Of a stretch of 64,000 nt of DNA, positions 1 to 64,000 are shown piece by piece. The notes beneath the pieces were generated by a model. The model was not told the DNA's origin. It made no database searches and saw only the letters and a list, made by a program, of their open reading frames with translations. Source of the DNA: Zygnema circumcarinatum SAG 698-1b (Eukaryota > Plantae > Zygnematophyceae); contig CM074807.1 of the NCBI GenBank assembly GCA_037447605.1, positions 2,924,327 through 2,988,326 on the forward strand, given 5' to 3'. The translations under genes were made by a program, and so were the position numbers. Positions within the stretch are counted from its first letter, which is position 1. Each line of letters starts with the position of its first letter.

Positions 1-626
1 AGCTATACCTCATATCCACCTCAACCCTAATTTGCTCTCGTGTGCTTCCATCAGTTGGTAAAGCAAAAGGTTCTCTGCTCATGGACTGTTCTAAGAGGCC
101 TAGCTGAGGGTCCCCCGGCTGATCTGACAGCACGCAAACAGAGTAACAATCGAACCACAGAATTCGATTGACACAAATTAGGAAACCTCCATAACTTGGT
201 CACCGTATGCAAAACCGATAAACAACACGACATGCTCATAACTATACCTTCAAATGAGCGATAAATTTTAGAAATTCAGCAGCATCTTGATCCATACACA
301 CTAAATGACATGCATGGCGGGTCCCGCTGCTGCTCTACACTTGCAGCAACCAATACACTCAACCCCGAGAACACAATATATGTCAAGCAAGCGCTACACC
401 CTTTTCCTGCTTTCTCTGTTTTCTCGACATCCCCTCGCCCCCCGCCCCTCGCCCCCCGCGCCCCACCCCCCGCGCCCCACCCCCCCCAAAAAAAAAAAAA
501 ATTCTTCCCAGCTCCACCATCCCAAAACATCTGCAGAATCACGGGTCTCTCCGTATACATAGTATCCATAACAAATGACTAGTGGGACTCAGGGAAAGGA
601 AAGACAGCCAGCCGAAATCCACATAC

Positions 627-3600
627 CCCAAGCTCCTTCATGTCTGTGATGGATCCCGTGTTCCCATCGATCCCAACCGTCGGATTGTCTCCCCCGGCAT
701 GCTGGACGACACACAAGCGAACGCGTGGCAGCATCGGTCAGTGACCAACTCCCCAATATACCGAGAAATGCCTAAAGCAGGCGCCTTAGCAAAACATTAA
801 AAGGAGAAACCAGCGAAAAATGAGAACCATCTGTTCTTTTCGTCTAGGCAAGTGCTGCCTCGCCCATTGCCTCGTGTCAGTCAGTGGTAGTCTCCGCACC
901 TTGGCTTGGAGAGCTGTCATTGTTCTGACCACATTCACTCCACAGTTCTGTGCCAAAGTACGTGGAATAACTTCCATGCCGTTTGCCACCGTCCGATATG
1001 GGTACTGCCCCAGCATTCCCAGAACAGGAAACGCCGAGTAAGCTGAGACACACATTTTGTTTTTCCTTTGCAACTGAAGTCAAAGAAACGCAGACTGAAA
1101 CAAACGATAAAGGTCTCTGAGATCCGAGTTAATTCGCACCTGCTCAACACCTTTAATGGCGCTTGCCTTCTCTTTCAACGCTGCCGAAATTGCCATCTCC
1201 ACTGCGCCCCCTCCTGGGACAAGTTTGGGGTCTTGCACCACATTCCGTGCTACACCCATCGCATCCTGCACACCCATTTCCCCTTCTATACATTGTAAAG
1301 CCTCGTCCAGTTCAACAGAAGAACCAGTTGAAAGTGCTCTTTATTATCCGAAGATTAGCTTCCTCCAAAATATGTAGCAAATTCAGTCAAACAACAACCT
1401 CGCTAGGAACTCCCCATGATCTGCCCATTGACTTAAAATTCTCGCAACCTTCTAAGAACAAGAGCGCGCTCTCCTCACCTGCAAGTTTCGCTCGACTTCA
1501 TTGAGCACGTCTTTGCTTGCACCCCTCAGTAGAATAGTGCACGCTTTAGGTTCTTTGCATTCCACAATGAACGAAAAGAACTCATCTCCGATTTTGACCA
1601 CCTCAAAGAGCCCTGCACCCAAGCCAATATCGCTCTCTTGCAACTCCTCCACTCTATTCACGATCGTGGCTCCCACTGCTCTTGCAATGCGGTTGTTGTC
1701 TGTTTTCCTCACTCGCCGGATGGCACTAATTCCTGCCTTGCTGAGGAAGTGGGTTGCTAGGTCACTCAAGCCCTTCTCCGTGATAACAAGATCGGGTTTG
1801 AAGCTTGTTAAAATCGAGCATATCCGAGCAATATACTCTTCTTCTAACTTCAGCAGTGTGGACCTGACAGCACCCACATTTCCCCATTACTCATCATGAG
1901 AAACCCATCATTTGGATCCTTCATCTCTGCACAGGCGGAGGACGAGGACATTCACAATAAAAAGGCTTCGATTGTTCAAAGTCGGTTTCCATGCTCATGT
2001 AACGGTTTGAACACCAAAGCAGCTTCAACTTGATTAAATGAGTGAAGAAGCAGCTGGAAACGAGAGTTCTACTGAATTGACAACAGAGAACAACTCACCA
2101 GTCTTCATCCTTCATGAGTTCCACGTTTGTCTGGTTCTCTCCCTTCTTATATTCCAGTGGCGAGTCCAAGAGAATGATTCTTGGATTTTGTATTCTCCGC
2201 CGCATCTTCCCAGGGGCCACTATGTCCTTATTGAACATGACTCCGCGCAAAACTCTGCAATCTTCTATCCTCCCTCCAGGCACCTTCTCAACCTTCGCAT
2301 AGTTCTTTATGTCCACCTCTTTCCGCCCATCTCCTATATCTTGAGAGACTGTCATCACGGCATCGAGGGCCAGCTCCTGAACAAAACGGGAAAAAAGGAT
2401 CCCAGACAATTACAAACGAAAAGGTATAAGGTTCAAACCGTGTATGAGGTGGCTTAAGGGGAGGGTGCCATCATTTTCCCCATATTTGGAGCTTACTAGG
2501 CTCTAAAGTTTCCTCACCGAATCCGGTTAAGGGAGCAGATGCCACTGTTACTTTCACGCTGGATTGCACCTACCATCGGTGTCTGTAGAATTCAGACTCT
2601 ACAGCTTGATGGGATTTAGCCTCATGTTTTCTAATGACGCAAAGGCTAACATGTTAAATTGAACAAAACAGGAAATGTCAGAAGTTATGATTGTCAGGAC
2701 ATCTTACCGCCATAAGGCTGCCGAAGCGATTAGTGAACTTAGTACCTATACAGCTTTGTACGATATTCAACATCTGCGATCCTGCAAAATGAAAAAAAAG
2801 CACTTTCTTTCCAGGTCACAATTCACTCACTGGAGGTGAACATTCAGAAGAGGACAGCCAATTCCAGCTGCTTCAGCTGTCAATTCCCGCTAGGCTGCCT
2901 CACTCTAATTAGTTCTTCATTTCTGCCACAAAGCCCATCATAGTTGCCAACTGATGCAGAGTGGATAAAGAAGAAAACCCAACCACTGCATCTACTCCAT
3001 CTGCTCTCTGGCTATTGGGCTTCTCTCAAAGAGGTCATTGGATCAAATGCGGGAGAACAACTGGGCCTACATGATGGGAAGCAGGGAAAATCAATTCCAA
3101 CAGACCATTCGATCGGCAGACTTAACCATTCGACCACAAAAGCTGCAACTTCCAAATATAAGTAGGTGGTGGTCGACACGATGACTCACGGTTATTGACA
3201 TCTATGGGAAATGATATCTTGTCCACCACACTGATTGCATCCTCAAGCGCCGCCATGTAACCTGGAGACGCGGATGTAAGACCATGAGCGCCACTCAGTT
3301 TCAAACGTTAAGAGTAAGCGGGGCTGTAGAGAGCTCATGAGAAACAATAAAACACTCCCTGCAACTGTGGAAGACCCTATCTGCCTAGACTGCAACACAA
3401 TAACACAGGGTTTCTCGAGCTCCACATGATGCTGCAGTAAACCACAATGCATATCCATGACAATCACAGATACACAGGGAGAAAGGACCTTAAAAGGATT
3501 CAGTGTACATCTCCTTCTCACCCAGGGCACACCTGTTGAATGAGCGTGTCTTACCTCTGCATATCACAGTGGGATGAAAGTTTTTCTCCAAAAGCGGCTC

Positions 3601-4975
3601 AGCCAATGCCAACATCTCTCCAGCTGCGGACCCCACAAACCCAATCAAGCCATGAAAAAATTGTGCCGCCTTCATTTAAAACTCAACAATCTGTAAGCCA
3701 GTTGGATCATCTATAGCTTTGTTTACATGTTACGTGGCCTCACCAAGAATGATGACGGAGGTTGTTCCATCTCCAACTTCCTCATCCTGAGTTTTACTCA
3801 ACTCAATCATTGTCTGCATAGGACCACCCTCCCCAATCGGTTAATTCATTGCTGCTACAACTATGATCAGCCATTCAGTTAAAGGATACGTCACGAGCAT
3901 TTTTGTCCTAACGGTCTCGTTCTAACCCCACGTCCTACTGCCAGTCTACGAGGGGTCAGAATCCAATGTAACTGCAAGTCAAACCAAAGTGCAACAGGCC
4001 TGCTAACATCAGCATTCTACAGGTTTGCGATGGATGATTTACTTTAGGCAAGTCAGGAAAATCTCAATCTCCATCGCAAATTCGTCTACATCAAAAAGGG
4101 TTCAACAAGTTATTGTGCAGCGGAAAAACCTTTGCTGCAGGATGGTTCACGTCTATCTCACGCAAGATTGCGTTTCCATCGTTTGTTACCACGATTCCTG
4201 AAAGGGTCAAACAAGCATTCGGTGATCCTTTGCAACAATACTTTAGCATATAGTTGGAATGTAGAACTCAAGAGAGTTGGCTTCATTGTATGCAGAAGAA
4301 AGCATTTGGAGAAAGGTTGGTCAATTTTCATAGGTTTAGGAGGTGCCTGGATATCCACTTATGCTTGATAGAATTGCTACTTAAGGTTTGAAGTATCTCT
4401 AAAAGCATACTAACTCAAGAAAAGGGATAATGGAAATACCTCCAGCCGCATCAAGAAGCATCTTCAGCATGGAACGAGGGCCCAAAGTAGTGCGAATAAT
4501 ATCCGCAACAGCCTATGCCAACCATAGCACCGTCCCAGAATCAGCATTTGCTTTGTTCTCGAGTTGGAAATACATTTCCAGCCCAAGTGTTTCACACCAG
4601 GGATCAGGGCAAAAACCCTGGAGGGTTCTAGAATAAAAAATGGCAGTGCCACTCGTTCATATACAAATAAACCTTAAGCTGTGGAAAGTATTCCTTAAGA
4701 AACCATGAGGTAGACGCAAACATGAATGACCTTCAATTCAGCTCAATCCTCACTGACCTTAGCTGCGGCAATATTGCCCAGCTGCGCCTTGCGCCCTGAC
4801 TCCCGTTTACTCCCAGCATCTGCATTCGCATACTTTGGTCAGCGAATAACACGGCACAGCCTAAAGAGCTGCGTGTCCACACACCAAAACTTGGCACAAT
4901 TGTCAGCACTGCAAGCAGCTCCAGGGAAAAGACCCCATCAGAACGCTTACTTAGCACAAACACAGGGGCCTGCAT
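627..4975 (-). CDS. CCT3: T-complex protein 1 subunit gamma (CCT3), multi-exon; 3' exon(s) lie outside the window to the left
   Basis: GT-AG exons translate to MQAPVFVL (ATG 4975), AGSKRESGRKAQLGNIAAAK, AVADIIRTTLGPRSMLKMLLD, IVVTNDGNAILREID, TQDEEVGDGTTSVII, VEKVPGG..VMFNKD..RIILLDSPLEYKKGENQTN, KPDLVITEKGLSDLA, PKLVPGGGAVEM and IPRTLAQNCG; these are canonical CCT-gamma motifs. Confidence 0.97.
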
Positions 4976-5043
4976 CTTTGCTCAGCTTTGGCCGGATGCT
5001 GAACAGCAATCCTTTATACTCCTTCCTTCGCAGCAAAGGACGC

Positions 5044-5067
5044 GCTGCTGCTGCTGCTGCTGCTGCT
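5044..5067. repeat. (GCT)n microsatellite upstream of the CCT3 start codon
   Basis: gctgctgctgctgctgctgctgct read directly. Confidence 0.9.
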
Positions 5068-5690
5068 CCCACTGCTCCCAGAACACTCTTCTCCTTAATC
5101 TTCAGCAACAGCTCAGGTCAATATGAGCCTAAGAAGCCGTCCAAGATGTAAAGCAGACTCAGACGAACCTTCCCTCCCTGCCGGCCGCGACGAGCACTAG
5201 CACCACCGCCAGCAGCAGCTCTGCAGAAAGGAGGAGCGCTGCGGCGGCCTTCAGATTTGAAGACGGCGCGAGAAAAGAAAGAGGACTGCAGCGGGTCGAG
5301 AAGAAAGGGAAAGGCGCGCGCCAAAGCAGGCGGTGCAGAAGTCCGGATAGAAGGGCCGGATACAATTATAGGATCAAGGTTTTGGATTTCAGGCGAAGAT
5401 AGAAGGCCCACTGCTCTTCTCTTCAGCATTGCAGGCTCCCGGATCCTGGTTGTATTAGGCAAGGAAGGACATGGCTTTTCATGCCATGATGCTCAGTCTC
5501 TAGATGCAAAACAGTGTTTTAGTGACTATTATTCGCTTAAGAAGAATCTTGTTAGAGGCTGAAGACTGAGCGACGTCTTGGAATTGTACATTGGAAGCGT
5601 GGGCTGTTAGATGGCTCGGAGGGCAGCTGAGATGGAATGAGGATGGTTTTTTAGGTTCTCGGGGGCTTTGTATCGGAAGCCTGTTTGGAT

Positions 5691-8600
5691 ATGGCTCCTG
5701 AATATGTCACCAGTAAGCCTCCAGTGGATGGAAAGGAAATAGTGAACGAGGAAATCGCCCAGCAGCTAGACGCAGCGTATCCTGCGTTTGCTCGCAGGGA
5801 TATTTATGGTCGACAAGGATTAGGACCTTTATCAGTGGGAATGCAGCTCTATTTATGGATAGCATCCTTTACATTGTTCCCTCTGCGAGCCATTGTATGC
5901 TTGCTGTTCTTCGCCGTATTTTATTTTATTTGCGTTTTGGCGACAGCTTTTCAGCAGCCTACCAAGTACAAAGGCCAGGATGTGGGAACTTACACAAATC
6001 TGCATTTCTTTAGGCGCTGGATCATATCAGTTGCTTCACGATTCAGTGCGCGAGCTGTAAGCATTTTTCTTGGAAGTCCTTTCACCTGGACCTGTAGTTG
6101 CAATCGTGGTTCCTAGAATGCTTCCTCTCAATCAATTTCTCTTGGCCATTCGTTGTTTTCAGACTTTTCTTGAATCCCTGCCAGTTCGAGTCGTGTAGCT
6201 ATGCAGCTTTCCACGCTCGGTACTATATTTCAGCTGCTTGTTTGCTAATACAGAGAATAATCTGTATCCTCTCAATGCATTTTTATCAAGCAGCTACTCT
6301 TTGTAATGGGATTCCACTTCACCAAAGAAGTCATTGTGGAACCGAAGGATTCCAAGGATGCTGGCAGTTCGAAAAAGGTGTGCCCTTCCAGAAGCATGCC
6401 ATTTTCTCCACGTTCCCTGTATAGTTTTATCGATTGTCTAGGTTGGTTAGTCACACTGAAGGTCTTCACCAGAGCAAGGATTCTCATGTTTTAGGCTGAA
6501 TTCTCTCTGCGTGGACTTGGAGTTTGGTACCTAAACATGAATTACCATGAATGAGCCTGTGGTTTCACGTCATAAGGAGCTAGGTTGCTTTGATCATGGA
6601 TTTCTGTCACTGACTCACTGTATCGATAATGCACTTAAGTTGTTTTTAATGACATGGTGTCAGCTCTGTTGTGACATCCAGTGGACCGTCACTTGAGGGC
6701 TCTTTTGTACCTACTTTTCACTTTAAGAGCTCGATTGTGAAAGCCACTGATCTAGCCTGTCGAGTTGTCGGCTATTCATGGCGTTCAGATACCATCAGTT
6801 TCCGTCCCACGTTCTTTAGCAACATGTGTTGTATCGAATCATGTATCTTACATCGACATTCTGTATTATGTATATGCATACCCACGAGGTGTCCCCAGCT
6901 TTGTGGCTAAGGTAAGGGGTCATTCTAGCCAGATACAGATGGAACTCTTTACTTCTGGAATGATTGTATCAAATCTGGAGCGTCACGAAAACGCATTCAT
7001 GATTGGGCCCTTTTCCACAGAGCTGGGAGATCTTCTATTGGTAGTAGTAGCACAAAAGAAAATGGGCGACATCTAGGACAAAGATCTTTCCGCTGAAGCT
7101 CTTAGTATTTGGTAGAAGCAGAGATCAAGGAGATCAGGGTCGATTTGATTTTGAGTCTGTTTCCATCAATGGATACTCTGTGCGAGCCTCACGCTTACTA
7201 CATGATGAGTGTTCCAGAAATCGGTGACCGGCGTGCCACTGGTTGGTTTCATAAGGTGGGAGCATTGCTTTTTGTCCTTCCATTTAGAAAATGCAAATGC
7301 TTTTGAACTCGGGTAGAATATACAAGACACCTTTGATCAAGGTTCTATGAGCTTGCGTGTAGCATTTGTGAGTGTTCGGCAGGCGGTAGATGCTGAATCA
7401 ACTCATGTGCATGCAAATGCTTGTTGAATAAAAGATGGACAATTTGGATTTGACTGAATTCACAATTAGTTCTCCGATCGTGAAGTAAATTTCTGCACAT
7501 TACTGTGCTTCTGCAGCAAGTGTTTTGGCTGCATCTACGTGGAGCGGGAATCGAAAGGACGGGGAGAACCTGGTGTTGCCGGTGAGCTCAGCTTGATTGC
7601 TTTTTGCATGATAACATCGCATCACTGATGGTGCTAGCTCGCAAAAGAACAGCACTAGCTGGTATATTGATTTGGCCTATCCAGCTGTGATTCTTTGAGC
7701 CTCCTGTTTCTCACTTTGCTTGCAAACTTTTAGCTTTCATCCTAGGCATTGCCAGAGCACAGCACCTAAGATCCAAACACGAAGCCGACGTTAGGTTTGT
7801 TCGATTCAAAATTTGAAACCTGCTTTAGCCATGTTAAAAAGCGCAGCGTTTTGCATAATGGCGGATTGCCCACTTTGTTTGATGCAGAGGTTATCGTGGA
7901 ACGCATGAAAACGTCTTCAAAGGATGCATCGGCTCCATTGGTGCTACTTTTTCCAGGTGAGGTACCCTGCTATTCACTTAGTCCGGATGATTCGAAAGGT
8001 CAATGTTTAATGTCTCCTTTGTAGCTAGAAGTCGGTTTCTGGTTTGTTGTCATTATTGATAATTTCTCTTTATGTCCTTCGGCAATACTTTATCTACGGG
8101 TCGATCAACGAATGTGAAGTTTAATAATGACAAACTCACATCCCTATTTCACATGGCGTTTCGGTAGCTGCGAATCGTTGTGTGTTTGCATCATCAGCCA
8201 TGAGCGTAGGGCCTGGGTATGAATGGAATTCACCCTGTCCTGTTGCCGGTTTGCTCTACAGAAGGCACCACCAGCAATGGCCAATTTGTTCTTCCGTTTA
8301 GAACTGGAGCATTTCTGGCTGGTACGGCTGTGCAACCAATTTTGCTACGCTATGGAGGTCCCTTTTTTGACCCAGCATGGGAATCGATGGGAGGGGTAAG
8401 AGAGCTCATTCAGAGTGCTTGACTCACCTTCGCCCTAATGCGCAGCTGAAGGCATGCTTATGTATATGCAAAGATACTTTCCTCTGCTTTCCATCTGAAG
8501 GGAAGTGCTTATATATTACTTTAAGGACTCGTCGAAGCCTCAATCAGGTTTACGCAGTCTATAGCTGCGAACAATTCTGTTATCGATGTTTGAGAACATC

Positions 8601-9282
8601 CTTTTAATGGTCTGATCTCTAGCGTCTAACTGCTCACTAGAGAGTTTTCACTTCATTTCAGGTCCGGCATTTGATTCTTCTGCTTTGCCAACCTTGGCAT
8701 TCTCTGGAAGTCACCCGTTTGCCCGTGTACGAGCCCTCAGATGAAGAAAGCAAAGATCCCAAGCTGTACAGCAAGAACGTGCGGAATCTGATGGCTGCGA
8801 AGGTTAGCTCCTCCTGCCCTCAATCCGTCTTTTTAACTCAGTTTCTGGAAGAAGTTCTTCATATCGAAAGTAACTGGGCCTCCTTCGGGCTGTGCATTCT
8901 TGAATATGCACGCAATGAAGTGGCCTTTTCTTTTTGTCGAGAGTATTTCCAAAAGGGACTTTTCAACCTTGCTTTTCGAGTCCTGGTTATACCATAGAGA
9001 GCACGCCTAGGGCAGAGCATGGGAGAGCTTCGCATTCAACTCCAAGTAGGTGACATTGGGACAACATGAGTTTGGGGATGTCTTTTCTACGAGAAAGACT
9101 AAAGGGCAAGGTGCGAAATAGAACAGCCTTGAACTCTTCTCGACTAACCTTGACTTAACACTTTCTTGGGTCTGCAGGGAGGCTTGAGGTTGTCGCCTTT
9201 GACACTTTACGATAAGCGCGTCTACCACGCCCGGCTGCAGGGCAGGGAGCCTCCACCCCCACCTAATTCAAAGACAGAATAG
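5691..9282 (+). CDS. LPEAT1: Lysophospholipid acyltransferase, LPEAT1-like (PlsC family), multi-exon
   Basis: Exons give VVSNHVSYIDIL (HX4D motif), PSFVAK|KSVTGVPLVGFIS|KCFGCIYVERE, LLFP|EGTTSNGQFVLPFRTGAFLAG..VQPILLRY, LPVYEPSDEESKDPKLYSKNVR and last exon GGLRLSPLTLYDKRVYHARLQG..TAG at 9280-9282; start codon is tentative. Confidence 0.92.
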
Positions 9283-9957
9283 GGCTCCATCTCTAAGCCA
9301 ATCAAAGGTTAACAGTTGCAGAACTCTCCAATGTAAGGTTATTTTTCTTCCCGCTTCGACCGATACAGATGTACATATTTTAATTTGGTCTTAGAACAAG
9401 TGGCGTGAAGTTCTTCTGGCACGCTTTTGGAGGCCGTCTACAAGGCAGCGGTGCTTGGGATAAAAGAGCGAAACCTTCTGTTTGATAAGCAATAGAAAGC
9501 GAAAACGGGCATTGAAGTTGCTGCCCACTTGCAGTGAAAATCCTCCCTGCACTAATATACAATTAGAGGGGTTTCAGACCTGAAAAAAATCAGCACAAGC
9601 TGTTTCGAAACTACTTTCCAATTTGATGTTGCTACTTATTCTGTGGGAATGCGTATACGGACATAGAATTGCACAAGTGTGAGCTTTTCTAAGTCTGAAT
9701 CTCCCAGTTGTTAGGAAAATCTGACAAACGCGGATAGCCTAATCTATAGTACAGCTGCACAAACTACTCTAAAGAAAGCAGTAGGAAAGTTAAATACGTG
9801 AACAACTCAGCATTGTGCCACCCGCATTCACTCCGACCAATGTTTGGCGACCATTACCAATGGTTGGCGGCCATTGCCAATGGTGCTCATCTCCGCTTCC
9901 TGTGCGCAGACTACTCCCCTCTTAACCCACAAATGTAAGCGAAAGCCCTATCGGGAG

Positions 9958-12900
9958 TCATGGCTTCAGGCGGTAGAGGAGGACCTGCAAGATCGACTTG
10001 GCATGAGATCAGTGCCACGTCGTCAATTCAAAAAAGGAGTCCCACTCCGTTATGCAGAGCCAGAGTACATTTCAAGAAAGAGTCTGCGAAGGAGGGGCAA
10101 GAAAGCCTGGGAGTACGAGTAAAGGAAAGTTAGTGTCCCAAAATGCAATGAATCGTGGAGCTAATGTGAAGCAAAAACACTGCTCTTCCCTAAAGCATGC
10201 AGGAGACTTCTGCGTGGTTCCATCAATGAAAGACTTTATGCATTAAGGGTGTTTGCAATGATCCTCCAATGCCGACGATACAAGGAGAGGCTTACACGCC
10301 ATACATAGCCAAAGGGATTTGACAGCTAGGGTAAGGGCCTCACGGGATTGCCTCGTAGCTTCCACCTTGACATTGCAATGTCTCTCAATGTTAAGCCGCG
10401 AGGGAGAAGCTCCGCGGTAGAAGAAGAATGGCTTGTGCTGTTGTCGCTTGGGTCCACGGAATGAATAGTAGGCAGAAGGAGCTCTAACTCATCAGCATCC
10501 AGTGAGAGACAGCTTTCCAAAAACTGCAGACAAACGCATCCCTCCAAAGCATCCCATCCCATTACACATGGAGAATGACACAAGGGAATGCAAGCAGCAC
10601 TGAACAGAAAGGCGTGTGTGGGCGATCTCTCAAGCCAGATGACAGGGCAAGGGCCAGCTTCTGAAAGGACCGAGAAAGCTTTCAAGAAAGACGGACCGGC
10701 ACAATTCTGGTTTGTTTCTATCAAGAGTGAAAAGAGATTCGTGATTAGGAAAATGACATGCATTCCTTACTTTCGAGCTATAAAGCCAGTAAGGACATGC
10801 ATCCTGACCTTGCATAAGTGCCCTACAGTGATGGCTGCCGGACAACAGAGGTGGCTGCACTCCATTGGTGGAAGGCATTCTTCTCCATCGTCCATGGCAT
10901 GCCCATCGTCTGCTGGATTTAGGCTGATATGCACTTCAAGCTGCAATCCATCCTCGAGAAGGTCACCCAGTAGAAAAGAAGAAGGCCACAGTTTAAGGTT
11001 AGGCCCGCAAAAACATAAGATGTCTAGATTTGAAAAAGAAATGAAGAAGAAGCTACACGCACAAGAAAAGAGCACACCGAAAATCAGGTTCTAGATCCCC
11101 TATCAGCATTACCTAGCATAGAAACATCAACACATCCCAAGCAACGTCCGCTTGCTTAACCATGTACCATAATTTCCTGCTTTGATTTTGCCACTCACCT
11201 CGTTTCTCTCCTCACTCCTGGCCAGCAGAAAGTCTCGCAGCAAAGCTGCTTTGTAGCACTTTGTAGTTAAAGCTGTTCTTCCTACTCCAAAAGATGAGGG
11301 AGTCCATCCCTGAACCTCTCCATCGCGAGCATTTCTCTCATTAGCATTTGCCACTAGGTCATCTGCTCGTCTAAAGTGTTCCTGCCTTGTTCTTGCCCTA
11401 AACTTTTCGTCCTCATTCTCTTCTACTCTCATCCGTGCGTCTGTTTCTTCCCTTTCTCTTCTCTGCCCCCCACCAGCTCTGTCAATGTGAACATCTTCCA
11501 AAGCAGCGTCTTCTGCGGCATTTGCCTCCAGATCACTTTCCTCCTCTTCAGCACTGAATTCAGGAGACTCTGTGATGAAATCGGGATCAAGCCGACGAGT
11601 TCGAACTCGCTTGCTTCCTCCCGTCCGCCGCCGTTCTTCAGGAAGGAGGGCTTCTTCTGCATCGTCGTCTTCCTTCTCCTCATCATCCAAAAGACTTCTC
11701 CCCCTTTTGAGTCCCCTCAGCGGCCGCTTCCGTCCTACAGCTCTCCCTCCACTACTGCCAGCACTCTTCCGTTTGGAGAAAGCCGTGATCTGCCTTCGGA
11801 AAGTTTCAGATATGCGTTCCTGAATCTGAACACAGTTCACATGTGCATACCAGCCTAGCCAATTTATAAGCTTTATTTATCGACTGTGACGTAACGACTT
11901 CCCCTATCAGCAAATCAAGAGCTTTTTCTGTTTGATTCTTTAGTAGAGATTACTAATTACCTGCCGATTCCGCCGGCTTTCTTCTTCATCAAATCCGTCT
12001 TCCTGCAAACATGCGATGGGCGAGCTAAGGTCACTGTCACGTGCGGCTGAGTTCAATCGAATAGTTGACCCACACGAGCTTCCACAAGCAGACTATAGAC
12101 CATGCTGCACACATGCTGTCACGACTACGCAACATCCTTTCATATGCTCTCACGGACCTCCTCCTCGTACTTGTCCAAGTCCGGGTAAAGCGCTGCCACA
12201 AGGTTGTCGAATTTGGGATCATCTCTCAAAGACCGCCGGCTTGCACAATGCACTCGGCACGCCGGGCATTCGTTGTTTCTGCAGAAACGATAGGAGATGA
12301 TGCAAGAACTGGTGATTTAGGACATACAATTCACAATCGTTTGACAAGTCCCTGAAATGATAAGGATTCAGATAACTCAGGAAACTTGTTCATAAAGCGG
12401 AGGAACATACCCAATCCGCATAGCCTTGTCGATACACTCCCGGCAAAAACGATGCAGGCACTCCATCACTGTCCGGGTCTTCTTTATGACACCTGCAAAT
12501 GCGCATTGAGGCGGCAATGTCCTCCAATTAGAACCGCAACATTGAAACAAACAGCATAACCTCAATGTGCATCAAAAACCCACTCTAAACTTATGGGGCA
12601 CGTGACTTATAGCCAAAAAAGTCCAATGCATGGATGAAGTTGTAAATCAGCTTCACCAGTCAGTGCTTGGGTCAGGGAGTGAGAAGAGATGCTTTATTCC
12701 TCAATTATATGATGATGCAGTACTAGCACTGTTGTTTATCAACAACCACAGCAGAATTAGAACTCCTAAAACGAACTTCGGATATTCACAAGCTTTCCAC
12801 TTTCGATCGGTTTCAAATGTTTTCGCTACCTGATCTTCCAAACTCTTAGGCAAAAGCAAACTTCAGTTTAGCCTCTCTCTCCCCTCAGGAGGTGAAACAT

Positions 12901-14513
12901 TACTTAGACAGATCGGGCACTGCATCTCCTTCTTGATGTCTGCCAGACACACGTCAATGTACCTGAAGAAAGCCACGGCTCCCAGGCAGCAAATCATTTC
13001 CATGTAAATCATGTATGTTCACTTCAGCAATGAACAATGAACAATCAAGTTATGCCAAGCTCTCCCAGCTCTCGTGATTCTCGGTTGAAACAACTACACA
13101 CTAATGATCCATTACCACGATTTCATTGCAGTACTTACACAGCACTTTGACCCGCCTATGACTTACACCATGCTTTCCCATTTTAACTGTGCTCATTCGT
13201 GCACGTGTGCTAAGGAAGAGTGAAGAGAGGAGAGGGAGAGGGCCAGCAAGGGGGGAGGCAGAGCACGAGACGAAGGAGTGCAGCAGGAAAGCGACTCACT
13301 CATCCTGGTGGTCCTTGGCCTCTGCACGAGCCCCTCAGCGCCCACCACATGAACTTTTGTTAGTTATTTCTCGATTTCTTCAGAAACGTGTAAGGCCAGT
13401 CGAGAAGAAACAGCAAAGACTCCTTCTAATCAACTTTATATGCACATAAATATGGCTGATATTGTCTGCATGCATTCACTAGCTTAACGATAGCAAGTGA
13501 TATAACACTTGTTTCTCATATCATTGTCGCCAGACAAGAATAACGTGCGTATTTCATCGCTATAAGCTTTGAAACATCAGACGTGAAATAAATGCAGACT
13601 GCTTCCTAAAAGTTATGTGCTGTGCAGCGACTGGTTGCTAGGAGGATCAAAACTTAGTCTGTCATCAATATTGATACTTTGGTGAATCAAAGAAATTACT
13701 GTAAAGGAAACACGCGAACGGGTTGCAAAAGTGAAGGTGCGTTAGGGTCATGGGCTATGTATGAGCATTTAGGCAAAGATAAATAACATACAGACTAGTC
13801 ATTCTGGTTTGAAAAGTTGGGCAATTAAACATTCAGAATTCATGGTTAGTCTGAGAAAAACTGAGCCGAAATAGCCAATAGGACCAATGTCGGCGGACAC
13901 ATGAGGTATTGATGCGGTATCGAGCAAGGAGTAAAAGGTTTAAGTTATACAAATGAGGCTGTATGAGTGTGACAGGTGCAGTTGTGATAAGCTCTGAAGA
14001 CGTGGCTGGGGGCTCTGACCGAGTACTCAAATAGTTCTAACGAACAAATGAGAAAACCGCAAGAACAAACCATTGGTATTTACGGACTATTTCACATAGG
14101 AAGCATGTCCTTCGTCTAACATACAATCAGATTGTGCATAGGACTTCAATGCGAGTAAACACACTTAAGGAAACTTTCAGGTTCCGCTCCAATTGGGGAG
14201 AATGTGCTTGCAATTAATCTCTCAACATTGCGCCGAATGAATTCTCATAAAGATGGCCAGATTAAAACTCAGTGCAACCGACCCAGCTTCCTTTCCCGCC
14301 ATAGGCGTATCTCACACTCTCGCCCTACACCAGCTATCCCCGCACACTCTTCCTCCCTTACATCCATTTCCCGGCATTATATTTATCTAAAAAAACACAC
14401 TTAAGGCATTATCAGAGTCTCAAGAGCCTCTCCCGACGAAGCGACACAGGCCTCAGAAGCAAACCTGAATCTTCTGCAGAGCTGCGACTCGGAGCATCCT
14501 CCGCGACCGCCAT
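9958..14513 (-). CDS. RING1: Polycomb PRC1 E3 ligase RING1-like (N-terminal RING finger, C-terminal RAWUL domain)
   Basis: YIDVCLADIKKEMQCPICL|GVIKKTRTVMECLHRFCRECIDKAMRIG|NNECPACRVHCASRRSLRDDPKFD; acidic linker 11127-11840; RAWUL-like HLCCPAAITVGHLCK|FLESCLSLDADELELL..RGNP|VLLYRLKP* (stop 9958). The first two exons (ATG 14513; small exon near 13300-13335) are phase-consistent but tentative. Confidence 0.92.
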
Positions 14514-14564
14514 GACTGCCTCCAATGAAACTCTTTATACACGCTTCCGCTACGAAAAAGAAAA

Positions 14565-14645
14565 GAGAGAGAGCGAGAGAGACACGGGAGAGGCAGAGAG
14601 AGAGAGAGAGGAGAGGTGCGCAGAGGGATGCAGAGAGAGAGAGCG
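14565..14645. repeat. (GA)n-rich tract in the RING1 5' region
   Basis: Interrupted GA dinucleotide runs. Confidence 0.8.
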
Positions 14646-14834
14646 GGTAAGCCGTCCGTCTCTCCCTCCTCGGCCGTACAGGGCAGGGCAGTGCAGGGCC
14701 GCTGCCGTCACTCCATGCCCAAAGTCTATTCCGCTGTTGCCCTAACGACAGTTCTATGTTCTCAGTGCAGTTCACAGTTCTTGTTATGGGCCGTTCCCTA
14801 ACATAGCAATGAACCAGCGCGGTTGCCGCAACGC

Positions 14835-15076
14835 TTTAGGGTTTCAGGTTCAGGTTTAGGGTTTCGCTCTCCCTCCAGCCCCAGCGAGCTCGGTGTGAAC
14901 GCGGTCACTTTGTTGGTCGTTGTGGTACACTGGCCATCCGTCCATCCTCACCATGCGGGTGATGACGTCATCCAGCCTCAGTGCATACGCAGGCAGGTTT
15001 ATTTCGTCGAAGCTTTTGCCCTGCCTTCCTGTGGCGTTTGTCAGCATGACGCCATCGTGACCTCAGTGTGACGTCA
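14835..15076. promoter_or_regulatory. Divergent promoter between RING1 and the F-box gene, with telo-boxes and two TGACGTCA palindromes
   Basis: TTTAGGGTTT twice at about 14834-14865; TGACGTCA at about 14963 and 15069; lies between ATG 14513(-) and ATG 15144(+). Confidence 0.55.
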
Positions 15077-15143
15077 GCGAGACAGGGGCGCTGAAGGGAC
15101 CGCAAACAGGCGAGAGGGAGGGAGGAAGAGGCGGAGGTCAGCC

Positions 15144-17954
15144 ATGGCGGCCGGGGAGAGCGGGAGGGCGCAGAAGGCGGAGCAGCGCTGGGGCTGCGCA
15201 GCGTTCACTGGGCCATTCGCTGTGCAGGTGAGAGGCGCCCTCTGCATGTATTGCTGCTTGCGCTTCGGAAACGCTGGAAAGCCCTAACATCACGTAACCC
15301 TAATACTTTCCTAACCCCAAAATTCAATAGGCAGCGAGGTTATTTTATTCTGTATTTTATAAGTTTCAAATTAGCCTCTCCTTGTTCTGCGTTGAACCAT
15401 GTCCGACAGCCTTTGGAAGAATCATAACTGTGAAGAAGGGCGGGCCTTTCTGAGGGCTTCAGAGTCTTCCAGATGAAGTGTTGGTTCAGTGCTTGGCTCG
15501 CGTGCAAAGCCGCCACGCCTATGCAGCGCTGCGGGCCGTCTGCAGAAGCTGGCGGGCTCTGATGGCCGACCCTCTTTTTTGTAAGGTGAGAAGCAGGGGA
15601 ACAATGTGAAAATGCGGTTCCTAGATACAGATTTGGCACAGAGAGCTTTTCAGCAAGAGCTGAAGGTTTTCGCACGACACTTTCACTACCTTTAAGGATT
15701 TGATATAGTGCGAAGTGTCCGCGTTGGCTCTTTCTATATGTCTCCGCTTGGACTGGCCTTTTGAAAAGATGCATCTGTTAAAGGTCTTAGTAACTTCGCT
15801 CTAAAAATTGACGTTGTTCTTCTAAATATTTTCCTCTTTCTCCTTTTTGTTGATTAGCTGCTCGAAATATTTTATTTAATTCCTGTTCTAATCATTGATC
15901 TTTAAAAGCCCAAGATATTTTTTTCTTTTATCTCTGTGAAACCATGCATAGTGAACGATCCTTTCTCTTGTAAGTTTGTATTAGCTGAGTGCCGTTTCTC
16001 TGTGGTCCATGTGCGGGTCAGGTGCGGCGTGACTTAGGAATGACACGGCCCTGTCTCCTTACTCTTAGCCGCCCTCCAGAACAAAGCAGAGGAGAGTTCT
16101 TAGGCGAGTTCTATGACCCAGTTTCGGATGCCTCTCACTGCTTTACCTGCCCCTGGCCTGCTCTCCGGCAGCGAAGAGTTCTGCCTGCGGGCCTCGCCAT
16201 CTACTCCTGCATTTCTGTCGACTTCGAAGTATTTCTTTTTGGTGGGGAGCATTCTACGCATATCTACAAGTGTGTTTGTCAGCCCTTTCTTGAATGCCAT
16301 ACCATTTTTCAGTATGTATGTGGAGCTTAGCCAGGGTGCGCTGAAAGAGCGCTGCTTTCTTAAAAAATGTCTGTATGTACTTCCTGGAGTCCAGATGAAG
16401 AGTTTCATACTCGGATGTTCCTCTCAATCTCCATGACTAGTTTTTCTGAAGGTCATCAATTTGATGTTTTGTCTTTCTCCTCGTTCTCTGCTCGGACAGC
16501 CCAATTCTTAATGCTTGGAGGGAGGGTCTCGTGATGTTGGAGCCGCGTCGAGACTTTGCATGTGGAGTAGTAGGCCGGAAAATCTACATAGCAGGAGGTT
16601 TGAACACTGCCAACGAGCGCCTGTGTTCTGTTGAGGTGAGAGAGGGAGGCTCGGGTGGAAGAGCAGCATGTAGTTAGCGCCTTCAACTTCAAAGTTCTGT
16701 CCGCTGATGGATGCTTGCGCTCATGGGAGGAACAGGCTCCTTTGCTTGCTTTGATGAAAGTCATAGTTCTGTATGTCAAACCTGAATGATTTTTCAATCT
16801 TGAGAGCATCTCTTAACCCCTGTCATGCCTATCTGCGGCCAGGTATATGACATTGATAAGGACTGCTGGGCGAGGGTTTCATCGATGCCTGAGATGCGAT
16901 CTGGATGCAAGGTGCGTTTGCAAGCCATAGCAAAGAAGACCACATCCATTATCTTCTTGACCGATTGTTGCTCGTCATTCCGATGGTGATTTCCCTGTCA
17001 TTCCGATGGTGATTTCCCTGAAACCTTGAAGGATCCTTTTGTTGCCGTGGCTATTATGGAAACTCACTGAAAGGCCGTGGCTGCAGGGGCAAGTGGTGAA
17101 TGGGAAGTTCTTCATAGTAGGAGACCAGAACACCTTTGCGCCCAATCGGCGAAAGCCCCCTGACACGCTCGTGTACGACCCTTCAAAGGACAGCTGGCGA
17201 CTGGTTGCAGCATTGCCTGACGAGCGGTGGTACTTTCAGGTGAGCGGGAAGACGCTCTTGTTGAGGGTGGGAGGGAGGGAGGGAGGGAGGGAGGGAGGGA
17301 GGGAGAGAGGTGGGGCATTTAGGCCGCCAGGTGTAAAGGTCACCTTAAATCCATGGCTGTTTCTCAGGATTTCGGAATCTAGTGAAGAGCATGTTAGACA
17401 GCTGTTGCCGAGTACTCCTGTCCTTTCGCATTTGCTTCTTTTTCAATGCATGAAACCAAGCGTCGTCCGATGAGTTTTGGGCGGAATTGCAGACTCTGGT
17501 GTGGCAGGGCCAGCTGTGCGTGGTGGGAGGTGGGAGAAAACCGCATCCAGCAACACAAAGAGATCAGACTTGCTGGGCAGCGCCTCTCCTTTATCATGAG
17601 AAGGAGGACGAGTGGCGACTATGCGGCTTTGAGGTGGCGGAAAGAGTGAAGGGCAGCAGTGGGTGGCGCTGCAGTTCGAGTATCTGCACTCGCCTCCGGA
17701 ACACTGCTCTCTCCCATAAAGTGATGGCTCTGGGTGTGGGCGATGCCCTCTGTGTGATACCTGCGGGAGAGCATCAGTTGGTTTGGTCTGAGGGCCTGCG
17801 AGAGAAGGCTGCCGCAAGCTGTGAAGATGTGTGGTGTGGGCGGAGCCACGCACAGGGGCGGGGCAAAGGGCGAGGGGGGGGGCATGGTCGGAGGCGGCTG
17901 AGGCATCCATGGCATGGGCATGTGCATGGGGTGGCGCTTGTCATGCACATCTGA
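15144..17954 (+). CDS. F-box/kelch-repeat protein
   Basis: Exon 1 MAAGESG..AVQ (15144-15227); F-box exon SLPDEVLVQCLARVQSRHAYAALRAVCRSWRALMADPLFCK (from 15463); kelch exons ..VFLFGG, VYDIDKDCWARVSSMPEMRSGC, VVNGKFFIVG..VYDPSKDSWRLVAALP, LVWQGQLCVVGG; stop 17954. Confidence 0.9.
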
Positions 17955-18654
17955 TTGTGGCTGTGGGCCGACTCGATACATATGGGAATTGTTTGTCGGT
18001 AGAGCAACTCGTTTGATGTATGAGAGCAAGAAATTTTCATGTCTGCCATAAGGTGGCGGCGAGTTGCGTAGTTGTTTAGTCTGAGAGTCTCCAGAGGGCC
18101 CCATGGTGCGAGTCTTTCTTATTAGTTTATGAGATAAAGGTTTCTTTTGTTTGTTGAACAATAAAGAGCTGCAGGCGGCAAATACAAACAAGTAAATTTT
18201 TAATATACTAGTTTTTCTCAAACTGCATACAGTTACCGTTTTGGAGCGACGTCATTAACATCTGCTTCAGTTCCAGTTCCAGTTTCCTTACTATAAACGC
18301 TTCGCCGTCGCCTTTCTATGTCCAGTTCCGCTGTTCGGTTTGTTCTTTGTTTTTTTTTTTTTTTCCAGTCTTCATTCCCATAGTGAGAACACTAAACAAG
18401 GAAAAGGATTCATGTTCATCGATGACCTCCACGTGGCGTCACGAGGGGGGCTTCGGGCTCCACGCGGTGGCAAAAGTGACGTGGCAGCTGATCTTTCCAC
18501 CAATTGCGAGGCCGCCTTGCATGTGCTTTGGATTGCACAGCCTATTCGTTCGCCACGTGGCGATGCGGAGCCCTCGGGGGCAGCCACGTTGCAAGCGAGG
18601 GCGCCGGCCCAACCCTAATCCTGGTGGCGCCTCAGCGGGCTCTGGCGGGGCGGA

Positions 18655-18735
18655 GGGAGAGGGAGACGGAGAGGGAGAGGGAGAGGGAGAGGGAGAAGGG
18701 AGAGAGAGAGACGGAGAGGGAGGGAGAAGAGAGAG
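18655..18735. repeat. (GAGAGG)n/(GA)n tract in the 5' region of the LysM gene
   Basis: Direct reading. Confidence 0.8.
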
Positions 18736-19165
18736 TCGAGAAAAGACGCTAAGAGAGAAGAATATTGGCATTTGATTGAAGCGATTGTTTATTTCTTGGG
18801 CGCTACTCTTGGGGTGGCTAAGTAAGTGCTGGGTTACTGAAAAGCCAACCGTTATAAGGGTGGGAAACCAACCTGAAGGACGTTTTTTCCTAGATTTAAG
18901 TTTTCTCTGATCTTGTAGACTAACGCTGATGGTATGGTTATCAAAGTCCGAAGTGGCTGCGTGAGTTTGAACATGGCCTGTTCGTAGCCTGGTGTTGGTG
19001 GAAGAAGTTCATATCTTTCCTTTTTTGGAACTGATTTGGAAAGTATTTTTCAAGTTCAGTTTTTTTGGCGGTGAAATCACATTTTTGTTGTTTCTCCTAA
19101 TGGGTGTGTCGCTTTGGAATTCTTACTGCCTCTTGCATCTGCTTATATTACAGATATAAAGCAAG

Positions 19166-20344
19166 ATGTCCAACGCTAAAGATGGCGCGTCAGGTGATAG
19201 CAATAAGGAGAATGATCGTATGGAAACTGCCGTAAAGGTAGCTGGCATTGTTCTCGCCACATCTATCGGTATCAGCTTGCTTCGATCAAAAAAAGTTCAA
19301 GAGAAAGTCGAGAATGCCATCGACGAGGTAGCCAATACAAGAGAAGAACTTTCTCTGAAGGTACGAATGCTTTGCAGTTTTCCATTCAAGTCTGTGCATG
19401 GCAATCACTATTGGTTGACGATTTTCAGTTGAACCTTGCATTATGCAACTGTATTTAAGCCCGGCGCAGCAAGGTTTCAAGGTTTTGGCAGTGTGTGAAA
19501 TTGCAAAGAATTGCGTAGTCTTGGTTGATAAGTTATCCCTCATGTAGTGAGCTAGAAGACCGGATATGGGCTGATTCAGCTACGCCTGTTGTAGGTGGTC
19601 TGCGACCTCCATTTGTGTAGTTACGAGGTCGAGTATATTTTCCTCTTGCCCTTCAGTTTGATTGTATTCCATTGCCCGACTCTCTTAATTTCTTTAGTTC
19701 CCTTGTGCGTGATGGATTGCAGTTGAGGGGAGCTCAAATCGTTGGGGAGGCAGACAGCAATGCTCAGGATTTTCAGGATCAAGTGCAAGAGCAGGTTGAG
19801 GACAAAGGAAGGGAAGCCAAGAGGGCGATTTCTGGTTTCTTTGGAGATGCGAAGAAGGCAGCCCATAAGGTCAAGAACGCTCGGAGAGGCCTCATTGTTG
19901 AGAAAGGCGATACATTGTGGAGCCTTTCGAAAAAGTACCATGTAAGTTATCTGTCTCTGTAAAGCATTGCCGCATTGTCCTGTTTTAGAGTCATTTTTTG
20001 TTTTTTAAAGTAATAGCAAGTCGTTCAGACAAGGGAATGGATCTACACGAGCTGCTTACGGGATGCTTTTAGAAGCATGAATGTGAATCTGCGCATTTGC
20101 TTTTTGGTGTGCTTTTCTCTATTTTTGTAATGTATGCCGCTCTTCATGACTTCATCAGTGAAACCCGGTAGTCGTTGCCATGAGAGCTACTACAATGTTC
20201 CCAGTTGACGCGAGATCTCTTCTGAACTTGCAGGTGTCTGTGGATGTCATTCGAACTTCTAACTCCCTTGCAGGAGATAAGATTCTTGCTGGTCAAGAAT
20301 TGGTCATCCCAGGAGCAGGGCTCATGGACAAGCCAGTGAAATAG
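19166..20344 (+). CDS. Small membrane-anchored LysM-domain protein (3 coding exons)
   Basis: N-terminal hydrophobic stretch AVKVAGIVLATSIGISLL and charged helical repeats; C-terminal LysM spliced as LIVEKGDTLWSLSKKYH|VSVDVIRTSNSLAGDKILAGQELVIP; TAG 20342-20344. Confidence 0.9.
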
Positions 20345-20883
20345 AGTTTCTGAAGGCTATTTAGTTCCCCTTGTCCAATCAATTCATGGAAGCATGGCTC
20401 AACTGGTTGGGCGTAAGTTGAATCTGGACGTGTAGCAATACAAGAGTGAGTTAGTGCTCCTTAGTTTTGACTGTTGATTACCATTCGGCATGCTTTTTGC
20501 AAGTCTCTGGTTTGCTTGCTTGGGTCTTCTTAAAGCTGTATATAAGGCCTGAGGATTTAGTATTTCAGGAACTGAAATTGTTGCCGATGCCATGTATTGC
20601 AGCACCAACTTGTACGGATTTAAGCTTTGTAATCAGTGTTCATTTGTATTATCGTTTTCCCTCTGCGTTCTTCGGCAGTGAAGTTGTCTGCTCTGTACCC
20701 ACAGTGGAGTCGCAACACGGCCAGCGAACAATCACGCCCCATACAACTGACAAGCCAGACCTGATACTTCAGAAAGCTTGCCATCCAAAGCCATAGACCC
20801 AGCTTGCAGCCAACGGCTCACCATACATAGCTTTCTGACAAATCGCTCTTAGCAGGTCTCAAGCAATAGCCAACATTCCCGCC

Positions 20884-23800
20884 TTATTGGCCAGGCAGCT
20901 GCCCCGAGCCAAACGGCAGAATCCCTGTCATCTGCATCATGCCTGCCGTCTGCACATACTGTCCGCTCATTGCCATGGGGGGCATCATTCCAAGAACACC
21001 TGCTCCCGACTGGCCTGTCAAGTCACCAGGGGGGTGAGAAGCCATATAGCCTTGCATAGGCATTCCCGAATGCATCCCTAGATATTGGGGAGCGAGAGAT
21101 CCTATGGGCATTTGTTGGACTGTGGGCAGAAGAGGACCCATGGTTGCCATGAGAGTTCCACCTGCAGGTAGAGGTGGAGGTGGTGGTAGTGGTAGAGGTG
21201 GAGGAGGAGGTAGGGGAAGAGAGGGCCCGGTTCCCTCTAGTCCTGCAGGATGTGAAGCTACTCCTACCGGAGGAGAAGGTAGATTTAAATGCCCTATTGC
21301 AGACGGGGCTCGGAGGGCCGAGAGTGAGGCAGCAGATGGTGGAGGTGCAGCTGCAGGAGCTGCAGCAGTCAAGCCAAGCCCGGGGATGGCTGCTGACTGT
21401 TCCTCTATCTCCATCCTGCTTGCAAGCTCCGACGGAGCACCGTCTGCAAGAGTAACAGTTTGGAATGAGTGGGATCAGTCTCTTGGCTCGACTCTCTGAT
21501 TCATAATTTCGGCCTTTTCTTTCTTTTAACATGAAAGCACACAAACCTGTTGGTTGCGTTCGACTCCAGTCCTTCATTGCCTCTCCCGGACGACTGCGGC
21601 ACCAGAATTTTGTACTATGGTCGTTGCTGCCACTGCGACCCCGCAGGGACAGATCAATGTTAATGTTGCAATTGAGGAAAAATATAGGCCAGTGAAAAGG
21701 CAGGCCGCGGGCAAGATCAATGCTTGATTTCCGAATCGTACTGGAGGGCAGCAAAAGGGCGAAGCAGTACCTGCACAGAATATGACCAACAGGATGCCAC
21801 GCAAGGGTCCATACACTGCTTTCATGAGCTGTGGCTACTTCTGCTTGTACCTGTTCCTGCCTGCGCCACAAAGTTGCAAAGGTTTTCGATTTGTTAAACG
21901 AAAACGTGCAAGTAATGTAAGTGTAACGGCAGTTCAACACTCAGACCTCGAACTTCACAATGGGAAGGGTCGAAAGTATTCAAGCCCGAAGCATGAAGGC
22001 AGTTTAAAACTACAACATAAGCTGTCTTCAAGCCTCTCAATATAGTATACATTTAAAAATTGTTGGAGGGACTGGCCAACGTATGAAGTTTTCCATTGCT
22101 TTGTCCATTGTCCTCAAAATGAAAGACAGGAATCATGTTCGGAGATAGTATACTCTATGGCACAAAGCTAGTTAGTCAGGGCACCCCCCTTAACATTAAC
22201 CATAGTCAGTAGTGTCCCTTGAGCATTTGGTGAACTCACCCAACCACCCAATGCAAAATGCTGCCTTCATAGCCACCGCTGACAAAAAGCTCCTCGTGGT
22301 GTGGGTGCCAAGCTAAAGCTGCAGAAGCCAATAGTCCAAGTCAGCCATTCTTCAAGTAAACCAAAGTACAATGGCCCGATGCCCCCCACAAGGAGGATCA
22401 TGGTGGACCATGTTGTCACATGAAAACAGCAAGTCCATGGCACCTGGTTTGGCCAGCTCAAGGGAACTATAAATGCAATACATTGTAGATAGCTCATGCT
22501 TTAAGACTCTTCTTCACCTTCCATTTCCTAAGAACTGGTATAGTGTTCACCTGTTACTTCTTTCTTATGTCCTCGGTAAGATTCCAGTTCCTTCAGCATA
22601 CGCAAGTCGTAAAGCTGGAGGCATAAACCCAATATTTTGTCAGTCAAGACTCAAGGACGGAGATATGCTCTGCAAAATGACGCAATCACGCATAGCTGAG
22701 ACAGCAAAAAAAAATAAAGACGAGAAGAAGAATAACTAATTGGCAGATCCAACCGGACCAGGTACAATGTTTCTTGCCTTGATCAACTGGTCTCGGGAGG
22801 CAGATAATAACCAGTTGCCATTCTTGTTCCACTTGACTGATAGAACTGTATTCTTATGGCCATGTCTGCCCATTTCCAGTGCCGACCCAAATACATAAAT
22901 TAGACATATTGTAGAGCGGGTAAACCAAGAAAGTTTGTAAGATGATTCAAATGGAGTATTAGCTTCGAAAGGAGGCCCACAATGTGCAGAGTTGTCGACC
23001 GCTTTTTGCATCCCACAACTTTACTAAGTTGTCCTTCGCTCCTGTTCAACCAGAACCCATGAACTGAATCACGAAAGAAGCATAGGGAATTGTGAAGGGC
23101 ACAAAAAAACTGGAGACAAAAAGTAGAAGGTCATATAAAGATAAGAACTCAAGGCTGTCGAAAAATTCCGAATGGAACAATTAGTGTACAACATGATCAA
23201 TGTAAATTCAGCCACATATCAGATTCGAAAAGCTCAGCCAAATCATCTCACCTGAAACTAACAGAGACTTTGTTGGATGCCAGTCCACACTCTTAACGTC
23301 CCACCCGTGACCTGACCAATGGGAAGTGAGCCAACATCAGCCCATAACATCAGCCCATTGGGCTCACCTTCAAGGATGAAAAACGATAGTTTACTCGCCT
23401 GAAAGGATTTTTATGCAAGATTCAAGTTCGGCCACGCCTGCATTTAAGCAGCTGTTTCAAAGTATCTGGACTGTTTGGAAAAGGGTGTCCTGTCAAGACA
23501 TCTCAGAAATTGGACCACTGCAGAACTGCTTTGAGCCCTTCAGTTCGCTGTTCTTAATAGCCGGTAACCACAAAAACAAACGTTGTTTTTGGAAACAAAC
23601 TCTTCAGGATTCAAACAGTCCAGTTACTACTTGCAACGGCTCATGCAGAGAGATTTCTACCTGACAAGGCGCTCTCCTCTTGGCAGAGGGCGAAATCCCA
23701 CACCTTCACTGTCGTGTCATCGGAGCAGGAAGCAAACTTGAGATCTGTACTGGAAAAGCTGCTCCCTTCAATCCAGAGTGGCCAGTCCCAAGGGGCATCC

Positions 23801-26057
23801 AATTAGTCAGTTTGGGAGAAACATCCACACTTTGAACTTCAGCTCTGCTTTTGAATCCATCCATCTCATCGCAAAAACCCAGTCAAAAAGTTCGCAACTT
23901 GAATTTAAGTTTGTAAAACAGGAAGTCAAACACAACTGAAAAATGCTATGACAGGGACCACGGCTTGGTTCTTGGAAATCCTGTTTTGTTGCGATAGACA
24001 AAACTGAGGTTCGAGTAGAAACCTTGGCCATATTTCGGTTACAGACACCCAGTTCGGCATGGAGAAGGTCAATTCTAAGGTCGGAGCGATCATAATTTAA
24101 ATGTACTATGGTCACAGTTTTTCCTTCTAGTCTCCCTCCCCAACCTTCCTGTGCAGATCATGAGGTCTGGCCCTGCACCTGAGGTCGCGAACTGCTTCCT
24201 TATGCGCCCCCTGCTTGGCCTTCACGTTGTTCATGTTACTCTGCCAATACCTGTGCACGCCCTGCCTCTCTCAGCACCATAGCAGCAAATGAGAGTGAAT
24301 CCAAACACTACTGAATGCCAGAATTCAGCCGCTGCCCAATCGAGAGGGGCTCTAATGGGCACAGACAAAACTAAAACTGCTCTGCAATACAAAAGCAGAG
24401 GGAAGAGCACACACTTGATGCAGCCGGCGTCATCACCAGTGACGAGCCAATTTTCGCTGTTGCTCCACACCATGCTGCGAATTGCCACATCATGAGCCTG
24501 CATCACCATCGAATGATAAACCAAAATATCATTTGCAGTCGGTTCAATGTCCGATGTAGAACAAGCTTTTGTATTATTGATATCCTGCTATGGCATGCGG
24601 GAGGCACAACAACGTTGTCCAGATAGTTTTCTTGCTATAAGTCGTTTCGCTGAATAGCTTCAGATCAATTTTTTTTAAGAGGTGGCAATTCCTTGCCAAC
24701 CTGAAGAATCATCTCAAAGTTGAATGATTGCCCATTCCACAGAGTGAACTCTCCACTCTGTGAGCCAGTGATGAGCCGTCTGCCGGTTGGTGTCCACTGC
24801 ACAGGGCAGGCAGTGACAGAAACTCAAAATTTTGGAACTTCTCCATCAAAAATAATAGCAGAAGGCCCATAAAGAGTATCTCTTTACATTCTTGCCAACA
24901 ACTTACTCTCAAGGGAAACAAAACACAAATGTTGTCCCATTTTGAAACTGGAAGTATAACACACGCAGGAATGCACGCATGAAACCTACACTTCATGAAC
25001 ACAAGCCTATAACCACCGCACATTGGAGCCGCCCTGACTTACCACTACTCGATTGATTGAACAACGAACTTTATTGGTGGAGGCATGCACAAACTTTGTG
25101 CAGAAACTTGTGGAAGGATTGTCTGGATATGCAACGGGAGGCAAAAGCTGCACGAACCCGCGCACACTTGTTAGGGAGAAATATGCGAATTATGTCTTAT
25201 TGTTCTGTTATTCCGTTCTTTCAGTGCAAGTGCACAGAAATCTATGAATCGCACGAATACCATGAATGGCAAGTTTGATATTGCATTGATTCTTTCATGA
25301 CCCGCTCGTATCCAGATAGTGCTTTAGATAGAAAAAAGGTCCCATAAGCTAGATTTGATCGGCTTATCCATTTTCTTAACCATAGTCGATTGAAGCATTT
25401 ACATTCAATGCTGCACCCGCTGTTGGTTGCAATGTTGAACTGTCCCGAATGTCCCTCTCATGCATCCGGGTCTGCACAACGAAAAACACACATCATCATG
25501 CATCAAGCAGAAGGCAACGGCAAAAATGGATGCTTGGACAGACTCTTGACTTTTTCATCTCATCGTCGTGTTTCAAGTTTTTTAAACAAGAAGAAGAGTC
25601 ACTGTTGGGCCCGAACGACTCAAAAAGTTTCCAAAAAAGAGACCAACCTGCATGAGCTTCACAACGGGAGGGCTATAATCCACGGTGCGCCGCTGCACAG
25701 GCTTGCGCATCCTCTTCCCTGCCGCCCAATGCAAAGCTCTCACACTTCAACAGATTGTGCACACAGGGGGCATACTGCCTAACACGCGGTTTCTGGCGAG
25801 ACACAACATTTCAGGTGGCCGGCTGGGTACTTCAAGTCTGCATTTTAATCTTTTGCGTGCAAAAATCGATATGCAGGAAACACCTAAATTGCCATAACTT
25901 GGAAAAGTCTGAATAATGATCCCATGCCATGGAAACTGCTGAATGGTTGCGTCCATTTACGGAATCAGAACAACTCACCGTCAGACATAGCAGTCCCAGG
26001 TCGCCCATAGTCGCCGCGCGATTGATAAGCAGACTCATGCGCATATTCGGAATACAT
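20884..26057 (-). CDS. FY: FY / WDR33 (Pfs2) polyadenylation factor: WD40 repeats plus Pro-rich tail
   Basis: ATG 26057 MYSEYAHE; [15 protein letters not shown]; [27 protein letters not shown]; [32 protein letters not shown]; [12 protein letters not shown]; [21 protein letters not shown]; [22 protein letters not shown]; [13 protein letters not shown]; Pro/Met/Gly-rich last exon. Confidence 0.97.
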
Positions 26058-26284
26058 GGCCTGGCCGCTTTTCTACAATGTGCTGCAGCTATTGAAAAAG
26101 AACACTCGGAGGGAACTTCAACTCCTTCACCGTAGTTCAATGCCAACTTTCCCCCTTCTCCATAACATAGCTCATCAGCACACCGCAAGCCCTCCTCCTC
26201 CGGCAGCCATGGCCATCAGCCAGCCTCTCAGGGGCATGCAGATGCTGGCCATGCCATTTCCATGCCCATCGACGGCCAAGGGAT

Positions 26285-26412
26285 GGGCATGGATGGACCC
26301 ATGGAGGCATGGACCCATGGGGAGGCATGAACCCATGGGGAGGCATGGACCCATGGGGAGGCATGGACCCATGGGGAGGCATGGACCCATGGAGACATGG
26401 ACCCATGGTGGC
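26285..26412. repeat. CCATGG-rich minisatellite (about 18-bp unit GGCATGGACCCATGGGGA); continues at 26588-26610 and 28479-28562
   Basis: About 7 tandem units read directly; further units flank the hAT element on both sides. Confidence 0.92.
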
Positions 26413-26610
26413 ATGGACCCAAGCGATCGAACCAGACACGGAGCGCCGGTGACAACAGGCCGAAGGTAGCGCCGGAACGAACTTGTTGCAAACAAAATAG
26501 ATAAGCAATTTCTGTCTACCATCATAAGCTTGCAAGTGAACGCAGTGAGTTTATGCCCCCCATTTATGCCCCCTGGGGGGCATAAACTCATGGAGGCATG
26601 GACCCATGGA

Positions 26611-28478
26611 CAGGCCTCTTCAAATAGGGGAGATCCCCTAAATATCGTAAATAGCTTATTTATGTAAGATTTTGAGATTAGTTTACGTGATTTCAACTTA
26701 AATACCACACAAGCCCCAAAAAAGCATTTTTTTGGTTAAAAACAAAAAGGAAATGAATTACATTTGCAACGACGATAGCAATGATGTATATGAACTTTAC
26801 TTGTTGGTATAACAACACGGCTTTAGAAACTGGTGCAACCTCTTCGACTCTTATAGATTGGTAAATTTTACCAATCAATTAGAACAACTGTGCATTTGGC
26901 AATCACAACATATAGTTGCTTATTCAAAAACCCAATTGCACTGAAACTTTGTAGATCCAATCCTAAGCTCTCTATTTCCTTTTCCATCCATCATTAATTA
27001 CTCCAAGTATCACTTTAGAATCCATCATAGTCTTGAAATTTCCTCACAAAAACTCTATTCCAAATCATAACCTCTGAAATTCTAGGTGTAGTCACAAAAG
27101 AAAAACTGAAATAGGAACTAAAATTAGAAATGAAATGAAAAATGGTCTCACTCCCTTAGGAGTTTTAGGCTGATCAAGACAGCTATAGAAGTGATGCAAA
27201 CTACTCAAAGAGACCCTCGAAAAGTGTTCAAACTATCAAACCGTTTGCAGTGAAGAATGCCTTCCAATGAAAAGTGTGTCAACCTCTTTCGAAACTCGTC
27301 TTTCTCCCATCCAATTACTGAAAAATCAGACTCGACGGTAGCAGTGTTGGGAAATGATGAAGCAAGGTCTCCACTCTCCACAAAATTCTCGTCCGTACGT
27401 GCACGGTTTCGTCCGTACAGTCCATATTTACGTGTTTTTACAAGGAAAATTCTACTCTCACACCTTTTTTGTCTACACACAAACCTTTTTTCGTCGGGCA
27501 GGTTCTATTTTAGAAAAAAAAAGGATTAACAACGAAAAATGCTTTTTTCATTCCTTTCTGGAATCGATACAAACCTTTTTCCGTCGGGCAGATTTTACCC
27601 CTGATTTTGTTTTTGGAGAGGAAAAAATCGGCTTGCCCAAATCCGCTGGGAGCAGAAGATCCGTTCGCCACGAGATCGTTCACGGGCGTGCGTTCTTTAC
27701 ACGTGCGGTGAATCTCCACCGTCAACTAACTCGCAGATCGCACCATACCAGATCATCGTTCGATCTGCAGTTGGGCTCGGTCCCAGCGAATGGCACGGGC
27801 CCACGTGTCCCGCCAAATCCGGCTCAAAGTGGGTCCATACAAAAACTGTACGGTCGCAGTTTCGAGGAAAGGCGAAATACTGTACATTGAATTCCTGGAC
27901 CAATTATAATTTGCCACGTGATTAAGGGTACACGTGGCAGATGGTGATTGGCTGTTAGTTGGCGAGCCGCCGCAGGCTGGCCAGTCAAGCTCATATTTTG
28001 TGGAGATCTCGGGCCGAGGGACGCGCGCTCTAGCACGTGCCAGCCGGCTTTGGTGGGGCACGTGGGCACGTGCCATTCGCTGGGACAGAGCCCAACTGCA
28101 GATCGAACGGTGATCTGCCGTGTTGCGATCTGCGAGTTAGTCGACGGGGGAGATTCAATGCACGTGTGAAGGACGCACACCCGCGAACGATTCTCGTGGC
28201 GGACGGATCTTCCGCTCAGCGGATTCGGGCAAGCTGATATTTTTTTTCACTCCAAAAAAAAAAATCAGGGGTAAAATCTGCCCGACGGAAAAAGGAGTGT
28301 GTATAGACAAAAAAGGTGTTAAAAAAGCATTTTTCGATTTTCTAAAATAGAACCTGCCCGGCGAAAAAAGGTCTGTGTGTAGACAAAAAAGGTGTGAGAA
28401 TAGAATTTTCCTTTTACAAAACCAAGTTAGGGGACAGTCCCCTATCTTAAGCCGAAATCCCCTATTTGAAGAGGCCTG
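26611..28478 (-). mobile_element. Non-autonomous hAT-superfamily DNA transposon (internal-deletion derivative)
   Basis: Perfect 21-bp TIRs CAGGCCTCTTCAAATAGGGGA (26611) and TCCCCTATTTGAAGAGGCCTG (ends 28478); 8-bp TSD CCCATGGA on both sides; transposase C-terminal remnant FPNTATVESDFSVIGWEKDEFRKRLTHFSLEGILHCK at about 27205-27400(-). Confidence 0.92.
27444..28411. mobile_element. Foldback MITE (Mutator-like long TIRs) nested inside the hAT element
   Basis: About 390-bp imperfect inverted arms starting GGAAAATTCTACTCTCACACC and ending GGTGTGAGAATAGAATTTTCC; flanked by direct repeat TTTTACAA (27436-27443 and 28412-28419); no coding capacity. Confidence 0.88.
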
Positions 28479-28866
28479 CCCATGGACCATAAACTCATGG
28501 AGGCATGGACCCATGGACGCATGGACCCATGGGGACATGGACTCGTGGAGGCATGGACCCATGACATCCGTGACAAGCGTGACGATCGAGCCCAGTTGGA
28601 TTTTACAGTCATTCCAGACCGTCCGATGCCCATCGAACGGTCCAAACGCGGCACCGTTACGTGGCTGGCGGCGCCCTTGACGGCCCAACCCTATTGCGGT
28701 TGCGCGAAACGGGAGCGCCCGCTGCCCTTCCGCCGAACAGGAGGGGGCGGGCCCCAAACGGGCGCCGTTAGCTGCCCGTCCCGCGCGACCACGAGGCGAG
28801 GCGAGGAGGTCAGCGTTCCTGCCTGCAGGTGCGTGGGGATTGTTGCAGGCGCTGCAGGGCCTGGCT

Positions 28867-31346
28867 ATGGCGGCTCCTGCAGGAGGGGACTTCCAGGGGA
28901 GGCTGAGGGATCAAGCAGGAAATGGGGACTTTAGGGTTCATATGCAGGGAGAGAGGGATGTGCAAGAAAGAAAGAGAGGGGTTTGGCTCTCTTGTATGTC
29001 TGTTGGGCGTCTCGCGGGTAGCGAAGGTCCGCATTATGCGACTCTTTGGCCGCTCTGTAATTCGATTGGAGTTAGGTATTGATTAGCTTCGGAAGTATCG
29101 GATTTGTGCGCGTCTGATAGTATTCTCAGGCGTTTGATCCCGGAATGGCACAGGATTCTCGAAGGCGCCACCTTGGCATTGTAGCGCGAGGGGAATGTCC
29201 TGCTGTTGTTGCCAATGCGCGTAAACCGTGAAAGTGGTGAGATTGCGTATTCAGAGAGTCTTGTTGTCTCTCAAATGTCACAAGAAATACCGTTCTTCTT
29301 GTAAGCTATTTTGAACTTCCATAGAGAACGTTATCTTCCCTTTAAACGATACGATACGGCAAGAGGATTTGAAACCAACCACCAAACCCTCTAACCTGAC
29401 CTAGTAGAGGCCTGTTTTTTTCCTGAAGCCGCCAATATTCCGTGCCACCTCACTTTGCACAAAATAATGAAGTCTATTGGAACTTGCTGACGCATCTCCT
29501 TAACTCCCTTTACAATATGATTCTTCGACTTCAGAAATTTCTACAAACCTCACTAGCGCATAAGGAGTGACCTGCTGATTGTGCGATTTCTGCCTACAGA
29601 ACTTCAAGGTGTTGAATCTAGAGCTTTGGTTCTCCTCGGCGGCGACGTGGAGCTCAATCCCGGACCAGTGAGGTCCACTAAAGCCTTTTTCTGGCTGTAG
29701 TGTACTTCAGGATACTCGCACGTGGCCTTGTGAATCCAGATCGTCTTACAACCGTTCTTGTGCATTGTGATAATTAGTACTAGAGATTTTTGCGTCTTGC
29801 TGTTTTTTGCCACTTTTTCGAGCGTCTTTTCAAATGGTGAAAACCTGTTTTGGGCTGTTCGGCCTCTTCAACAATGAAATGCACCCTGTCTAAGGCATTT
29901 TAAGGGAGATTTAAGTGGATTGTGTTGTGCAAGCTGAGATGACGCCAAAATTCTGACATTTAGGGAGACAGCTGGCTTTCTTTTCTTGACTGTTTGAGTG
30001 CACTGCCTCTCTATCTATTAGTCGGTTATTGTCAACTTTAATCGAGCTTGTCCAGTGTCGCTGCTACTTCAAATGTTAATGTGCTCTGTGTTCGTGGTTG
30101 CACAGGTCTGGGTGCAGTATGCACTACACTATAAAGGAGAAGCTGAGAAGGTGGGTGACGCACTGGTGCGGCTAGAGGAGCAGTGGCAGGAAGTTCCGCG
30201 AGAGGTGTTGGTCAATTGGCTAAAAAAGGTGCTCATGGCTGAGCTGGCAAACACCCTTCTTCGGGTGGATGCCGTCCAAGTCAGCCTGGAAATGCCCTTA
30301 GGAACACCAGTGTCAAGCGAAGGCTTACAGAGCTGTCTTTCACAAGGCTTTGTCAACTTGGCCGTTGTATCACCCCGTCCCAATGGTGAGCACCTCTGTT
30401 CCAATGAGTTTTGGATGCAAACATGGGAAGCAATTGCAGAGCACCTACTTTTAGGAAGAAAGGTTTTCCTGTCCTCTTTCGTTGACCAATTGAAGGCAGT
30501 GTAAAGGGACCATAGCGTGTGGTTTCAGAATAGCGGCAACAGCAGCAGCTGCCAAGGAGGGAGCTTTACTTCCATTTTTATTTGTCCCCGTATTGATGTT
30601 ATGAATTGTGCCTTTGTTAAACATTGCTTCCTTGGTTGCGGTTGTCTGCAGCGGCTCCCCTCTCTGCGGTACATCCTCCACCTTACTCTGCAGCCACCAC
30701 CTGTTCTCAAGAGGTAGTGCTTGAGACCACAAATTTTGGCCGGCCATGGGTCTCACCTTCAAGTTTGCCTCCTGCCCCATCCTTCACAAATCTGAATCAT
30801 GCCATGGATACCACCACCTTTAGCACTTCGAGTGGGCAGCCAGTAGGAGTTCGGGGGACAGACGGAGGGCAGAAGGTCAGCCTAAGTTCAGGAAGCGGAT
30901 ATGGGATGGGAGAGAAAAGGAAGAGGCAAGAAAAGTGGACGGAACATGAGACACTTGTCCTGATAGCTTCGAAGCAGAGGGAGGAGGAGGAGCATATGTC
31001 TGCACTGGAAGGAGACAGGCTGAAGACTGCGGCTGAGCGGTGGAATCGAACTGCTGAAATCATGCGGAGCAGAGGAGTTGTAGATAGGGAAGGGAAGAAT
31101 TGCGAGGATAAGATTACAAACTTGAAGAAGGACTGGGGTAAAGTGAGAGACTGGAATATGAGTCGTGGCGGAATAACTCAGTATTGGGAACTCTCTATCA
31201 CTGACAGGAAGCTCAATAAGCTTCCTGTGAACATGACTGAGGCGGTCTTTGGAGCCCTCGAGGAGATGGAGAACAACAGAGTACGCCCCCTCATGACTTC
31301 CCACCAAGACACTCTCCGAAATTCAGAATCAAGCATCGACACATGA
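28867..31346 (+). CDS. Trihelix (Myb/SANT-like, SH4/ASR3-type) transcription factor, predicted as the downstream part of a 2A-containing polyprotein; exons 28867-28935, 29130-29220, 29600-29667, 30106-30385, 30652-31346
   Basis: Last exon: KWTEHETLVLI..ERWNRTAEIM..KNCEDKITNLKKDWGKVRDW..YWELSITDRKLNKLP. All four GT-AG introns (194, 379, 438, 266 nt) are phase-compatible (0,1,0,1) and give one open frame. Domain call is strong; upstream exon choice is moderate. Confidence 0.8.
29600..29667 (+). other. Exon encoding a 2A/StopGo-like peptide (xLQGVESRALVLLGGDVELNPGP)
   Basis: GGC GAC GTG GAG CTC AAT CCC GGA CCA = GDVELNPGP at 29641-29667, an exact match to G-D-[V/I]-E-x-N-P-G-P; acceptor ctacag at 29599, donor gtgagg at 29668. 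Confidence 0.88.
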
Positions 31347-31965
31347 AGCCATGATGCTTCGAAGAGAGTTACAAAGTTTTGTATATTAGGCATGTCAGTT
31401 CGGCCTGCGATTGGTGCTGCTCACTAACTGGGCAGTCATTTATTTGAGCGGCTGGTGCTTCGCCACATCAATAAATTTTGAAGCGTTCATTACTTTCATT
31501 GGCTATAGCCCTTTTAGTGTTCAATTTTTTTGATCGAGCGGAAGAGCTTGAATGTTGGTAATCTGATGTTGCGTCGGAAAACGTAGACAAAGCGACACAT
31601 GCTCCGCGTTAGAATTGATTCATGAGCCTTTTGTTTCTATCTTTGCAGTAGTACAGAACTGCTAAAAACAGAATAACATCTGAACTCTCCATCAACACAT
31701 CAGGATTTGTTGGCTCAGCCATCCGTGTTAATTGCCAGAAGCACCATCTCTATTGGAAGCAAAAACAGGACCAAAATTGTAATAAAAGTCGTGGCATCTT
31801 CTTTGCACAAGGAGCTGCAATCTGCAGTAAAGTACAATGAGCTCCCACTTCAACATCCTGTCATACAAAACGAGCTTCAAAAATATCCTAACGAGTCCCT
31901 CTGCACCATGGTCCAAAATACCAGGACCCGTCCCACCCTAAGCAGGCGCTCACAGCATTAACAAA

Positions 31966-34073
31966 TTAGTGTTTGGCGGCTGCTTTGCTCCGCAAGTACC
32001 ACGCAGCCCCAACGCAGAGGAGAGCTGCAGCGCTGCACAAGAGGGTGACCTTTGTGCTCCTCTCCCACGTGCTCGGGGAGGAGAGCCACGGCAATTTTGG
32101 CAGATCTTCGGATTCCACACACTTGCAGTTGGCACCGCAGGCTTCCATCCGTTTCGTTTGTGCGACTTCCTGGGCTGCAGGGTCCAGGTCCAGACAACCT
32201 CTGCAAAGTCCAGCATATAAATTTCAGCATATTCACATCCGAAGAAAGGGGAGGACTCCAGAGCTTGTGCCTGAGATGAATGAAGAGGTGGTGTGGAGAA
32301 CAAAAAATGAAATCTTAGTTTGAAGGAGTGACTACATCACAACACGTTCAAGGAATGTCCGTGAGCTCTCGACACTTTGTTTTGTGCCAACGAAAATGGA
32401 GCCCTTAATGCATCCAAATACAATGAGATAGTAACGCCTTCCAGCATGACCACTTTCTCCATTACCTACAACGCTGGGAACGTCCAGAAAGTAGCCGCTT
32501 ACCTCCATAGCTTGTCAATAACCTGCCCATTCTTGAACGAATCCAATAGGGCAGGGATGTCGTCGGGCGTAACGTAGCCATACCTGCATAATAAACAGTC
32601 ATCCTTAATAAACAAGTAAATTCTCAAAAAGACTAGTGACAAAATATGGCTGGTCAAATGCAGAAGCTGCAAGCTCAGGTATACTTACTAGAAACATGTT
32701 CTTACTTTCAGTACTACAAAGTTAAATGAATGAGCACCTCCGACATGGCTCCACAGATATGGCCAACTACAGCCGATCAGTGAAAGACTCACCAGTCGCC
32801 TGCTTGAGATCCATCAGGTCGTGTGGTATACGCTATGATGTTACCAGCGTATTTGTGACCTCCAATATGGGAACATGGCCACACTGAACCTTGAATGCCT
32901 CTACTGGTGAGCGCCTCTCTAAACTTATCCACAAGAACAGGTCCGCAGACTCCACATCGCATATCATGGCTGGTGTGGGCACACACGAACAATTGGTATC
33001 CTTGAAGTGGTTCACTCTTCAGCTTCTTCTCAGCGGCTCCGATCAATGCTTCTTCGACAAACCGCTCAGCATCCTCAGGAGCCAATCCCCTGCAAAAGGC
33101 AGGCCCCAATTGTGATATCTTGAACTCGTTACTGCCATCTTCAGTCTGGGATGATTCTGTACTCAGCTCTACAAATGCGATTTCAGATGCGAGTATTTGG
33201 GCAAAGGCGGGGGCGCGGAATACATACACCACTGCACTATTCAGGCGTGGGGCTAAGCGCAGACAGCAACTCGAACCTATTAACTTAAAATAGACGAGCA
33301 CAAATTGACGCCCCAAATGTTTGAAAGCTTGTAGAATAAGTGTGAAGAGAAAGTGGTGCTTAAATTTAGCATGAAGGAAGACAAAAAATGTAAATATAAA
33401 AAGCGGTCCGGCCCTTGCCAGCTTCTGACACAACGAGATGGCCTTGCATGCACTCACGTGTATTTAATCATGTCGGGCAGAACCAAGACATCACCACTGC
33501 TACCGCCAGCTCCAGTCCCCTCCACGACGGTGAACTTCACCTGCAAACATGTCGAAGGCATCTTCAATCTCTAGTTCATGAACTCAAAGTCATGACCTTC
33601 ATGTATTATCTTCACAGCATAACTAAACGGAGCTTCCAAGCCAACATCTCCTCGCCATTAATAGAGGAAAGAAGATAATTGATGCGACTTTTGCAGTTTC
33701 TACATTTCAATAGTCTCAGCCTAGTCGAGCCTGTCCTGTCGTCAACCAAATATGTACTGATTAAACAAAGAAATAGCGAGAACGGGATCGACGAGCCTCC
33801 ATTTACCTTCTTCAGTACATCCTTCTTTCGCTTCTTCAGCGCTTCAGCAAGCTTTGCCGACAGCGGGTGAAACTCCGGATCCTCCACGTTCCTGGGCCAC
33901 TCGGCCACGCTCTTCTCCACCACCACAAACAGCTGAACATTATACTCCTTCACCGAACCTACAAGCTTATCCTTGTACATCTCCGCCCTCTCGAAACCGT
34001 GCTCCTTTGATGACGGCCCTGACGGAGGCAACTGCGGGTCTCCTTTTACCCCTTCTCCATTTTCTGCCGCCAT
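31966..34073 (-). CDS. Sucrase/ferredoxin-like protein (Aim32/Apd1-type thioredoxin-like [2Fe-2S] ferredoxin) with C-terminal membrane anchor
   Basis: HGFERAEMY..LVGSV..WP; FVCAHTSHDMRCGVCGP; CSHIGGHKYAGNII; DW|YGYVTPDDIPALL; tail TWERSTKVTLLCSAAALLCVGAAWYL; ATG 34073. Confidence 0.93.
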
Positions 34074-34640
34074 AGCGATGCTCCTCACGCCTACCGCCCT
34101 CCTGCAGACTCTAGAACTAACCCTAATGCTCCTCGCCCTCGCCCTCCCCCTCCCACTCCCAGCGGCGCAGAGAGAGGCTGAGACGGACCCGGCCCTGCAA
34201 CAAGCTCCGACCGCGCACGCGTTCATGCGGCCCCTCGCTCTCTCTTTCTCCCCGTCCCCTCCAAGCAGACAGACCGCCCTGCAGCTGCGCTATATGTATG
34301 CTGTTGCGCGTCGCATTCAACGTGCCCTTAGCGGATGCACGGACGTCGCATGGAGCCGTTAGCCACGTCACCGCCGCGCGCGCGCCAGCGTGCTGCCACG
34401 TGCCGGCCTGGGACTGGGCAGGGCGCCCGCTCTCGATCGGACCGTAGGTCCGTATGACTGTCCGTATTGATACTGTACGATCTGACGGCTGGAAAATGTA
34501 CGGCGGAAGTTGGGCCGGTAGGGCCAGTTGGGCTGACGCCGACCTAGTCGACGCATCGCCCAATCAGAGATCGACACACGTGGACAGTCACAAATAAGTC
34601 CTAATTTTTTCGACCGACCGACCGACCGACCGGCCGATCA

Positions 34641-34806
34641 TTCCTCGTGGTTCTTCGTGTTGCTGTGTTGTTGTTGGGCATGGATGGGTATTTCATGGCA
34701 TCGCGAGACCAATGCCAGTCGGGGAAGGGAAGTGGCATTGATCTCACGATGGCGAGGCCATCAAATGTACATGGACAAAATCATCATTATGGGGAACCAC
34801 GAGGAA
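34641..34806. repeat. 166-bp nested inverted-repeat (foldback) element, preceded by (CCGA)n
   Basis: Outer IR TTCCTCGTGGTTC / GAACCACGAGGAA; inner 19-bp stem catcgcgagaccaatgcca / tggcattgatctcacgatg (17/19 paired); (CCGA)n at about 34612-34633. Confidence 0.75.
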
Positions 34807-35426
34807 AGGACCAATTCCTAGCGATAGCCAATTTGTTGGCATCGCTTTCATATCGCGATCAAAAGAGGGGGCTCCCAATTACTCCGCGATGGCGAGGCAT
34901 CGAGAGGCGCAAGGCACAAAGGGAGGTAAGGCGAGGGCTGGGCGAGGGAAAAAGGGCGCGAAAGAAGGGCCAATCAAGGGGCTTGGTTTGGGTGGGTCTT
35001 GGAGGGCTGGAGAAGCCGTGCATTGAACGAGCCGCCATGGTGGGAGAAAGGCACACGCCAAAGGACGCGCCCAGGGACACATGGACGCTTAACTGCATAA
35101 AATTTTCCTGACAGGATTTTGGATAACAATTTAGAAATGTAGAACAGAAAAAACAGAGGAGTGCACCTTTTTCAGTCCAAGCTTCGGGATTTGTCAAAGC
35201 TGGGGAGCACCGCACAAGCAGCAGAAGGTCCATTGCGTGCAGGGCCCTGAGTTCGCGCATTGAAGCGGGTGCAGCACAGTACAAGGTACTGCTTTGAAAT
35301 TAACATCACTTGAATTTCGCCTTCCCCATCTCTCTGCGTTCGACGTTCTCCCTCTCTGACTGAGTTCAGATTGAAAAGGCCGTGGTCGATGGGCAGCAGA
35401 TGGCGCGTGCTATCACTGTTTTGCAT

Positions 35427-37078
35427 CTAGCTTTGAGATGTGCCATTCTTTAAACGAAGCTTCTTATGGAGCAATAGAAGACGTGGAGAGAGAGGTCGAT
35501 TGAGCCGTTCCTTGAGGACACAATCCCATTCTTGAGGAGGCAGACTTGCAGCAAACTGACGTACAGTTTCATGCTCCTCCCTGCAAAACTCATCAGGCAA
35601 AATGGTTCACACATACCTTAGGACATATTCACACCCTCAAAATGATCAACTTCATGGTAATGAAAGATTGAACCACTTCAAAAAGCACATAGAACACTTC
35701 TGAGCTTCAATGAGTACGTCACTTCAATTCTGAATCAGATGTTAAAGTTGAGACCCCTACCAGGCTTCCGGATGACCAACATAAGTGACAACAGATATGA
35801 GCCCGCCGGGAGCCAAGATATCTGCCGAAGCTTCTAAAGCCGCCAAAGTTGTGCTCTGCTGCGTGATGACCTCCTTGCGGCCACCTGGAAGGTATCCAAG
35901 GTTGAATGCCACAAGTCTGCATAGACCGCTCGGACAAAAGAGTAGATGAGGAGGCATGCGCGAGTTGGAGTTTTCAGGCAAAACAAATTTGGTACATGTA
36001 GAGAAGGAATACAAGGCCGAGATAGGCTCCATTCAATTCTCAGCAGCATCCCTCTCCTACTCGCTCTGTTTCGGCTCTCATTGCTATGAAAAGTGGCACA
36101 CCTGCCCACCTGGCAGAGGCAGGCGACACCAACCTCCGCAGCTGAGAGTGGCAGGCGCACTCAAGTTGCACTCTTTCCACCTGTTTCCACCATCATAGTG
36201 AAGTAAGAAGTAAGATTGACAAAAAAGTCTACAACAGCCCGCCCAGATACGGAACATCCAAAGCAGGCATAATAGCACAAACCAAGAGTTTATGATGCAT
36301 TGACCTGAAACGCCGTGGAAAAAAGATAAGGGAAGGGGAGTAACGCCAGACAAAGGTACAACAAAAGTTCCTGAATTGTCAGACATAATTGCATAGCTTA
36401 GCCTTCAAGACTTTAATACCTTTTCTGCTGCTACTTTGTAAATGTGGTGAAACGTTTAAATGCACGCACCTCAGCGGGAAAAAGAGATTGCCTCAGTAAA
36501 GACTCGGTGCTGGCCACAGCCAATGCCTGCTTGTCAATTGCCAGCACAGAGCCCACCATAGCCCCACAGTCCTCCCGCCAGCCAATAGCAAGCCGAGCCA
36601 TGGCGAGAGTATCGTGTCCATTGCCACACGTGGCATCCACTGCCAGGTCGCCCGGCCGCACTACTCTCCGCCAAACTCTGCCGAGAGCCCCACCCACAGC
36701 TGGGCAGTCTATGTCAACCTAAAATGCTTCTCAAGGGTGTGGCTTCTTTTTGAGGGACTAGAGATGAGGCAGCAGTCCGGGAACGTACTGATGTGCAATT
36801 GTAGTGAACTTTGCGCCCTCCACGATGAGCTTTCCCAAATCTGAGTTATCCAAAACACTAAATGGCTGATGGCTCTGCTGGGACGCCTGATTCTTCGTGG
36901 TGCCAGTGGAGTGCAGGTTCTTCCTGCAAGCTGCTGCATTTCCTTGCCATCTTCGGCTGCTATTCGTTGGTAGCTGCAATTTCAGGACAGCTAATTCTTT
37001 TACTGGTATTTGACCGCCGTACAAACACATGCGTGGCATTCTACTGCGCAAGTTAGCAACTGGTGAACCTGCAGGCAT
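35427..37078 (-). CDS. YtqB/MnmM-like SAM-dependent RNA methyltransferase, probably plastid-targeted
   Basis: FTTIAHQ|[30 protein letters not shown]; [37 protein letters not shown]; [19 protein letters not shown]; N-terminal extension from ATG 37078. Confidence 0.92.
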
Positions 37079-39206
37079 AGAGACGGAAACTCAGCAATTT
37101 AGCGCAAGGCTTAAATAGCAATTCTTAACGATGCTAACTTTGTGCGCTCTTACATGGCCGCGCTGAATCAGAGAATCGAGCATCGAGCTCCCAATGAGGA
37201 AAAAAAGGTTATGCGAGATTCGACCGCATCAAGATTACGACTGTGATTCGCACATATTCCGTTGGGGACCTCAATTCAGGAAAGCTCCTGTGCAAAACTA
37301 GGCTCTGCGTCCTCACCAGGGAAACAGGCACTTTTGACGAGGATATATAATGAAGTTTTGTGCCTTATGTAGAAAGAGTGGGCCTTTGCGCCATCAGCGA
37401 TCATGTAAGCTGAAAGCACGTTTGACTTTTGTCGAAGGCCTTATCCGCCCTTCAATTCTTGCTCGTACAGCTACGGCTGATCTGCACGAGCCTAGTGTAA
37501 GTGCCTCTCTTCCATTTCCTCCGCACTCAGTGTCAATCTACACGCATTGTCATACTCGAATACATGCTGTCAGGGAAGTTCGTCAGGCAGACAATGCATG
37601 TGACCATGGCCGAGCCGCAACGAGCAGGTGCGAAGCGCAGCAATGAGCGGACTCACCCTCTGTCTGGCTGCTGCTCACATTCAAGTTTCGAACAACGCAA
37701 GCGTGCTACCAACGCATCCTACTATTGCAACATAGAGGTTATTTGTGATATGTGCTATCAGAAATCCATTTTGATTAGATTCTCTTGTCTTCTTCTTCTT
37801 CTGCTTCTTTCTTTCTTTTACCCCTCTCTCGGGGCTTCAGTGCTATTCGGTACAGAGGCCTTATACCTGCCCTTTCGCACGCAGGTCTGCCACGCGTGAT
37901 ACCAGCACTGGCACTATAGCAGGTCCTGGCTAACCATTGGATTTGAATGGTTACAACAATGGCAATAACCGAGCAGCCAAATCAAACATTGACAAGCAAT
38001 AGCTTGGCAGCGTTTTGCAGATCCTTTGGTTCAATCTATGCACTACCAAAATTCTGTAATGCCATCGCTCCTGTCTACGTCAATAATAGCAGCCCTTATA
38101 AATGCTACCCATTTGGCGCACGAGTGTTTGGTTCGTAAGTGTGTGAAGCTAAAAAAGTGCGTATTGCTTCACTCGGTCGAGTCCATGAAAGAGAGGGCAC
38201 CCCACGCAGCTGTGAAGGAGCAGCCCGTTATAGGAAAGCACCCGTGCAGTTGGAGGTTTAGCATCAAGACAGTCGACAACGAGACCTTGTGAGAGTCAAA
38301 ATCGATGGTATGATGGATGATGGTATGCACGTCCTAAGCATCAATTGAACTATACTCGTGGTCCGCCGAGAAGCATTGACAAAACGTGGAAGCGGTACAT
38401 AGGGGTTTTCAAAAGGCTAACTAATCTAAAGCAACCAACAAAACCCTAATGCTTGATCAGAGATCACCTGTTCTCTCTCAGTCCTCAACATGAACTCGAA
38501 AAAACACAACTTCCACGACACCTGTTTACTCGATGACAAGTTCAATTCGATCTCGTCCAGCTTCATTCTGCTGCTGTTGGGCTGGTAGTTCACAAACAGT
38601 TCTAAGCTTATGAAACGCTAGTTTAGTGGCAGTGGCGTTTTTTCATGTATTCAACTCGACTGAAGAGGACGTATGCTTGTAATAAGTGTTGATTTTGGGC
38701 CTTGCATGCACGCACGGCAATTGAAGATAAAGTCGGGGAGCAACAAACATCGTCAATCAGAATGATGCGGCGCACGACATGTTCCGGAGCTGTTTTGGAT
38801 GACCATTTATCCTTGAGAAACCAGCAAACATCTGAACTTCCCCTTCGCTTGCGAGAACAGCGTGAGTTGCCGTCACGACGATTAGCATCTGCACTGTTGG
38901 CGCGTGAATGCTGAACTTCACAGCAGGTGAAAAGGTCCCATAGCAGAGGTGCAGCACTGCGCTGCTTGACCAAGGCAAAAAGAGACTTTGTAGCTTCCCA
39001 ATTCCAAAAATTACAGTCGAATGGAGAAAATGACTTCAACTCTACACACAAAGGTCCAGTGATTGACACTTGCCGGTGCAGACAGAAAAAATATTCCTCC
39101 GCACTGGAACGTAGGGATCGCACAGCATCATTGTCAATGGGCGGAAAGGGAAAACCTGATTTTCCTGTTTTGTCTGCATTCCTAACGACCTCCATGACAG
39201 GGTGGC

Positions 39207-41769
39207 TTAGGCAGCCTCTTCCTGGAGCTGCAAGTCGAACTGATATACACCTGAGACAATCCCCCAACTCCAAGAGTCAACATATGCACCTCACTGTGGA
39301 CTGACAAAATGTGCAACAGAAAGTAGGCATCAGGATATTGAGGCTCTGACAATTATAGTACTAATAAACGAAAAGCCGTAACAAAACTCCTGCCAATGTA
39401 AAGAGTGTTTGCCAAGTGCGAGCGAATGAGAAAAAAAGCTGATTCCAGAAAGGTACGCCTTATACATTCCTCCAAAAGAACAATTCAGGTCCAGGTGCCA
39501 GGGCTCACCGAGGCCTTTCCCCACGCGACGAAGCTGGGATACCATCTCCGACACTTTCTTAATATCTTCCACCTACAATATTCCACAGAGCAGTTTAAAA
39601 AATGGAAATTTATCCAGATGGCTACCATTGTAACTTGGACAAAAAGCTATAAAAATAGACTGGAGGCCATCCACTACAGCTTAACCTAAACCGACTCACA
39701 CCAATACATAAGTCTGTGTAGCTAGCAAGAAGCATCACTGGCAAGTTGAAGGCTGACAACCAACTTGCAACTTAAGAGAACGAAACATAAGCACCCCCCC
39801 AACAAAAAACCCAAACGTCTCGCAATATACCTGCTCAGCTAGAAAATCATCAACAAAATCTTGAAGCTGTGCGTCATTGTTTTCCTCGGCCACCTGAAAC
39901 AACCAAAGACAAGTATTACTCCTAGACGAGGCTTGTGCGAACCTCAGTGCCAACTCTCCAAGCTTATATATTTAATGGCACGTTGTCCTTGGAACAATTT
40001 GATAACTAAACTTGAGGGAAACGTCAGTGAAGGTCAGACAACTGAGGCAAACCGAAGTTAAACTTGTCAGTAAGGTTTAGACCCACATGTCCAAGGATGA
40101 GCACCATTGCCTACTTCCAGCTGTTATAAAAGCGTTATGACTGTGGAGTTTGGGGGTCCAGACAAACATAGGGCTACTTGTATGGGAATGTATGCCCTTA
40201 CAACGTGTAGTTGGAGCAACTTCTCATTTGTCAACTTCTCCAATGCAAGCACGAGTTCCATGGCTGCACCAATCCCAATTAAACTCCAAAACCCTCTTAA
40301 ACTCTTAACTTGTCAGACAAAACCAGCAATGGTTTACAGCAAGCACTTTGCTCTGGGGTCATCGTTCCAGAAATCATCAACAACGGTGCGAGCCAAAATC
40401 CATGACATACCCTAGGATAAGGTTTACACGCTTCAAATACTACCTTTCAAAGCTCTCAATTACTTTTAGCAAGTTAGAAAAGAAAACGAGAACAAAAAAA
40501 AACTGGTGTCCGTGTTGACCACCACCAAATCTCCCCTTCATCATAAATGTGCGCTCTCAACACTCCTGTGTGAATAACTCCCTGAATTGCTTCAGTGTTC
40601 AAAACTCACCAAACAACGCATCCCCTTTTTCTGGATGGTCAAACTCAGTCATATCAGGCGTCATGATGGATTGGAACTTCACTTTTCCTCCTCTTTTGTT
40701 CTGCAAGACATGTTTGCACCACCCGTTCAAGATTTGACCGAGTCTAAAAAACCCTAGAAAAAAGGTGCACCAAGTGGATGCTGAATTTATCCCACTTCTA
40801 TTGTAAGAAGCAGATGCTCTCTTCTACTCAAGTGAAGAAAGCCTCAGTCACACAGTCACCTGATATTCCATAAATTTTTCAGCGTGCCCTCTTTCCTCCA
40901 AACTCGCATCCTTGAAATACCTGAAACCAGAGCCCCCCTCAGTCAAGTTTGAAGTTTGGAATGGCAGTTTTCAAGCTCATAAATAATAACTGGAGCGAAC
41001 ACCATTTGCATGTATGCAGACTATTGACAAGCTCCACTCTGACACCTGTCAAGTTCTATGTGAAATTTGTGAGTTTAATATCACAATCGCTAGAACGAAA
41101 CACTCTGTAAGACAGTGTGAACCGGAAGCAGGAACTTACTTGGCGAAACCTGGAAGCCCTACATAGTCTCGATCAAAATACGCATAAAGAGAGTGATAAA
41201 GGTAGCTCATATTGTACTCCACACTGTCAAGGACAACAGCAACCACAAAATGTCATGGACGATTTACAATAAGAACGCTCATGCTCTTTAGCTGAACGAG
41301 CTAACAATTGCGAAGAAGACGAGCAAATGGAATTACTACATCAGATTCGGATAAACTAGCACTCCCCCTTTTTCCAATAAACTTCTTTCGATAAAATACT
41401 GGTGGCACAGGAGACAAAAACAATAAGTAGGGCGGGCCTTTGCATGTAGCAATCTCACTTTATTTGCTCATTGACAGCTGCTTCACAAGCCGGGTTGTAT
41501 CTCTGTCTTGCATATGTTTGGTTGTTCGACGACGACACCGCTGTGAGCTGACTTTGAACTTCTGCCATCGGCTCAAACACAACCCCCGTCAGCGTTGCGT
41601 CCATAGTCGGTCTCGCCTCTGCTCGGACTGCAACTGACCGCCTCCCTGCACTAGAGAAGCTTCTGCTTCTGCCCCTGCCTGCGGCAGACTGGCAAACGCC
41701 CGCCCTGTCGGCAAACATGCTCGTGCTGAGCTCCAACCCTGCACATGGACGCGCGATGCAGGCCGCCAT
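39207..41769 (-). CDS. FER: Plastid ferritin (8 exons)
   Basis: Transit peptide plus [27 protein letters not shown]|[20 protein letters not shown]..|[20 protein letters not shown]|[18 protein letters not shown]|[20 protein letters not shown]|[19 protein letters not shown]|[22 protein letters not shown]|VYQFDLQL; the 7-intron layout is plant-type. Confidence 0.98.
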
Positions 41770-41999
41770 GGCTACCCTCCCTTTACAACAAACGCCCCTC
41801 TCCTCGTCTACTGAAGTAGCCCTCCCTCCCTCGTTCAAGGCTTCGCACCAAGCCTTCCTTTCTTTTTCTGACCTTTCTAACAAGAGTTGAAACGCTCCGC
41901 TTCAACTCCAACGTTTGGACTCGGCCCAAAAAAAAAAAAAAAAAAAAAAATTGGAGCTTTGACAATCTGCCAATGAGAATACGCCACGTATGCATTTCT

Positions 42000-42340
42000 G
42001 TCCACGTGCCGAGCCGTGATTGGGTGCCATTTGAGTATAGATGAAAAGTCCCCCTTTCCCGGCGGGGGGGTCCAGCGAGGCGCGGCCCCGCCCTGAACCC
42101 AAAGCCCCGCCGGCGCGTGCCCCCCCACGGCCCCGCTCGTGCCACGTGCGTTCAGGCACGTCCGCTGCCGTGCCACGCGGAGGAAATCAACACGTGGCAT
42201 ATTTGTGCCACGTGGCACGCTGAGAATGTTCCACGTAAGCTACTAAATCTGCGTCCCTCCCTGCTGCTACCGTGACCGTGACCGTGACCGTCCCTTTCGT
42301 ACAGTCCTTTCGTACGGGTTGTCTGTACAGGTTGTACGGA
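42000..42340 (-). promoter_or_regulatory. Ferritin promoter with four G-boxes and a GTAC cluster
   Basis: CACGTG at 42003, 42143, 42191 and 42209; GTAC at 42299, 42312, 42325 and 42334; (CGTGAC)n at about 42271-42291. Confidence 0.65.
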
Positions 42341-42946
42341 CACATGATTGTTTGGAAAGGGAGGGCTCGCGCTGGGCTCGCATGAAAGAAAGGCACATGG
42401 GAATGGGACACTGCGAAAGGGTGAAGAGATGGCAGACAGAGGAGATGGAAGCTGGGAGCACAGGGCTGAAACTGCAGTAATTAAAGAAAACATGGGTCTA
42501 TAACCAGATCATTGCCATCAGGACCTCGACAGAGCATGGTGGTGGGGATACATGCTCCAGGTTCTATCGCAAGTTTCAAGCTCTTTTTCGGGGTTTGTAC
42601 GTTGCGGCCGTCATTGGGGTGAAATGGCAATTGACAGACCTCGTCTTAAGGGTCACTCTGAATCGTGTCACTCAATAGAATGGAGCAGAGTCGACGCCAC
42701 TTAATGGAGAGCCGATTGCAGGGCTGTTGACAATGGTAAGCGTGCAGTTAACATACGCAAAAATGCATCACAGACGCACATAAGCAGCAGCGGACATTAT
42801 GTCCGCATCAGTCAGTACAGCAATCGGCAGCCTCTTCTTATGATCTAGTGAATCGTCCAATGGCGCCTCTGTCACTCGAACGATTGGAAAATTTAAGATG
42901 TGTAAATTAAAAAGACGAACACAGTCTCAGGCGCAAGCTCGGCACC

Positions 42947-45600
42947 TTAACTGTCCAAGACTTGTTCCCAATCCTCTGTAAGCTTTGCACTCATCACCAA
43001 ATCCCCTCCCAGGGCCCTGTCCAGCATGGCTTCCAGACCATCCAGACCTGCATGCAACGCAAACTTGCGCCGCTTTGGATTGAGAATGGCTGTGAGAGGG
43101 CCACTCTGCCCTCCCTCCACATCCTCCTGGACGAGCAAAGCCTTCAGCTTGGGGTGCTTCGCAGCGTCAGCCCACACGAACTTGAGCGGATCTTTGGAGA
43201 ACTTTGCCGCCAAAGCTGTCACTTTGTCAACCTGAAAAGTGACCAGGACACTGACTTCAGGCTAGTCGACTCAAATGCTGACAATAACGACTTAAGGAGG
43301 GTAAACGGCACAAACATGGCCGATGAGGAGATAGACACCATTGCAAGTTTATCCAGCTCAACGAGCTCCACATGTCTCAGAGAACCTCTATGAGTCCCGA
43401 AACAGCAGGACATCGTACCTCAGAAGAGTCTCCTCCACTGAGGAGAGTAAGGACACAAAAGCCGACTCCTTTGCTGCAGTGCTGTTGTACATCCGCGGCG
43501 GTTTTGACCTCCTTCAGACCACCTCCTCCAGCACGCTTCGGGCTCGGTGGAGAGCTTGTTTGGCTCTTGCTAGATGCCGTCGTCTGGCCGGAACCGTCAC
43601 TCGCCTTCTTCGACGACTTGCCAGCTTTGTCCTTCTTTGGAAGGGCATACTGCACATCACTCCCCCATCCACTGCTTGAAAATTGGATTCCACGTTCGGG
43701 AAAACAGCTCTACAACCAGTCCCTGCCTCCACTTACTGCTTACCTTGTCACAATTTGTGGAAACTCTTCATAAGGACACCATATGCTCTGCGTACCTTTA
43801 CCAAGAACTTGACCAATGGCTTATGCTTGAGTTCCCCATCATACTTGATGGGCTCCGCCTCTGCCTCCCCCACTGGGTAAACAAGCAGCACAGGGAGGTC
43901 AGCTTCGTCTATATTTCTCTCCTCCAGAAGCTTTCCAGCTCCTTTGGCTCGTACCTCCGCCAATGCCATCCTGTCCTTAAGGTCCAGGGCAAGCGCTTTG
44001 TAGAGGGCTGTCGTGCTACTTTTGGAGGTAAAGAGGACAGCCTTTGGCATATCTGGCACCTTCTCCAAAAACTTGTTGTAGGCGTTGCCGCTGATCACTG
44101 AGACCAAATTCGGTAGCATCGCAATTAGAGCATCGGACATGGCTTTAGCTGAGCGTGCACCATTGTACTGCACATAAGAGCGTATTCCTTGCATCAGCCC
44201 AGGTTCTGAACCGCTGACTTCTTCATAAACAACAGTCGACACACCAATAACCGGCTACATTTTAGTCTGTACAGGAATGGCAAACCGCGTCGGCATAATC
44301 TGACAGGATAGAGCTTTAATGTCCGCCCTGATGGACACTAAACTAAGATTTTTGCCTATGCCCGTATGGAAGTAAGGCACAGACATTTGCTTTACGACAG
44401 GTATTGGTATAATGAGGGCATAATTGGGACGAAAGTGCTCACATCTTCTGGATTCTTCTTGTTGACTCCAAAGATTTTGAGTGTAGGAAATCCACGGACC
44501 CCATATTGCCCACCCACAGATTTGTGCTCGTCCGCATTAATTGCTCCAAAGTGGACAATGCCCTGCACACACTCCCCGCCTTGTTGTCAAGAAATGAAGG
44601 CAGTACATGCCTCTCCGTGATGTGCTCCTTGCACCTAGAATATTTTAAAAATATTGAAGAACATAAGGTAATCTAAAGTGAGTTGTTTTGTTCTGCTCAA
44701 TATAATATTTTTTCCTATGCTTAATATGGTCAAATCGAAAAAAAAAATAACAGTTAAGCAAAGTGCCAGCTTCTAAAACTAGAATGGACCATGCCAATAA
44801 AAACAGCGCCTTGAGGAAACAGTACAATCACAAAACCAAAGCGCGCACCAAGAAGAGCAACATACTAATAAAAACACTATCATGCCCTTGTATTTATATG
44901 AAGCTGCCTCCAAAAAGCACCGTGACAGACCTTACTTGCTGTTGCTGCCTTGATGTAATCTGCCTTCAACCTGGAGCCATGCATTTCCCAATACAAGGTA
45001 CGAGGACGGAAGGTGAAAAATGACAGCACATGAATCACTCACTGGTTCATTACATGCGGCGGCGATCCAGAGCCACACATACACGTGCATCTTCATTTTT
45101 TCACTGTCAAAAATTTCGTATTTCAGCCTAACCATAAACAACATTTCCGAAATTTAAACGATTGCCAGAACACTGCCTATGCGATTATTTCTAGCTTCAA
45201 ATCCAAGCATTGAAACTTTTTTCCGAAAAAAATTGCCTCTTCACCTGTCACAGCTCTTACATTCATCCCTCGTTTTACTTCCACTGTAGCTATTACCGAC
45301 AAGATAGAAAGGCTTCACAACACACAGAACCAGCCAGCTGGCGGCCCTGCGAGACCTGAACAAGAAGCCGAATTTTTCAAGGCGAACATACCTCTGGCAA
45401 TGCCCGCACCAGGGAGCATAGAACTCTATCATCCAGATGCGATGGTCGTCCAGCACCTTGCTCTTCAGGGTTTCTGGAGTAAGCTCCACCACATCAGTTC
45501 CCGTGTAGAAGGCCTCGCCATGGACGCTCCTGCACTGTAAAACCAGCAGAGCCGCGACGAAGGTAAATGCACAAGAGTAGAGCTTCCGCGCGACCGCCAT
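42947..45600 (-). CDS. Protein disulfide isomerase-like protein (signal peptide, one WCGHC thioredoxin domain, redox-inactive b-type domains)
   Basis: MAVARKLY..signal peptide; [29 protein letters not shown]; [32 protein letters not shown]; [10 protein letters not shown]; VLFTSK..LYKALA; KFVWAD; ends QVLDS*. Confidence 0.92.
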
Positions 45601-46524
45601 GGCTTCGTCTTCCTTCCCCTGTTCCTCTCCTCCTCCCTCTACCTCTCCCTCTCGGAAGTGAAATCGAGTCTTGGAGCAAATGCAAATGTGCCCCCCCCGC
45701 CCACCCACCCGTGGTAGCCGCACACTGGATGCTGACGTGGCGCGTGAACCCATCGCTCTGCTGTTTGAACCGCGTCCCAAACTGCCGTTCTATGCTGGAA
45801 AAGAACTGGTCACAGTTCCAATGCATAGACATGGAACGCGGCCAGGAGGCCGGGCCTGCTACCGAGTCCATCCTGTGCCCCTAGCGAGAGGTGGGGCGAT
45901 ATGGCTGCCCTGCCGCCTGCTGTGGCTGCCGCCGGCCTCTTGGAAGGCTTGCCTCTGCTCGAAGAGGCGAGCCTCAAGCGTTTCTTGGCACTGTCAATGG
46001 AGAGCAGGCACCTGCAAAGCTGAAGCTGTATGGAGGCTGGCGTGGCGGCGTTACTCTGCATTGCAGTGCGCCTGCAGAGTGCTTGAGCACTCCAAGCCTA
46101 ATTTGTAAGTTGGAGTGCGTACATTATGCTACAAACACTCGAAAGCTTTGTCTCATGCTCCTGCGTCAGGCTTTTTCTTGTAGCTGGGTAGAAGTTCGAG
46201 TGAACCTGATGTTATGCCTGTTTCGGCGTCTACAGGGCTCATCCACCAGTTCCAGCATCCACCATACTGCCCACAGTTGAAAGAATCTGTGGAATTTTTG
46301 AGGCAGGCCAGGTTATTTACAAAATGGAGGGTGAGTCGATTTTCATCATAGGTCATGTCCTTAGTTTATCTTGTGCGTGTTGCTATTGTAGTTTCAATTA
46401 CTAAGAATAATCCTCGCTCGTTAGTCTGCAGAACCCCCAACCAAGCTGTATGCAGAAACGCAAGTAGCTTAAACTTTTGCGAGTAGAAGTGTGTTTTTTT
46501 GGATTCCTTGATTCATATGTCTGA

Positions 46525-47604
<1,080 letters not shown>

Positions 47605-48978
47605 CTTCTACTGATCGATTCCTGTCCGATTGGCTATTTACCTTACCATTTTTTGCCATTAAAAAAAAAGGGCTTGCAATGTCTATGATGAATTTTGAGC
47701 GGATAGAATCGGAGGGAGCAGCGTAGTCAACGAAATTAATTAGTAGCGACTGCATTATTACCTTATTGCATGAGCAGAGAGTTACTTCATTGGGAAACTA
47801 GAAACTAGGGTTTTTTAGCTAGGAGGGAAGATACCTGCCCTCACTCCTGTTTGCTTGAAGCAGTATAAAAGCCTTTGCTTTTGCTTTGAAATTTTTGAAT
47901 TATAAGTCTTCTATACCAATGCCGCACCATATCACATTCTCTCGTGAGTATGGTTATGGGGCTGACCATGGCTACCGTAAAACCTCCATGCCATACATTC
48001 AAGCCTGGCACTGATTTCCAGCCTTTCTTGGTTAACATACACCTACAGAAGGCGATGGAGGGAGGCAGGCAGGCAGGAGGGAGGGAGGAAGAGGGAAGGA
48101 GAGAGAGAGTGAGCGAGAGTGAAGCAGGAAGGAAAGCGAACAGCAACGAGGGTATAAGGGAGTGGGGGGGGGAGTGAGACGGAGGGGAGAGAGGGTTGGC
48201 AGTATGGATGCTACTCATCCACTACAAAGGGCAAAAGACGTTAAATTGGCACTTGCTACAGACGCCATTTCATCCAAGGCACGGGAATCCTTCGACAAAA
48301 ATAAAAACCATCGATTTTAAATTTTTTAAAAAGTAAAAGAAAAGCGACTAATGAATTTAATCAGTGTGAGTTGACTAACAATGATGGAACTAGGAATCCT
48401 GTTCTTGGATTGGTCATTGACAGTCAGAAATCAAAACATTGGCAAAAAATGATTGGCAATCAAGGAAGTAAACGAGCTGTATCATACTCTTTGTTGGAAC
48501 AAAAATGGGAATGGAATTTCTTCAGCTTTGACACAATCTACAAGGGCTACGAGGGATGCCAAGGTGCTGAAGCTAATGGAAAAGGCAGAGCTTGCAACTG
48601 CAGGTTTTGAGAGCTTCGCAGGGGCAATGCTCCGTATGGGCGATAGAGTCTCAAGCATTGGAGGGAACCTCAGCCTCCGCCATCAGTGGAGGAGTTTGCT
48701 CTTGTTCAGGAAGGGGAGGATCTGCACTCGCGGAAGCTTTTTCATCGCCTTCCTTCTTCTCCTCGTCATGGAACTCGACAGAAAAGAACATGGCAGCCTG
48801 GCCCCATCCATGAGAATGAAGCCTCCCCTCCGCATGTGAGAGCTGGAACAGGCTCTGGGTTCAATCACTCAATTTTGACCAGTACCAACATAGACATGGA
48901 CATAGACATTGGATGGAGCAAAGTCTAGGCTTTATGCTTTGGAGGGTTTCAAGAGTCTCCAAAGAAGGGGGTTAAGGA

Positions 48979-49047
48979 ATGGAAGTTGCTAGGGTTTTAG
49001 GGTCTCCCAGGCTCCTAGGGTTTTAGGGTCTCCCAAGCTCCTAGGGT
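48979..49047. repeat. Short tandem repeat containing TTTTAGGG telomere-like units
   Basis: ctagggttttagggtctccca(g/a)gctc repeated about 2.3 times. Confidence 0.8.
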
Positions 49048-49084
49048 GAACAACATTTTAAAGGAGCGAGGAGAGGAGGTCGAC

Positions 49085-50566
49085 CTGGCCGTAATTTTCG
49101 CCATTCAAATCAGTCAGGGGCCACACTGCACGCGCAGCGAACATCGCGAGGAGAGAGAGGAGAGAGAGGAGAGAGCTCAGAATCACTGCCCATTGGGAGT
49201 GGCCGTCGCCATGGCACAAACGAAGATGGCACAAACTTTCGTAGCCTTAACTTGTTGACTTCTACATGACATCGCTATATTTTGGAAGCAGCCCTTCTCA
49301 TGGGTGAGGCGAGTGACACGTACATACGCCCTCCAGCACTCGAAACTTGCGACCGGCTGGAGTTATCCTCTCAATGCCTTTAAGGTCTGCAGCAGCCTGC
49401 AAATTTCGTCATCTCACGGTGTATTAGGTGAAGAATGGCTGAAAAAGGCATTAACGATGGAGAGCGTGAAGGGACCTTGCCCAGGTCTGAGCCATACAAT
49501 TGCACAATTGCATAATTGCGTGATATAAAATTGCATATATTGCAAGATATGACTCTTGTGGTTCACTACAAGTGGCTGAATAGATGGCAAGCACATGTGG
49601 AGAGTGAAGGAGAAGCATACAGTAAGAGCAGAGGCAAGAAGTTGGTTGCGGTCTGCTTGCTCCTCCTCAGGGGCATATTTTCTTGAGGGCATTGACGTAA
49701 AAGCCGCCCAGTCCACGCCAAAAACCTCCAAGGCAGCTTTGTTTGCTGAGGGCAAACAGGAAGAAGAGCAGCTACAACTTCAGAGTTATCAAATTGACAC
49801 TGGCGAGTTGCAGGGAACAAAAGCTATAAGCTGCAAGTTACACAGAGGATCTTGAAGGTCACTCAGATAATTAGGTCGCAGCAAGAAGGAAAGCAAAGCT
49901 ATAAAATTCCAAATGTGGTGCATCAGGCAATAGTCTCAGGTTCAGCATTACATCTTTCTAACATACACAGAATTTGAAATTAGCCGTAAAATTCATATCG
50001 TACTGACCATAATTGAATATGGGATCATCCTCTGTTCCATGGGAGATGACGGGTTGAGGTAGCTCCCACAAAGCCTTCGCAGCAAAAGGAATCTCAACTT
50101 TCTCTGGAAAAATCTGCTTCCCTGTGCTCCGATAATAGCTACAAGGAGACGAGGCAAACGCTACAAACTGAAGTTAATTGGATGCTCTGAAAATGATGCA
50201 TTTGGTCCTCTGCTGCTTGCCGGAACTCAGAGATATAAAACATGCACCACATGAACAAAAAAAAGGACGGAAAACATGTGCAAATTGACTCCTGAAAATG
50301 ATCAAAGGTCGTTCTTGCAAAGATGGAAAAGAATCTGCGTGGATACCTATCAATGATGGAAAGGGAATGAATTATGATATCTCCGTCGGTGTAAGGTATG
50401 ACGGGAGGAGGAGCTGCCACCTCTGCCTCATTGGCCGCCTTTTTCCCCCCTCCCTTGGACTTCTTTTCCTTCTTGGCCATGCACACTACATCCATCTTCC
50501 TGTTCAGCCCATTTTGATGGTTTGTAAACATCCCTCTACGTACTCTCCTCTGCTCAAAACCTGCAC
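49085..50566 (-). CDS. Stand-alone MEKHLA (PAS-like) domain protein with probable transit peptide; both ends unresolved
   Basis: IIIHSLSIIDRY|..AAKALWELPQPVISHGTEDDPIFNYG|(A)NKAALEVFGVDWAAFTSMPSRKYAPEEEQADRNQLL|..GIERITPAGRKFRVLEG|..WPLTDLNGENYGQ, the MEKHLA signature series. Confidence 0.88.
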
Positions 50567-51912
50567 TGAAAATAAATGAAGAGAGATGATCAACATTGGC
50601 TGCGAAGTGCAACAGGAATGCAGCCTTGCAAAGTTTCGCGAGAGCTGTTTTCCTGATGTTACACAATTGCGGACCTCAATTCACCAAGGAAAGCAAGGAC
50701 AATGTTGCGCCATCGCAATATGTTTCAATTGCAGCTGGAATTTCCACGAAAAACATGAAAATGTAACAAAAGGCTTGGATTATCCTTAACGGCTGAATGC
50801 AGTCGTCTGAACTCGCAGCATTTGTGGAACACATCCGACTTGCGTCCAAGCTTCTGCTTCGCAGAGCTCGAGAAAACCATGGCTCCCGGGTTGTAGCAAG
50901 CGTGCTGCCATTTTAGACTATCTGTGGAGTTTCAGCCAAGCTTCAGCTTCCCTCTTGAAGGCTGAAGCCAGCCACAGCCCGTTCCTTGTTGGCAAGAATG
51001 TGAACCTGACCAATCAAATGCAAGTCTCAAATTTTCACTGCTTCAAAATGCTCGGCGGTTCCAGCGTGTGCAGAATTCACCTTCCTTTCCAGCGTTGCAG
51101 CAGAGCGCGGCCTTCAGCAAAAGGAAAGACCAATGTGTGTTCTTGCAGTAGGCTCAAAGCGGCGACCATGGCGGCTGCCCTAGCAGAAGGCTTCGCACGT
51201 GCGAATGGCTCTACGCTGTTCCATGATGCTTCCGGTTATCTTTCACCGACACAATGCCTGCGCTGAATTTCTGTTTGACACGCTTCATAGTTTCCTTACA
51301 TCTCCTGTAGAATAAAGAATGCAAAACCCGAGGAGAGGGAGGGAGGGAGGGAATCGTTCTGTGCCCCTTACAATACAAGGTAGAGGGGATTACAATACTG
51401 CTGCTCTTTGCTTAGCTTGTCCTCCCTGCAGCTCTTCCAGGTTTCATGGCACCACCTCCAACCTTCCTACCGACTTTCTGTGGACGCTGGTAGGCCCTAA
51501 TTCTTCTTTTTGACTTCTCTTCATTTGGTTCCGTCTTGTTTCTCGTTTAGAGCACAAAAGGCTTAAGTGCAGCAGTCCATTCTTCATGGCAAATGCTGCA
51601 GAAAGAATTCAGGCCCACAGCTTCACTGTTCAAGAAACATCATCTTTTCGTTTATTATGATCATCGTGGCTCCACCTCGGCATGAAAGTATATCCAAAAT
51701 TACTAAATGTGCTAAATGTCCAATGCTCAAAATTTAGAGTAACCAAAGAAAATGGCATAAGCTTTCCCCTTGACGCCCTCTGCTAACTCGATATGATCAC
51801 CTACTCATCTTCCTCTCCCCATGTTTACAGCAATCCGCAGTCAGCCCAGCTGTACTATCGCACTACCGCTCTGTCCCATCGCTCCCTACCACTGCCTGCC
51901 AAGCACCCTCAC

Positions 51913-54900
51913 TTAGTATCTCAAATTCTCCGGAAAAATGTGTGCAGGCGTTGTCCATGGCCGGACAGTTATAGAACTCCGCTGCGGTCTGTGCGCTATG
52001 AGCACATCCAGCACCACCGCCGCCTCAGGGGCTTCTTTCCAGCTCACCCCTCCCTCCCGCCAACCTGTTTTCAGCCAAAACAAAACCACACATTTTACTT
52101 CACGCCTGCGCTCCCATCCACGACTGCTCTCTCCCAACTGCTCCCTCACTCTCTCCCAACAGTTCGTCGTTTGTATTTATGCTCAGAACAACACAAACCC
52201 ATGTATTCAGCACTCACCCTGAACCAGCTTGTCCTTAACAGTTCCCTTGTAAAGCTCCTGCCGCACAAAAGGAAGGCTTTCCCATAATCGTATCGCCCTT
52301 ATGTTGACCGGCGAGCAGCCGAGCACATCACCCTCCAGGGAGGCAACAACCTGCGAAGTCGCTCCACTCTGCTCAGATTGCCCCCACATAACACCTCGTT
52401 CCCTTCCTCTCTATACTCTCAACACATACCTCACAAGGCCGCAATTACAGTGAGTAGTATTGCCAAGACATTTACCTGACAGTGACTAGAAAGGAATTCC
52501 AAAAGCCTAAAACTAAGAAGAAAGAAGAAACATTTCGAGCTCACTTCCCACCTTATAACGACATACGTCATGCCACTCCATACGGCACAAGCTTTTCAGC
52601 TCCACCCACGCCCTCGCCGTCCTCTTCACTATCTGCAACCTCTTCTCCTTCCTTTCCTCCCACTCTAGCTTCCTTTTAACATCCTCTGCTGATGCTTGTG
52701 CAGCCCCACTCCCAACAAGAGCCTCTCCTGCTCCTCCTTGGCTCCTTCCTCCGACATCTACCACCCTTCCTGCATCTCCCTCCCTCTCAATTAAGCCTGC
52801 ATTTACCCTCCCAATGGAAACTTCAGCCGGAGCGGAGTCCTGAAGCTCATCTACTGCATGCTCTGCTAACTGAGCCGTAGCCTCTGGCAGGAGAGCATCC
52901 AACGCTTCATCAAGGGAGACAAGGAGGGTGAGGTCCGCTCCCACCCATGCACCGCGGCTGCTCCGTTGAAGAGTTGCGGTTGGTTCAAGGCTCGCAGGTG
53001 ATGCATGGGTTCGAATGTTTTCAGCAATGCGACTGCATATATCCGCCATGCGTTTTGGATCTACAATCGACGGTTTATGCCCCACTGCCTGCTGAGTTCA
53101 ACACACATCCACCATGCCCACAACCCCCCCAAACAAGTAAACGCATAAAAAACTATCAGTTTCGCTTGATGGTCGCTGCAGTAATGGCTGTGCTTCCTAC
53201 AGCTTCACTCTTACGGAAAGCATAAGATCCTGCTAACAGAAGAAAACGCAGGCAAAAGGCCATAAATTTCTTTAGTATCTAGACCTCAGGCTTGAAAAAA
53301 CGCTGATGAAAAAGACCGCTCACCTTGTAGTCTTTCAGACCTCCTAACCGCCCTCTTGCTCCTTCTAATGCTGCCTCCGTTTCTGGGCTCAACCGTCGTC
53401 CTTTTCCCGTGCTTCTTCTACTCTGAATTTCCTCCTCCGCCACCGTCACATCCTCAGAGAAAACCTTGTCCTCCATCTCAGTCAGCTGCACAACTGCTTT
53501 ACGATCCGGCAGAGTCTTGCCAAGGACAAGGGCACTTGCTGATCCTGAAGCATCCAGAGGAAGGGTTTTGCTGGTAGCCAGTACGGGGAGAGAAACTCCC
53601 ACCCTTTCCCTGCTACTAGCGAAAGATCGCAACGCGAAGGCAAGTGCAGTTGCCAGAAGAAGGGCTCCTGCAAGCTTGGCAAGCTGACTAATCTGCAAAA
53701 AACGTACAAACGGCCGCCCCAACGGGTGCACATCAGGCCTAGAAAGTAAGGGCCATCATCCTGAATCATCTGAAACTCAGCAGCAGAGGAGTCGTGCATT
53801 ACAAATTCAAGAAGCATATTCACGTGTTTGAAAATAGGCAGGCACTCACTGCGATTTGAAGAGGTGACTGCTTCTCCAACCGTTGAAAAGAAGGCGAGAG
53901 CAGCATGACTTGGCCGAGGGGCAGGTTTGCATAGTTCAAGTAGGCCTCCACCTCCAGGCTGAGGTCGACCTGCAAGCCTGCCAAAAGCGTCAGGGAGGGA
54001 AAGCCTTAGCAGGGAAGGGACCAAAAAACGTGCACTAAGTATAGAGCGGAGCAGACAGCATTATCCTCATGAGCAGCCAGTTATGAGTTTCAAGTACCGT
54101 CAAGTTGTTTCGAAGAAAACTTTGGATTTCCACGGGAAGCAGGTGAGGGTATAATGCGTGGCGGAGGATGAGATTTCATGAAGCATTACAACTACAGCAA
54201 TTGCAAAGGGCAAACTAATCCTTACCAGTTGTGCATGGCTGAGCGGAATCGTGCACACTTCCTCCTGTATCTTTGCAGAACCCCGAGCCACTTGTAGCCC
54301 ACTGCTTCTCTGTTCAATCACGAGCTGGTGCGCCTCTACGTGCTCATCCACCCACCACTGCTCGCTCCGCACCCCTCTCCTCTTTCCTTTAACTTGTAAA
54401 TGGTTTGGCCAAACGCTCCGCATCTTTCGCCTCGGGAGAGGAGGTTTTCTCCCTTGAAAAGACTCGTCCAAACCTTCCTCCCAGATAGGATATGGCCAGA
54501 GAAGGGCTGCGAGTCTCACAGGGGCCTTCGCATTTGGGACCCAATACTTTTGCCGTGGCAAGTGGGAAAGGAGAAATTTTCCCAAGGCAGCCAAGGGGCT
54601 CCTTAGGCGGAGAAACAAGCTGAATAAGGCCGCCAAATAGGCCACCAAGGGATGCCTTGGGGGAGGATGTCTTGCAATCACCACTGTTCCAGCCGCATGT
54701 GTACATGTGAGGTCAGCAAGAGCTGTGAGGGTCTTGAGGTCAGCCCCTTCCAATATCCAAGGCAGCTGCATACATCACACATAAACCCAACCACTACTGC
54801 TCGAATAAGAACAACAACGACAGGCAGAACAAATGAGTCTGTATGTGTATTCTGTGTGCATATGACTCCTCTATTTCAACAGTACAACTGCCAAATATGA

Positions 54901-55877
54901 AATTGTGCAATACGTGCCTCATAATGCTACATCACGGACAATTGAAGAGTACACAGCGAACAAGGAGGGGCTAATCAATCAATCAATAAGTCACAAACGA
55001 CGTGACTCACAACTTCAACAAACCATAGCATTAGGAGTTCTGCTTTAATCCAAAAAGCCCGGACTTTAACCAATGCAATTGCTGTTTCCAATAAATAAGT
55101 TTCCTTACATGAGAAAGTAAAGACCTGCCATTGGAGAGGGCTTTACTCTAGCACTGCACATTGTGGAAAAAGCCAAATTTGACGTCCGCCAGCAAGAATA
55201 ATAAAAAATTCCAACAGTAAGACTAAATGGAGGGTACAACGCTCTGCTAGACCTATCAAACCTATGATGAATGACACAACCCAGGCGTGGTCCAGCAATT
55301 GGGAAAAGCCCCTTGCTTGCAAAAAGTACTCACTATGCACTAGCGAGCACATATTGGGGAATGGTTGTACGACCCTCATTAGGATTCCAGTAAACTTAAA
55401 TTTAGCAAATAAGTAGTAGTAATAGTAGTATAGTATTTCTTGAAAGTTGTCAGTACGTGAAATGTTCCACCACAATGATTCCCTCGCAATGTCTGCACTA
55501 GCCAATGCATGAAAGGTAAAGTATGAGGGTGAAACAACAAAAGCACTCACATTATCCCTACTCTGCAGCTGTTGAGGATGAATGATGATCGTGAAGCTAC
55601 CATCCTCACGGACTTCAAGGTCACAATATCCTCCGCCACTCCTCCTATCCACGGCTTCTTCACCACTGACCGCCTGCGCCTTGCAAACCAATTGCGGCAG
55701 CCCTCGACGCCTGATACCACTAATGCGCAAAACTCCTCCATACTCCTGCTTCTGCCCTTTAAATAAATCGACTCTCGGCACTCTACAACAAGTCGAAATC
55801 GCTGTTGTCCTGCAAGGGCTCCGCAATGCTAGATTGCAGGCAGTGGAAGAAGCGGCAAGGGCCGCCAGAGGCGCCAT
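51913..55877 (-). CDS. Uncharacterised, probably plastid-targeted membrane protein (multi-exon)
   Basis: Ala/Ser/Arg-rich N-terminus MAPLAALAASSTACNL..LVCKAQA; long coding-like exons at about 54225-54770, 53840-53960, 53325-53690, 53215-53229, 52550-53088, 52290-52360 and 51913-52030; TM-like LAGALLLATALAFAL; family not recognised. Confidence 0.65.
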
Positions 55878-57145
55878 GGCGCTCCAGCCTCTCCAAGGCG
55901 AGGAGGAAGCTTCTCCTTTCCTGCCTCCAGGCAATTCCGAACGTTGGGCCATCTCCCAACGGTTCTCTGTTCTCGGACGGCCTTCCGCGCTGTCGCTGTT
56001 CCAGTTCCAGTTGCAGAGTTCCGGTTCCAAAGAACGGGTGCGACATGGAGCGCCGCCAGACGCGGTGAGTTCGTTGCTCCCACAGCTCGTCACGTGGCGC
56101 CTGCGACCTCCTGGGCGGGAGGTTGGGTGCGAGGGAGGGAGGGAGGGAGGGCCAATTTATCGTCCCCAGGAAAGAGGGAAAGCTCCTCCATGCATGCATG
56201 CACTCTCGTCAACACTAGAACACGCGATTGTTCTCACCATGGCGATGCTATCCGATGCACATGAACAAAAAGTTACATGTGACAAGATCCTCGTGGCCCC
56301 CCATGTTGCTCTTTTTTGTCCACGCACATTCGATGGCATCGCCATCGTGAATTTCATGCCAGTTCATCCTTGTGCATGAACAACGACCACAACATGGCGC
56401 ATGCATGCATGCTCTAGCGCCATACTCCCAACATGCCGTCCGTGCCCCTCCCTCCCGGTCGGTCGGTCAACTGCCGTACGCGACGGCGACAGCGACCCCG
56501 CCCGAACCGCATCAACCGACCAGAGAGAGAGCGGCCCGCCGTACGGCCAAGATGCCCTCCCTCTCCCTCCGCCGTACAGTAATTGCTGCGCCGCCCCCCC
56601 CGTGCCGTGCGGCGCACCAAAATCGGCTTTTCCCTATTTTCGAGTCCCAGCCCCGCGCCGCGATTGGCTCCGCGCATGCCGCGGGGGCCCGCGCCCGCCC
56701 CCCCAACCTGCAGGCAAGCGCTCGCACCGCCCCGCCCTGCCCCGCCCCGCGCCGGCAGATATCTCCGCGGGCCGCCCCGCCCATCGAGCCGTTGATTCGC
56801 GCGTGCGATCGCCCGGAAGGCAGATCGTGGCCGTCCGATCCTTGAGACCGCTCATGCGGCCAATCGTGGCCGCCCGATCCTTTGGACGGACGACTCTCAA
56901 CGTGCGGACGTCCGTAGAGGCGGCCGCCCGCCCCGCGTGGGCTGCTGGGGGCCCTGCCCGTCACGTCACGCGCCGGAAGGGTATAAATGGGGAGTGGGGA
57001 ATGGTAGGCGGCTGGATAAGAAGCGGCAGGTTTATGTGGCTGTGGGAGGAGGGGGCTAGAGGGGGGAGAGGTGGGAGGAGAGAGGGGAGGGGGAGGCTGG
57101 AGGGTTGCGCTGGTGGTTGGAGGTGGTGGAATAGGCGGATACAGG

Positions 57146-58759
57146 ATGATGCTCTCAGAGAGGGTAGGTTCTGATCATTATGTGGTCCGGTTTGAATTGT
57201 TTGGATGGTCGGATGGCTGAAGGTGTGGGGAAATCCGAGAACGTGTTGGTCGTGGGACTCTGGCGGTTATCAAGCTGTTGTTTGGCTTGTACTTGGTAGT
57301 CTGCCTTCGCTAGACGTGTAAGCCTGTGGTTGGATGTATCCTGTACGTTGGTGAAAGGCTTTGACTGTCTTGGTTTGACACTCCTTCGGTATTTTCGCTC
57401 TTACAGGTGCAAGTGACACTAGTGAACATGAAAGTTACCAGTGACGAAGAAATCATTGTAGATAGGATGATTGCTGCTAGTCAGCGGAAGGGCGAGGTAG
57501 CTCTGCCCTCTTTTGGCCGAGATTTGGTGCCATACTTTGTGCCTGGTGCCGAGGCATGGAATGAAGGGGATGTCAATGTCAACACAGATTTGGACTCTTT
57601 CAGAAGGTAGGAATACGAACAGTTTCTGATGTTTTGGATTTATCCTTGCGCCGGGAACTTCATCCTGGAGCATGTTATTGGTCCAGTATTGTTGCATGGT
57701 AGGTTAAAGAGCACTACTTCGTATATCTTAATGTGAATACTAGTTCTGTTGCAGGGAGGGAGCGAGCGTCCTGGACATCCCTTTGCCTGCCAGTAAAAGG
57801 GGTTCTCAAAGGCGTGTGAAAACCGGGGTGGTAGCCTCTAGGCCCAGCAGGGGAAGGAAACCGAAGCTTTCTTTATCAGAGGGCCAGGAAAGGTCTAAGG
57901 GTGGAGCTTCGAAAGGAGTCTCTGACATGCATCCCTCTTTGAAGCCTGTGAAGGTGAGAGTGGGTCGCTTGTCTTCCAAACAATATACGTTAAACCTGCC
58001 CCTCTATATTTTTGGTTTGGTCTCATTTACGCTGTATTTGCACTTCAGGTTAGCCGAGATGGGCTATCCCCTTCTGAAACTTCTCCTACTTCGCCATTCG
58101 GCCGTGGAGGTTCTGCCAGTAGTTCATCCGAAAGCGACACCTCAGATAGAGACTCCGTAAGGGTATCGCGCGATCAGCATGAGAATATGAAGGGAAACAG
58201 TGGGAAATCTGCTGCTTCCGCTCCGGTTTTGCTGAATGAGGCGAACAAGAAGATTGAAGCACACCACGCGACATCAGGCTTTGTATATTTGACACCGCCA
58301 GGCAGCCCAGAGGCACGGGGTTTGAATGGTGCTACCTCAGCACTTCCAGTGCTCTGTTCTCCTAACGAAAAGTGGGCGGGACCTGCATACGCGAATTCTC
58401 CCCCCCCTAGCTGCCTACCTCTGCCACGTTTTGCTTTGAAGAATAAGGAGATAAGTAATGCTCCAGCGGTCTTTTTTTCTTCTAAGTCAACCACTGTTTC
58501 TGGATTCACCTTACCTGTACATTCAGCACCGACCTCTCCTGCCCCTGCCGCTGCTGCTGCTACGTCAAGAAATGTCTTCGAAGCGCACTCTTTAGATGCG
58601 GGGCTTGTGAAGCGAGAGCGACCCCAACATGCGGAGAGGTCTGTCGCAGGCTGCCCACGACGGATGCTTGACATGGATGGAGCATCAACCATCGGAAGCG
58701 TTGGAGTTGACAGAAGTCATGCGACTCAAAGCCTGAAGAAGCTGCTTCAGATATTGTAG
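57146..58759 (+). CDS. PNRC-motif protein (PNRC2/Edc1-like decapping-activator signature)
   Basis: Low-complexity Ser/Pro-rich protein with KWAGPAYANSPPPSCLPLPRF (PNRC motif) and terminal ATQSLKKLLQIL* helical Leu motif; exons about 57146-57163, 57408-57606, 57755-57954 and 58050-58759 are phase-compatible. Confidence 0.8.
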
Positions 58760-59429
58760 ACGAGGTCGCAGGAAGGTAGGGTGGGACCGAGGCGGTTGGA
58801 GAGGAAGTCGAAGATTTGTAGGGCGGGCGTAGAGATTGGTGACTATTGGTAGCCTTGTGTGTTTACATGGCTGAGGGGCTGCCTCCTTTTTGAATGGTAA
58901 GCTTCTCGTACGAGCCGAAGGCTCTGCCGTGTATTTCACTGATAATAGGGTTGTCCTTAGGTTCCAGCACGCACTTGTCGCCCATGCTTGGGTTGTAAAT
59001 AGGTGTGGAATAGTTCTCTGCGGGAAGCTCAGATTTGTTTTTTCGGTGTCTGCTGTGAGAAATTCGGAGTCTGTCTGTTGAGATTTGGGAAAGAGTGTAG
59101 GCTGAAAAGCCAGCTATGACGCGTATGGAGATAAGAAGGCGAGGGTGTCTTAACTGCGGTTGTGGAGAGGAGTATATATGTAGAGATTTGAATGGAGTCA
59201 AGAATGTTGCAGGAAGATTGGGATCAAGAGAATCGTGTCATCTGAGAGACTGACGAAAGGGAGTATAGAAGAAGGCATGACTGAGTGCGAGAGTGGAATG
59301 AGCGGAAGTGAGAAATGCATGTCATTACAGAGGTGGTGGGGACAACGGGGGAGGGTCTGAGTTGTAGTGGAGCGTTTGAAAACAATTGCTATGTGTGGCA
59401 GGAGGTTTTTACCTGAGAGGAGAAAGGAG

Positions 59430-60570
59430 TGTAAAAGAGCAGTATGGGAGACGGTGAGAGCGGGGGTAATACGAGTGGGAATAGCATATCATTAGAGAGC
59501 TAGTGGAGAGCGGGGAGAGAGGGTGAGACCGGAAAATATGTGGAGGCAGTTGTGCCCTGCCGGAAACTTTGAACATGAGCGATGGAATCGAGCAGCATCT
59601 GCAGAAATTCTTGCGGAACGGCATTGAAATAAGGGAGAACGTAGGAGACCGGGAAGGTCGTTATGAGGAGGTCCGATTGGAAGGGATGTTGTTCAAATGA
59701 CAATTATATTTCGCAATGCAAAGGGTGCATTTGATGTCTGCCAGATGATGTTGAAGATTGGAAACATACAACTGGTTTGTGTCGAAACTGATATGAAAAA
59801 GACGTGGAAATGTGAAAATGTTTTGTAGAATATTGAAATATGCATCTTTGTGCACAAATGGATGAAAATTATCCACTGAAAAAAGATCTTCAAAAATAAT
59901 GTGTTTGTGGGAAACAGGAATTAGTCAATTTCTGTCCTATCAAAAAATGATTGGAAGTGTACAACAGGTTGGATATGAGAAAGAGCACGAAACGTTGATC
60001 TATAAACAAAATGTCATTCATAATCAGTACTGTTTCAATTTTATGGGAGAGGAACGAGGGAAGAATGCAAATTAGACGCACACATCTTGCTCCAATCCAC
60101 GTGGGAAGATTGATGAAGGAGGGAAGGATCCAGCAACGAAATAAGGAAATGAGAAGGAGCCTCTTCTTCGCTGCATCTCACCGCGTTAAGGAAACGGACG
60201 TTATCAAAGAAGAGCTCAACCACCTTTGCAAACGAAACCTGAATAGAGTAAGAGTCTCGAATATTGCAACGAATAATCCTCCATACCAGGTAAGAACCTC
60301 AGGGACCGAGTAACCAAGAATAGATTGTCAATATAGACAACTCAATCGGAAGAAATGAAATCAATTAAGCTTTACAAAATAAAATATTACCACTCTCCTC
60401 GATGCCACATCTCTTCTCTCCTCCAATAAATACAAACAGAGACCGCTCATCCACCCCTGACAATACGACGGCCACGAGACACGTCCACTGATGTCCCTTA
60501 AATTCAAACGACTGCCAATATGACAGCAAAATTCTATTGTCGATTGAATACCCCCGGATGAGCAAATTCA
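59430..60570 (-). mobile_element. Degenerate 3' fragment of a LINE (L1/Tx1-like) ORF2
   Basis: Broken minus-strand frames with RILLSYWQSF, VDWSKMCASNLHSSLVP, KIFFQWI, IFNIIWQ..RN and FRKNFCRCC, resembling the post-RT C-terminal region of Tx1/L1 elements; many stops and frameshifts; purine-rich plus strand. Confidence 0.5.
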
Positions 60571-60861
60571 ACAGCTAGATATCCCTATCAAACAACCCTT
60601 TTATACAAGCCATATTTCTTCTTCCTTCTGCATTCACGGCAGCCAGCTAGCTGCCCAGCTATCACTCGTATCAACAAAACTCCTCACCAGAGGCTCGTCA
60701 CATTATTTCGCATCATTGCACACCCTTAAGTGATGAAGCAATGGGAGAACAACAGCCTCATAATGGCGGACATTGACATCTTGACATAATGCCATGATGT
60801 GCATACTCAATTACCAAATGATTGCAGCTGACACATGAATTCAATGAAAGCCATGTACCAC

Positions 60862-62616
<1,755 letters not shown>

Positions 62617-62877
62617 TGTGGCTTGCGAGCAGATAGCTCAGAATCTCAACCAAACGTGCACTACATGAACAGTCTTTTTCCGGCTTCTGAGAAAAAAAAA
62701 AATCACCTCTGCATCGCCACCATTGCCTGCTGCATGCCCTTCAAACTCCCTCCCTCCCCTACTCCTCCATCGTTTCCTCCAGCACAATCAGCTCAAGACT
62801 CTGTAAGCACCTGTGCGCTAGCCGTCCCTCATATACATATATACATACATATATCCTTCCCTAACCCCCGTCCCGCC

Positions 62878-62973
62878 CACTGACCACTGCCCACTGCCCA
62901 CTGCCCTCTGCCCACTGCCCACTGCCCACTCCCCTGCCCTGCCCTGCCCTGCCCTGCCCTGCCCTGCCCTGCC
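62878..62973. repeat. Compound microsatellite (CACTGCC)n followed by (CTGCC)n
   Basis: Direct reading, upstream of UBC27. Confidence 0.9.
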
Positions 62974-63055
62974 TGCTTTTCTGAGCCTGCAAGCGAGGGA
63001 GCAGCCCAGCAAGAGAGGACCCTGCAAATGGACAGTGCCCCTTCTGTGGGCGGTG

Positions 63056-63102
63056 TCCGTACATTCGTACACTCGTACGGTCATATGAAATGTACGGTAC
63101 AA
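63056..63102. promoter_or_regulatory. GTAC (SBP-box/CuRE core) cluster upstream of UBC27
   Basis: Five GTAC cores at 63059, 63067, 63075, 63092 and 63097. Confidence 0.55.
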
Positions 63103-64000
63103 CTCCCTCGGCTCTATCGCGGCGGAGAGAGTGAGAGTTCAGTTACCGGTGGAGCGCGCTTGAAGGGGAAGGAAGGAAGGAACAAAGGAGGGCAATGGCA
63201 CATACTGACATACAGTACTTCATCCTCAAAAAAACTAAGTGTTGGGTTGTGGCGGCTTCAGGAGCTCTGCGGGCGAAAGGTTTTGGTCGTGTGTTAACTT
63301 TGCAAGGAACTTGGAATGATGTGAGCGAGCCAATGATGTTGTGGTGAAGGCACGCACCAAAGGAGCAGTTCTAGAGACAACGAGGATGGCAACTAACGGA
63401 GGGTGAAGAGAGGGCTCAACCGGTAAACCGCCATGATGGGATGGTGTTTTCTCATCACCCTCTAGTGAGGGAAACAGGTCATGAAAGCCATGTAGCGTGA
63501 GCGCCTCGTGAAACAACTTCAACGTGATTTTATCCCTCTCATTGCATTCTTTGATTTTCTTTTTCCTTGTAAGTTTTCTCTGCAATACCCACTAACACAC
63601 GCGTGCCAAACTTTCTAAGTATAGGCATGTGACCTCTGTACTTATTTGCCAGGATCACCAACTACTACCACACCCTAAAATCAGCCTTTCCTGCCGTCTA
63701 TAGTTTAAGCTCTCTCATCCAAAAATCATCAAAGGCATCTGAAGCTGTCAAACGCAGTTCTTTAAGTATGAGTGAATGCAACATGCGGAGACACTTCTTG
63801 CTTATTTTGCAGTTCTATCAGTGGACGGGAGAAGAAATTGAATCAAAGAAATATTGCAAATTTGCCTTCCAAAAGTTGCAAAGAGGAACATGAAGGTGAG
63901 GCTCTTCTCAGAACGGTCTTCGGTGGCCTGCCCCGAGATCGGCCGCCGGTGAATAGTTGCAAACAAAAAACTGAGCGACGCCCTTGAAGTCTCCATGATA

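Follow-up and report, generated by a model that had tools for sequence, protein, structure and literature searches.

StopGo or 2A peptides are generally viewed as a device of viruses and retrotransposons that cellular genes rarely use. A 64,000-nucleotide stretch of the Zygnema circumcarinatum genome (the whole of which we call the window) raises the question of whether an alga has placed such a peptide at the start of one of its own regulatory genes, and whether it acts there. Nine consecutive codons, GGC GAC GTG GAG CTC AAT CCC GGA CCA, encode GDVELNPGP directly 3' of RALVLLG, and NPGP occurs only once across the six frames of the window. The pattern D[VI]ExNPGP is expected by chance 7e-5 times per window and about 0.07 times in the ~63 Mb covered by the scan; requiring the G in front lowers this to 0.004.

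Gene structure and the 2A exon

The RNA evidence consists of contigs from RNA runs rather than raw reads, with X1 and X2 originating from two studies. Both contigs carry the joints 29236/29600, 29667/30106 and 30385/30652, the last of which recurs in X4, a contig from one run that retains introns 1 and 2. Upstream of the first joint the contigs are colinear with the genome (X2 over 28710-29236, X1 over 28998-29236, X4 from 28734), and the 3' UTR extends beyond 31464. The locus was not found in contigs of runs X8-X10, which bear the same species label, and this is not evidence of silence; Rfam gave no match in 26000-33000. The gene is nuclear, spliced and present at one locus, and it encodes a trihelix-type DNA-binding protein of the alga (Table 1).

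The contigs agree with much of the initial annotation, which had read the motif and its hydrophobic run correctly, drawn the AG/GT-bounded exon around it with a donor immediately 3' of the Pro codon, placed the two downstream junctions exactly where they are found, linked the 2A exon in frame to the trihelix ORF and put the Pro-initiated product at about 325 aa. Its 5' part has to be replaced. That model opened the ORF at ATG 28867 (or 29145) and joined exons 28867-28935 and 29130-29220 to the 2A exon, giving an upstream product of 75 or 47 aa, and its junctions do have AG/GT borders and, on paper, give one continuous reading frame. Yet neither 28935/29130 nor 29220/29600 appears in the contigs, which run straight through the region to a donor at 29236 (GTGAG) in both X1 and X2; use of this donor puts the TGA at 29229-29231 in frame, ending the proposed product, and the orthologue ORF start described below corresponds to ATG 29215. 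We regard the earlier model as scarcely credible.

ATG 29215 alone opens the 354-aa ORF of the observed mRNA, with an in-frame stop upstream at 29182 and uORFs from 29145 and 29195 that overlap the main start within exon 1. The 2A is therefore N-terminal in its 354-codon frame: the ORF encodes a 29-aa leader (M1-G29) ending in LVLLGG-DVELNPG, followed by what would be, if skipping occurs as predicted, a 325-aa factor beginning at Pro30. Because no in-frame ATG precedes residue 44 of exon 3, the conserved N-terminal domain (N-domain) encoded there can be translated only through the 2A.

Table 1. Features of the 2A-trihelix gene, in window coordinates
Feature	Position	Strand	Basis
Exon 1, mostly long 5' leader containing 8 upstream ATGs; 5' end approximate	28710-29236	+	contigs colinear with genome
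Start codon (29215-29217) and first 22 coding bases, MRVNRES plus first base of E8	29215-29236	+	observed mRNA; orthologue start
Intron 1, 363 nt, GT..AG	29237-29599	+	joint in X1, X2
2A exon, 68 nt, phase 1 in, phase 0 out, encodes (E)LQGVESRALVLLGGDVELNPGP	29600-29667	+	AG/GT-bounded; RNA contigs; homologous exon in L002
Core StopGo motif, G-DVELNPGP	29641-29667	+	matches (D/G/C/N)(V/I)ExNPGP of PMC12846837
Predicted unformed bond, Gly29/Pro30	29662-29664/29665-29667	+	StopGo consensus position
Intron 2, 438 nt, GT..AG, donor GTGAGG	29668-30105	+	joint in X1, X2
Exon 3, conserved N-terminal domain VWVQYALHYKG...SPRPN, 93 aa	30106-30385	+	RNA contigs; no Pfam match
Intron 3, 266 nt, GT..AG	30386-30651	+	joint in X1, X2, X4
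Exon 4, coding part, stop 31344-31346	30652-31346	+	RNA contigs, ORF
Myb/SANT-like (trihelix) DNA-binding domain	30930-31181	+	PF13837, residues 93-176 of window:30654-31343

The last exon matches Myb_DNA-bind_4 with an E-value of 7.9e-10 and 39.5 bits (cut-off 27), a domain for which the orthologues score 36.7 and 39.3 bits. In an exhaustive search the nearest named relatives were Marchantia MpTRIHELIX20, 1 and 32 together with Riccia, Ginkgo and Adiantum proteins, and similarity to these named plant trihelix relatives is confined to the DNA-binding domain. AlphaFold2 on a four-row alignment modeled the N-domain at pLDDT 57.8, too poor for a structure search, and the ESM Atlas held no usable match to it. 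The N-domain is 83% identical to P0001, 67% to P0004 and 57% to P0003.

Conservation of the motif in related genes

An orthologue, P0001/P0002, is represented by spliced mRNA contigs in seven runs (SRR8128902-08) and is 77% identical in protein sequence. Its contig carries LVLLAGDVELNPGP, its ORF start matches the position of ATG 29215, and its N-terminus reads M(AM)TLSRESDLQGVPNRTLVLLAGDVELNPGP-VWVQY, with an in-frame stop six codons 5' of the first ATG. Synonymous sites between the window and this orthologue are saturated (pS 0.83), and the nine core codons differ by six synonymous and no non-synonymous changes. Values of pN are 0.093 for the 15-residue 2A, 0.086 for the Myb domain, 0.109 for the N-domain and 0.21 for the linker. 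Identity at 9/9 core residues against a single orthologue is only modestly unlikely, the overall identity being 77%.

A third species, represented by an ENA metagenome contig (L002), has a 62-nt exon reading cag/...LLALAGDIEENPGP/GTGAGA, followed by an 80-nt intron and an SWVQY exon, with intron phases as in the window; this gene model is derived from sequence only. The two exons lie in different frames, and splicing is therefore needed to join them. Relative to the window the core has changed from V to I and, at x, from L to E, both within the consensus. These two other species keep the motif. P0003, a more distant homologue (49% identical, complete ORF on a Trinity transcript), lacks it and begins MAAGDKDPSSGPSTAT-WVQY, so the protein can do without the 2A. 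Selection at the amino-acid level retains the 2A exon in three deeply diverged species, and conservation of the motif in other species removes a chance origin.

Word-indexed protein searches and an exhaustive HMMER search recovered from other lineages only P0001/P0002, P0004 and P0003, and no further one among 143 protein matches has NPGP. A protein-pattern scan of the JGI metagenomes found no relative of the gene. Scanning the same metagenomes with a DNA pattern in which a GTRAG donor comes after the 2A returned 11 loci unrelated to the trihelix gene, all of them retrotransposon-like and encoding LLLL(S/C)GDIE(L/Q/R/P)NPGP followed by VS or VR; the scan lends no support to a widespread 2A-exon cassette.

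Comparison with StopGo rules and known 2A systems

Measured against published rules, the window peptide has the core octapeptide, a G ahead of D and a leucine-rich helix upstream. The core fits the StopGo consensus (D/G/C/N)(V/I)ExNPGP (PMC12846837) as DVELNPGP in the window and P0001 and as DIEENPGP in L002, the L or E at p15 being among the preferred residues (PMC12846837), and the spliced contigs, the ORF and the purely synonymous core differences place it in frame within a translated eukaryotic ORF. Upstream context determines StopGo activity, with one class of LLLLSG-like hexapeptides ending in (A/S/C)G (PMC12846837). The corresponding hexapeptides here, LVLLGG, LVLLAG and LLALAG, resemble this class; that of the window departs from it in ending GG, and those of the orthologues end AG. 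Three to four Leu lie at -14 to -10, and the window sequence conforms to the leucines reported at -13 to -10 (PMC13405545), as judged by eye against published logos rather than with a scored model.

The initial annotation knew of no 2A-processed cellular gene in the plant lineage. In its broad form this overlooks 2A-like peptides listed for Archaeplastida (PMC12338488) and reported from ORF2 proteins encoded by retrotransposons in the green alga Haematococcus (PMC13405545). Among the papers searched, we found none that describes a 2A within a trihelix gene or a streptophyte host gene. Plant viruses yielded no natural StopGo in a 2026 survey (PMC12846837).

The NLRs of Strongylocentrotus purpuratus offer a cellular parallel, with active N-terminal 2As of 26 aa (Roulston et al. 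2016, PMC4981915). Like these, the algal gene is a cellular, non-transposon gene with a 2A at its extreme N-terminus (24-31 aa) and a canonical D(V/I)ExNPGP core, and its downstream protein would be expected to start with Pro. In the sea urchin, by contrast, the leader is strongly hydrophobic and has a second function as a signal sequence, whereas the algal leaders are acidic with a short hydrophobic core; the algal host gene encodes a trihelix DNA-binding factor and carries the motif on its own mini-exon, and skipping here is predicted from sequence. APE-type non-LTR retrotransposons carry 2A-like sequences N-terminally in ORF2 or ORF1 (Odon et al. 2013, PMC3708506) and share with the algal gene an N-terminal, L-rich helix followed by (S/C/A)G-D(V/I)E(L/Q)NPGP. 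The exon may plausibly derive from such an element. The algal gene itself differs from them in having no downstream endonuclease or reverse transcriptase (Pfam finds only Myb_DNA-bind_4), in being unrepeated in the window and in sharing its introns with orthologues. Viral StopGo sequences such as FMDV F2A (Li et al. 2026, PMC12846837) have the same core octapeptide, a G ahead of the D and the class of L-rich upstream hexapeptide that ends AG in the orthologues or GG in the window, but viral 2As part two sizeable polyprotein products, whereas the algal upstream product is a 29-aa leader.

Predicted role of the leader and competing explanations

In plants, some transcription-factor mRNAs carry conserved-peptide uORFs or nascent-peptide arrest sequences that act in cis in the ribosome tunnel to set output. 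The algal leader resembles these in being a short conserved peptide translated first, on a regulator mRNA that also bears ordinary uORFs; it differs in having neither a stop codon nor re-initiation and in running in frame straight into the main ORF. We consider it probable that the gene has an active N-terminal StopGo leader, which likely gates translation of the trihelix factor. On this model, the nascent leader within the exit tunnel would block formation of the Gly29-Pro30 bond and be released with no stop codon involved, after which part of the ribosomes would continue and produce the factor starting at Pro30. Output of the completed factor would then be set by the balance among skip-and-continue, fall-off and read-through, the leader acting much as a regulatory upstream ORF does, but in frame and with no stop, its control superimposed on that of a long, uORF-rich 5' leader. 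The motif, its in-frame presence in mRNA, the start codon and the amino-acid conservation are observed, whereas skipping and a regulatory role are inferred from them. A plain Met-Pro start also yields an N-terminal Pro once Met is removed, and the leader is short and acidic, with little apparent resemblance to a signal peptide; a regulatory role is therefore the most likely one.

The leader might instead be translated and conserved while the Gly-Pro bond forms normally, the motif being an interaction site or a stability or localisation signal whose likeness to a 2A is coincidental or vestigial. Earlier work found 2A-like motifs of cellular genes to be inactive (PMC3708506), activity depends on an upstream context (PMC12846837) in which the window has GG at -9/-8, and the P0003 homologue works without the motif. 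However, three lineages retain every one of the eight consensus positions, with changes confined to the two positions that the consensus leaves free; the G before D and the L-rich stretch at -13 to -10, which activity needs, are kept as well, and no other known function demands this exact pattern. Normal bond formation thus strikes us as rather unlikely. Less probable still is a dual-use leader of the sea urchin type, in which unskipped chains would reach a membrane or organelle through a targeting signal and skipped chains the nucleus. Its position and length at the extreme N-terminus match those of the SpNLRs, and it contains a hydrophobic LVLL core, but the algal leaders have a net charge of -2 and a hydrophobic run of only about 7 residues (maximum 9-residue Kyte-Doolittle mean 1.9-2.2), and the protein downstream of the leader is a DNA-binding factor.

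A captured retrotransposon or RNA-virus 2A could also persist as a functionless neutral relic, consistent with the very similar N-terminal LLLL(S/C)GDIE(L/Q)NPGP of non-LTR retrotransposons and with the absence of the motif from the more distant homologue. Neutral drift is hard to reconcile with a core free of non-synonymous change despite saturated synonymous sites and with retention of the motif in the third lineage, and no reverse transcriptase or endonuclease domain and no repeat lies in or beside the gene; we hold this to be very improbable.

An algal host regulator gene, whose nearest named relatives are land-plant trihelix factors, thus opens with a canonical 2A. More tentatively, and perhaps doubtfully, streptophyte-type algae may have domesticated StopGo as a stop-less in-frame leader that gates transcription-factor synthesis, with a skip ratio that might be tuned by conditions. 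If so, this would be the first natural, selected 2A recoding by a host (non-transposon) gene among plants and their algal kin, and would add to uORFs a new class of translational control. If active, the leader would provide a natural test case for what an N-terminal 2A brings a cell, be it throttled translation, a free micro-peptide or a pair of isoforms, and would exemplify a recoding signal contained within an exon of its own. It would also give algal and plant engineering a 2A of native origin; FMDV 2A is functional in plants (PMC12846837) and is reported to work in a green alga (PMC3427385).

A 2A motif closing a short coding exon

The plus-strand codons GGC GAC GTG GAG CTC AAT CCC GGA CCA (29641-29667) encode GDVELNPGP, directly preceded by RALVLLG, and close a 68-nt stretch (29600-29667) lying between ...ctgcctacag and GTGAGG. 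NPGP occurs only once in the six frames of the whole 64-kb window, and the window's own six-frame amino-acid frequencies predict D[VI]ExNPGP by chance 7e-5 times per window, or 0.07 times over ~63 Mb of genome (0.004 with the preceding G).

We compared assembled contigs of four public runs with positions 28700-31600. Contigs of two runs of this species from two studies, X1 and X2, contain the same three joints (table), and their word depth is much higher over exons than over introns, indicating that the runs are RNA and that the 68-nt exon belongs to mRNA. Sequence and contigs thus agree with the initial annotation on an exon ending with the motif at the GTGAGG donor, and both predicted junctions downstream of it were recovered. 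Its upstream splicing needs revision: splicing uses a GTGAG donor at 29237, which lies 16 nt beyond the proposed 29220, and a splice from 28935 to 29130 appears in no contig, the X2 and X1 contigs following the genomic sequence without a break through 28710-29236 and 28998-29236, respectively. In a contig of a further run, X4 (28734-30384), the last intron alone is removed and introns 1 and 2 are kept, a pattern that may reflect regulated intron retention, contigs yielding no isoform ratios; retention of intron 1 cuts short, within that intron, the ORF that begins at ATG 29215. The fraction of words present in four other runs is ~0.88, consistent with the same intron-retaining form as in X4.

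With the mRNA assembled as 28710-29236, 29600-29667, 30106-30385 and 30652 onward, the 2A exon belongs to a 354-codon ORF that opens at ATG 29215, 11 codons past a stop in the same frame at 29182, and ends at TGA 31344-31346. This places the 2A at the N-terminus: the protein begins MRVNRESELQGVESRALVLLGGDVELNPG followed by PVWVQY, with a leader of 29 residues preceding the 325 that start at Pro30, the first residue after the predicted skip, in keeping with the Pro-initiated factor of about 325 aa originally proposed. The 75-aa (or 47-aa) upstream product proposed with it is lost, since with the true donor the frame from ATG 28867 or 29145 stops at TGA 29229-29231. A conserved 93-aa domain (N-domain) directly follows the motif, and as the first in-frame ATG of its exon comes no earlier than residue 44, it can be produced only after translation of the 2A.

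Transcript joints, upstream ORFs and repeats of the locus (window coordinates)
Feature	Coordinates	Detail	Source
Joint, intron 1	29236/29600	GT..AG, 363 nt skipped	X1, X2 contigs
Joint, intron 2	29667/30106	438 nt skipped	X1, X2 contigs
Joint, intron 3	30385/30652	266 nt skipped	X1, X2 contigs
uORF	29145-29231	overlaps main start, other frame	
uORF	29195-29224	overlaps main start, other frame; MSCCCCQCA	
Foldback arm pair	27435-27517/28338-28420		
Foldback arm pair	27528-27627/28242-28341		
Foldback arm pair	27675-27824/28042-28191		
Tandem repeats	26271-26627 and 28483-28584	either side of foldback	

Host gene, relatives and constraint

The C-terminal domain of the product is Myb_DNA-bind_4, and its nearest named relatives (Marchantia MpTRIHELIX20, 1 and 32; proteins of Riccia, Ginkgo and Adiantum) bear out the earlier assignment to a trihelix factor of the plant lineage. 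No reverse-transcriptase or endonuclease domain was found in the gene; the locus is a host gene, not a transposon. The N-domain has no Pfam match, and structure prediction was poor, giving no usable model.

Searching with the 230-aa C-terminal part of the window protein matched one cluster at 73% identity, comprising P0001 and P0002 (361 and 363 aa) of a second species, on intron-free RNA contigs from seven runs of one study (SRR8128902-08). Their N-terminus reads M(AM)TLSRESDLQGVPNRTLVLLAGDVELNPGPVWVQY, and a stop in the same frame precedes the first ATG by six codons; start, leader length and motif are all the same as in the window. When 1.84 billion representatives were searched exhaustively with HMMER, just two further proteins were found to share the N-domain, which is confined to these proteins in that set and has 41 positions invariant across four species (window 30106-30385; P0001 30-123; P0004 12-106; P0003 15-108). 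P0004 is an ORF on an 839-nt unspliced ENA metagenome contig, L002. Upstream of its SWVQY exon, between cag and GTGAGA, lies a 62-nt exon that reads GA GGT GCA GAC AAA AAG CTA CTG CTC GCT TTA GCA GGT GAC ATT GAA GAG AAT CCA GGA CCT and encodes (G)GADKKLLLALAGDIEENPGP; the donor falls exactly after the Pro codon, as in the window, and the phases are identical (1 in, 0 out). Splicing is required because the 80-nt intron joins two different frames. From the contig sequence we infer a gene model joining the 2A exon to the SWVQY exon, with a putative 24-aa leader via an ATG with a GTGGGT donor 77 nt upstream. P0003, a complete ORF in a EukProt Trinity transcript (49% identical), has the N-domain without a 2A, its residues 1-16 starting MAAGDKDPSSGPSTAT-WVQY; its GDKDPSSGP is identical to GDVELNPGP at 4 of 9 positions (G, D, G, P), plus D/E, and may be a decayed copy or a chance likeness. 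NPGP is absent from all 139 other matches.

Comparison of the window with the RNA orthologue over 351 codons shows saturation at synonymous sites (pS 0.83). The nine core codons carry six synonymous and no non-synonymous differences, and pN is 0.093 over the 15-residue 2A, 0.086 in the Myb domain, 0.109 in the N-domain and 0.21 in the linker. Conservation is looser over the first 15 residues of the leader, which show 60% identity to the RNA orthologue and are unrecognisable in L002. L-13, L-10, G-8, D, E, N, P, G and P are invariant in three species, whose cores differ only by V/I and x = L/E. Taken alone, a 9/9 match to one orthologue would be only modestly surprising (0.77^9 ~0.1); the weight of the conservation lies in three lineages keeping the motif, changes falling only where the consensus allows, and a conserved exon structure.

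The leader as a candidate StopGo element

The StopGo core is (D/G/C/N)(V/I)ExNPGP, preferably with G before D, and its free position favours L and E among others; activity requires the upstream residues, and where p12 = D the L-rich hexapeptide classes there (LLLLSG-like) end in (A/S/C)G (Li et al. 2026, PMC12846837). The three species have LVLLGG, LVLLAG and LLALAG. Active eukaryotic 2A-like peptides are enriched for Leu at -13 to -10, with a helix ending at -10, and 3-6 leucines accompany lower protein output (2026 preprint, PMC13405545); leaders of the present gene have 3-4 leucines at -13 to -10. Among sea-urchin NLRs, 14 of 87 have an active 26-aa N-terminal 2A (PMC4981915), a precedent for activity at the extreme N-terminus, where the present leader sits. 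2A is functional in plants (PMC12846837), and one report describes FMDV 2A in use in the green alga Chlamydomonas (PMC3427385).

We consider it reasonably probable, judging from sequence, that the leader is an active StopGo element. The nascent 29-mer would block formation of the Gly29-Pro30 bond and be released, and some ribosomes would carry on from Pro30. An ordinary Met-Pro start also exposes an N-terminal Pro once methionine aminopeptidase removes the Met, so an N-terminal Pro alone does not account for the leader. We favour a role in gating translation, with the leader as the counterpart of a regulatory uORF but in frame and without a stop codon. It would have been added to an mRNA already rich in uORFs in both species; cellular 2As have been proposed as expression regulators (PMC13405545). 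The window's leader RNA spans ~500 nt (28710-29236) with 8 upstream ATGs, and that of the second species 228-543 nt (RNA contig L014, 1-543) with 6-14, a uORF at 426-566 of L014 overlapping the main start codon in a different frame. Such long, uORF-rich leaders suggest that translation is tightly controlled in addition to any effect of the 2A.

A conserved N-terminal motif that acts without skipping strikes us as unlikely. Dual targeting of the SpNLR type is more doubtful still, as the leader is acidic and its hydrophobic run only 7 residues long. We give very little credence to a neutral captured relic and next to none to the longer upstream ORF of the initial annotation.

Origin, novelty and genomic surroundings

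The exon probably derives from a retrotransposon-type 2A. A metagenome DNA pattern scan for a 2A plus splice donor found 11 loci (L003-L013), all LLLL(S/C)GDIE(L/Q/R/P)NPGP followed by VS or VR, which are of retrotransposon type and unrelated to the present gene. Some continue TLNIRS, resembling an endonuclease domain start, and their samples look animal-associated.

Known 2A-like peptides of cellular genes occur in NLRs, teleost RapGEF, and death-domain and ankyrin proteins, and green-alga retrotransposon ORF2 proteins also carry them (PMC13405545); Archaeplastida are already among predicted 2As (PMC12338488). These reports narrow the initial suggestion that a 2A-processed cellular gene is new to the plant lineage, which stands insofar as a literature search, with the 2A surveys' tables outside its scope, found nothing tying 2A/StopGo to trihelix factors or streptophytes.

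Nearby repeats all lie upstream of the transcript, none inside it. Close to the 5' end of the gene, on its upstream side, a large foldback at 27435-28420 has nested inverted arms of 62-150 nt that are 80-94% complementary and resembles a foldback or MITE-type element; it is flanked by tandem 18-nt (also 8/16-nt) repeats, GGAGGCATGGACCCATGG. The downstream neighbour (32789-34226, minus strand) encodes a Sucrase/ferredoxin-like protein (Suc_Fer-like, PF06999, E 1e-23).
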